Assembly (NCBI GenBank): GCA_035221665.1
Contig: CM069148.1
Span: 40,052,001 to 40,116,000, forward strand
Source: Okamejei kenojei
Lineage: Eukaryota
Direction: 5' to 3'
Length of the DNA: 64,000 bases
Below the pieces are notes generated by a model. The model saw nothing but the letters and a program-made list of their open reading frames with translations, was not told where the DNA came from and searched no databases. Position numbers and translations under genes: made by a program. Below are positions 1 to 64,000 of this stretch, piece after piece; position 1 is the stretch's first letter; each line of letters begins with the position of its first letter.

Positions 1-429
1 AGCCACTGACATAACGTGCAAAGGCTGTCTGTGAGGGCTAGTGTTGGGTGGGCTGGAGCGAGCAGTTTGGCTGTTCAGTGCTGAGATGTGGAACTCGGTG
101 AATTTGGGCCTTTGCTGACAGGGAGCACCTGATCTGTGTGTGGGCAGACCATCCGGGTTCCACAATCTCTCTCATCACAACCTGGTAGCTGCCATCTCTC
201 TCTATTTGCTTGCACACCCCAACAGCTGTGATTTCTCAGAGCTTAGAGATTTCTCTCTGGTAACAAACTCAACAGTGGCTGCTGACTGTTGGCCTTGAAC
301 CTTTGAGAATTCTCCAACAAATAGAATAGAAGAAGGTACATAGCTGTATATGTAGCTCTGAGTGAACTATCGGTGTATTCACCGGGATAAAATCAGTGTT
401 AAAAGTTTGGAGAGAGCCACATGTTTAAA

Positions 430-1430
430 ATGGATTCAGAAGAATATTTAGTATATACCATTAGGCAGTTCTGGACTATGGAGTGAATAGTGGAGAGCTG
501 TAATCAGCTATATGTTGTCTAGTTAAAGAAAAGATCAGTGTTGGACCAGGAGTAAAACTTCTAAGTGAGGAGATGTGCACTTTACTAAACAAAGTGTCCT
601 TTAGCAAGAATTGGCTGGAGTGAGGGATTTGAAGTAATTTTGTCATCAGCAGGAGATAGTCATGGAAGTGATAATAAATGTTCACGCCATACACATTCCC
701 ACAAAGCAAACAGTGGGATTTCCCTGTGTGTCAAGAGGGATGTTGGGTTGGATAAGTCAGAAAATTGCGTATGTTCATTAGCAAAAGCTCAGCAATGCAG
801 AAATGGAAGAAGAAGAAAGGTGTGAGAAAACAAAAACAAGGAAGACAAACCTGGAGGGTAAAATCAAACAAAACCAAAAGATGCTTTCATAAACCCAAAA
901 CACACGAAACATAATTAAGGAGAGAATAGGCCTATTAGAGACCAAAGCATTTGACATACTTTCCTTTATTGACTGGCAAAGAATGTAAAGATGTAATTAT
1001 GCTGGAATTATTTATGAAAATATTTGTTGGGACAGCTCGAGTTATCAAATAATGATAATAATAAGGAAATTGTGCGGGAGAGATGCAGAGGTGATTCATC
1101 GGGGTCAATTAAGAACTTCTTTAATAAGAAAATATTGCCTTGGACAGAAGGGTTGTTTTAATTGGTGTAAAACATGAAGCAGTTCAGGTCAGTAACCAGG
1201 AGAGAAGGAGAACAGTCCACCCTGTCTGCTGGCGATGTCACTTTCAGGAAACAATATACTATATTTCTAATTGTTTTGAAGTAATTTGGAGAATGATTCG
1301 AAGGGAAGTGATTTTTGTCATCCAGAGAATGACATGGAAAGGGGGTCTGATTTGAAATTTGTTGCCTAAGAACGGTTCTTTGATATTTGGATATGCTCTT
1401 TACACGTGTAACCAATGAGGCAATGAATTT
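430..1430 (+). mobile_element. Highly degraded CR1-type LINE ORF2/3' fragment
   Basis: Decayed CR1 RT C-terminal phrases: 999-1045 resembles MLELYKTLVRPQLEY, and 1081-1100 resembles MQRRF. No intact ORF; boundaries approximate. Confidence 0.4.
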
Positions 1431-3089
1431 GGGGCAGATTGTTTTGTCTTGAAAATTGAAAACCCCAGATGCTGGAAATCTGAAAGAAAAGCAAAATGCT
1501 GAAAGTACACAGCAGGGCAGGCTATACATCTGGAAGAGCAAAAGCGTTATAATTTCTGGTCATAGGCCCCTCATCAGACTATGGGGCGGATTTATGAACT
1601 ATTTCAGTGAAATAGTCAACCCACCGCTGAAATCTGTGCAGTGCCTCAGTACGTTAGCAGAAATATATATTATGACAGGTTTCTTTTACTAGAAGACATG
1701 GTGTGGCTGGACAAATAACTCAGTCCTTGAACACGGTAGATTATTTATTGTAAATTCTTCCAAATCGTGAGGCATTGATCCTGCCATATTGTGAAAGGAG
1801 AAGTAGTGTGAAGTGAATTCACATTATGAACCTGCTAGTGTTAGTTGGTCTCTTGATTGGAGAAGACAAAAACACTGAAATAGATTTCCTATTGGTTTCA
1901 ACATTGGAAGCAATAGAACTTTTATGTAACTGTTTTCCGTAGGTATCTGATTTTGACTTTAATAACAAACCATACATGAGGAATTGAAAGGGGAGATGTA
2001 TTTGTATTTATGCTGTGCTATGTTGGAGTGTTCAGTGTAAACAAATCTCATTCAAAAGGATGTGCATTGCTCAGTACCTAGACTAATAGTACTTAATGGA
2101 TTAGCTCAGAAGTTATCTCCGTGTGAAGTGGACTCATGCAGTTCATTATAACATGCTGTTGCTTTGTTTCTTGTCAAACAAACATAGTTTCATTATCAAA
2201 AGTAGAAGAATAAATCATACATTCATCTGAGCTTTGATTTTGCAAAGTGTGAAGCTATATATTTTTTGAATGCTTGATGCCAAAATTGTCGGAGTAAGAT
2301 TTCTCACGTGTATTACTTACATGCTGAGCTCTTTAGCCGCAGGAAGCAGGCAGAAGCTGCCGGTGGCTTATATAATCATCAAACTCATATGTTTAATCTT
2401 CTCATGCTACGAGGAATGGTTTGCACCCTTCAAAGTGGCATCTGGTATTATCGCATTATAAAATTCCAAATATCCAAACAAGCACCGTCTTGCATTGTTA
2501 CTTCTTGAAGTAATGCCTCAACAGTCTTTTACATAAAACATTTAACTCGGAAACAATTCATTTGAATTTGCTTTTTTTCCCCCTCCACTTCACCACTTCA
2601 GCAGTAGTTCTGATCGCATTTGCCCCATCCTTTTATATATCTCTTTTATCTTCAATCATCCACGTGTTGTGTGGTGCACATGCTGCCAGTACTTTTGTAT
2701 TTATTAGTGCAATAAACTAATTTGTACTATTAACTCTTCACAGCCAGTCAGTGTCAACGCCTTTCTACTTGCTATCTGTTTTATGCCGCTATTCATGAAC
2801 TTGCACTTACCCTCGTGTCATTGCAAATAAAATCCGATGAAGAATTGCTAGCATGATATTCAGCATGATAAGATAATAAAGGAACTAGTAATTCTGCCAG
2901 CATAAGGCTTATGAATAGCTGTGCTCCCTTTCTGTGTCTTGAAAAGCGCTAGAGGAAATAATGTTGCATGTAGTGTAGTCCACACTCCACACCTGGAGAG
3001 GCTATGAGTGAAAGTGCAGTCATTTCAGGCTGATACACAGGACACAGAAGCAAGAGTAAGCCTCTCGGCTACTCAAGACTGTCCCGCCA

Positions 3090-3300
3090 TTCAATATCAT
3101 CGTGGCTGTTCTCCTCTGATCTCAACTCCTCTTCTGTGTCAGTTCCTCGATCTTTCAAACCTTTGTCTATCTCCATCTAAATATATCCAATGTTCTACCC
3201 GCCATCATCCACAGAGGAAGAGATTTCCAGATATTCACTGCCCCCGAGAGAAGACATTTTGACGCACCTCCATTCTAAATGACCGATCCATTATTTTGTA
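3090..3300 (-). mobile_element. Old CR1 3'-end fragment
   Basis: Resembles, in degraded form, the CR1 3' end at 35800-36070 (gccattcaatatcatcgtggctg...agatttccagatattcact). Confidence 0.4.
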
Positions 3301-4009
3301 GTTATGTCACCTTGGCCATGACTCTCACTAATAGAAGTTGGGTGTCTGTCAATAGACACTTGTTGCTCCAGGCGATAAGAATTGCTGAGTAAAGTATAGT
3401 TGTGGTTTAGGATGGAGATCTGTGCTGTGGACTTTGGAGATGAGGTTAGAGGGTGAGATATGAACTTCCTCATGACTATAGTTTGCTGACTATTCGGATT
3501 GTCTGTTGCTGACTGGTCTATGTTTTAATTCCTTTTTAAAGGGAAAACGCATACCCTGTTTGTGAGTTCCATTGTAATCATTTTGAAGAAGTCCAAATTG
3601 TGCTAAAGAAGTGAGATGGATGATTCCATGTAAAATGATGAGTGGCAAACAGACAATGTATATGTGCTCCAGCTTTCTATTGTAGTGTGTACATGAGGAC
3701 AACAGAAGCTGGAAGGAAGTTGTGACGATGCAGTGGTAACCACCATGTAATTCCCTGCAACATGCAAAACAACTGATCAAAGCAAGCAGGTTACCCCAAT
3801 TCTAGCTAGATTTTGAAAAGGTGTTCTATGATACTTAATTTTCTTTAATATATCATGTCACTGAATCATGAAGTTCTTATTGAGAGCTACTGAATTACCA
3901 AATGCAGTGTGAATTGTAATTGATGAGGTGGGGGGTCACTTTCCTCACGTATGTTGGCTTGAGTTGATTATTTGCTCATTTATTGCTGGCTGTTTAGTCA
4001 GCGATCAGT

Positions 4010-5187
4010 TTCTGTATAGACTTCAGCTCTGCTTTTAACACAATCATTCCACAGCAGCTGGTGGAGAAGTTGGAGTTATTGGGGATTGATGCTGGCACAT
4101 GTAACTGGGTCTTGAACTTTCTATCACAACGCAGCAGACAGGGTGGGCAGTAGGACATCAAAAACCATAGCCGTGAGCACTGGCACACCCCAAGGCTGTG
4201 TCCTAAGCCCCCTGCTGTTCAGTCTGCTTACACACGACTGTACTGCTAGACTCAACAACAACTTCATCAACAAGTTCGCTGATGACACAACAGTGGTGGG
4301 TCTCATCAGTGACAATGATGAGTCGGCGTACAGGATGGAGGTGGAGCTGCTCACAGGATGGTGCAAATCCCACAACCTCATTCTCAACGTGGGAAAAATG
4401 AAGGAGATGGTGGTTGACTTCAGGAGGGCGGGAAAACAACGCCATACACCTCTGCATATCAATGGAGCTGATGTGGAAAGGGTCAGCAGTGTGAGGTTCC
4501 TAGGACTCCACCTGTCAGATGACTTGACGTCCACGACCAACACCACAGCATTGGTCAAGAGAGCCCAGCAGCGACTACACCCTCTTCGAAGACTACGGAA
4601 AGCAGGTCTCCCCATTGCACACCTACGAACTTTTTATAGGGGGACAATCGAGAGCACATTAACCTACGGCATCACCTCCTGGTTCGGGAGCTGCAAGGCG
4701 TACGAACGGCACCAACTGGACAGGATTGTGAAGACCGCCAGCAGGATTATTGGTGCTCCACTCCCATTATTGCTGGACATATACAGGAAGAGATGTATTA
4801 GCAGAGCCATCTCCATCATCAAAGACCCATACCACCCATCGCATCACATATTCTCCATCCTGCCATCTGGGAAGAGGTACAGGAGCATCAGCTGCAAAAC
4901 CAGCAGGATGCTCCTCAGCTTTTTCCCGCAGGCAATTAGACTGATAAACGGACTTTGCCCCCTGCCAAAGTATCGTGCACCAAACACCAACCTGGACACA
5001 CTGAAGCAGAGCCATTGTCGTGCCACTGCCAATCGGAACTCGTGATATATGCACTTTTATTCTTTATTTCTATTTATTTTTTACCACACACTGAATGGAC
5101 ACTGGTTGAGAAACGCTTTTTCGTTTTCCTCTGGGTATGTAAATACTCAGAAAAATGATAATAAAGATATACAATACAATACAATAC
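4010..5187 (+). mobile_element. 5'-truncated Rex1/Babar-type non-LTR retrotransposon (RT C-terminal half)
   Basis: From ~4010 it reads [19 protein letters not shown]...CNWVLNFL, then a frameshift into ORF 4143-5045 with GTPQGCVLSPLLFSL, KFADDT and NTTALVKRAQQRLHPLRRL. AATAAA at 5160-5165 and a (TACAA)n tail at 5170-5187. Confidence 0.88.
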
Positions 5188-5204
5188 TTGTGACCTCGTT
5201 GCAG

Positions 5205-5333
5205 GTGTTCCTGTGGATTATGCAGTCTATGGTGATGTGCACTTGGCAGCAGTTATGCTGAAGACTTTTCTTCGTGAATTACCTGAACCTCTGCTGACCT
5301 ATGAGCTGTATGAACAAGTGGTTTCATTTGGGG
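5205..5333 (+). CDS. ARHGAP1: ARHGAP1-type RhoGAP, antepenultimate coding exon
   Basis: ttgcAG|...|GTaagt boundaries, phase 1-1. Encodes (G)[42 protein letters not shown] with the RhoGAP [13 protein letters not shown] motif. Confidence 0.92.
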
Positions 5334-5911
5334 GTAAGTTGTATTCTTCAGTCAACATTTTGGATTAGGTTCTTTATTACATCTTGCTCCTATTGAATTG
5401 GAATCTCTCAAAATCTTCATTGTCTTGCAAAATCTGATAAACTTCCATTTAAAGGATTCCCAATTGTAATCACAGCAATGGAAAGAATTACTTTGTTCTC
5501 TGGTTAGATTTAATTTCAGAGATTGCTCCTGATTTAATCTTATGAAGCAACATCACGACCCACAGATTGTCACCTGGTGATCCATAGTTTTGGCCTTGTT
5601 CCCTCCCTCTGAAAACACCTCCATTCCACCTTCTGGAAGTGAAGAAGAGTGAGAGGTTTTTGAAATATAATGCTCCTAAATACCTTTCTGTGGTCAGCAT
5701 CAGCAAACGTCTCTAAAGCCCCAGCTAAATGAATTTCCATACTGCCATTGGGAATACAGTTATGGCCTTGATTTGGCTGTTTGTATCCAGTCCCATCACA
5801 GCAATTGGGAAAATGCTTTAATTTTCGACAACTGAAATCCTGTGCAGTCTGTGATTAGGTTGTGGTCATCTTTTGTTTCGTGTAACCTTTTTCCTTTCCC
5901 TGATTTTTCAG

Positions 5912-6015
5912 GAGTGCCAAAAAATAAACAAGCAGAAACCATGGCTCAGATGATTCAGACCCTGCCTGCAGATAACTATACGGTGCTGCAATACTTGCTG
6001 ATCTTCTTGCACATG
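5912..6015 (+). CDS. ARHGAP1: ARHGAP1-type RhoGAP, penultimate coding exon
   Basis: tttttcAG|...|GTgagt, phase 1-0, in frame with the previous exon. Encodes (G)VPKNKQAETMAQMIQTLPADNYTVLQYLLIFLHM. Confidence 0.92.
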
Positions 6016-6769
6016 GTGAGTTGGTGGCCTTGCCGTCTCGCTTCCATTCCTGTTTGAGTGCGTGCGTGTGCGTGTTGAGACAAACACAGGTGAAATCAGC
6101 CCACATGCTCTACGTATATACGACTGTGCACGTATGCACAATCTTGCCAGTCTCTCTTCCTCAGCCCTCTCCCTAATCCCATTCTCCCTACTGCTGTCTC
6201 CTCAATCCCCTTCCCCCTCAGCTGCCTGTCACTGCACGCTAAATAGTGTACACAGGCGTTACAAATGTTATTCTCATTCACCAATCGCTCACCCCCTACA
6301 CACTCTTCATGTTGTCAGAAATAGTTGAGAAGCTAAGCAATGTCATTGTTGAAAATATTTAACAATTGAGCCTTGGAGTATTGAACTTTGGAAGCTTAAA
6401 GTTAATGTGGAAACAGGCATTACATTCCAGATGCTGTTTTGTGTTTAACATCTTTAATTACATTCTAATTATATTAAATGTATTCAATATTTACCTGCAA
6501 CTTGGTACTGGTTTCAAGATATGCTGTTTAGTCTTCTGAGAGAAGAGGGATTTTGTTGTGACCTATTCAACCCATTCACACTTACACCTAAATTATTCCC
6601 TGCAATCTCCAAATCTTCATCAGAATGTGGTATATGTAATCATTTTCTAAGAACACAGGCACAGTGAAACTTTGATAGCACATTTAGAAACAGTTTTAGC
6701 TACCTGTATTTGACACTTTGTGTCTTAAAAAGTATACTTCCTGAACTCTACCCAGCTCTGTCAAAGACA

Positions 6770-7005
6770 GCAAGAAATTGCAGGAGTTGTAGATGGAGCC
6801 CATTACACAGACCAGACTCCCCACCATTGTCTCCTCCTAAACTTCACGGTGCCTCGGAAAAGCAGCCAACATAATCAAAGACTTTTCTGCCCCAGTCATT
6901 CCTCCTTCTCCCTTCTCCCGTCTGGCTGAAGGTGCAGAGCTGGAAAGCGCGCACCATTAGATTCTGGAACAGCTTCTCCCCCTCCGATATCAGGCTTCTG
7001 AATTG
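6770..7005 (+). mobile_element. Degraded 3' fragment of a Rex1/L2-like LINE
   Basis: aagcagccaacataatcaaagac...aacagcttctcccc...atcaggcttctgaa parallels the 3' coding end of the 4010-5187 element (AISIIKDP...SFFPQAIRL). Confidence 0.55.
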
Positions 7006-8239
7006 AAGGGAAAGAAAGATTGTTTTGTAAGCATACAGATGATATACTTATTCACAGACAATGGTTCTAGATACACAGATCACTATCGGTAGTGATGCAG
7101 GTTAACAAGGCCATTGGAAAGAGTCAACTCAGCACTACGGTTCATTTTTAAATGGGGAAAGTAGAGAAATTGTGTGAATTTGCATTGGAGACAGTGCTGT
7201 TTGCTAAATTATAAAGTAGATATTTAGGCACTATGCCAAAAGATTGAGATAATGTACACTAGCGCGGCAATTGGAAAAGATGACCGACGGACCTATAAAA
7301 TTATGAAAAATAGTGTTGGGGTGTGGACAAAGGGAAGATCAAAACGTGATTTCATAAATTGATGATTATAATTGACTACCCACAATGGATTTTATAGTCT
7401 TGAGCTAAGTGAAAGTTAGTGGAAATATACTTTTACAGTACATATGACTGCCATTATGCATGGCAGTCTCGCATAACTGCAATGTGCTGATGCCCATGTA
7501 CTCTGGTGTAATAATGGTGGGATTATTATTGGTCTAGTGTTCAAACAGCACTTTGACGTGTACTGGAAGACCTGTGAGGATTAGGGTGACGAACGCATTG
7601 CTGGGAAGCTCTCTTTCAAGCGGTGCGGATGTGGCTAAATGTTCTCTTTCTGTATTGTAATATTTCCCTGCGCTCCCCTACATCCTTCAAAGCTCCCGAT
7701 GTTCCCAGGAGGAAGTTAGGGATCAGAATGGGGGCACGGAAGGATTTGAACTTGAGCATAACAGCTTCTAATTCATGCATGACTGCTGTGCCTGAGCTAT
7801 TAAATAAATGAGACAGTATGTGTGAGGACACAGACGCATGGATGGGGTTTGGAGCTGAGCAGTGTTGTATTGTTAATTGTTTTGAGTGTTGTGTATTAAT
7901 CTTCTTTCCTTCAGTCAATAAATCCAGTGGGTGAAAAGTTCCCCTCCATTACTAATTACTATGAGTTCTGGTTTTAAGGGGAGTAATAATCCCTTGCTGT
8001 CCAGTCATTGTCAGTGGCCTTTGTTTCAAATAAAACATCTCCAAGCTTGTTTCTGAGCCATAATTTGGCAGCATTCTCACAAGTACGATCTGATTTAATG
8101 CCTACCTGGTACCAAAGTCTTAATGTGAATGCAGTTACAATGTCTGAAACTGCAGAGTTTACTCGGTTTAAGGAGTAAAGTCCCTCCCAGATGCCTGGTT
8201 TATTAACATAATTGCATTGTGTTTCCTCTCTGCTTCTAG

Positions 8240-8413
8240 GTTGCTGACAACAGTGAACTGAATAAAATGACGCCCAGCAACCTGGCTCTTGTGTTTGGGC
8301 CCACACTCATGTGGGCAAAGGATGCCGCAATTTCACTCAGTGCCATCAACCCCATTAATTACTTTGCTCAATCACTTTTGTTAAATTCTAATGAGATTTT
8401 CTGCCAAATGTGA
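8240..8413 (+). CDS. ARHGAP1: ARHGAP1-type RhoGAP, last coding exon
   Basis: cttctAG| then VADNSELNKMTPSNLALVFGPTLMWAKDAAISLSAINPINYFAQSLLLNSNEIFCQM*, TGA at 8411-8413. NKMxxxNLAxVFGP is the RhoGAP motif. WAKDAAI-L-AINPIN matches ARHGAP1 as I recall it, not ARHGAP8. Confidence 0.92.
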   Translation, partial: VADNSELNKMTPSNLALVFGPTLMWAKDAAISLSAINPINYFAQSLLLNSNEIFCQM

Positions 8414-11404
8414 CAATGTCTTAAACCACTGGAGTCAAATCAGGCGTCTCTCGCTCTCTCTCTAAATGTTTGTGACAATGTACCTGTGTGCAGCACCGCA
8501 CAGGAGATAAATTAAAGGTGCACCCTTTCAGTCAGGGTGGGGGATTGCATGTCTTTACACGGCTTTGAGTGGAGTGTGTGTGCAGTATAAATCTCCGTGA
8601 ACCCGGGGCTGGATTCCCTGGTTGTTGTCATTCATTTGTATACCCAAGAATCAGGAGTGCAGTTGGAGTGCTTGAAGCGTTTTCTTTCCATTGTACGCGT
8701 GCTTGACTTCTACTGTTTTAAATTTTGTACGTTTCTCTTTCCCACTCGCCTCAGTAGTTTCTAAACTTTTAAAAGAATTTTTGAAAAATAATGGAATATT
8801 TATAACTAATTTCTATTGTTGGGATATTTCTATGCTGATCGCTTTGAAACCAATCAAACCAACCAATACATGTTTGTGTAGAATGTACACTTGCTTTTGT
8901 ATATGCTGGGCAATGTTGCTGTCCCACTCTTAAACATTCTTGATTCCTTTGTGTGACCAAAATATTTTCTGCAACTATTTTGTGATGGTGCAGCGTTGAG
9001 AGTTTGAAAAAAAAGGTTTCTTTTGCTTTTTGATTCTCTTTGATTCAGGGAGAGGCCAATCTATTCCTTAAACTAGATTTTAAATATCATTTTGTTTTGA
9101 AATGCACTCTGACTTAGTAAAAATAGATGAATAGAAATAGTTCAAATGAAAATGCCAATGTCAAAAGAGTTTGCTTGAACAATGCTGAAAATCTTAATAT
9201 TGTGCTGCATTTTCATTGGTTTTAATTGTTTTTACTTCAGTGTTTTGTTATATCTAAAGAGGAAGTCTGTCCATCACCTTTCCATCATGATGGGATCTGG
9301 CTTGACCAGAGCAGGTGAGATGAGCAAAAGGGATATTTCAGTGGCATATGTTTTTATCTGTGGTATTAAACTCTGCAGTCAAGTCTGGAGATTTGTTTCT
9401 AAAAATGGCCTGAATTGTACCCAATCTGGCACTCCAGAATAAACATGATATTTATATAATTCCCCCCCCATTTGAAAGGTTAGAATCTTGCTATGTGCAT
9501 TAATTGTAAGTGATTATTGTATGTAACACTGATTGCACTCCCTCAATGATACTGTACTACAGATGTGAAATTACTGGGAATACATGTTTTTGCTATTCTG
9601 TCTTTGGTGTTCATTGTTTCGAAAAAGGAAAACAATATTATTGTCGTTAATAGACCTTTGATAGTGAACATCTTTAAATATTGTGGATTTATTGGCTTTC
9701 ATTTCAGGCCCAATTAGTAAATTGTTGTTCTTAATACAAATTAATTCAAAGTATGTAACACAGTATTTTATTCAGGAAAGCATTTCTCAAATGTAATATT
9801 AATTGGCTGCTTTTAAAATAATTTTTATTCATGGAAACCATTTAACTAATAATTGGCCTTTTTATGCCATATGGCAAATTAATCAATGCAGGAAATCACA
9901 AATCTTGCAGTCAACGTATTTGTAAAATATTAAGGGGAGAGAGAAGTACTGTGTCATAAGCTCATAGCTTCACAAGGTAGGACTTGGGAACTAAGGTGCT
10001 CCTCGAGCAGAGGAGAAATTTAGGCGCTCATTTTTTAAAGGAAATCTCAATGTCTAATGGTGTAGATTTAATGCCTCCATACTATCAATATTACATGACT
10101 ATCATTGTTCTTTTTTGTTGATGGGCTGAATTTTTGTTGTGGTGCATTTCTAATTAACATATCAGTAACAGTGGGATCTATTGACTTCTTCCAGTCCCCC
10201 ATGTCCTTTGTGATATTTGCTCGTGGAATCAGTGCAGTCAAGTGGAAATTGTTCATGTTGGTTTGGACAATGAATTGTGGTTGACTATTGGTATAAGGTG
10301 GCATCATAGTCTTCTAGATAATCAAGTATGTTCCCAGCAAAGGTTGACAGCCTGTGCTTTAAAGTGGGAAGCTGGTAGCTTCTCCCATCCGCCCCACTGG
10401 TGAAATTAGACATTTACAAATAATAGTTAAAACACTTAGTTGTATGGAAGTCTGAATATATTTTGTTTCATTTCACTTAAATGTTATTACCCGACTGATT
10501 CATGTTCTGAATTTGATCCAGATTTAAATGAGCCACTTTGCATAATGAGCAAACAATTCCTATATGCCTGGATTAGTAATGTTCCATGCCGAAGCATCTA
10601 ATGATAGGGGTGGAAGCTCCACATTATCATCAAATATTGCCATCTTCCGCAGGTATAGGCTAGCATATGTGGTGAAAAGGGAAATGGAGCATTTATCAGA
10701 AGTGTTGCATGAGCTGATAAATTGGAAGTGTAGGATTGAGCAAACAGCAAATTTACTTAGAAAACTATTTAGATAAAAATAAACTAACCTACACTGACTT
10801 CCAATAAAAACAATGCATTATGTGATGCCAATCTCGTCTACAACACTGGGGCAACAAAGTTGGTGAATCAAAGTTACCTGGCTATATTAAACTTTGTGCT
10901 TTCAAAAAGAATGTTGTACCTGATGTCTCACCTTTGAGTGGAAGTTATTTTCGTTTTGCTTTGTATGATTGTTTAGTTTGTGAAATAAGGTGCTTGCATT
11001 ATTCTAGGAGCATGGTGTTAGTGATGCTCAAGTTTTCTCACGTTATCCAGTGCTCTGCTTTTGTAACTAGTTGTTTACTCCGTGAGACATCTTTATCAGG
11101 GATGTCAATTGCCAATAAATGAAATAGATTCTTCCTTTCTGAGGCTTTGCCATGCGTAAGACAATCATCTTTGAGATAAATTCCAATTAATCCTAATTGC
11201 CACCAAACATTCCCATAATAGAAAAGTACATGCACGGAATGGCCTGAAACATTTTAATACCATTAGTGCAACCATGCTGGGACAGAGTCTCTACAGATTT
11301 CATTGTGATCTAGCTCATACCTGTATTTGGTTCATTCTACTTTAGAGAATTTGCAGTTTGATGTTGTGTTGTCCTTATTTTGCAAAACTGGAGTCATTTG
11401 TCTC

Positions 11405-11503
11405 TGAAGGAAAGACACAAAATGCTGGAGTAACTCAGCAGGTCATCCAGCATCCCTGGAGAACATTTATAGGTGATGTTTCGGATCACGACCCATCATC
11501 AGA
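11405..11503 (-). mobile_element. Penelope-derived short repeat (degenerate hammerhead motif on - strand)
   Basis: acacaaaatgctggagtaactcagcaggtca...gatgtttcggatcacgacccatcatcaga, the same family as 29435-29638. Confidence 0.65.
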
Positions 11504-12903
11504 AGGAAGTCAATTGATTGACGTGTCGATGCTGGAGATTCAGAAACATTCTTTGATGGATGGATGAATGGATTGTTTATACTTTTGCAGCTGGCAGTAC
11601 AAGTGAGGAAATGAACTGCAAATGGGGGTGACTGGAATAATGGAGAGAGAATGTTCTTTCTGATGGAGTGGGTGCAACACGGCTGTAGGGATCTTGTAAA
11701 GAAACTTCTTCCCTAATGGACCATATGGATTGACAATCAGTCACTGGGAAAGTCCTAACCTATCATAAACAACCAGGTTATTCACAAGATTGCTTGTGTA
11801 TATGGACATTCATGGCCCCAAGTGGTGGAGAATGGCAACATGAAAGAAAGCATATTTAGGCAATGTTTATCCTTCAGACACATGCTTCCATTATAATTGC
11901 ATGGTCATGTGAATCAGGGACCTGAGGTGAGATCTGCTTTTGATGAAGAAAATGACCGTGATTAATGTTTATACAACTGACGTAGCCATGAGTCATTCAA
12001 CTCAAACTCTGACCAAATAAAAACTTTTAGGAAAGGTGTAAGCAGAATCCAAAGTTCTAAGGACAATAGTGTGGAGAGTGGGCACTCATGTGACAGCTCC
12101 TTTCCATTTGCAGCACTGTAAATACCAGTGATGCAGGGAAAATCGTTTTGTACCACATTAGAGGCGAGTATGCAGTGGGTTTGGGTCCATTTTAAATTAA
12201 CCCACGATCTTCAATTTTAGCTTTCCACTTTATAACATATTCATTCTGTAATTTCTCCATCCTATTGAGATATATTTGTGTCTTTGGACATTTACATCTA
12301 TTACTTTATACAGGTTTATCATCAGTGATGGAAACATTATTACAATTTTGTAGCAGGAGTATATCACATCTGACAGTTATTTTAATGAACAGGATGATTA
12401 ATCCTGCTTTCATATGTAATATTTTGCTCATACTGCTTTTAAATGTGTTAGTAAAAAAAGAACTTGTATTGTTTCCTGTGTACCTCCTCTCCTCCCGTCA
12501 ACACTGCTAGTGCCTATTCATCACCTACAATTTGTGGGTGGATGTTAATGTGAGAATTTTAAAAAGTAAAGTGGAAAAGTCATAACTTTTTTTTGTATAT
12601 AATCTGATTCCCCATTTTATCCTCATAAATTACCTAGCTTTTCTTGCCATTGACAATTTTAATGTATTTTTTGGTAATGTTTAAAGTTGTAACAGGTTAT
12701 TTTTCAGTCATTCCTAAATATTGTCAATCTGTCAGGGCAGGAACTGATCAAATCAAAATTCATAAAATGCAACACCCCTTTTCAAAGCAATATTATTAAA
12801 TTGAAATAATTCAGTCTCTTGAGATTTAATGCACACCAATGACTATCGCAAGAAAATTAGATAAAGGATGCTGTTTTTAGATGCTCAGAAAAACTGCTAG
12901 GCA

Positions 12904-13766
12904 CAGTGCCCTCCATAATGTTTCGTACAAAGACCCATCATTTATTTATTTGCCTCTGCAATCCACAATTTGAAATTTGTAATAGAAAAAAAAATCACAT
13001 GTGGTTAAAGTGCACATTGTCAGATTTTAATAAAGGCAATTTTTATATATTTTGGTTTCACCATGTAGAAATGAAGCAGTGTTTATACATAGTCCCCCCA
13101 TTTCAGAGCACCATGATGTTTGGGACAGCAATGTCATGTAAATGAAAGTAGTTATGTTTAGTATTGTGTTGCATATCCTTTACATGTAATGACTGCTTGC
13201 AGTCTGCGATTCATGGACATCACCAGTTGCTGGGTCTCTTCTCTGTGATTTTCTCCACGTGATGCATCCATCTTAAGCGTATGCTTGTTTTGGCAGCTAG
13301 ACCCCTTCAGTTTTCTCTTCAGCATATAAAAGGCATGCTCAATTGGGTTCAGATCTGGTGATTGACTTGGCCACTCAAGAATTGACCATTTTTTAGCTTT
13401 GAAAAACTCCTTTGTTGCTTTAGCAGTGTCTTTGGGATCATTGTCATGCTGTCGAATGAACCGCCAGCCATGAGTTTTGAGGCATTTGTTTGAGCAGATA
13501 GGATGTGTCTACACTTCAGAATTCATTATGCTACTACCATCAGCAGTTGTATCATCAATGAAGATAAGTGAGCCCGTACCTTCAGCAGCCATACATGCCC
13601 AGGCTATAACACCCCCACCATAATGTATAAAAATTGCCTTTATTAAAAAATCTGACAATGTGCACTTTAAGCACATGTGATTTTTTTTTACAAATCTCAA
13701 ATTGTGGAGTACAGAGGCAAATAAATAAATGATTGGTCTTTGTCCCAAACATTATGGAGGGCACTG
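12904..13766 (-). mobile_element. Internally deleted Tc1 (DD34E) DNA transposon, IR/DR-type ends
   Basis: TIRs of ~145 bp (cagtgccctccataatgttt... and ...aaacattatggagggcactg). The minus strand encodes GGGVIAWACMAAEGTGSLIFID and [39 protein letters not shown], with 34 residues between D and E. Confidence 0.9.
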
Positions 13767-13921
13767 TGGAGCTACGTAGCTTTCTTATTTTGCTTGTATT
13801 GAATGAGCTAGGTTTTTTTTTAAACCTCATTGACAGAAAATGACAATTCGTTCCAACCATATTATTGAGGTATTGTGTGGAACCGTGGGGATTGGTAGTC
13901 TGCCTTGCTTTCGGCCACTTC

Positions 13922-14080
13922 AGGGCCTGTCCCACTTGGGCGTCATGCAGGTGGCGAGCAAAGATTTTGAGAATCCCAAAATCCTGGGGTGCCGCGCGCC
14001 ACTGCCTAAGCTGCCACGTCTCACCACGTGCACGTTTCGGGTAAATGACGCACAAATAACGCCCAAATGGGACAGGCCCT
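13922..14080. mobile_element. PIF/Harbinger-type MITE
   Basis: TIRs agggcctgtcccacttgggcg / cgcccaaatgggacaggccct; 3-bp flanks ttc/tta. Confidence 0.75.
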
Positions 14081-14139
14081 TTACTATCTAAGCAGTTTTA
14101 AACCTGCTCTACAAAATTCGTCAAATTGCTTTCGGAAAA

Positions 14140-14302
14140 CAAATTAACCAAAGTTCTTGCCTAACCCCGTGAATGGTAAAAGATTTAAGAAAACTACAGG
14201 ACCATTCTGATTCCACAGGTCTGATCCACAGAATCAGAAACCGATCCTGCAGTTAAATCTTTTACCATTCAAGGGGTTAGGCAGCAACTTAGTTTAAATT
14301 GT
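14140..14302. repeat. Long imperfect inverted repeat (hairpin), family unknown
   Basis: aagttcttgcctaaccccgtgaatggtaaaagatttaa pairs with ttaaatcttttaccattcaaggggttaggcagcaactt; inner ttctgattc pairs with gaatcagaa. Confidence 0.75.
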
Positions 14303-15429
14303 GGATGTGGGGCAGAGGGAATGTGGTGCACTGAAACTAAACATGTTTTCTGTATAGCCAGTAGTTGCCTAGTGCTTTCGGGAAGCCAGAAGACATGGAA
14401 ATGCATTATATAAATGCAGCTTTTTAAGCAGAATGTTACAGTTGCCTTATTCTTGCTCCAACTGGTATTACATATATTTAGGACTGCAATGAGGATCCAC
14501 CTGATCAAATTCCACATACAAGCCAGGAAAAGTAGGTCAAGAGCACCATTCCTCATCTTTTCCATACCAATGTGATTGGTGCTTTATTTCCTTTTGGGCA
14601 CATCCATTTCAGCAACATGATTCCTGTATAAACTGCAAGTTGTTATCTGTATTTGTAAGGTACTGTATAAATGAACTGACTTTTTCTCTTCTCTGTAAAC
14701 CCTTCCTGCTCTCTTATATTTTCTAGATTTTTAAATTTAAAGTTTAAGTCCACTTGCATTTAATTGTTTTTAATTTGGATGTTTTATATTTTGGCTAATA
14801 ATATCTGAAGTACATTTCTTTATACATACCAACTTTGTTGACATGGTTGTTTAGTGGTCCTCTGGTAATATTGCTCCATGTCAACCACTGCATATGTTGT
14901 CTAATTAAGTTGCCTTATTTGTAGTGTTATTGGTTTAATTTTCAATGTAGCAAAGTACATAATAGCTGACCCAGTTAGAACAGGAACACAAGGAGTACTT
15001 TAACAAGATTCTTTCCTCCACCCAGGTCCCTCTTTCCCTCACCTGCCAAATCTTCCCGTCACATGGTACATTGTGCCGTTAGTGCTCTTAGAAAATAAAA
15101 TTAGTTCACCCTGTCCTCACTATAGGTAGATAAACAACAACCTTGTTTGAGCATAATGAAAATCCAATTAGTAAAATTGTTATAAACTGTAGCATATGGT
15201 TTATCCTTTAATATGTTATACAGGTAATATGTTCACAATGAATCCACATCTGCAGTTCCTTCTTTAAAACTAAATCTCATTTTCACAGCTTTATGTTGAA
15301 ATTATGTAAATTGAATTATATCTGTACAGCTGGGTGGTTGTAGGGTATGTGCGCAGGGACACTGGTTGGGCGACCTCAATCACATTATGTAGTTTGTGTT
15401 TATAATGTAATGGTCAAACTGAACTTTCA

Positions 15430-15458
15430 AATAAAATGCAAATTATCATGTAAATAAA
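15430..15458 (+). terminator. Candidate distal polyadenylation signals of ARHGAP1
   Basis: Two AATAAA (15430-15435, 15453-15458) followed by a T-rich tract, ending a long U-rich stretch. A proximal AATAAA lies at 9438-9443. Confidence 0.4.
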
Positions 15459-16563
15459 CTTTGCAGGTTTTTTGCATCTGATCGAAGAACCAGTTGCACA
15501 TGTTTTTTTAACTCCATTAAATTAAACAACATTGAGAAGGAATCAGCTTAAAGTAACATTTCAAAGCGATCTGCTATGTGGCAGTATACTTGCCAGTGGA
15601 GAATCACTGAGGCTTGGGTAGTGGATCTAATGATTGTGTTTTTGTGACCTATTTATACACAAATCATTCTCCACACACCTCTGGTCTAACCATAGAACTA
15701 AAATTAGAAACCAAGGTATTGTATTGCTTTAAGCAGCTGACAGGCTCAAACTTGTTGTTTAGATTAGAAATGTATGGAAGGTGATGGATATAGAATTTAG
15801 GTATATCTACAAATGTGTTCCCTGTATGATTAAACTGCCTCATACTTAGCATTAAACCTCCTCAAATGCTCCTGTTGGCCACTGCTAAAACTACACTACC
15901 CCCTGGTTTCCTGGAGTCAGCAATATATATTTTTTGCCATCAGAAAGCATCAATGCTCGAAGGAAGCAATTCTGTGCCAGTGTTGCAACCAACCTGTATT
16001 GCATTGGAAAAACTAACAGATACCTCAAATTCTACCATATACGCTGCTAAGTAAATGTTCAAATCAAACTGCACATAAGACAGGCAGAAAAGAAAACGGA
16101 ATATCAAAGTTCAGGAATTCAAAATAATAGAATTATGAAAACATAAACCCAGAAGGCCAATCACTCCATTCTATCACTGTCCATCTTATTCTATGAGAGA
16201 ACTATTCAATTCCACATCATTGCTAAAAATTTTGGAAGAGAAGAATCAACAACTCAAAAGCAGTGGAAAGAGCTAAAGAAAGGATACATAAATGACAATG
16301 CTAGCAGCACAGGAGACTATCCATATTGATTTGACTGAACATAAACATAGTTTGCATTTGAACCATAAAATCCCAGGAATCGGAAGTGAGGCAACTTTTT
16401 TTTGTGGAACATTCACCATCCTTTCAATATTCCTAGTGCACAGTAGAAAACCTGCGGTGCAATCCCACCGTCATCACAGTAGTGGGGGAAGCAATTACTC
16501 CAAAACAATTACAATTGTAAACAAAGGTGCCGAAGCTGTGCTGGATTGTAATTTCCAGTAAAA

Positions 16564-16569
16564 TTTATT
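16564..16569 (-). terminator. Candidate polyadenylation signal for a minus-strand transcript
   Basis: AATAAA on - strand, preceded in transcript sense by U-rich, UTR-like sequence at 16570-18100. Confidence 0.4.
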
Positions 16570-19130
16570 TTGGCCACCATTTCCTCAGGAAAAAAAACAT
16601 GAAAAAAGAAACAAACCAGAATTTGTCATCCTAAAAAATATTTCTGCTGGTTCAGACTTGCATCATACAAAAGACATGGTCAAAACAGTCCAAAAAGCAT
16701 TGTGTACAATCTTTACTTAGCAAAGAATAAAATAAATACATTGTTCCAAAAGATTTCAGATGCATCAAGATTTTTGTCCTTTTTTGTTTTTAACTACAGC
16801 TAATATCTAGATACATCACAAATTAAAAATCACAATGGCTTTGAAACCAAGGGGAGAAGTGAGTAAATAAAACTTTTAAACTGCTAGAATGAAAATTATT
16901 TAGCACAGGATCTTGGACAAACAATATTAAAAAACATTTACAATAAAAAAAGCCTGTTGAGTTTGCAGTTTTCTATCAAACCAACTTGGGGGGGGGGGAA
17001 TAAACCTATACAATTTCAAAAAACTCAACACCACTATCTTACAATAAAATAAAACACTGATATTGAACCAGTGTAATTATATTTTACACAAACTGCAGCA
17101 CATTCACACAGTTGTAGTGTTTGCTTTGCCCTCATAGACTATTATGTGGTGACACTTTGTTTAATCATCTGCATTAAATCTGGAAGCATCGGGCAAATAA
17201 ACAATCATTTTTGCTCATATTGTTTTCCTGTTTCATTTTGATTACTTTCCCCTCTATATTAACACAATAATGCAAAAGTACTGTGCGTGAGGTAAGAGAC
17301 TTTGTTTTTAAACAAACACAATGTAAACAGTTAATACCCTTTGTCGGGGATTGCTATCCATAAAATCATTCTCAATCTGCTGCTTGAAGGATAATCAACT
17401 CTTAAAAATGCTGCCAGCGATTCCTACCATCGTTTGAAACCTCCATAATTAAAAATTAATTCACCCAATGTGATATTTTGTTGAGAAGGTATTATTCGAC
17501 TCTGCCAAATAAGTTTAAACAAAAATCTCAATTCATGCGAATTATTTTTCAGTCAGAGATCACTGGGGTACCTTATTACAACAAAGACAATTAGTTGGCT
17601 GTTTGGTTTAGCAAACAGGATGGATTGCCACATTAGTTAAGGTCACTATCAACATATTTAGTCATCCAAACAAATGTTCCATAAATCATGGTTTCCCTCT
17701 CGCAGCCCACTGCCACCAGAGACCAGGTCAATGATCAAACCCTGGAATATGCCCAAAAGCCAGGAGTTCAGGTTGGGTTGGATGAACTCATTCCAGATTA
17801 GTGTATTAAAATACACGCTTGATAGGAAGAATGAGAGAAAAAAAACCATGGTTTGTGTTTCCATTGTCTTATGATTTTTTTTAAAATCAGGCTTGTTTTC
17901 CGGGATAAAGGTTGCTCCAGTATATATGCATATACTATCAAGTTTATATGTATAGCAAAATCAGCATCCCCTAGATCATGCAGAGAGATGGCAATTGTGG
18001 AACATTATCCTCAATAAATTCAGCATCGGAAGCAAACAAAATGCAGGAGTTTTTTTTGTTTAATTAAGTTGTGGACTGTGGTGATAGGTTAGTTAGTTTA
18101 TTTGAAGTATTTGTTCAATTGTTCTTCTGCAGGCTGGGAATTACTTCTCTGTAACGATTGTATTCTAAATAAGTTCAAACAGGAAAAACAATGGTGAAAA
18201 GTAACTCCAACTGACCATAAAAATGTAACTAATTAATTTAGTAGTTTAGAGTACATTTTCTTTTCAGTTAAATTGCAAAGCCTTTTGTTTATTTCAGAAT
18301 CTACAGAGAGCCCCTGTGAGGTTGTTTCAGGCTGCACAAATCAGAAGCTGAATGCCAGCAGAAGCAAAATTAAATGTCCCCCCATGAAGCATAATCTATC
18401 AAAAGTGGATGGAAAAATACCTAATAACAAAATAATTTAAATTGGAAAAATGTATAATGTACCTTTTGCTTTCTTCTCACTCTTTATAGTAAACAGATGT
18501 AATACTGATGCTGGTTTCATCTCAATTCCAGTCTATAGAACTTCACTTGCTGCCACATTCACACTCTATGTTTACAAATTTAAGATTATCAATAAGTACG
18601 GAGCAGGCAATGCGACAATGTACCTAGATCTCTGACAATAACAGTCATTCACATTTAATATACTATTGATTTCGCTCAGTGCAGTACTGGTTTCTGTCCT
18701 GCCAAGCTCAAACACACACGAGAATGATTTGTTTATTCACGTTCACTTTGGTAACTACACCATTAACTTTTCAGAGCATTAGCCATTAACACGGTTGGCT
18801 GTGTGCTATCAGCTTTTAAAACTTTTTCTACAAGTTTAAAATCACATCGTATCCTTTAAAATACTGCTTAAATGGAACACAGTATCCAGTGTTATTTTTC
18901 TGCCAGAGAACTTCCACTGGTATCACACCTTACCCAAATCTGTATCAAGTGAGTTCAGCAAACAAGGACTGGAAGTTTTCACTTTGGTTCTTGATGAATG
19001 AACAGGTTAATAATATCACCTCTGCACAATATCTCACTCTGCTCTGCATCAGGCAAAAAGACAGACAGGAATCAGACTCTCCTGCCTCCCAATATGCCAT
19101 GTTCTGCTACATCACAGGATCTGTGGTATG

Positions 19131-19332
19131 TATAGGAAGGAAATGCAGATGCTGGTTAAAACCGAAGATAGACACAAAAAGCTGGAGTAACTCAGCGAGT
19201 CAGACACCATCTCTGGAGAAAAGGAATATGTGACATTTCTGGTCTGAAGAAGGGTGAAGACCCGAAACGTCACCCATTCCCTTTCTCCAGAGAAGCTGTC
19301 TGACCCGGTGAGATACTCCAGCTTTTTGTATC
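19131..19332. mobile_element. Penelope-derived foldback insert with hammerhead motif
   Basis: Inverted arms around ctgaagaagggtgaagacccgaaacgtc (19244-19271). TSD gatctgtg(g/a)tatg at 19118-19130 and 19333-19345. Confidence 0.8.
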
Positions 19333-20821
19333 GATCTGTGATATGCCTGATGACCTGACAACTGCCAGAATTCTGCCAAGTGGAATGAATCATTAAAAAT
19401 TAGTATGTTTGAGTGGGATCTCACAGATGTAACCACAGTGCTTCTAATACTAGAAAATCACATCATGACTACAGAACTATTCATTTCCACATTCAGGTTG
19501 AAGACCTCCTGAATACTTCATTTAAAAGCCACGCATAATGCCAATTCTTGAAGTGATTTCACAGAAGTATCTAAATATGATACTACGGATAAGATAAACA
19601 AAATAGTATTAAAGTAGTTAACAAAAGTAACAACTACTGCTATGAAATTAATTGCATAATTATATTTTTATTACTGCTCTTACAGTTCTCTAAATAATGA
19701 AGATTCACATACCAGTTTAACTTTCAGTGACTTGCTTTTTCTGTTTTTTATAATTATAATAATTTATAGTAGTGAAACAAACACGCAAAATAAGAGACAT
19801 CAATGTAGGCTTGATATCTCATAAGTTTCCTTTTAAGGCTATACCTGCAGTCAATGTTATGAAGAGCCCTTAGCTAGAGCAGATTACTGATCCAGGCACA
19901 TGGCTTACATCGGACAAAGTCTGTCAAAAGGTCATCTGAAGCCAGCAAAAATGAAAACTGGTTCCAGGTGTTTAGCATGGGCATAATTGGACAGAATCAA
20001 TTTGTCATTGATGATACAGTTCACATTTCGCAGCTAAATTATCCATATCTTCATGGGAAGAAGTTGCACATTTTTCCACATTTCCTGTTCCTGCTCCCCA
20101 CTATTAGTCTGTCACATGACAAGCTGTCAAATAATCTTTAGAAAGTGGACTAAAACACCCACCGTTCTGTGTGTTTGGTAGGTGTCATTTTCGTTTGTAT
20201 CTGATTGGGCCTTTAGCAAAATTAAAATTAAGGACAGGTCAGTTGTGCCTCCAACATGTGCAGAATGGCAAGAGGAATTAAAGGGGATGAGGTTGGAGAA
20301 TGAGGAGTTAGTGAAAGGAAAACATTTTATTCTTTATTAATTAGGTTGGAGGGAGTAGGGATATTAATGCATCTTCCAGCCAGCCAGTGAGATGGTCTGG
20401 TAATAGGCCAGTTACCTGTCTTCGGTTCTGAGGCAACAACCTGTGCATAAAAATAAGGGCCTAGAAAATGCTTGACATGTAAATGTTCCACACCATTCTG
20501 CACATGATGAAATATAGAATGACACTGATTCTCAAAAAGTTATATATGAATTAAAAATAGTAGTCAGAAATAACTGGTACCAACAGCTTCACATGTTGCA
20601 TCCTCAGATCACTTTAGCTGAAACCACTTGAGGCTTTCCTGAATTCAGGACAGAAAGCAAAGATCTTCTTAGCCAAACTATGTGAAAGAGAAGGTTATTG
20701 AGAGTGGAACGTTTATGGCAGATGGCGGTATTTCTTGAGGCTCATTTTCACATCCTTCATTCAAAATGTTTACCATCGTAAAATTGCTAAGTCTGTGTTA
20801 TCCCACTTTCGTATCCACTCG

Positions 20822-21025
20822 CTACACACTTGGGGCAATTTATAGTGGCCAAAGGTTATACAAACCCGCACATCTTTGAGATGTGGGGGGAAACCAGAGC
20901 ACCCAGAGAAACCCATGCGGTCACAGGGAGAACATGCAAACTTCACACATACAATAAGTTGAGGATCGAACCGGAGTCTCTAGCACTGTGAGCGAGCATC
21001 GCTACCAGCTGCGCCACTGTGCTGC
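20822..21025 (-). mobile_element. V-SINE (HE1-like, tRNA-derived head)
   Basis: Minus strand reads gcacagtggcgcagctggtagcg (A box)...ccggttcgatcc (B box)...gtttgcatgttctccctgtgaccgcatgggtttctc (V-domain-like). Confidence 0.75.
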
Positions 21026-24000
21026 TCTTTCTTTAGGACGTTATTGTTGGTTGCAATGCATTCTTAAAATGAAGACAAGATTGTTCAACATTTTGGAGAC
21101 AAGAGTTAATTCCAATCACTCTACAATTGGATGATAATTTAATCCAATTGAAAATCCTAAGATTGAAGCAGCATAGTTCATGACGAATGGCTTTGCAAGA
21201 AAAGCATTTTTGATCTGTTTTAAGTATTTGAATTTCTGCAAATTAAATCTGAAAGGCCAAACAACTTGGTGATAACATCAATTGAATATAGCTAATTTGT
21301 AACAATGAGCCATGTCACTTCATATTCCTCTAACTTTACTAAAGTATTATCTTTAAAATAATAATGAACGATGAATTTAACAGGGTTCTTGTTATTTAAG
21401 TTAAAAAATATATTACACAGGCAGTGTGCTACGCCAACACTCACCTTTATTCCCTTATTCTTAATGAAGAGATTGATTTGCATATTCCAGTTTAATAATA
21501 GGGGCACAATCACATATTTCTCTGCTAAAATCTGACAGAAGCAGCAATGTTTGATGTAACATAGTTTGTTGGACTGATCCAGTAATAGTTCTATGTGGTA
21601 CTAGCTTCCGAGGATATAAACACCATCAGAAATAAACATATCTCTCAGATCATCTGATCTGAAATAAATCTGATGCAACATCACAGTTTTGAGAGGCTCG
21701 GTAATGTGTAGGCAAAGTGAAGAGACATTTTGCATAATTAAAATCCAGCTTTGTAAGAGAAACGAGAAGAGTTATTATTTTCTAAAGTTAGTCACAACTT
21801 ACAGGAAGCAGGGTTAGTTTCTCTCAGGGAATGATTTCAAGTCCAAGGCTAGACAGTGAGTGTTAATCAATTGTAAAAAGGAATCCCATTCCTCACGTAA
21901 CATTAATAGCTACTAAATAATGATCAGCATCAGGATCCCAGGGCAACTCAGAAGTATTCACGTAACTGGAACATTCCCAATCAGCCCACGAGTGTTCAGA
22001 TTTCTGGGTTTAACTCTATCTCTGGTTTTGCTTGTTTCCAATAAGGCCAAAGCAGCAAGAACAGCAACATCTTGTTTTGTACCCATTCAGATTAAATGGA
22101 ATTAGAATAATGTCTTTAAGCTTTCTTGAAAATAAAAGTTTCAGGAAATCACCAAGACTAGATGGCACAAACCATAGCAAATGGGGGCAATTTATTGATG
22201 CTCATCTTGAGGGTTTTTTAAAAAATTGCACGAGCTTGTAATCTACTAGTTACAACTGCCTCTCAATGTTAAAATTACAGCAGACATAAAACATGCAGGG
22301 CATTTATAATTATTCGACCTCTGCATTGTAAGTAGTACTGGGCAAACATGATTGAACATTAGCGTTTTGCCTTCAATATAATAATTACTTCCTATCACTT
22401 GCTAAATTAACAAAACGTATTTGACTATGTCATTAGAGCAGAAAATGCTGGAAATACTGAGGTACGACTACCTGAGTTTTTTGATTTTATTTCAGATTTC
22501 CAGCATCTGCAGTTGTTTTTTATTTTCATCTACTCACTTTGCTCTTTCATTGTATGATAATCATAATCTACATTTAACTGAACTACCCCCCAAATCCCAT
22601 CCTGGACTCAAACTGAATGTTTTCAGTTTGAGACCTGTCCCGGCGCTTGTATTCCATTCCATGAGCTAAGAAGTGGATCACAGGTGGGCAGGAATGAAGC
22701 AACTCAGGAAAGCAGCATATTGAGAATGGACCCAAAAGAATATGAAAGTATCTTAGGTTTGTTTATATATACACTGTACAAGCCCCGTAATACCACTCAT
22801 TAGAAGGTTAATAGAGGTTTACATATACTGAGTTGAACACTTTCTTTACGAACGCTTTTATAATTCAGCAAACTGCACTAAAGTTATAGAAATGTTCATA
22901 TTTTTCTCAGTGTTTGAAGTTTCACACACACAGGCAGAGTGTGTGTGTTTAACATCAGTGTTGATGTCAAAACAAAATAAAGCTCCCAAACTTGAACAAC
23001 CACAAATACATACATTTTTACAGTCTATTTTTGCTAACTTTGTTGGCGCTTTTCTGAGGAATTGTTGCAAAAAGAGTCCCCAATTCCCCAAATGTACTTT
23101 TAAACTATGGACATTGTACAACAAGATGGAGCTTTAATATACGAGCCTGAACGAGCCTCCAGAAAACCCTTTTAAAATGTGTGCAGGTGCCTCAAGATTT
23201 CATTAAAAACAGGGAACTTGTCAGTCAGGGAAATCCTGTTGATTATCATTGTAACACCACGTGAAACAATCCAAATAGTTTTTGTGTTCACATTATTTTT
23301 TATATATTACACTTAATCCTGACTCACCTACGTACCATACTTCATTCCAGTCTTCAACAATGCAAATTACCAGCAGAGATTATTGGTTAAACTTTCCACT
23401 GCCTATCTGCGTAGGTAATACAGATTTGGGTAGGGGTTGGTCCACAGATCAAATATTCCAATCCTAAGAGAACTATATCCACCTGGGTCTGATCAAAGAG
23501 CTGATTTGGGGTATGGTGCACTCCAGACACGACTTGCCAAATTTGTTTTGGTCAGGCTGACTTTGCCAAAATGTCTATGTAAAGTCTTTGTTTGGCCTGT
23601 TTTAAACCAGGATTAGAAGAATGGCATCAATGTTCCTACAAAATAAAAATAATGTTGCGTTTACTAAAGTGACAATAATATTTGCGATGGCCTCAGCTAT
23701 TAACAATTGTCTCACATACCACTGACGGATTTTTTTGTTGTTAATTGAGAAGGTCATATTTCAACCCCCAGTGTCAGTGCAATAAAATGGGCAAATTCTA
23801 TCCACAAAATACAGTCATTTTAACCTTATAGATACATATTTCTGTTACAAAGCCAAATACAAGTTCAGTATTTAAGGAGTAAATATCTATTCTCCCTTGC
23901 AGCTGCAACTTGCATATGAAAGAGCTGAGACAGTGAGGGACAGTACACAGATACTGGGAAGAGGCAACTACTAGAACCACAAACCCCACAGTTTATCCTG

Positions 24001-25277
24001 CTCTCAAGAATGGTACCCATCTCTTGGGCCATTCCTTCACCGTTAAACATAATTGTGGGCAATTACATCTTACTTGTGACCTCAGAGAATGAACTTAAAT
24101 ACACTTCAAAAGTATTCTTCACAAAGTTTATCCCTGGAGATGTTTGCAATTCATTCCCATTTATATTAACTGGAGTGCCACAAGGGAAATTTACTAAATG
24201 AAAAATAAATTTAAAGTGAAAGGATTTACAGGAAAAATATGTATTCAACACCATGTACCTCATCACTAATTTGTAGTAGATTTGTATCTCTTTTATCCCA
24301 CCTCCCCAAAGGTTGTTTGTGGTACCATGGTCCTAGTTTGCGCTCATTCTTTATATACTTCCCTCGTGAAGGGCTTTTGGCAGATTGCTTGACCAGGAGA
24401 GCATCACTGGAAAAAAAATGTTGGATGATTAGGATCCTGAGGCCACAAGGAACAAGAGAGATCACAGCCATGTAACTCTACAACCAGTAGTTGCAGCAAC
24501 GGTTCCACTTTAGGTGCACTATTGAGATTAACGATAATCTATTGCATTCAGCTGGAAAGATATGGAATGCGAGAAAACCAAATATCTGGTATTTTTAAAA
24601 GCCTGTTCTTTCATGATTAGTATCAACATTACAATAATTTCCAATGGAACGTGCTGGCAAGCAAGTCGAACAGCAAATTATAAATTAGCAGCATAGACTC
24701 AACAGTGGTTAGGGAAGTGATCTCATATTCATTTGTTCAGTGTTTGCATGAGTACTTGAACATTTGTGTTTTTGATTACAATGTTGCGAAGGCATGTTGC
24801 AAACGCTTCCCCATCAATATTATTATTTCACTTGGTAGATATTTGTTAAATAAATATATATTTGTAAAGTACACATTTTTTCCTTGAATACCTGCGATGT
24901 GGCTGGTAAAAGAATCAGAAGGGCACGGGGGAAAGTATATCACAAGAAATATTTGGGGATTGGTTCTGTTGGAATGCTCTGAGAGTCGGCATAGAATCCA
25001 AAGAACGAAGGGCATGTCATCAGAATCCAGGTCATCAGAAAAAATGAGGCCAAGGACTGTGATTCAAATATTTAGACAATTAATTATAGGATTGTTATAA
25101 GAATTAATGAGGCTTTCAATTTAGAATAATTTTACAGAATGATAGTGTTAAGCAAATGTAATCAAGGAAATTGCCTAACACCAGGGAAGACACCCAACAA
25201 CTGGTGATGTCTGTGAATTGCAGACGTCAAGCAGCCATTGCATGCAAAGGATATGCAACAAAATACTAAACATATCT

Positions 25278-25511
25278 ACTTTCATTTACATGACATTGCT
25301 GTGCTCCAAACATTATGGTGCCCTGAAATGGGGGGACTATTTAATTTCTACATGGTGAAACCAAAATGTATAAAAATGGCCTTTATTAAAATCTGATAAT
25401 GTGCACTTTAGCCACATGTGATTTTTTTCCTGTTACAAATATCAAATTGTGGAGTACAGAGGCAAATAAATAAATTATGGGCCTTTGACCCAAACATTAT
25501 GGAGGGCACTG
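25278..25511. mobile_element. Solo terminal repeat of the same Tc1 family as 12904-13766
   Basis: Reverse complement of ~12904-13150; ends ...ggagggcactg|TA. Confidence 0.85.
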
Positions 25512-26361
25512 TATATTGAATAGTTTGTCAATGCTCTGCAAATAATGTTTTAGAATGTGTTTTAATACACTTGGAAAATTCTGTACAGGCCTAATTTCCA
25601 TTTCACAAATTGGAGACACCCGCAAAAACACAAAAGAGATTTACAAAGATGCTCACTGAAATTATGGTTTAAAGCAACAGAAAGAATTGCAAAGGATTGG
25701 GGACATTTCACGATGGGGGTGAAGTATGACCCAAAAAACATCTTTCGAGTTTTGAAGGAGTTTGATAGATGGGGAGAAAATGATTCCATTAGTGAAAATA
25801 TTCCAGACTAATGACAATATAAAAATTATTAGAATTTAAAAAAGCTTTCTTTTGAATATTTTAATAATAGTGTAATTAAAATGTGGAATTTGCTACCACA
25901 TGGAGTTAATAGCAGTGATAGATTTAAGGCAAAATTAGCAAAGTGCTTTAAGGAGAATGGTTTCAAAAGAAATGCTGAGAAAGTATGATGATATTAGGTG
26001 GGAGGGAGCTATCTTAGAGAAAGAGCACCAGCACCGATCAACTTGGTAAAAAAACATGTTGATATGTGAAATTGAAGTAATGGATTAAAAGATGGGTAAG
26101 ACAAATAATCCCACTTCTACATATTTGCCCAATGGAGCATGGATGCAATGGGATGTAGATTTGGTGGATTATAATGCAGTCAGCAAATTCTGGATATCAG
26201 CAGGTGTACTGGTTTCTAAATAGAGCATATGGTTCTGTATGCTATCATTGTTAAAAACTTACGATAACTTACAAAAAGCTGATAGACACTAGGCATTATA
26301 TGGAGAAAATAACGATCATTAACCACCCAATAATTTTCAACTCCTGCAAAACTATTGGTAG

Positions 26362-26497
26362 ATAGCCACAAATGTGTAGGATGGGGCTGCAGATGCTGGT
26401 TTAAACCGTAGACACAAAAAGCTGGAGTAGCTCAGCAGGACAGGCAGCATCTCTGGAGAGAAGAAATGGGTGACATTGTGGGTCGAGACCCTTCTTC
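26362..26497 (-). mobile_element. Penelope-derived short insert
   Basis: gctggagtagctcagcaggacaggcagcatct...gggtcgagacccttcttc. 13-bp TSD aaactattggtag at 26349-26361 and 26498-26510. Confidence 0.8.
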
Positions 26498-26881
26498 AAA
26501 CTATTGGTAGCTTTGGCCAAGTGCTCAGGACAACATACTTGCTTGTTACAGTGTGAGAGATATAACCTATCATCACAATGTAGACTCTTTGGGACAATGA
26601 ACAAATACATCCATGCATTCTTTGGATGGGGGCAATGGTGAAAGATACAGACAACTGGATTTATTGCAGATTAACTTCCCCAAGTGTCAAAACGTAGTTA
26701 CATTATGTGCAGGTTCTACTCAAGAAGCCAAGTCTAAGCCAGACCGCCTTAAATGCATTTTTATAAAAGAAAATAACATTATATTTAGATGGTCTCAATT
26801 ACTGCCGACAAAATTACCTGATAATGTCACATTCACAAAACATGGGGCAAACATCAATTTCAAAATAATTCTGAAGTATTA

Positions 26882-27202
26882 AAGCCCTGTCCCACGGTAC
26901 GAGTCCATTCCAAGAGTTCTCCCGAGTTTGCCCTGATTCGAACTCGGAGATTTACGGTAATGGCCACTCGTCGGTGCTCGGGGCTCTCGTGGACATTTTT
27001 CATCATGTTGAAAAATCTTCACGAGTCTTCCCGTGCTTACCCGCCGTTAGTGAGTCTTCTCGAGTACCTGCCATTAGTGCGAAGAGACGTCCCCGAGCTC
27101 CGACGTACCCGCTACGTTCATTCTCCGTGCTTACCACGAGTTAGATTTTTTTTAAACTCGGGAGAGCTCTTGGAATTAACTTGTACCCGTGGGACATGGC
27201 TA
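26882..27202. mobile_element. PIF/Harbinger-type MITE
   Basis: TIRs aagccctgtcccacggtacgag / cttgtacccgtgggacatggcta; TTA on both flanks; CpG-rich, so probably young. Confidence 0.75.
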
Positions 27203-29434
27203 TTACACAGCAACCACACAAGTTATTTGTTACTTATGTAAGGCAACCCACACTAAATAATTTGATCAAATTCTCAATTTGCTTAAATTAGAAAATAATG
27301 CATGTTTGTTGCAATGGATCACTGCATTGCAGGAATGTATCATGGTCAGCTGTTGGAAGAACTAGTATACCAATGAAATCAAAGAAGAATGTGGAAGTAA
27401 CCTTGAAATCCATTAGCTAAATGAGTAGTGATGCTCTGGAACAAAATTAATTCACCATTTCAAATAATCACACTAGAATGAAACCTGTGCTACATAGGGT
27501 TAGTAATAGGATAAAATTATTATTTTTTTGTTGAACTGCTAAACAGTTTTAAACATCACACTCACATAAAAGCACTATGACCATCAAATGTCAGCATATT
27601 TGCTTGAGGAGCATGGTATGGTTTATGCCCACAGCACATGCAGAAATGAGCAAATTACTTTCAGCTACAAATATGCTCATTACACTCATTCAAGATCATT
27701 TCCCCCATTCCAGCAAAACATCCTGTGGGGATAAGGTTTTAAATCAGATATGAAACTAATGTGAACGGACATTTATGTTGTCTTACAGTATCCATATGCA
27801 GATGATGTAGATTTATAAAATCAAAATATATGTTAGAAATTTGAAATAAAACAAGAAAATGTTGGAAATGTTCATCATTGAGCAAACATTTTCCTTATCA
27901 CCGCCTTTTATATTGAATATCTTTTAACTCAATCATATCCTTCACATAAAATGTTGCTCTGGTAAACCTTGGTCTTTCTCTGTGGTGATTTTCATTAAAT
28001 TTACTTTCAAGGTTTGTTTAATGTCAATTTCCAACCATAGCAGTGAATAACTGATTTGTGCTTGATTTTCTTGACTTCAGGTGACAGACTCCACTCACAT
28101 CTATTATACAAGCTCAGTCATCCTCTACAACCTCAACATTTATTTCGTCCATTTCACCGACTTGTAGGACTATTCTTCTCATTTCATGTTACTGACTGGA
28201 AAGTAAAAATGGCTTTGACAAAATGTTCCTAGACCCAAACGTTAACCCTATTTTCCTATGTCTCTGTAAGAACCTCAAATTGCCAAATGTTTGTGAACTG
28301 GTTGAATGTAAATTTGCAGTATTTTACAATACTTGTGGGTGATCCTTGTGCTCTTGTCTGTGACTACATGTGACTAATTGATCTGGTAAACTTAATTATG
28401 GCAAACAGCTATTCAAAATACACGACTATACAAGACATGAAATCCTCAAGATGTTTTGGATCCATATCAATTTGTTTTACACCAGCACAAGGACATATTA
28501 AATTCTGTAAATACATGCTTATATAATTCATAAATGCCGTACTGGTCTTGACTGAAGATTGATGATCAATATTAATGTTACCGGAAAACCCTTTGATCTA
28601 ATGTAGGGATTTATATCTAAGTTGCTTGCTTGATTAACCACAAACATTCCCCCAGATTTTTTGCACTGAACTGTTCCAATATTTTTTCGTTACCCTGTTT
28701 CAAAAGTAGTATCATTTAGCCTCATGAAAATATTTTTGGCATGGCTAATACTATCCCTATTCTTATGTGACCAAAGGTGTAATGATTTGATATGCATTAT
28801 TCAGTGGTGATATTATGAGGGAAGATGGGTCGGGAAGGAGGATTGTTTTATCTTTTAATTATCTTACATTAATGCAGTTGTTGCGATTATTTCAAGTTTA
28901 AATTTCATTTCACTAGTTCAGTTAAAAGGAAATCAGTTTGTCTTGAAGATACTAATACAGCAAAAATGTATTTGTGGTGATATCAAGTACTTAAATTGAT
29001 ATTGTCATGTTCACAAATGCAAATTATTACCCCGAAGAATGAATATTTTTGAAGGTTGCAAGTGAATGTCTATAAGGATTCTTATTTTGCAGCCAGCATT
29101 ACTTTTGATCTGATAATTAACAGTCTCCTTTACCAATGATATCCCTTGTATCTTGTTATACAGTACTATTAAGATCTAGTTGTCCAAGCTGGCAGAAGAT
29201 GAGTGTGGAGGACTTCACGAGTGTGCAGCCAAGAAGGCTATTTGTTTCAAATGATAATAACTTATTGCTTCCCAAGTGAAATTACTGAGAAATGTTTTAT
29301 TTGAGTTGCTGTTTCCTCCCTATCTTAGTGGTGTCAGATACTATTGTGTGCCTAAACTAGCACCAGTCAGCAAACTCTGCATCCAGTATGACTCAGTTTT
29401 ACCAAAAAAGGCATGGGGGAGACTTTGGAAAGTA

Positions 29435-29638
29435 GGGGGTACACAAAAAGCTGGAGAAACTCAGCGGGTGCAGCAGCATCTAAGGAGCGAAGGAGATAGG
29501 CGACGTTTCGGGTCTGAAGAAGGGTCTCGACCCGAAACGTCGCCTATCTCCTTCGCTCCTTAGATGCTGCTGCACCCGCTGAGTTTCTCCAGCTTTTTGT
29601 GTACCCTCGATTCTCCAGCATCTGCAGTTCCTTCTTTA
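29435..29638. mobile_element. Young Penelope-derived foldback insert with minimal hammerhead ribozyme motif
   Basis: Perfect 78-bp inverted arms (29437-29514 and 29529-29606). CTGAAGA-AGGGTCTCGACCC-GAAAC-GTC at 29514-29541. 15-bp TSD agactttggaaagta at 29420-29434 and 29639-29653. Confidence 0.88.
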
Positions 29639-31110
29639 AGACTTTGGAAAGTAACCTGAATGATGCTGTGAAATTAGGTTACTGCAGTGAATGAACAATG
29701 GAACACAAATTACCCAGTAAGTGACATTGATCTGCAAAAATCATGGACTCAAGTGGTTTTGAAGGACAATGCAAACTGAAAGATATTGTTTTGAATGATA
29801 GCAAAGCATAACAATGTATAGCTTTGAACTCACAGACAGCTATTTATTGCTGCATGTGGCATACAAAAGGTATACTGATAAGAAGTAGTTGTACATTGCA
29901 AATCAAGGACTAAATATGATCGGGATATAGGAAGGGAAGGCAGATATACTCTGATAATATTTCATTTCCCACCAAGCAAAAGTCATAACGTCTCTTTGAA
30001 GCTGGACCAAGTTCAGATACAAAATGTTGTAAAGATTGTTGGCTTCATAATCGTCTCACTGCAGTTCCGAATTACATTATGCATACAAAGTTATTTTGAA
30101 GCATATTTATAATTTTTCATTTCGTTAATTTAAGGATCAGTCTCCAACTTTTTCTCATCTACATTAAGACTGGTAGAACAAGAAATGTCCTACAGAGGCA
30201 ACAGAGATGTTTACTACTCAGGCTGAGTAGAATCTATTCACATGCAGGAGTTTTGAGGGGATGTCAAGATGATGAGAAATAAAGAAATACAGATTTTGGG
30301 ATACATCCAGAAATGCTTCTGCAACAATTTTCTTTTATTTAAATTAGTACTTCAGCCCTCTCCATTGAATATTTGGATGCAAATCAAATCTGAGAAAAGT
30401 CTTTTGGTTTTGAAATAGAGTCTCTTGATTATCTGTTGTTTTTATAAATTGCAATGAGTATCAATTCAATGAAAAAAATATCTTTAATATGACTAATGTT
30501 CAGAATTGGGTTTAAAAACTTTGTAAAAGACCAATACTAAGTAACGACAGAAAATCACTGACTATCTCTTTAAGCAAACTCCTCCCTCCTTCCCCAAAAA
30601 TGTGTTATGTACATGCACCATTGTCAGGGTGGGCAGGCAGCAATCAGGAAAACTCAAATCTTCACATGGCTAGTTCAGAAGAAACTCTTCATTAATGGTA
30701 TCTTCCATCTGCCCTGTTGTTTGGTTAGTAATTACAAATATAAGTATAAATGGCTGAATTTTCACCTAGTGCCAAAAGGTAAAGGCAAGCACACCCTGAT
30801 ATGTTAAATTAAGTACAACCAACATTAAATATTAATGCAAATATAAATTTCCATTCTGGCTGTACTTGCACAACAGACAACAGACTTTTTCCTGTTTTTT
30901 ACACAACTGAAGACTTATGACCATTTTACTTAAACTGATCTCATCACCTGTGACCTTCAATCCACTTTTCTTAAAGATGGAAATAGTAAGAACTGTAAAA
31001 CTGTTCCAGTATATTCCCCAGTAAACTGAAGATCATTCCCTGCAGGTTCAATATAGCATTTGGCAGTTCAGATAATAACAGATGTTTTTTTTCTTTTTAC
31101 ATACATAGAG

Positions 31111-31274
31111 ACAGTGTGTATGCATGTGTGTGTGTGTGTGCGTCTGTATGTATCAATGCGCATGTATGTGTGCATATGTGCTTGTTCATGTGTGTGTGAA
31201 TGCAAGTGTGTATGCATGCGTGTATGTGTTTGTACACATATATAATATATATTTGCATTTATATATATATATAT
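31111..31274. repeat. Degenerate (TG)n/(TA)n microsatellite in the putative PHF21A 3'UTR
   Basis: Directly visible; it explains the MCVCVC/THTH ORFs in the track. Confidence 0.9.
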
Positions 31275-31396
31275 CTGCTCAATTTCTAACATTTTGTTTA
31301 CTATAAATCACCTCGTTAGGAAACAAAAGCACTCAACAATTTTCTTGATCTAATTTCGGTAACACTAGGAAGACCTGAATATTTCCCAAAGCTTAA

Positions 31397-31417
31397 CCCC
31401 CCCCCCCCCCCCCCCCC
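31397..31417. repeat. Poly-C run (poly-G in PHF21A sense)
   Basis: About 21 consecutive C. Confidence 0.9.
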
Positions 31418-32132
31418 AAATCTCAGGACAAATTCAGTCTGCCCACCTTTTGTTTTCCAGTGCCTAGGACACCGAAACAACTATTTGTACAATTAACAAC
31501 CACCTGACATTTTAAAACAAAATTAAAAAGAAACACTCTTCATCATAAGCCATGCATGGTTTTGGTGCCATCACCTACCCTCCCAATAATAAATATCCAT
31601 TTGTGTTTTTTTGCATTTAAAAACAAAATAGGAATATCATTGTACTCTGTGCTGTGCCCATAACACAATGTACCTGTCTCTCTGTACTTCTGATTCAGCC
31701 TTTGCTACTTCAGTTACAGTCAGTGATTAGGACCATCATGTTCTCGTGCCTTTCAACCTTTGCTTCCTGTACTATATTTCCCCCTATCATGTTGCATTGC
31801 ATGAAATATGTTATTCTGCTCAAGTAGTCCCGGACTCGAAAATCATGAAAACGTATTCCATGACCAGGGCAGCTCGTTAAGTCATCACGATTGTTTTCTA
31901 TCTGTATCCCTGAAGAGTAGACAACTAAAAACCAAACTGGTGGCAGCAGGCACACACTGGTATTTCACTTGGCTTGACGCTGGTTCTTACCAAGCTGGCA
32001 CTCCCAATGTGGATCTATAAGAACACAATCCAGCACAGAATTATCTTTCAATTGGCAAGTCAGGAACAGCCTGTCACAATTTTGTTCCCAGAAAGGTTTA
32101 TATGTTCTACAGTATCTAGCCCTTTCTTTCAG

Positions 32133-32351
32133 CTACTTGGTGTCTAAATTACTGTCACAGTTCACTGGTGAAGGTTCAATGGTGGGAGAGTTCATATAGT
32201 CTGTGGGGTTGTTGACTGCCTCATCTGTTGGTGTTGCATTTTTTGTGAGCTGTATACCCTGGATCAGGAGTATCAGCTGTTTTACTTTCTCCAACGAGGA
32301 CTGCATATCCTTTTGTCGAGCGAGCAATGTATTCTTAGTCTCCATACATTT
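32133..32351 (-). CDS. PHF21A: PHF21A last coding exon
   Basis: tttcttTAG| [35 protein letters not shown]...NLDTK*. Matches the recalled PHF21A C-terminus ([27 protein letters not shown]). Confidence 0.92.
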   Translation of the reverse strand, partial: [72 protein letters not shown]

Positions 32352-33284
32352 CTAAAGAAAAAGAAAAATCTCTTTTAGTGTGTCAGTTATGGATTGTACT
32401 GAAAGACGCATTTGATTCCATTTACATTCCCCATGTATATTTTTAATTTCCAATCATATACTTTGGAGTCCACCTTTGTTCTTTTACCAACAACTCCCAT
32501 GGTATCAAATGTAAATCAATGTTATGAATCCTAAGTTTACAATGCATGTTCAGAGCTTGGCGATCATAAGTAAAGCTTATGGACTACTTGATTAATCCAC
32601 AGAGATATAGGTAAAAAATTAATAAAAAGAGTCAGAATATTGTGTATATCCTTAAGCTCCACCTTGAAAAAGGATAAAGTTGGAATACAGCACATCCAGT
32701 GCAGATTCACCTTGATGCTGGTTAGGCCGGGTAAATACAGACATTTAAGATGTTGTAAGAGAGAATGTTGTTGAGGTGACGTTACTGTAAATTTTTGTAA
32801 TGAAGTCAGATAACTAATTTGTTCATTTCTATAAATCCAGACTGAAATAGTAATGCAAAGATGATTAAGTTACTCAAAGCCTACTGTCTATGAATATATT
32901 CTTCCATTCAAAGTTAAAATAATTACTTTGATCTTCATTGAGGACTATTCCAAAAACATTCTCTTACATGTTTCTTTACATTCTGTACATAGTACCTGTA
33001 TAATTTTTTAAAATTATAATGAGGGTATCATTGGCTAGGCCAACACAATGCTCATCCCGAACTATTCTTGCTCAGGTGCCAATTACTTTCTTGAAATGCT
33101 GTGGCTCTTCTGTTGAAGTCATCTGCTGGATAGGGAGTACCAGGATTTAGACCCAGCGATGAAAAAATTAAGTAAACCTTCATTATAACGGAGCATGGCA
33201 GGGAGGAGGGGGGGGGGGGGGGTTATGATGTCCGTTATTGCTGATTATCCTTTATAACCGAGTAAGGTATTATCATTGTATATA

Positions 33285-33445
33285 AGTGAAACAAAGAACT
33301 GCAGATGATGGTTAAAACACAAAAGAACACAGAATGCTGGAGTAACTCAGCGGGTCAGGCAGCATCTCAGGAGAACATTGATGGGTGACGTAGGGACCTT
33401 TCTTTAGGATTCAGTCTGCTCAGCTACTTCAGCACTTTGTGTCGT
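33285..33445. mobile_element. Penelope-derived foldback remnant
   Basis: aagaactgcagatg...gctggagtaactcagcgggtcaggcagcatct, with a partial inverted copy at 33415-33445. Confidence 0.7.
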
Positions 33446-34775
33446 TTCACTTTAAAACTAGGCGCTGATGCCACAGGTCTGCACCAACAAGCCCGTCTTC
33501 ACCCACCGCAGTCTGATAATGCGGCTCACGCTGTAGCCCCTGTCCAGAAGTGCCTTTTCAGGCTGCTCCCAACAACAAGAACCGCTCAGTCACCGTAGGG
33601 CTCCCTCCCCTCTTATCTGCAGTCCCTTCCAAGGTAGAATATGTCGGCAACTTTGGGGGCGGAGGAGATGGTGGTGGGAGTGGGGGGAAGAGGCCGAGTG
33701 GACAGAGGGACGGGAGAAGCAAGAGGCGGTGACGGTCCAGCAGACAAAGCAGGAAGTAACAGTGGCAGATGGTGGGTGGGTGACCAAGCGCACCGTATTG
33801 AGGGTGGCGGCACCAGCACTGAAGAGACTGGATATTTGGGACACTGTGTCAATCAATCAAGTTATTTGGTCGGCTAGAAACAAGCTCTGAGTATTATTAC
33901 AATTGCTCTCATCCAGACAAGTGAATAACATTCCACTTGAATCCTGATTTGCGTTTGGCAAAAAGGTTTTGGGAGTCAGGTTGTCAAAGAATTCCCAACT
34001 TTAGACCAGCTTTTGTAGCCACAGTACTTATGTAGCTGGCAATGTTTCTGGTCAGCAGTAATCCCTAAAATGGTGATAGCATTCAACTCAGTAATGACAA
34101 GGCGACTCAGCGGGTCAGGCAGCATCTCTGGAGGAAAAGGATAGGTGACGTCTTTTCTTGCCTGATTCGCCCTATCATTTCCTGTCTTCAACTGATTAGT
34201 CCTGATTTTTTCACACCTGCAGCCTGATCAGTCCTAGCCTTTTCTCACCTCCAGCTCTTCTCCCCCACCCCCTACTTTCAGTCCTGACACAAAACATCAT
34301 CTATCTATCTACCTATCTATCTATCCAAGCATCCAACTCATCTGATGAAATACCATCAGTTCCAGATGAAGGATCTACACTCTAAACATCAACTGTCCGA
34401 ATAGCTCCACAGATGCTTCCTTGCCTACTGTGTTCCTCCAGTAGCTCTCCTTTTTTTTTGCTATCAGTTCCAAGTTGCTGGGGGCATGGAGTAAATAGAT
34501 TTTTTTCTCATGTACTAAACTGACACAAGGATTAAAATGCTGGAGCTTAAAATGGTTGTGAATGAGATAAATGAAGATTTCTTCTGTCCTTCTTCATTAC
34601 TTCCACATCAAGAAAAACCTCCATTAAATAATAGATCCCATAATTTTGTTTTCAAAATCTGGTCCCCAAGTATAAAGAACATTTTTATTTTTGCTACATT
34701 TCAGTGAATTTTAGGATTATGGTTACAAGTTTATGCCGGGCAACCTGCTGTTATCTTTGGAGCTTTGTTACTCAC

Positions 34776-34879
34776 CGTTATAGAATTACTCAGTTGTTTA
34801 ACTTTATGTTCCAACTGTTCTCGCTCCTGCTTTAGTTCTGCACTCCATTTTAACAACTTTAGTTTTTCTTCTTCTTTTG
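34776..34879 (-). CDS. PHF21A: PHF21A coiled-coil exon
   Basis: cctcAG|...|GTgag, phase 1-0. Encodes (A)[34 protein letters not shown]. Confidence 0.93.
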
Positions 34880-35778
34880 CTGAGGAAAAGAGAAAATAAA
34901 ATTTCAGAAGCTACAGAACATGCAATTCAATTTCTCAGATTTCACAATACAAATTGTCCAAGAATACCTTGCTGTTGAAAAACGGGACAATTGCAGAAGA
35001 ATGTATTCAATTGAATTGCCACATAATCCTAAAATCTTAAACCATAATGTTGCACTCTTTTCAATCTCATTCGAAGTTAGCTTGTCCTTTGGCTTTTGAA
35101 TACTTCTGACAATGCATTAATTTCACCGTGAGAATGAAGGAGATAACACTAAATATCTGTTCGGTGACAAACCCAGCTGGGATTTTACAAATATTTTAAC
35201 TTTAAATGAAAGCTCCCCTTCACAAAAACTTGCCAAAATCAGCATAAAAGTAGCTAAAATCATGCTAGCCATTCTGGGAAGAAGCAATCAACATTCATGC
35301 TGCCGCAGGCACAAACGTACCATCGAGATGGAAGGATATGTGGGAAGAATCCAATACAGGGAATAAATACCTAATCACGGATTCCACAGCAGAGGTCCTG
35401 GATTCAACCTCCCAAAAGGACAGCCCTCAACAGAATCTGTCCAGACCAGAGACAATGCGACCAAATGCTCCACTAGTGCTAGTTGCTGGATTATCCAAAG
35501 TATACACAATGGGAGACATGACAACAAACTCTTTAATAAAGTTATGTTGCAAGGCATCTTATATTTCCATATGGCATCTCAGGAAGCAGTTAATTAGATT
35601 GGCATATTGGCCATCTGAATGCAATGTTTTTTTCTTTATATGAAAGAAAAATGGAACAATGAATCCTGGCCAGAAACAAAGCATGGCAATATGTTTTACC
35701 ATTAATGTCTGCTTATAATTTCTTGCAATATCAACCATGCTACCTCTCGAGTAGCCAAAATGATTTACCTAACAAGTT

Positions 35779-36707
35779 AATAGACAATAGACAATAGGTG
35801 CAGGAGTAGGACATTTGGCCCTTCGAGCCAGCACTGCCATTCACTGTGATCATGGCTGATCATCCCCAATCAGTACCCCGTTCCTGCCTTCTCCCCACAT
35901 CCCCTAACTCCGCTATTTTTAAGAGCCCTATCTAGCTCTCTCTTGAAAGCATCCAGAGAACCTGCCTCCACCGCCCTCTGAGGTAGAGAATTCCACACTC
36001 ATCACTCTCTGTGAGAAAAAGTGTTTCCTCGTCTCCGTTCTAAATGGCTTACTCCTTATTCTTAAACTGTGAACCCTAGTTCTGGACTCCCCCAACATCG
36101 GGAATATGTTTCCTGCCTCTAGTGTGTCCAAGCCCTTAACAATCTTATATGTTTCAATGAGATATCCTCTCATCCTTCTAAACTCCAGAGTGTACAAGCC
36201 CAGCTGCTCCATTCTCTCAGCATATGACAGTCCCGCCATCCTGGGAATTAACCTTGTAAACCTACGCTGCACTCCCTCAATAGCACAAATGTCCTTCCTC
36301 AAATTAGGGGACCAAAACTGCACACAATACTCCAGGTGTGGTCTCACTAGGGCTCTGTACAACTGCAGAAGGACCTCTTTGCTCCTATATTTGATTCCTC
36401 TTGTTATAAAGGCCAACATGCCATTTGCTTTCTTCACTGCCTGCTGTACCTGCATGCTTACTTTAATAGACTGATGTACAAGGACCCGCAGATCCCATTG
36501 TACTTCCCCTTTTCCCAACTTGCCACCATTTAGATAGTAATCTGCCTTCCTGTTTTTGCTACCAAAGTGGATAACCTCACATTTATCCGCATTAAACTTC
36601 ATCTGCCATGCATCTGCCCACTCGCCCAACCTGTCCAAGTCACCCTGCATTCTCATAGCATCCTCCTCACAGTTCACACTGCCACCCAGCTTTGCGTCAT
36701 CTGCAAA
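35779..36707 (-). mobile_element. 5'-truncated CR1 LINE (RT C-terminus and 3' tail)
   Basis: ORF 35928-36677 with WQMKFNADKC, LYRALVRPHLEYCVQFWSP and RRMRGYLIE. FADD motif at ~36695-36707. Short tandem tail (caataga)n at 35779-35796. Confidence 0.92.
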
Positions 36708-36915
36708 TATAATCTTGTGTACACATAAACAGGTATTTCAGATGATGCTAAGGAAATGAAGGTTTCATTCAATTCTTAAAAGAACCTTTCTCTCACAATA
36801 AATATTTAGTGAATGTTTCACAGGGGAAATAGGATCACTGTAACATAAGATTGACTTGACACATATTAAAGAGATAATATGTCATACAAAAGAACTCAAA
36901 ATGACAAACTCTTAC

Positions 36916-36991
36916 CAGCCTTGTAGGCAATATAAGAATGAACGATTGCTAATGTCCCAGGCCATGGGATTGCTTCTTCCTTTTTCAGAAT
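36916..36991 (-). CDS. PHF21A: PHF21A exon after the PHD finger
   Basis: ttttTAG|...|GTaag, phase 0-1. Encodes [25 protein letters not shown]. Confidence 0.94.
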
Positions 36992-37852
36992 CTAAAAACA
37001 GAACATTTTTAGCAGTGATGGACAGAACATGTTACATGCTGGAGGTCTTTTTCGCAGAGGTATTGAAGACTGTAAATAATTTGCAATTTACATGAGTGAC
37101 ATGAAAGGTCTTGCCTTCAGGCAAAGGCTGCTAAATCCGTAAAGTACCGAGGTAGATTTATCTTTTGTATTATCTTTCACTTGGCATTAAAGGGAATACT
37201 ATTTGCAATATATTGAAAGGGAATTAAATCCACAGCACCATCCAAATCATGTTGAGGTATGAACATAAAAAATGGATGGCCAATGAAACGAATAAAAGTT
37301 CTTATTGTGCAGATATTCTCAGATAAGGTGCAATTTCAGATTTCGACAACTGTCCCTAATCATATTATCGCCTATACTATGAAACTAATTCTTTCACTGC
37401 AGACTATTTATACGTGGAACACTCTCCAGGAAGAATTGGCAATTTGATCACAAGTTCTAAATTAGAGCTAGATTTAGATTACAGTATAACATATCCATAA
37501 CAGCTGGGTGACAAAAAAGCAAATGTTCAGCTTTATAGACAAATGAGAAAAATTATCCTATTTTCATTGATATTGTACAAATTATGTAACTTGCTAACTA
37601 TTTAGGTTCACTACCAACCAGAGAACTCTACCAGACCACTGTATGTGGTCTGGTAGAGTTGACTACTGATAATTTTTAAGCTAATTGTCCTAAATTATAC
37701 ATCTATGTGTATACCCTGGAGTGATTGAGACATTGAGTAATAAACGAAAATTAAAAAAAGCAAATCCCACCAAATAGTTACAGAAATAAACCCTAAGACT
37801 ACCAGTATCATATTAGACAAAATTAAGCCTAAGGCACTGTCCAAGCCCACAC

Positions 37853-38008
37853 CTGCTCCTGACATTTAGGACAAATCCACATTCCTTTGGGAATGGCTTT
37901 TAATGGCGGGTCCAGGCACTCCAGGTGATACACACGAGAACAAGTGTCACACATCAGCAGCTGTCCACTACGTCGACACACAGAGCAGAAATCCTCATGG
38001 ATGTCACC
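37853..38008 (-). CDS. PHF21A: PHF21A PHD finger exon (H3K4me0 reader)
   Basis: gatAG|...|GTgtg, phase 0-0. Encodes [52 protein letters not shown], a C4HC3 PHD finger. Confidence 0.96.
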
Positions 38009-38857
38009 CTATCAAAAAACAAAGTTAAATAATCATACACAATTTAAGGTATAACTCTGGGTTTTAATTTTTACTTTTGCTAAGATTATTTAAGTGACCC
38101 CCAATGTGGGAGGCACATATCAAAGAAAAAAAGATAGCCTACCACTAGAACATCCATACCACTGGGAACCCTGCCCGTGAGAACCAAGTTTAGGTGTTCC
38201 ACTAGAACCTATCTTAACCTAATTTGTGCTATGTCCTAAAATGGAAGGAAAAATTGGGTTGAGTAGCAAAAATCCTAAACGGTACAGATAAAACCCTGCT
38301 AGTGATTTTTTAACCAAGGAGTACAAGTGCCACTCTTGGAAATGCCAGAGGGCATTTCCTTACTTATTCCTCTTCTTTTTACTTATTTAGAGTTATTGCA
38401 GCTAGAAGTACAACTCTGTATAAGCTGTTCAAAGAATAAAAGGTAAGTTTGAAGCAAGCTTTTACAGTTATTGTACTGATATCTGACAAATACAATGCAC
38501 ACTGTATCGTGTTTTTTTTTTTAAAAGGTGAAAAATTAAATGAATGAATGAAAAATGATTAAATAAATTCAACAAAGGTAGCTGTGATTAGTTGCACTGT
38601 GGACAGGCAATCAATAGAATTAGAGGTTTTCCACAAATAAGTCAATCGGTTTCTCTTTTTCTTCATATGCCAATTGGAACATGTCTTTAGCATTCTACTG
38701 CATTCCTCTGCTAACATTGCTGACAGCATTTTCCAGTCCAAAGAAGGCTGAGGTGGTGCTTTTAGTTTTGAATCCTAGTCATCTTTGAAATCAAATCTCT
38801 CTTCGGCTTCATTGCTTTGAGAGAGAACATACATTTGAAGTAAATAAATACACTCAC

Positions 38858-38965
38858 AGACAAGGTTGTGTTTTTTGTGATGTTTTCAACGTTGTTTGCC
38901 TCATCTTGCAGCTTGCTGACAGGGCCCCTTTGTAAAGTAGCCGTTGTGGCTAAATAGGGCAAACC
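38858..38965 (-). CDS. Candidate extra in-frame PHF21A cassette exon (36 aa)
   Basis: Pyrimidine-rich acceptor (ttttctttactttaaaccatctttaacTAG) and donor tct|GTGAGT. 108 nt, phase 0-0, no stop: GLPYLATTATLQRGPVSKLQDEANNVENITKNTTLS. No homology recognised. Confidence 0.4.
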
Positions 38966-40417
38966 CTAGTTAAAGATGGTTTAAAGTAAAGAAAAATAAA
39001 ATAAATTTGCAATTGTCCATTTATGGCCTTACATGTTAACCCATCTAGTTTCTTCTACATTCTCTGTGTGACGTTCCAAAAATACAGCGCAGCAGTGGTC
39101 AGATTCAGAATCTGTAAAAACAGATTCTCATACACAGCTGATAGGAATTTTCACACATTGTTGTCAAATTTTCAGAAAGATTATTCACTTCTTATTGAGC
39201 ACACACAAAACTCGGGTTCAGATCCAGTATAGTAACTAAATTTTAATCGACATTTGAAACTGAAAGCTTGACCAGTTAATCCTAAATGTGTATAATATTT
39301 CAATATGGATAACATTATGAGAATGGAGATCAGTAATTAATATTCAAATTGTAATATAATAACGTTAAAAAGTGCAGTTCATTCATACCCACAAGCCACA
39401 TATCTTCAATGATATCATGGTTTTAAATCATTGAAAGCTTCCTGTTTTGTTGTACAACTTTATACAATCAGATGACACTAAAACTGATGATGGAGTGGAC
39501 AGTGATGAAGGTTATCTAAGATTACAACAGGATATAGATCAACTAAGAAAGGGGACAAGAGAATGGCAGATGGAATTTAACTCAGATATGGAATTAATGC
39601 AGGCAAGTAGGATTAGTATAGCCTGATGGTCAGTGGGACTTGTTTCTTAGTGGGACTTATGTTGTGCAACTCTAGGTCTTTAAACTATTTTTCATTGACA
39701 AGAGTTCTACTTCAGACGTTTCTTAATAATATAGTTGACTCTCTATATTTTGCATCAACAGATTTCTTAGTGATGTTTTTCACCAATGTAACATCTGCCT
39801 GAAGTAAATTACAATGTGTTGGAATAACATCAGTTCAACCACATTCCCCACATTGCAATTTCCACACAATGGCCAAATGATTTTCCCAGTACATACAACT
39901 GATGATTAATTCTCTAGGCATTAACCACAGTTCACAAAGCATTGACAAAAGCCAACGTGTTCACCAATGAATTATCATGAAATATCAAGTGGCTAATTAA
40001 TTTGAAAACATTGAAGTTTATGAGCACCAGTAAATCAAAATTCTATGCAGCAGAGTTAGTGAACCTTACTCCAGACTTCAAAACCGGGGGAGGGGGGAGA
40101 AATTTTCAACTCACCTTGGCAACGATGTCAATGATGGGATGGGGAAGGAAATATTATTTGACTGCGACCCATAAACAAGTATATTTAGGTGAGGAATAGC
40201 TATACATAGTTTGCTCCAATATGCTTTAGCTTTTAAAAGTTACTAATCACTATGAATACATTAATGCCATCTTTGAACTAAAATTCATACTGTTGAACAA
40301 CATTGTGGAAATTGGGTGAGGCCATTCAAAACCATATTCAGTCCTTACACCTGAAAGCAGTTTCATTCTCTGTAATGGGCTAGATTTAAAGCAGTAGAAC
40401 CTTTATATCACTACGTT

Positions 40418-40452
40418 ATAATAATAATAATAATAATGCATAATAATAATAA
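40418..40452. repeat. (AAT)n microsatellite
   Basis: Directly visible. Confidence 0.85.
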
Positions 40453-40785
40453 AATATAGTCCATTCTGTTAATAACATGAACGCATTCTCCAAAACATCA
40501 AAAATCTAGACAAGACAACCACAGTTGCAATATATGATTCACTTTGCATTGCTTATAATAATCATGTGTTGTAGGGTAGAGCTGGTGGCTTTGTTTAGTA
40601 ACTGCATACATAGAAGAGATGTGGAAAATAATGCGGCTGAAGGAAATGGAGGGGTTGGGGAAGCTAAAGTTTTAGTTCAAGTTTTTGTTATTCCAATTTT
40701 ATACACCATCATCCATGATAAAAGATTACATAAGTTGTCAAAATTAATATTCTGGCTTAGTAACCCTGTGAAGTTTGTAACTTAC

Positions 40786-40940
40786 ATCTACAGAGCTGGG
40801 ACTGGATGCAGACTGTGTTGGAGCAGCAAAACTGAGCAAATTCTCTGTTTTTTCGAAATCTGGGGAGGCGGGATGACTTGGAGGGGAGGAAGGTGCCATT
40901 GCCCCCAGACCCAACACGTTAGTGTACTTAGGAGGGCGAC
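40786..40940 (-). CDS. PHF21A: PHF21A canonical AT-hook exon
   Basis: gtgTAG|...|GTaagt, phase 1-0. Encodes (G)RPPKYTNVLGLGAMAPSSPPSHPASPDFEKTENLLSFAAPTQSASSPSSVD and completes the RRRGRPPK AT-hook. Confidence 0.93.
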
Positions 40941-40984
40941 CTACACATAAGAAACAAAAACACAAAATATAGACAAACACATAC

Positions 40985-41007
40985 CTTCAACCACTGATCC
41001 TCATTGG
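40985..41007 (-). CDS. PHF21A: PHF21A neuron-type mutually exclusive microexon (23 nt)
   Basis: cctttctctttcctcaatggCAG|ccaatgaggatcagtggttgaag|GTatgt, phase 1-0. Encodes (A)NEDQWLK, versus ANEEHWPK recalled for the mammalian neuronal isoform. Confidence 0.88.
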
Positions 41008-41572
41008 CTGCCATTGAGGAAAGAGAAAGGAGGAGCATAGACAGTGTTAATAAACAATCATAAGTTAAAATGTCAGTGTTAATAAACAATCATGTTAAAA
41101 GGTATAAAAATTAAGTATTTTTAATTTCCAAATACACCACTTAAAATTTGAATGTTAAGTGAGCAATCAAGAGTTGTAGATCAACTATCTGAATGTCCTC
41201 AAAATCAAACCAGGATCTGTTTTAAAAGTCTTTTAGTAAGATTACCCTACCATAAGTTGGTATACCTATACATTTGCAGCACAGCAGCTGTTACAATCCT
41301 AATTTTACTACATCTTATATTTGATAAATTTAAAATAATTCATGTCAGTTTAAAAAAAAGTAAAAGCCACCACAAATAGCTTTTTAGAAAAAAACTCCCT
41401 CAAAAAATTATATTGAGGAAGATTGGCCTTAATAAAGCAAGAACACATATATTTGATACCACTCCACAATAGTGAACATGGAGGAATCATCGGTATTCAG
41501 TCATTTATTGACAAGCTTGAGTTAATCATCCTTTTTCATATGTACCACATTCGTCAATTTTTATTAGAATTT

Positions 41573-41960
41573 GGGGCAACACAGTGGCACAACGGTAGAG
41601 TTGTTGGATGATCAGCCATGGTCATATTGAATGGCCGTGCAGGCTCGAAGGGCTGAATGGCCTACTCCTGCACCTATTTTCTATGTTTCAGCACCAGAGA
41701 CCTTGGTTCAATCCTGACTATGGATGCTGTCTGTACGGAGTTTGTACGTTCTCCCTGTGACCGTGTGGGTTTTTTCCGATTGCTCTGGTTTACTCCCACA
41801 CTCCAAAGGCATACAGGTTTGTACGCTAATTGGCTTTGGTAAAATTGTAAATTGTCCCTAGTGTGTAGGATAGTGCTAGTGTATGGGATGATCACTGGTC
41901 GTTTGGACTAAGTGGGCCGAAGGGTCTGTTTCCAAGCTGTATCTCTAAAGTCTTAAGTCA
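41573..41960 (+). mobile_element. V-SINE (HE1-like) interrupted by a CR1 3' tail at ~41603-41689
   Basis: A box acagtggcacaacggtagag, B box ggttcaatcc, V-domain-like ggagtttgtacgttctccctgtgaccg. The insert matches the CR1 3' end at 50850-50935. Confidence 0.8.
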
Positions 41961-42579
41961 TTGGCTTGTTACCAATATTTGTGAAACTAGATGCTGAATA
42001 CAAGTGATTTTCAGAAGAGAATTTATAGTGTTATTAAACTTTAGAGAATTTAAACTTGTCTAAAGCGTTATTTATCATTTTTATCCCAGTAACAAATTTG
42101 AAATGGGATGAATGTAAGAATTTGTGCAGAATTACTGCATTAACATGACTTTCATTTTTCAAACAAACTTAATTAGAACAATCACTAATAAATTTCTTCC
42201 ACATCAACATTCATGAATGTTTCCACAGCTCTTATCAACTATGACTAAAACGTTAATTCAGCTTAAATTTCAGCAGTTTGAAAAAAATATTGTAAAACTA
42301 AAGGCAATACAAAATGTTGTGACTTTTTTGCTGCCATTTTTATGTAATTAATATTATAGATAAAAACAATAGAGCCACATGATAGATAAAATTATGGTTA
42401 AACACTGAAGATAGCAATTCAGCTCAATAAGGGTTATCACTGAAAAAAGATGTTCTAATATATTGTGCTCCTATATTGTAGGAAATATGCAGATGTGTGA
42501 ATGTTTTGTATTGTTTTGTATAATTTATTATCACTTGTTTGTTTAGTGGTAAGAATAGAAAAAATCTAAAAAATGCAGG

Positions 42580-43290
42580 TGTATGAAGGAACTACAGATA
42601 CTGGTTTAATTCGTAGACACAAAATGCTGGAGTAACTCAGCAGATCAGATAGCATCTCTGGAGAAAAGGAATAGGTGACGTTTCGGGTCGAGACCCTTCT
42701 TCCGACTGAGAGTTGTGAATTTGTGGAATTCTCTGCCTCAGAAGGCAGTGGAGGCCGATTCACTGAATGCATTCAAAGGAGAGTTAGACAGAGCTCATAG
42801 GGCTAGTGGAATCAAGGGGCATGGGGAGAAGGCAGGAACGTGGTACTGATTGTGGATGATCAGCCATGATCACATTGAATGGCGGTGCTGGCTCGAAGGG
42901 CCGAATGACCTATTCCTGCACCTATTGTCCATGTATCTATGAAAGGGAAACGAGAGATATAGATGGTGATGTAGAGATAGAGAACAAATGAATGAAAGAT
43001 ATGCAAAAAAAGTAACAATGATAAATAAAACCAGGCCATTGTTAGCTGTGTACTAGGTAAGAACGGGAACAATGAGACTCAATAAGACAACTTTGAAGCT
43101 GGTACCACTGGGTGGGGAAGGGTCAGGGAGAGAGAGGGGTGCAAGGGTGACTTGAAGTTAGAGAAATCAATATCAACCACTGGGTTGTAAGTTGCCCAAG
43201 CGATATATGAGACGCTGTTCCTCCAATTTGCCTATGGCCTCACTCTGACATTGGAGAAGACCTCGGACAGAAAGGTCAGTGTGGGAATGA
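42580..43290 (-). mobile_element. Penelope-like element 3' region (pLTR with hammerhead motif and endonuclease C-terminus), split by a CR1 3' fragment at ~42711-42940
   Basis: gacgtttcgggtcgagacccttcttc at 42677-42702. Minus-strand QSEAIGKLEEQRLIYRLGNLQPSG...IDFSNFK at ~43150-43250 resembles a PLE GIY-YIG C-terminus. Confidence 0.75.
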
Positions 43291-46200
43291 AAAGGGGAAC
43301 AAAAGTATTAAAATGCCGATGTTGGAAATCTGAAAAAACCCTGAAAATACTGCAAAGATTGCGTAAGTCAGTCATCAACTGTGGAAAGAGTGAACATTTC
43401 AGGTCAAAGACCTTTTGCCAGAACTAGAGAAGAGAAATAAAACATGTAGCAAAACAGATGGGGGCTTAATACATTGAATAAAAGGAATATCTTTGATTGT
43501 GTGAGGCCAGGAAACCCCCTGGGTTTTGAGGTCCAATGGATACACAAAAAATTGCAGATACTTGAGAAACGTAACAGCATCTGTGGATGCGAAGGACAAA
43601 CAAAATTTCAGGTTGTCACCCGTCATCAGTCTAATTGGAGTAAGGGGAAGAAATATGGAAAAGAGAGCTGGGGGGTGACTTAAAGCCTGGCAAGTGATAG
43701 GCAGATACAGGTGAGAGATGTGTTCCATTTCCTTCGGTTACACGGGAAAGTACCTGGGGAGCGGTCGGTACGGATTAGCAAACCAAGGAGTTGCCTAGAT
43801 AATGGTATCCACCATAAGTGGAAAGGGATCAGGGCGGGAAGATGTGACTGGTGGTGGGATCCCGTTGAAGATGGCAGAAATGTCAGAAAATGATGGGTGA
43901 AGGTGAGCTGGAGGGAAACTCTCTATTTGTTCCATCTGTGGGAGAAATAGTTACAGCAGAACTGTAGGATACAGAGGAGATGCAGGTGAGGATTCCATTC
44001 ACAACAACAAGGAGGAAACTGTTCAATGAAGAAAGAGGACATTTCAGATGTGCTAGAGTGAAAAGCCTGCTCTTGGGGGCAGGTGTGGTGGAGACAGAGA
44101 GATTGAGAGGGATGGTCTCCTTGCAAGAGGCAGGGTGGGAGCAGGTGCAGTAAGGTAACTAAGGGCTAAGTGGCTTTGTAGTAGGAATCAATCAATAGTC
44201 TGTCCCCTGAAATAAAGACAGAGTGTTTGAGAAATGGTGAATGGGGTATCAGAAATAGTCCAAATGAATTTGAGGGCAGAGTAGAGGTTGGTAGTAAAGT
44301 TCATGAAATCACTGATTGTGCTCGGGTCCAGGAAGTAGCCCCAATTGTGGAAGTAGCAGAGAAAGATCTGGGGAATTGTGTCGGGATACATTCGAAATAA
44401 GGAGTGTTATACCTAACCAACAAAAAGAGAGGCATACCTGGGGCCAACAACATTGCCCATGGCTACACATTTAACATGATTAAAGTGATAAGGGTCAAAA
44501 AAGTTGTTAAGGGTGATTCTGCCAGGCGGAAGAGACTGTTAGTTTAGGGGTTCTGATTGGGTTGTTGTTCAAGGAAGAAACAGGAGCCCAAGGCCTTCCT
44601 GATGAGGAATGGTCCTTTGTCCCCTATTCATCTCTACCCATCTTTCAATTAGCCCTCCCCCTACCTGTACTCACATATTATTTTGCCAAGCTTTGTCCCA
44701 ACCCCACCTCCCTTTACCAGCTTTCATCCCGCTACCCCAGTCTGTAAAGGAATCCCAGCCAGAAATGTTGCCCTTCCGTTCCCTCCACAGTTGTTGCCTG
44801 ATCTGCTTAGTTCCTCCAGCACTTAATTTTACTGCTCGAGTTGTACAGGTCAAGTCATCACAGGGGGCGGTTAGAGAGAAAAAAATAGTATAAAATCTGT
44901 GAGAGTTGGACTTTTGTAGAAGGAAAATACAAACAAAAGATCATAAAAAGGTGTAAATGTAGGGCTATTGGACACGCCTAGCAGGTCAGGCTGTGCTAAT
45001 GGAGAGTCAAAAACGAAGCCGATATAAATCGTAGACTTACAGCCAAAAATAGACAATTCTGATCAAGACAGAGAGTTACCCAAATATAGAATTCAGTTTC
45101 AATGCCTGCAATGTGCCGATGGAAAATGAGGTTGTGTTCTTCAAGCTTGTGTTAGGCCTGGTACATAGACAGATCAGAATGGGAGAGGGATGGAGAGTTA
45201 AATTTGCTGATTGCAGGGAGCTGTGCATCACCTCTACACACTGAATGCAGGTGATCTACAAAATTGTCCCAAATTGACATTTGGTTTCGACGACACAGAG
45301 ACAACATTGCAAACTCCAAATTTTAACTCTAGTTCAGAAGAGATGCAATTGAAGTTCACTGGCTTCACTTTGAAAGACTGTTATGCTGGATGGCAGGAAG
45401 GAAAGAGTAAAAAGGATGTCTGTAGTTGCATGGAACAGTGCCATAAGATGAATGGCTGTTGTGGATAGAAGAGCAGACCAGAGAAATACAAAAGGAATAG
45501 TCCCTTCAAAATGTTGAAAGGGGAGGTGGAGGAGATGTTTGCCATTGACATTCTGCTGAAGCTGGCAGATATTACAAAGGATGATCTGTTGAATACAGAG
45601 GCTGGTGAGGTAAAAGGACAGGACCAAGGGAACTATTTCATTGCTCTGTCTAGGAGGGGAGGCAGTGAGAGCAGGGATGCATGGAATAGTTGATATACTG
45701 TCAAGGGTGGAAGGGAGCCATTGTTCAGGAAGGACGAGGATATCTTAGGGGCAGCAATTGTCTCGGTGGATGATCTTTTCATTGGAGAAAATGGAATGGA
45801 AGTGGAGGAACTGGGAAAAAGGAGTAGAGTTAGGGTGGAAGGAACTACAGTTGAGATAGTATGGGAGTGTATGGACTTTCAATGAGTGTTTGTTGCAAGC
45901 CTATCTCCTGAGAAAGAGACAGAGATCAAGTATGGGGAAGAGAAGAGACAGAGATGGAACATGTGAAGATGAATGCACGGTAGAAATTGACAGCAAAAGT
46001 AATTACATTTTAGTGTTCTGCTTGAGTGTAGGAAGCAGCATTAATGCAGTTATTGATATATCAGAACAAGTTGAGGGACCCAAGGAGGTCGGAATGAAAA
46101 TCTGTTCCACAGCATGGGCCCAAATAGATTGGTTGGGTCTCTGGTCAAGGAATAAATGAAGGGGCCTCAGACCATCCTTGAGTCAGATGGAGATTCTGAG

Positions 46201-46330
46201 GGGTTACACATTAATGGTAAAGATATACTGGGTGAGAATTTGAAACTACCAACATGGCAGAGGATGTCAGAGGTGCCACAGATATAGGTGGGAAGCGACT
46301 GCATCAATAGAGAAAGGATGGATTAAAAGT
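43291..46330 (-). mobile_element. Degraded Penelope-like element bodies (several fragments)
   Basis: Minus-strand RT relics: VAMG..GPRYASLFVG (~44417-44468) and IPQIFLCYFHN...FMNFTTNLYSALKFIWTISD (44188-44391). Degenerate pLTR motifs at 43540-43630 and 44735-44825. Confidence 0.65.
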
Positions 46331-47588
46331 AGGATGTACCCCATTCTCAAACATGGAAGGAACTCCATTATTTCCAATTAAAAATCGTTCAAATCCACTT
46401 GATATTTAAAAGTCTCCGGAAATCAGAGATATTTAAGAACAGAAAATATGCTTTTGACATTAATGAACTATCAAAATATGTCAAGGGAGGGCCTCATGTA
46501 CTCAGGCAAGTGCAACTGTGTGATCAGTGTGAAGGCAGGTCAGATTGACCACAATCCAGTCCATTTGTTATTCATAAACAGGATTTCCATTTTTTGAAGT
46601 ATTGAGAAGATGAAAAGGGGAACAAAAGTATTAAAATGCCGATGTTGGAAATCTGAAAAAACCCTGAAAATACTGCAAAGATTGCGTAAGTCAGTCATCA
46701 ACTGTGGAAAGAGTGAACATTTCAGGTCAAAGACCTTTTGCCAGAACATCATAAAAGTACAAACATTTCCAAAGAAGTATCAACAATCTTTAAAATCATA
46801 ATCATGATGTCTTAAAGCTCGTTACACAGACCACGTTGTAAAAGGCCTAATCTGTAATTGCAGCACTAATTAATGTATTTTAGTATTTGCATGCTATTAT
46901 TGAACATATTTTACAAATGCACCAGACATAAAGACCTTTTGAAAGGTTAAACATTGTTCAGTAATGACAAAAATCTGTAGAACTGTCACGCCAGCAACTT
47001 TTAAAATCAATCCAGTCAGTCTGCTGTACGGAAAAAGGTATTTGTAATTTGTTTTGACCCAAACATAATCTACTTATCAAAAGCATTATGTTCAGTAAAT
47101 AAAAGTTTTGATCAAGAAAGGTGCTGTTATCAAAAAGGAAAAATTCTCAGGTCTTAGTTGGGCCTTATATATGGGGATTCCCAAACTGGTCATTAATTGA
47201 TGCCCAAGAGTATCCATATGTCTTTCTTCTCTTTGGATGCGTGCCTACCCTTGTGCTTACATTATTGATATCATATAAAATAGAGTAGTTGAAGTAAATA
47301 ATATGGGAAATTTTCTGCCTTAAATAAGTCTTTAAAAAATATAGGCAATCTAGAAAGATTGCGTACTTCTTGAACAAATTCTTGTCAATATTTCTTTGAG
47401 TCAAATATAATATCATTTTGTGAATTTTATTGCATTAGATGTGCTTTCAAAGTCAAGGCTTTATTATCTCAAATGTAGCTGTAACATCCCTGATAGTTAT
47501 TTATATCAATAAAGTCAAACAAATGGAAATGAAAGGCAAAGTGAATAATGGAGCCTCCAAATATTCACTTTTTTAAAATCCAAAGTAC

Positions 47589-47649
47589 CTCTTCTCCGTG
47601 TCCCAGGTTGCACAGGGCTGTTCAAGTAAGTTACTGCTGTTTTTTTGCG
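47589..47649 (-). CDS. PHF21A: PHF21A exon preceding the AT-hook/microexon pair
   Basis: aataCAG|...|GTac, phase 0-1. Encodes RKKTAVTYLNSPVQPGTRRR. Confidence 0.92.
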
Positions 47650-48270
47650 CTGTATTACAAAACAAAACATACAGAATATAAATCTTAGTAGCGAAGGATG
47701 AAATAACATTTTATGGGATGCAGGTTCTTCCTGCATCCCATATATAATTTGAATCCTTACAAATAATTACAATGATTGAATATTATAAATATACTATCAA
47801 TATATATATAATATATATATAACATATAGAATATACATATATATAGCGATAGTATATTTACAATATTGAATAATTGTAATTATTTGTAAGGATTGAAATG
47901 AGTGATTTAGATATTTAATATGTGGCCTTGTCTTTTCATGCAGAAATTACAGTTGATATGTATTCCCTTTTAATCCTATGAGTGTTAAACAAGTTTGCAT
48001 TTTTATTATTTGCTAAAAATTTAAAAAATATTTTCTTGATAAGCAGGATTAATGATATTCTGAGTGGAAGTCCTGTTAAAATTTAACTACCGCATTTCCC
48101 GGCAATGAAGACGCTATTTTTTACCCAATAATAAGGCACGAAAATTTACCTACGTCTTGGAGGCCGAAGATTAGGTTGTTAGCCAAGAAAGATAGACTTG
48201 GCTATCCCTCAGTGCGGCAACATCAAGAACGATCCTAACGAATCATAGCAAAAGGATTTGAGTAGAAGAG

Positions 48271-50324
48271 CAGAGATGCCAACCCTAAATTTTGTTCACA
48301 GTAACATTCAACCCATTTGTCAGTAACAAATGGGGGTAAATGCATTTCTCTCAGTAACATGTTGCGGCACCAGAAATATGCATGGCAACGACCCAAAATC
48401 TGCAACGCGCGTTGAATCCAACCTTCCTTTTTTCAACTAGTACTATATACAAACTCATTAAACACACATAAACATCCTTTAGTATACACAGTATCACTTA
48501 AAAGATGTACTTATATATATTTTGATGAGTCTTGAATGCTTTAGCCTTCAGGCACAGCTAACAATAACATTGTCACTGCCGAAAGCTATGCAATCACTCC
48601 AAGACAGGGCTCTCTTTTGCATCTCGTTATGGAGAACTTGGAATATCCCTTCTCCTGTTGCATCAGTATTGCAGTTGGGGACGGACAGAAGTGAAACTGC
48701 AATCTCTTTGGCCTCCTCATCAAAGTGACGAACAACAATGGGGTACATCTTGGATTTATCAGTGCTGCCATCAGTGCTGAGGCTAAATGGGCGTTTGTCC
48801 ATTGAATGGCAGAGTTTTTTCTGTATTTCTTTCGAAAGTTCTCCGGTGATAGCAGTAGTCTTTGTTCTGGCACTTTGGTAGTTCTTTGCTATTGCAGAAT
48901 CGGGGAACATTTGCCTGAACAATGTTGTGTTCCAAAAGGAAATGAGTGAAGAGAGTTTCAGCTCTTGTAACTTCTTGTTCACTAGAACTTGAAGATGTTG
49001 TTGGTTTGAAAAACGAATCAATCCTTTTTGATTTCAACTTACTGTATTCTTGATGCTTTTTTGAGTTGACGTGTCGTCGACAGTCATCTCTACCACCATG
49101 TCCGACTGTAAAATCCAACCGGCAATCTGAACAGAAAGCATAGTTTTCTCCAAGTCTACTCTGTTGTATAACAGGCCACGTCTGAGAATATTCTGGTTTG
49201 TACTTTTGCATTCGCTTAGTAATTTTGCGGGGAATGCCTGATGACTCTGTCTCCATCTCACTCTCAGTCTCAGCAGGTCTCTTGTTGTGAGATTCCATCA
49301 TGTCCAAATTGTCCAAAAATCAAACAATGTAAACTCAATTGTCTAAATGACAATGCCAATGCCAATGCCACGATGATGAGAAATAGCCGTTAAGGTCCAA
49401 ATCCCACTTAATTTCTTTTCTCCCTGCAGGTTCCTTGTGAGAATCCATGACCAAATTCTCCAAAAGTCACAGTTTCCAAACAATGTCAACTCGATTCGAT
49501 GACCATGAGGCATGACAATGCAATGACAATCATTGCAATGACACGTCCCCAATGGTAATGCAATGCCCACCGTGAAGGCGTGATGAGATTGAGAAATTCC
49601 CGTGACAAATCTAAGTTTTTCCACTGTTTGAAGAATATCCATCCAAGAAATGATGAAGGTTTGAAACAAAACCAGGCTTAATTGCAGAAACACAGCACAT
49701 AAAATCACGTCCCGATAACACTTGTCACTGAGCTTTATTTCCAATTCCAGTAATTTCTCCGCGATCCGCTACTAACTATGCATAACGTTTCGTATAGATA
49801 TAGTGCAGTCACTGCAGTGCATCGCATGTGTATGTATACGGCATGCATAGTTAGCTAGCGCTGGGGATCGGAATACCACATACATGTACTGTAGTGTACG
49901 GCTATAATCCAGGCCACCAGCGGAGTGCATTGTCACTAAACAAGGATTCAGCGAGAATTGTGCACGTGCGTGCATAGCAATATGCGCCGCCATGCGAGTC
50001 CTTGGTTTTACACATTCAAGCATGTGAGTCTGCTCGCAATGATTTTTCAGTCACAAATAGCCAAAAATACGCGGCGCTGCACCTTGGCCGTGTGCAATGG
50101 CATACGGACGTTTGTGCGTTGCAACCTGAAGACAATTATCGCGGCTTTTAAACAGCAACGATCCCGCCCAATTACTCCGGGAGCGGACAACGCATTTGCT
50201 TGTTGTTTTTTTTTATTGTTTTGATTATTTTTCTCCGTAACAACATGTTTGGCTGCCGGAACACCGTAATAAGGTTATTTCGCCGGGACAAAATACGGCG
50301 AATCCGGGACACTTGGCATCTCTG
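48271..50324 (-). mobile_element. Internally deleted hAT-superfamily transposon with 6-bp TSD
   Basis: 12-bp TIRs cagagatgccaa / ttggcatctctg, with GAAGAG on both flanks. Confidence 0.85.
48548..49316 (-). pseudogene. Truncated, frameshifted hAT transposase
   Basis: BED-like finger AFCSDCRLDFTVGHGGRDDCRRHVNSKKH, a frameshift near 48920, then MFPDSAIAK...RTKT...FSLSTDGSTD...FGSDN (first two catalytic Asp). The C-terminal half is missing. Confidence 0.85.
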
Positions 50325-52145
50325 GAAGAGCAGGGAGGTTCTACTGCAGTTGTACAGGGTCTTGGTGAGGCCACACCTGGAGTATTGCGTACAGTTTTGG
50401 TCTCCTAATCTGAGGAAAGACATTCTTGCCATAGAGGGAGTACAGAGAAGGTTCACCAGACTGATTCCTGGGATGGCAGGACTTCCATATGAAGAAAGAC
50501 TGGATAGACTCTTTCTCTGTGACCCCTTGTTCTGGAGTTTACGAGATTGAGGGGGGATCTTATAGAAACTTACAAAATTCTTAAGGGGTTGGACAGGCTA
50601 GATGCAGGAAGATTGTTCCCGATGTTGGGGAACTCTAGAACAAGGGGTCACAGTTTAAAGATAAGGGGGAAGTCTTTTTGGACCGAGATGAGAAGATCAT
50701 TTTTCACACAGAGAGTGATGAGTCTGTGGAATTCTCTGCCACAGTAGGTAGTTGAGGCCAGTTCATTGGCTATATTTAAGAGGGAGTTAGATGTGGCCCT
50801 TGTGGCTAAAGGGATCAGGGGGTATGGAGAGAAGGCAGGTACAGGATACTGAGTTGGATGATCAGCCATGATCATATTGAATAGCGGTGCAGGCTCGAAA
50901 GGCCGAATGGCCTATTCCTGCACCTATTTTCTATGATTCTAAGTCTATCCCTCATTGCAGGCAGCTGAGGGGAAGCGGCTGTAAAATGACAGCGCCGCTG
51001 GGGGGGCGAAAGAGTTCCTTTTACAGCATGTGGGGAGTCTGGCCCGGGTCAGCAGGAACATTGAGAAGGAGTGGGTCGGGGATCATACCAGCAAATCACT
51101 CACTCAGTGCTGCCACGGCTCTCAGGACACGGATCCACTACATTGTGGCCGGGGAGGGAAGTAGCTTGGGAATGGACAACAGAATTGGCCGCCACCTCTG
51201 CGCCTTCTGCCGGCCCGCTCACCTCTGGCATTGCTCTCCGTCTGAACACCTCTCTCCTGCCACTCGCCGGCCTCGCTCATGTCAGCCGCTTCCCGCAAAT
51301 CCTTAAATTCCGACTGCGGGCGGGAGCAGGACATGGCCTCATTTGCTGCGCTGGGTGACACTGCGTGGCATTCACTGCCCCGGTCCATGTCTTTCAAGAG
51401 CAAAGATCATAGAGCGGAGCGGGTCAGCTCACAACTGATTCAACGTCCTGGTGTGCTCCCGTTTTTTCCACCATCTCTCCACCTGCCGTCACCCTCCACC
51501 CCCCACCCATTCAGTCATTCAGAATGGAGGCGATCTGGAAGCCTTGGGCAAATTGAATTGTCACTTTCTTTATTTCTATCTATTTGTTTATTTATTTATT
51601 TAGAGCGTGAGAAATTCTATGTCCCGCCAGCCTTTTTTCAAAATTTAACAACTCAAAATGGGGAATGCGTCTTCGACACAGGTGCGTCTTCATTGCGGGG
51701 AAATACGGTAGCCTGTAAGATTAGATTGCACAGACGATCTTTTCTTCTTCTGATAATGAAAGTACTGAAGTGACCTCTACAAACCTATGCCAAATTGATG
51801 AACTCTCAAAACAGCTGAAAATAATTAAAAACATATATTGGAGTGAAGGGCATGGGGATAGATGCAACACGAGAAGATTTAACCATTCCTAACAGAATGT
51901 TTCCTGAATTGGTAACAACTTGGATAAATAGTATTGTTTTCTTTGGCTGTTTTTAGAAATTAAAGGCATTTTAATGTCTTTAATAACATAATTGGCTTCT
52001 ATCCACCAATTACAGATTAATGGAGACACAATCACTGATAAAGGCTGAGAACGGGAATTTCTATGGCTAGGCTAATTACTTTTCCCAGATCAATGTAAAG
52101 TTGATTAATGTTCATTAATAAAGAATTATTTAAGAATAATAATTA

Positions 52146-53177
52146 CCGTATTTCTCGGCAATGAAGACGCTATTATTTACTCTAAAATAAGGCCCAAACA
52201 TTATCCTGCGTCTTGGAGGCCGAAGGTTAGATTGTTAGCCAAGAAAGATAGACTTGACTATCCCTCAGTACAGCGGCTGTAAAAGGACAGCACCACTGGT
52301 GGGGGGATAGAGTTCCTTCCACAGCGTGTGGGGAGTCTGGCCCGGGTCAGCACGGCTGGGCTGCCAGGGGTAAAGTTGTGGGGAGGGCAGGTGCGTTGAG
52401 AAGGAGGGGTTCGGGGATCATATCTGCAACTCTCTCAGTAGCCCGGGTAGCTGTGAACGGCTGCTGGGACCGGACAGCGGAACTGCAGCTAGACCCAGGG
52501 CTCGCAGTCGACCTTAGAATTGCAGCTAGTCCCGGGGCTCGCAGGCGACTTGGGGACTGCAGCTTGTCCCGGCGCTCTCAAAGCGACTTGGGAACTTCAG
52601 CTCGTCCCGGGGCTCGCAGGTGACCTGGACGCTGCAGCCAGTCCCGGGGCTCGCAGGCGACCTGGGAGCTACTGCCAGTCCCGGGGCAGGCGACCTGGGC
52701 GCTACAGTCAGTCCCAGGGCAGGCGACCTGGGAACTGCAACTAGTCCCGGGGTTCGCAGGCGACCTGGGAGCTACAGCTAGTCCCGGCCCTTGCAGGCGG
52801 CCTGGGCGCGACAGCTAGTCCCGGGGACGCGAAGGATCTGGGTACTGCAGCCAGTCCCGGGGCATGCAGGCGATCTGGAAATTGCAAAAAACTAATTGAA
52901 AAACACCTGAAAACTGTATTATTAGTATTTATTATTACTAATTTATGTATTATTAGAATGTATTATTACTAATTTAGTTAGTATGTATTATTACCTCCAT
53001 TTATTAACTATGGCGATAGATGTGTCCCGCCATCCACTCACAAGCATGGGTCCTGGCCCCTATGCAAAAAAGGTTGCCGACCCCTGGACTAAACCAATGC
53101 TTTGATCCTGTCCCGCCAGCCTATTTTCAAAATTTAGCAACTCAAAATGAGGGTGCGTCTTCATTGCTGGGAAATAT
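52146..53177. mobile_element. pogo/Tc-mariner-superfamily non-autonomous element (copy 2)
   Basis: TA|ccgtatttctcggcaatgaagacgc ... gcgtcttcattgctgggaaata. Both ends are shared with 48090-51708. Confidence 0.8.
52480..52885. repeat. GC-rich minisatellite, unit ~38 bp, ~11 copies
   Basis: Tandem units like ctgcagctagtcccggggctcgcaggcgacctgggaa, some shortened; no unique spacers. Confidence 0.9.
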
Positions 53178-53243
53178 ATGAGAAAGCAGCGTTTTAAAAA
53201 AAAAATGTTTTGGATAAAATGCAAGTTAGTTTTTTAAACGTAC

Positions 53244-53323
53244 CTCTGGTTCAAAAATTGCTCCACTATACACTGGATTTGCCGTTGTTCGTCGTTTTCT
53301 TTCTTGCCTCTTGCTTTGGATTT
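53244..53323 (-). CDS. PHF21A: PHF21A exon (basic/NLS-like region)
   Basis: ttacaCAG|...|GTacg, phase 1-0. Encodes (E)[26 protein letters not shown]. Confidence 0.94.
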
Positions 53324-54716
53324 CTGTGTAATATCAAAAATAGTATGCTACATTGCACGCATCTACTCCCAAACATATCTGCAAGTTAAATAATTTTATA
53401 TTTTGTCCTCACTCCTGAATTCCACACTTCACACACTTTCTCTGATCTTGTTTTTACAATATGTTCAGCCATAATTATAGAATGTGGAGTAGATTTCTGA
53501 AACTATAAAAGATATCCTTGGTCCTACTTCTTATGTTCAAATGAACTGAATCCATGAAGCTTCAACATGCCCTCAAATACATTTAGTTATGTGATGACGG
53601 CAGGTACAACTCTATACCACAATGAGCTATGCTGCACACATCAAGTACACTAAATCCCTGCCCTTTGATTTCCATCAGGAGAATCACTCACATGACCCAT
53701 CCTCAGCATTCAGTCTCAGTTCACTCTTTGTAATAAGACCAATTGTGTCTGTTTTTTCTTCCTGCTGAGAGTGCACTTGTGGACCTAGAACATTTCTTCC
53801 AGCACTTTCTCTCCAAAACCAAAGCTTTGAAAATTCAAAGCTTTTTCTTTTAAGAGAAATCCAAAGAATTGCAATTTCTACTAGTTCTTTTCCATATAAT
53901 TTTCCCCAAAATAGAGGATCAGTGCAACAAAAAATCTCAATTTTACATCCAAAGGTAATTCAACACACCTTGTTTCTGCATATTTTTTCTTGTAGTTTAA
54001 TATTAAAAAAACCTCCAAGGGCGCAGCCCCGAACACAAAACTGCCTATACCCAGACTGAAAAGGCATCATTGTAAATAGCTAATAAATGAGTAATGATAC
54101 GCTGCCTGACCCGCTGAGTTTTTGTGCCTATCTTCTGTGTAAATCAGCATAGCAGTTCCTACACAAATAAGTGCATCAGCTGGTCTTCATGAGGGCTCTC
54201 AAAACCTTATTTTAGACACAATTAAACTCATCATGAATATACATGTTTTAATTTACTCAGAAAATGACGATGGTATTAATATATAACTATACAAAATCAC
54301 TTAAAGGCATTTTCAATTATTTAATGTTACTTGCAGATATTTTTGAACAACATACTTTAAATAAAATGTTTACAATTTGTGAATAATACATTTTAAAGTG
54401 CAGTAATCTAGCCGCATGTTACAAAGTATATTTCTTAGAATTAATTTTGCAGACACACCACAAAAGTCACATTAAAAAACACCTAAATCTGATTGCGCTG
54501 GTCCATGGCAGATTTTGCTGTAGACATAAGAAAAATAGGCTTGAATGGAAAGTTAAGGAAAAAAACTGCATCTCAAAACCAGCTCAATTTTGAACTTGTT
54601 CATTTTTTGCTGTTTGCATCAAAACTGGCAACTGTACTCCAGTGATTTGTCCAATTTAATATGCTTAACTAACTGTAAATCCAAAAATCTTGTAAACCAA
54701 TCTGAGGGTGTTCTAT

Positions 54717-54842
54717 GTTTAAGAAGGAACTGCAGATGCTGGAAAATCGAAGGTAGACAAAAATGCTGGAGAAACTCCAGCATTGAGCGGGTGAGGCATC
54801 AAGCGGGTGAGGCAGCATCTATGGAGCGAAGGATATAGGCAA
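54717..54842 (-). mobile_element. Penelope-derived short insert
   Basis: gaaggaactgcagatgctgg...gcagcatctatggagcgaagg. 15-bp TSD ctgagggtgttctat at 54702-54716 and 54843-54857. Confidence 0.8.
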
Positions 54843-55158
54843 CTGAGGGTGTTCTATTATTACATATTGAACAGTTGTCCTTTAAAGCCATTAATAATAA
54901 TCAGCTTGGTTTACAAGATTGTTGTTGATAAGAGGCAATTAAATTCATGCCTCTATTATCACAACTTTTTTATCCAGACAGGGTAATTGGGTCCCATAAT
55001 TAAAGGAGGTAGATATGATTCACTGTAACCTATCCTCAAATAAAACGGCACCAGTTTAATGGCGTATAATTATTTCTGTAATGGGCAGGTTCAGATAAAT
55101 GGTATATACAAACAGAATTGCAAAAGCTACGGAAGGAAAGCAGCCAAAATATTCTTAC

Positions 55159-55210
55159 CTTCAAGGTGATCATGTGTAACCAATCCCAGAGAAACCATGA
55201 AAGCAACTTT
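55159..55210 (-). CDS. PHF21A: PHF21A exon (most 5' exon found in the window)
   Basis: ttataCAG|...|GTaaga, phase 0-1. Encodes KVAFMVSLGLVTHDHLE. Confidence 0.94.
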
Positions 55211-55853
55211 CTGTATAAATTGAAAAATATAATAGTGCCCAATTAAAGCGTATCATTGCTAAATGTCTATTGCTTAATGTCTCGTTAAATGTAATTTAGA
55301 ACTATTTGCTGCAGGTTCTGGAGGAGAACAGCGAGAAAAGTTTAAAATATTGACAAGTCCAGCAAAAATGCAGTTTATTTTGTATATGAATTCTAATTAT
55401 GATCTCACTCCTCATTTTGCCCAAATTTTAACAAATAAATTACTCACAGTAAAGATCAACCACATTTATATTAATCTCCTTACTCTACATTCTCTTTTAT
55501 TATTTACTGTAACCCAAGGACAATGAAACAAACACTGGTTCAGTTAGTATTTTATAATAGATCACAGCATCCAAACTGGTCCCATACTAAAACTGTTGGC
55601 AATTTTCCTGACTCCACCCTACACATTTCACTTGAAGAAACGGCTCCACTATGAGGTTCTGCAATTGCACGTATCCTTTTCAGAAAATTAAAATGCGTAG
55701 GAGGTTAGTTTAAGATACTACAATCAAATATTTTAACTTGATGATGATCAAGTGGATGACGAGCCATTGATCTTGGAAAATTACTTCTATTGAAACACCG
55801 TAGGAAAAATCACCTACTTAGCCATATATTTTTCTTAACGAATTTAGTTATAA

Positions 55854-56364
55854 AGGGGCTGTCCCACTTGGACGACCAAATTTGCGAGTTTAGAAGAGTT
55901 TAGGAGCGTTTGTAAAAAATGTCATGTTGAAGACCTCCTTCGACTATGTAGAACACCTCATTCGATCTCCTTCGACTATGTTGAAGACTAGCTACGACTA
56001 ACTTCGGGAGAATTGGACACAGAATAGTGGAGAGTGAAGACGACCTCCTTCGATCTCCCTTCGACAATGATGAAGACTATCTACGACTACCTTCGACTAA
56101 CATGCCGACCTACTACGACTACACCTACGAGTAAAAAAAGTAGATTTTTTCTATGGCGAACTTTTTTTACTCACGGGCATTTTTCAACATGTTGAAAAAT
56201 ACGCCACAACCTTGCTGAGGCCTCGAGTACACGGAGACTACTATCGAGCATGAAGGAGAGTTACAAAGACCTCCTAGGACCCCGTGAAGATCATGCTGCG
56301 AGTATGAGTCGAGGGCAAACTCGCCAGAACTCGCAGATTAGGTCGCCCATGTGGGTCAGCCCCT
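55854..56364. mobile_element. PIF/Harbinger-type MITE
   Basis: TAA|aggggctgtcccacttggacgacc ... ggtcgcccatgtgggtcagcccct|TAA, with internal cttcgact repeats. Confidence 0.82.
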
Positions 56365-57033
56365 TAAGAGTCATGCAGCTGGAAACAGGCACTACAGCCC
56401 AACTCATCCGTGGTTGCCAAATGGCCAATGTAAGCAAGTTCCACAGAACCATGTTTGCCCCTTAAACCTCTAAAATGTTCCGATCCATGTACCTATTCAA
56501 TAGTCTTTTAGATGTTGCTATTGTACCTGCCTCAAAGACTTCCTCTGGCAGCTCATTCCGTACAGCCACCACTCTGTGTGAAAAAGCTGCCTCTCAGGTT
56601 CCTATTAAATCTACCTCTCACCATGCCCTCTAGTTCTTGATTTTCCTGTGCTGGGAAAATGACAGTGCATTCGCTCCATCTATTCCCCATGTGAATTTAT
56701 AGACCTATTAAATCACCCTTCAGCCTCTTGGGCTCTAAAGAATAAAGTCCTCGCCTGCCCAGCCACTCCCTATATGTAGCTCAGGCCATTGAGAGCTGGC
56801 AACATTATCATAAATTTTCTCTGCACTCTTTCTAGCCTAATGGAAACTCTCCAATAGCAGTGTGACCAAAATTGAACATAAGACGCCAAGTGCAGCCTCA
56901 TGAACGTCTTGTACAACTGTAACATCCCAACCTCTATACTTAATTCACTGACAGATGTGAGTCTGCATACCGAAAGCCTTCCTCACCACCCTATCTGCCT
57001 GTGACACCACTTTCAGGGAAGTATGCCCTAGAT

Positions 57034-60000
57034 CAGTGCTTCTTAAACTGGCAAATTAAAATATTTTGGGGTGAATTAAACTAGAGGGGTGAATGACTTA
57101 TTTTACTTCGGAGTCACGTGAGTGACTACGTGAAGAAGCCCCACCTGGCGCTTGATCGGCATTGCGTCGACGCTGATGGCAGAGCAAGAACTGCAAAGGC
57201 AGCTCCTCGACGGCGGTAGGTACGGGCCCGCAGGTAAGTACAGTTGAAATACTTACAGGGTATATCTAAACTCCGTGGCTGGTGTATAGAACCACCAGGA
57301 GTTAAAAAGAATTTAAAAGCAAAAAATAAATAAAAGTTAAAATGAAAAGCAAATACTCTGTGTAAGAAACAACGGAGTTTAAAAAAGCGTCCCAGGGGAA
57401 TACTCTGCGATCGGGACGGGAGATAAAGTACGGAGCCGGTTCCGATACTGGTGGCCGTTAAAATTACGTTAGGGAGACTTTTAGTCGCTCCACAAACTTT
57501 TGGCAAGGGGGAAAATTTAAAAAAGTCAGAAAGGCCATAATTTAAAAAGTTTAATAAAAAAGGCCTCCAGACTAAAAAAGCTTTATGGCTTAAAAATAAT
57601 GGAGAAAGACTCCAATAAATAAATAAATAAATAATTTAAAAAAAAAAATCAACCAAAAAGGGTTTAAAAGGCACAAAATATTCTCAAAAACAAACCCTAA
57701 GGGGTTTCATATATTAATATATATGATGGAATTTATCATTGTGGGAATTATTTACCTCGGATTGTTTGGAGGTAGTCTCCTTGACGAAAAACTCAGGAGT
57801 AACCAGGGCAGTAAAACAATATGGAAAAACTGACCCTAAAAGTGCATTGATAGTGGTGACTGGTCATAAGTACCCACCACAGCACAAATATATATATATA
57901 CACACACACACATATATACAGGTGTACTAGGTACAATACCTGAATGAAGGAGTGAGGCCATGGAAAGTAACCATGGAAACCAAAATTAATTGATCTCTCA
58001 CCAAAGCTGTTATGGTTGAAACAGCAGAATATTGATTAAACGTTTATGTTTTATAAAGATATCAACGGTGAATCCGTTTATGATACCCATGTCTCAATTA
58101 TATGAGACATAAGGAAATACGATTTCAAAGTATTTCAAGCTGGTGCATGGCATCACTACTTATGTAAAACAAATAAAACATTGTGCAATAACCAAAACAT
58201 TTAAAATAAAAAGATAAATTGCCATCAGTTTGTGGAGCTCAATGCGAAAAAATATATAATATTAATTTTAGTTATATATATGTAATTGTTATTGTGACCA
58301 ATTTTGCACTTTAGATTTGCAGGTCAATACAGATCAGGTTATGTTAAACCCCTGATTATTATGGAATAAACCTGCCTTATGATAAATCAAAGACATTGAT
58401 TACAAAAGAACAGACTATTGGTCTTTAAACTTTGGGAAAAAATTATGATACAATGTAAAGATTTGATAATGGGTCAAAACAAAGGCAGGAGTATGATAAA
58501 TAAATATTATCCAACACAGCCTTATGTGAACCCATATGATTGGGAAGAGAAGGCTTCATGTACATTTGAAGAGGTGCAAAAAACTTGTTACAGAAGAAGT
58601 TGATGAAATCTCCAATTGTGGGAGATTACAGGTGTGTTATGATAATTTATATAACATTACAAAGGACTACAAAAAATTGTAGAAGGAATTGGTTCACTTG
58701 TATAGGAAAACCTAAAAAATTGATTTTAGGTTTGTACCCAAAATATCTCCAATAAAGAAGGGGTACGTACATATATATTATAAATTTCCTCAGGGAAAAA
58801 GATGTGGTGGTAAAACCATACAAAACATCATTTTAAATACACTTTCACAGTGTAAAAACATTTTATTAAAATGGGCATCTTCAACATTGAAAAACAGTTG
58901 TTATTAACAAATTGTTAATCATATTACAGGTGCTTGAAATTAATTAGAATGGGTCAGCTGTGCAAGTTAAGACATTGTCTAAAGGATTAAATTCAGTTCT
59001 AGGCTGTTCACATAATACTGGAACAACAATTGTACTGATAAAAAGATCAGCACTTGCACTAGTGAGGACATGGTCATGGTTTATCTTGATCACATTTTAA
59101 ATTGGAAGGTTAATAAGGAGTCAGCTGCAAATTAGTGCTGCAATTACAAGCCTGTTGAGAGGTGAGGGTCCTGACCCATCCCATAAAACCTATGTTTTAG
59201 GCATTCATAAATATTCCTAAATTACTATTCTGGATTTAGGAGTAATTCAGCACCATAAGAGGGGGGAAAAATGTTTCCGAGATACAAATATGTCTCATTG
59301 CTTTGTTGACAGACTTTGTCCCTCCATCAGAGAAGGAGCTTAGGTAAAGAGTAAAAAAGCTCCAAAAGAGGGAAAACAGAAGCATTATAAGAGTATGTAT
59401 GCCTTTGTGACAGGCCTATGCAAATACCAAATGATACGTTATCAGAATTAAAGTAATGGATAGAAAAGGCCCACAAGCTGCTTTAAATATAAGCTTAGCA
59501 GCCGTTGCAAGCTGAAGCAAGTATTATCAGATGATGGATAGCTTCTGTGAATATTTGGGTTAAGATAAGAATAATATTTATTCTTATCAAGTTTAATTGA
59601 TACGTCCCTTGTTTGGGACTACGGACAATAACACCAGGTAATTGCAAATGGATTGTCCTAAGAAATTTCTCCAAACATTTGTATTAATATTGAAGTATCA
59701 GGAGTTTTATGGATTAAATGCCTATTGTTCTATTATGGAAGTGTGCATTTCATATCAGGTGAACAATACCATGGCTGTGGCATATACCAATCACATGAGA
59801 CAAATAAGATAATAATCAAGTGATTATCTGAGTAACCAGATGTGGCGTATTCTAAAAATGTTTTAGTCCAGCTGTTTATCTCTAAGGAAGAGACAATGTT
59901 GTCGCAGACAACAAATCAGGGGGAAAAAACATTGTCAGTAATATGGATTACTTACGATTAATCTGGTTGTATCCAGAGTAAATCACTGATCTTTCAAATG

Positions 60001-62202
60001 TTCTCGTGGGTAAACCAAGAACAGGAGAGGTGGATGCATTTCTCTCAATTACATGAGGAAAGATGTTCTTTTATGTTCCTCATTTTTTGTCTGATAGGGC
60101 AGTGTCTGATGAAAATGTAGCAGGACGCTGCCAGGGGCGCTTTGGTGGCCCAAACCGGACCTTCATGGTTCTCATTAATGTTGAGTGATATTGAACCACT
60201 TATGATGACTCATAGTTGCAGTCATTTATTGTTGTACAAAGGCATCCATGACATGAAAATATGAATTTGGCTATCTGCAGGTTTGACCAGACCATTATAA
60301 CAGTTTGACGGTCAAAGAAGTCTATGAATGTTTTAACTAATATAACAATATAACAATAAAATAATTATGTACAAAAGGAATGTTATACCTGCAATTTGGA
60401 AAAATAATTTTAAAAAACAATATTTTGTTTATAAGAAATTGGAAGTCTGTTGTAGACAGTAAAAGTTATTTATCATATTAGATATATGTGAGTTGCATTT
60501 TTTCTGAGTATCTAATTGATAGAGCCAATAATAGGGCTCATAGTGTTTATCGTCCTATTTAGGACAAGTTACTAACCAAGAAGTTATCGGGTTCATTCGT
60601 AATATCCCGATATGAAAAAAAGTATATATAAAGGATTATATATACTGTCCAAAGTTGCAATACAGAAGTTGGGAGATCAATATAGTCCTGAATTGCCTTA
60701 GGCAATGGACTCCAATTCTATCAATGATTCAAAAAATTAACATTGAAAGTAAAAATGCTCATGACTTTAGTATCAACATAAGAGTGTAAACATTGCAAAT
60801 ATTACATTATATAATTGCATGTGGCTACAGATTACATTATCATATATGTTTATGAATTTACCAAACAAAGCAGACCAAGAAGAGCTGAAACCAAGGTAAA
60901 CCATAAGCATATCCTGTCGGCCATAAATTGTGTGTGGGTCAACATTGATTCAATATGTTGAAGTAGGTAAGAGTCTCTGTGGTGGTGAGACAGCACTACT
61001 TATTACACACAAAAAAAACACATTAGGTATCAGTAAAAAACTGATGGTTCTAGAGAATTGTATTCTAGATGGTTAAAACATGTTTAGCACCCAGTGGAAC
61101 TAGACATTGAGATGTGGAAAATCACTCTATTAAGGAGGTAGATACATTCACAAGAATGGCACAGGATGGGCCGCTTGAGCAAAGATTCAAGGCCGCAGGA
61201 GGGTGTAAAATAAATATTAAAGTTAAAAGGAACCAGTCATGGTGTCAGGATTGGACACGGAGTGTTCGGTTCTCTATAATTGTTGCTTTGTTTATACTAT
61301 CAAATTATATTATTAATTGATATTTTGGTGATAAATTTGCCTTTCAATGGAAAGGGCATTACTTTCATTCTTTTATAATGGGAAACAATTTATCACATAA
61401 ACTGAGGCAATGTTTGGAGAAAAAATGTGTTATTTGCTCATTACTGTGTTGATTGAGCCAGATTGTCGTATGGAATGAGTCTACGACATAAAAAACACAG
61501 AAGCTACAAAATCTTCACGTAGTCACTCACGTGACTCCGAAGTAAAATAGTAAGATTAAATGAGAACTTACCAGTTCGAAGTTTGATCATTATTTTATGA
61601 GGAGTGACGATGAGGGATTACGTGCCCTCCACTCCCGACCCTCATAAAATAAATGATCATCTGGTAGTTCTAAATCTATGTTGAGCCTTACTATCTTACT
61701 CCGGCTATTGGTTCTGTATTTTTCATGCCGCTGCTTTGAAATATGCCGATCAAGCTCCAGGCGGGGCTTCTTCACGTAATCCCTCATCGTCACTCCTCAT
61801 AAAATAACGATCAAACTTCGAACTGGTAAGTTCTCGTTTAATCTTACTAATTTATTCAGATATTTATATATTTTTTTTCTATAGTTAAAAAAGGCATTGC
61901 TACTAAAGTGGTTAGTAAGCTCTTATTGGTTTTAATGACAGTGGAGCTGGAAATTTGTTTTTTTTTCTCTCTCTACCTATGGTTTCTTCACATATTTTTA
62001 GGATGTTCAAAAAGTTGAATAAAATAAACACTTAAGAAATGAATTAAATTATGTTTTTTGCTCATGTGACAAAGTAAATTATATATAAAATTAACCAAAG
62101 ACGAAAATTACCAAAAACATTAGAAAGTTTAGTCAAAGGTGAATGAAATTTTGTGATAAAGACTCAAGGGTGAATGACACTGAAATAGTTTAAGAAGCAC
62201 TG
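57034..62202. mobile_element. hAT (Charlie-like) MITE of ~0.42 kb carrying a nested DIRS element
   Basis: Perfect 16-bp TIRs cagtgcttcttaaact / agtttaagaagcactg and a perfect 8-bp TSD ccctagat (57026-57033, 62203-62210). Confidence 0.9.
57099..61849 (+). mobile_element. DIRS1-like tyrosine-recombinase retrotransposon, non-autonomous or degenerate
   Basis: Non-identical inverted termini (57099-57162 and 61743-61849). Internal complementary region 61512-61624 complements both ends, joined at a shared TA. No long TSD. Relics: RT VMVYLDHIL (~59072-59098), RNase H TDNNT (~59622), methyltransferase-like VDAF...LIGQCL...GALVA (~60030-60170), possible YR relic KAAG (~61190). Confidence 0.85.
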
Positions 62203-63704
62203 CCCTAGATCTCACTGATCTGCAACACTCCCCAAGACCCTGCTATCACTGTGAAAAGTCGTGCCCTGGTTTGATTTTCCAAAATGGAACTTTTATCTGA
62301 ATTAAACTGCACCAGCCATTCCTCCGCCTACTTGCCCAGCTGAGAAAGATCTTGTTGCAATTCTTGATAAATCTTCATTGGCTACAATACCACCTATTTT
62401 AGAGTTTTCTGCATTTTACCATACCACCTATTTTAGAGTTTCCTACCATTTTGCCAATTCTGTATCCACTTAGCTAGCTCCACATGAATACCATGCGATC
62501 TAACCATCCTGAACAGCTTACCATGCAGAATCGTATCAACGGCCGTGTTGAGGTCCACACAGACTATGTCTGCAACCCTGCCCTAAACAACTTTCTTGGT
62601 TACTTCTTCAAATGGCTCAATTATTCCCAAATTGATCTATAGCATTAGCAACCCTCCAGTCTTCCCACACCTCATTGGTCGAAAGATGAAATTAGTGTAT
62701 CTCAGCTAGAACGTTTGCAATTTCTTCTCTAGCTTCCCACAGTGTCCTTAGATCTATCTGAACAGGCCCAGGAGTTTTATGTACTTTCAGACATCTTAGG
62801 ACATTCAGCAACTTCTCAGCTGTAATTCAGACTGTCCTCAAGACATAGGCTTGAATATCCACCACCCTCTGTGTGAAAAAGCTTCTCCTCAGGTTCCTAT
62901 TACATATTTCCCCTCTCACCTTAAACTTATGCCCTCCAGTTCTTTAATTCCCCAGCCTGGAAAAAAGACTAATCATTCACTCTATCAATGCCTTCCATGA
63001 TTAAATTTCACAAGTTCCCAACATAGTACTATGTGCCATATCATTACAATAAAATCAATAAACAGTGAATAAAATTACACATTGCGATATCATTGCTATT
63101 TGTGGGAGTTTTTTGTTTCCAGACTATCTACCATATGTTACAAAATGTACATTCCAGAAATATTTTATTGACTCTAAAGTAATTGGTATGTTGTGAGGTT
63201 TTGACAAATGCAACAGAATACATTCTCTTTCTAATTAGCGAGAATGATCAATGTAACTGTTTAAAAATTAAGGATCACTAGTCATTTTGTCTTGAAAGCA
63301 CTACACAATTTTCTTAAGAGTGCTGATAACTGTTGTGCAACACTAAATACCATAAGCACAGGGAATTGGATGAAGATGGGAATCATCATGGGTGCTTGCA
63401 ACTTGTACTGAATGCACAATAAATAGTTCAAATTAAAGATTCCCAACATAGATTTTTAAATAATATTTTTCATCAGCGATTTCTAGGAGACAACCAACAT
63501 AGGAAAAATAATTTTGCTTCTGGGTAACTCTTGCCTAATTACTATTTAACTAATTCCTGAAAGGACATTTCATTTCACATTCCATATTTTCTGAAGATGC
63601 AGGAGGCCATTTGACCTATTAAACCTTCAACAGGTCACAGAGAAATTCCATTTCTCCTCCAATTTTCCCTCTAACGTAATCTTCCCACATTCTCATCCAC
63701 CAAT

Positions 63705-63885
63705 GCTAAGGGTAAATTACAGTAGCTGATTAGTTAATAAAGCAGTAGGCCTTTGGGATATGCGAGGATACTGCAGCTGTTGGAGTTGACCTATGCAGTC
63801 AGAAGGAGAGCATGCAATCTCCAGAGATAGCACAGGTGGCTGGAGTTGTGAGGCAGCAGCTCAACAAGAGTCACTGTACTGCCAG
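63705..63885 (-). mobile_element. Degraded V-SINE
   Basis: Similar to 20822-21025 (ctttgggatatgcgagga...gcatgcaatctcca...ctggagttgtgaggcagcagc). Confidence 0.55.
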
Positions 63886-64000
63886 TGCATTCTTAAGAAT
63901 GACAGACTTTAATGGATGGTGAAGTGCCCATCACAAGCTACCTAACTTTCCCGCCCAGCTTTGTAAGTTTTAATGCATTCCCACATCATCCAAGTCAATA

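Follow-up and report, generated by a model that had tools for sequence, protein, structure and literature searches.

Branch-point position as a probable basis for the exclusive use of a PHF21A microexon and its neighboring AT-hook exon in a skate

PHF21A is a haploinsufficient neurodevelopmental gene whose splicing switch has been published for mouse and human, along with the consequence for DNA binding (PMC11864812); the mammalian PHF21A-n and PHF21A-c products correspond to BHC80-4 and BHC80-6, respectively. How the two alternative exons are kept apart is not addressed in the literature that we found. The question arises in a natural minimal version in the window considered here (the whole stretch of DNA analyzed, 64,000 nucleotides), the minus strand of which carries the 3′ half of PHF21A, and the branch-point hypothesis set out below can be tested directly at this locus. 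Our main reading, to which we assign a probability of roughly 0.68, is that this is the orthologous PHF21A pair, with a microexon form that is likely neuronal and predicted to lack DNA binding, and that the spacer between the two exons likely cannot be cut out, because its branch point would lie too near the microexon donor.

The window comes from a skate, as indicated by the AT-hook exon, which matches P0019, a skate protein already annotated, at 52 of 52 residues, and by the best hits of the PHD finger, which are from cartilaginous fish; the best hits for the gene are chondrichthyan PHF21A, at 98%. The same genome (G000) carries a separate PHF21B locus on C19, with A and B forming separate supported groups in our tree, and the PHF21A pair region is single-copy in this genome.

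Read along the minus strand, the common upstream exon (47589–47649, the equivalent of human exon 13) ends in phase 1 and supplies the AT-hook with its first arginines. The acceptor region of the microexon (41008–41110) contains several YTNAY branch-point candidates from −40 upstream, a pyrimidine tract and one TGC, at −30. The microexon itself (40985–41007, 23 nt, phase 1-0, AG...GT flanks) encodes ANEDQWLK and is the equivalent of human nE14, and is separated by a U-rich GT...AG spacer of 44 nt (40941–40984) with no G-triplets from the AT-hook exon (40786–40940, 155 nt, phase 1-0), which reads GRPPKY... and is the equivalent of human cE14. Downstream of the pair lie an exon of 108 nt (38858–38965, phase 0-0, 36 aa) into which both alternative exons splice, the PHD-finger exon (37853–38008, 156 nt, phase 0-0) and the next coding exon (36911–36991, the start being exact and the end approximate, from tblastn). 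These coordinates and phases, together with the chondrichthyan PHF21A matches, bear out the identity of the pair given in the initial annotation of this DNA, which had placed all three elements exactly (41007–40985, 40984–40941 and 40940–40786). It was also correct that double inclusion is incompatible with the frame: at 23 and 155 nt, both exons have lengths of 2 mod 3, such that including both or neither leads to a frameshift and a stop. As separate observations on this intron, the branch-point region of the microexon is tandemly duplicated at 41042–41100 (32-nt unit, period 32, 1.9 copies), and very high-copy repeats are found at about 41571–45000.

Transcript evidence was taken from Logan contigs of four runs (X1–X4) out of 22 listed, all from one study of one close relative and carrying no tissue label. 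Two of the four are flagged as "probably DNA" and none of the listed runs is recorded as RNA, yet spliced joints are present. We note that such contigs lose rare forms and have a phasing limit of 31 nt, and that their depths are not additive (in X3, about 14.6 for the upstream-to-AT-hook junction plus 11.4 for the spacer exceeds 15.2). Joints spanning CT..AC introns link the AT-hook exon with the 108-nt exon in all four runs (depths of 75.4, 25.6, 15.2 and 14.3), the microexon with the same exon in three (depths of 0 in X1, then 26.5, 9.4 and 15.2), and the 108-nt exon with the PHD exon in all four. Both single-exon isoforms are thus transcribed in this close relative, and both enter the 108-nt exon. 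The junction 40985>38008 proposed earlier, and likewise 40786>38008, is found in none of the four runs; the true downstream exon is the one at 38965–38858, which had been missed. The proposed junction 47589>40940 fared better, the upstream exon being joined to the AT-hook exon in 4/4 runs by way of a loose end at 40942, where upstream junctions are derived from loose ends and contig geometry and the joint from the upstream exon to the microexon is not listed directly.

That the 23-nt exon is no chance occurrence is clear both from its joint to the 108-nt exon in three of the four runs and from its peptide, which recurs in identical form in 17 of the 406 proteins fetched, from 12 named chondrichthyan species. 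Contrary to the expectation that gene predictors miss such exons, the microexon is therefore annotated in all 12. Its use varies by sample, being absent from X1, which in runs without a tissue label is evidence of regulation only. By homology with mammals, the microexon form in the skate is likely neuronal, and it is predicted to have lost DNA binding, as ANE replaces the GRP core just as in a mammalian GRP-to-ANE replacement mutant reported to have lost DNA binding (PMC11864812).

We then come to the fate of both exons together. A microexon-to-AT-hook junction that skips the 44 nt appears in the joint and gap tables of 0/4 runs, and thus 0/3 microexon-positive runs, contigs being liable to drop rare forms. 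The two exons do, however, co-occur. Record 23 of X3 is a 101-nt contig (40913–41009 plus 4 letters that do not align to this region, depth 11.4) that spans 28 nt of the AT-hook exon, the entire spacer and the microexon, and ends in upstream-exon sequence; in a simulation at k=31, a contig of 101 nt is expected if the spacer is retained, and one of 57 nt if both exons are spliced together. The same retained contig is implied by depth and bin arithmetic in X2 (about 16) and X4 (about 10), with none in the microexon-negative X1, such that the co-occurrence of both exons in one RNA, with the spacer retained, is seen in one run and inferred in two. The mutual exclusivity initially ascribed to the pair hence holds insofar as removal of the spacer was never seen, but not for the mere presence of both exons in one RNA. 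The retained block of microexon, spacer and AT-hook exon is 222 nt long, and a stop codon falls 142 nt short of the donor of the AT-hook exon.

It is possible, if doubtful in our view, that this contig represents a splicing intermediate only, in which the upstream intron has been removed and the microexon donor is still unused, and that it is irrelevant to the mechanism. Intronic pieces at depth 3–10 indicate that pre-mRNA is present in the runs, and contigs cannot phase whole molecules, both of which would suit an intermediate. In X3 and X4, however, the AT-hook contig (187 nt) continues unbranched into the 108-nt exon, which argues, as far as contigs can, that the retained form is spliced further, and X3 has zero cover at 40494–40747, behind the AT-hook donor, whereas an intermediate at depth 11 should extend into that intron. 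We note that this alternative touches one step only of the mechanism proposed below, and is compatible with a steric block.

Homologous spacers allow the length of the spacer to be separated from the position of its branch point. A pattern scan of metagenome contigs for spacers of 47–107 nt returned two loci, L012 with 98 nt and L013 with 73 nt, described as teleost-like and bird-like from the likeness of their translations to P0057 and P0090. All three spacers have a long pyrimidine tract and lack a T-N-A branch-point core between −18 and −44. The skate spacer has adenines at +3, +15, +17, +37 and +43 only, and the T-N-A cores of the three spacers lie at most 13 nt from the donor, inside the microexon, or at most 11 nt from the acceptor. 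Of 20 acceptors from PHF21A and PHF21B that served as controls, 19 do have a core between −18 and −44 (Fisher p 0.002), in a comparison where the three spacers are homologous rather than independent and several of the control acceptors are heuristic picks. A donor-to-branch-point distance below about 50 nt is forced in the skate by the 44-nt length, provided that the branch point lies in the spacer, and is a prediction only for the 98- and 73-nt spacers. By eye, a mouse guide RNA (PMC11605454) is the reverse complement of 20/20 bases across the L013 donor, and thus the 5′ end of the spacer is conserved between mouse and L013.

Annotated pipefish isoforms, from our reading of the inserted peptide, imply still longer spacers, of 102–105 nt. 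In these proteins (P0091, P0092, P0116, P0439, P0440 and P0442), 34–35 hydrophobic residues are inserted before the AT-hook core, and the insert begins Gly-Met-Ser, as the first bases of the spacer would read. Apparently, the last AG of the microexon is used here as an acceptor, in a third route that splits the AT-hook, although these models may be an annotation artefact. The same AG was rejected as a coding acceptor in the skate, where it would yield a stop.

The initial annotation had attributed the block to the 44-nt spacer as such. Part of this stands, in that no spliced form is found in the three microexon-positive runs, but the length is not conserved, and we regard it as highly improbable that 44 nt alone enforces exclusivity as an ancestral device. 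For the skate on its own, this explanation is nearly equivalent to that from the branch point: 44 nt falls below the 65-nt threshold reported for the human short-intron population, G-triplets are absent, and splicing of the spacer was never seen. Human introns of 43 nt and 49 nt are reported to be spliced, but these are G-rich, unlike the skate spacer (PMC4463651). The same exon pair nevertheless occurs with the longer spacers of L012, L013 and, by implication, pipefish, and the two exons are found together in RNA that keeps the spacer; if species with long spacers are equally exclusive, length would be refuted as a general device. Branch-point position is the better fit, with the branch points themselves being predicted from the sequence.

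A further alternative dispenses with the steric block altogether, and holds that double-spliced RNA is made and then removed by nonsense-mediated decay, while in neurons the AT-hook exon is kept silent by distal elements of the intron. Double inclusion would indeed shift the frame at each of the three loci, at two of which it meets a stop within the pair, and in a survey of human mutually exclusive exons 60% of the clusters are reported as non-triplet and only 9% as steric candidates (PMC5740500). A human minigene has also been reported to give a product with both exons included, which, with its authors' reading, favors surveillance, although the wording is also compatible with a retained spacer (PMC12234916). 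The branch-point hypothesis predicts that this product may be just that; if it is truly double-spliced, then the block is not absolute in human. We consider surveillance without a block unlikely, since RNA with the spacer retained, which carries a premature stop, was assembled at depths of about 10–16, while the double-spliced form is absent from 3/3 microexon-positive runs, and since the tract without a branch point is conserved. In addition, when the microexon is deleted in mice, neurons are reported to regain the canonical form at a comparable level, which makes skipping of the AT-hook exon contingent on the microexon, and this normal use of the AT-hook exon argues against an independent neuronal silencer (PMC11605454). 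None of the 406 proteins fetched combines an AT-hook with a microexon that follows the upstream exon, a count from which annotation would hide frameshifted forms; one hypothetical teleost model (P0043), outside the counting pattern, joins both peptides without the upstream exon.

Returning to the branch point, we propose that the upstream exon would by default be joined to the AT-hook exon, and that in neurons, by homology with mammals, an SRRM3/4-type activator would let the microexon acceptor win. The microexon donor would then be unable to pair with the AT-hook acceptor, because the plausible branch adenines all lie within 17 nt of this donor, under the steric threshold of roughly 50 nt from donor to branch point (PMC7969005, PMC5740500). 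The donor may then either skip to the 108-nt exon, giving the productive short isoform, or remain unused, leaving the 222-nt retained block as a predicted target of nonsense-mediated decay or as nuclear-held RNA. Steric block and frame surveillance would thus together give exclusivity at the level of the protein, resting on the position of the branch point and not on 44 nt as such.

Among known systems, the mammalian pair is the closest. It is listed in the human catalogue as cluster 544, with nE14 (23 nt, ANEEHWPK) and cE14 (164 nt; PMC5740500), and a brain-specific PHF21A event or switch has been reported in zebrafish (PMC4438066). The skate pair shares with it the gene, position, phase 1-0, 23-nt microexon and loss of the AT-hook GRP core, and differs from it in the apparently shorter spacer (44 nt), the 155-nt AT-hook exon, an additional exon of 108 nt ahead of the PHD exon, the skipping of the PHD exon in frame, and the lack of a proximal UGC. 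The TGC nearest the skate microexon acceptor is the one at −30, while the two bony-vertebrate loci have TGC at −6 and at −28 or further, the proximal UGC at −6 of both being absent from the skate acceptor. A review lists human PHF21A among the targets of SRRM4 (PMC5891588), and neural microexons are reported to have branch points at least 40 nt upstream of the acceptor (PMC12871342). In common with SRRM3/SRRM4-dependent neural microexons, the skate exon falls within 3–27 nt, is conserved, and has branch-point candidates at least 40 nt upstream of its acceptor; it differs from them in that it does not preserve the frame alone but replaces a neighbor, with its sole nearby TGC at −30.

In steric mutually exclusive pairs such as exons 2 and 3 of alpha-tropomyosin, the branch point sits close to the donor of the first exon. 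Another such pair, OGDH exons 4a/4b, resembles the skate pair in its short intervening intron, its long pyrimidine tract without the usual branch core and its candidates less than 50 nt from the donor, with branch points reported below the proposed 50-nt steric threshold (PMC7969005). Compared to both of these, the skate exons are unrelated in sequence and length (a microexon versus a 52-aa exon), the branch points are predicted, and there is a retained-spacer by-product. PHF21A does not appear in the text or supplement of the OGDH paper (PMC7969005), and the 57 steric candidates of the human survey may include the human PHF21A pair (PMC5740500). Our literature searches turned up nothing on the spacer or its retention, on conservation in sharks or lampreys, or on a microexon in PHF21B, although VastDB and the supplements of large microexon surveys may list conservation in sharks. 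The core switch is ordinary conservation of a known event, and the shark and ray isoform is already in public annotation; what is added here is an explanation by branch-point position, a by-product that retains the spacer, the PHF21B paralog, and the 108-nt exon with PHD skipping.

These last two are features of cartilaginous fish. Among the proteins fetched, the 108-nt exon is found only in those of chondrichthyans, where it is kept from chimaera to skates and is omitted by a few isoforms (P0015 and P0188). The PHD exon (37853–38008) is skipped in frame in X2, X3 and X4, all microexon-positive, and not in X1, as shown by loose ends at 38858 that carry the first bases of the exon at 36991. A strict tie between PHD skipping and the microexon was rejected, however: of 26 chondrichthyan-type proteins without a PHD, 8 have the microexon and 18 the AT-hook exon. 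The PHD is kept in all 76 fetched tetrapod proteins with ANEDHWPK. A product that combines the microexon with the PHD skip would be a subunit with neither reader.

As to its age, the switch was correctly held to be older than the split between cartilaginous and bony fish, and lampreys and PHF21B suggest that this is probably an underestimate. Variants of the microexon peptide are found in gar, sturgeon, teleosts, reptiles, birds and monotremes, and in annotated isoforms of three lamprey species the AT-hook segment is replaced by seven residues, DEEFLWK, which are probably homologous to the microexon, judging by their position and acidic...WK pattern. In PHF21B (locus L014), a 23-nt microexon of phase 1-0 (G000:C19:42551260-42551238, minus strand) encodes ANEELCWK, at the same position and with the same donor hexamer as in PHF21A. 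It is present in 8/8 chondrichthyan proteins and in the sea bass and alligator members listed, and absent from two PHF21B-like representatives (P0310 and P0321). No AT-hook exon was detected in the 10.5 kb between the flanking PHF21B exons, where a motif scan in the three sense frames and five tblastn queries from AT-hook exons gave chance hits only (best E 0.45), although a remnant in advanced decay may persist there. Skipping of the PHF21B microexon would thus shift the frame, making it frame-critical. Mouse Phf21b is reported to be induced when neural progenitors differentiate (PMC7462064).

In invertebrates, the AT-hook is found in four of five named clusters and the microexon in none of the members listed. 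No amphioxus or tunicate protein was identified among those fetched, and the origin of the microexon is therefore bracketed only by lophotrochozoans and lampreys. A tree of 20 proteins, with the alternative region excluded, gives support to three groups, A, B and cyclostomes, and none to the order in which they branch. From this, we infer that the AT-hook is ancestral, that the microexon is older than the A/B duplication, and that the AT-hook exon was lost in B. On the evidence of PHF21B and the lampreys, the switch would go back to early vertebrates, and one splice isoform may have become a gene of its own.

A joint reading of these data is speculative, and we offer it tentatively. The microexon would be a vertebrate invention, planted against the branch point of an ancestral AT-hook exon before the A/B duplication. 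PHF21B would be the neuronal isoform frozen into a gene, its AT-hook exon lost and its frame-critical microexon gating expression to microexon-competent cells. The retained RNA of PHF21A would serve as a regulated dead end, reducing dosage while the switch takes place, and PHD skipping in cartilaginous fish would be a second dial, the result being a subunit that reads neither DNA nor histones.

Finally, the window also contains apparent fragments of LINE reverse transcriptase and DNA transposons (open stretches, labeled by eye), at 4116–5042, 13161–13508, 35931–36737, 39506–39660 and 48551–49319.
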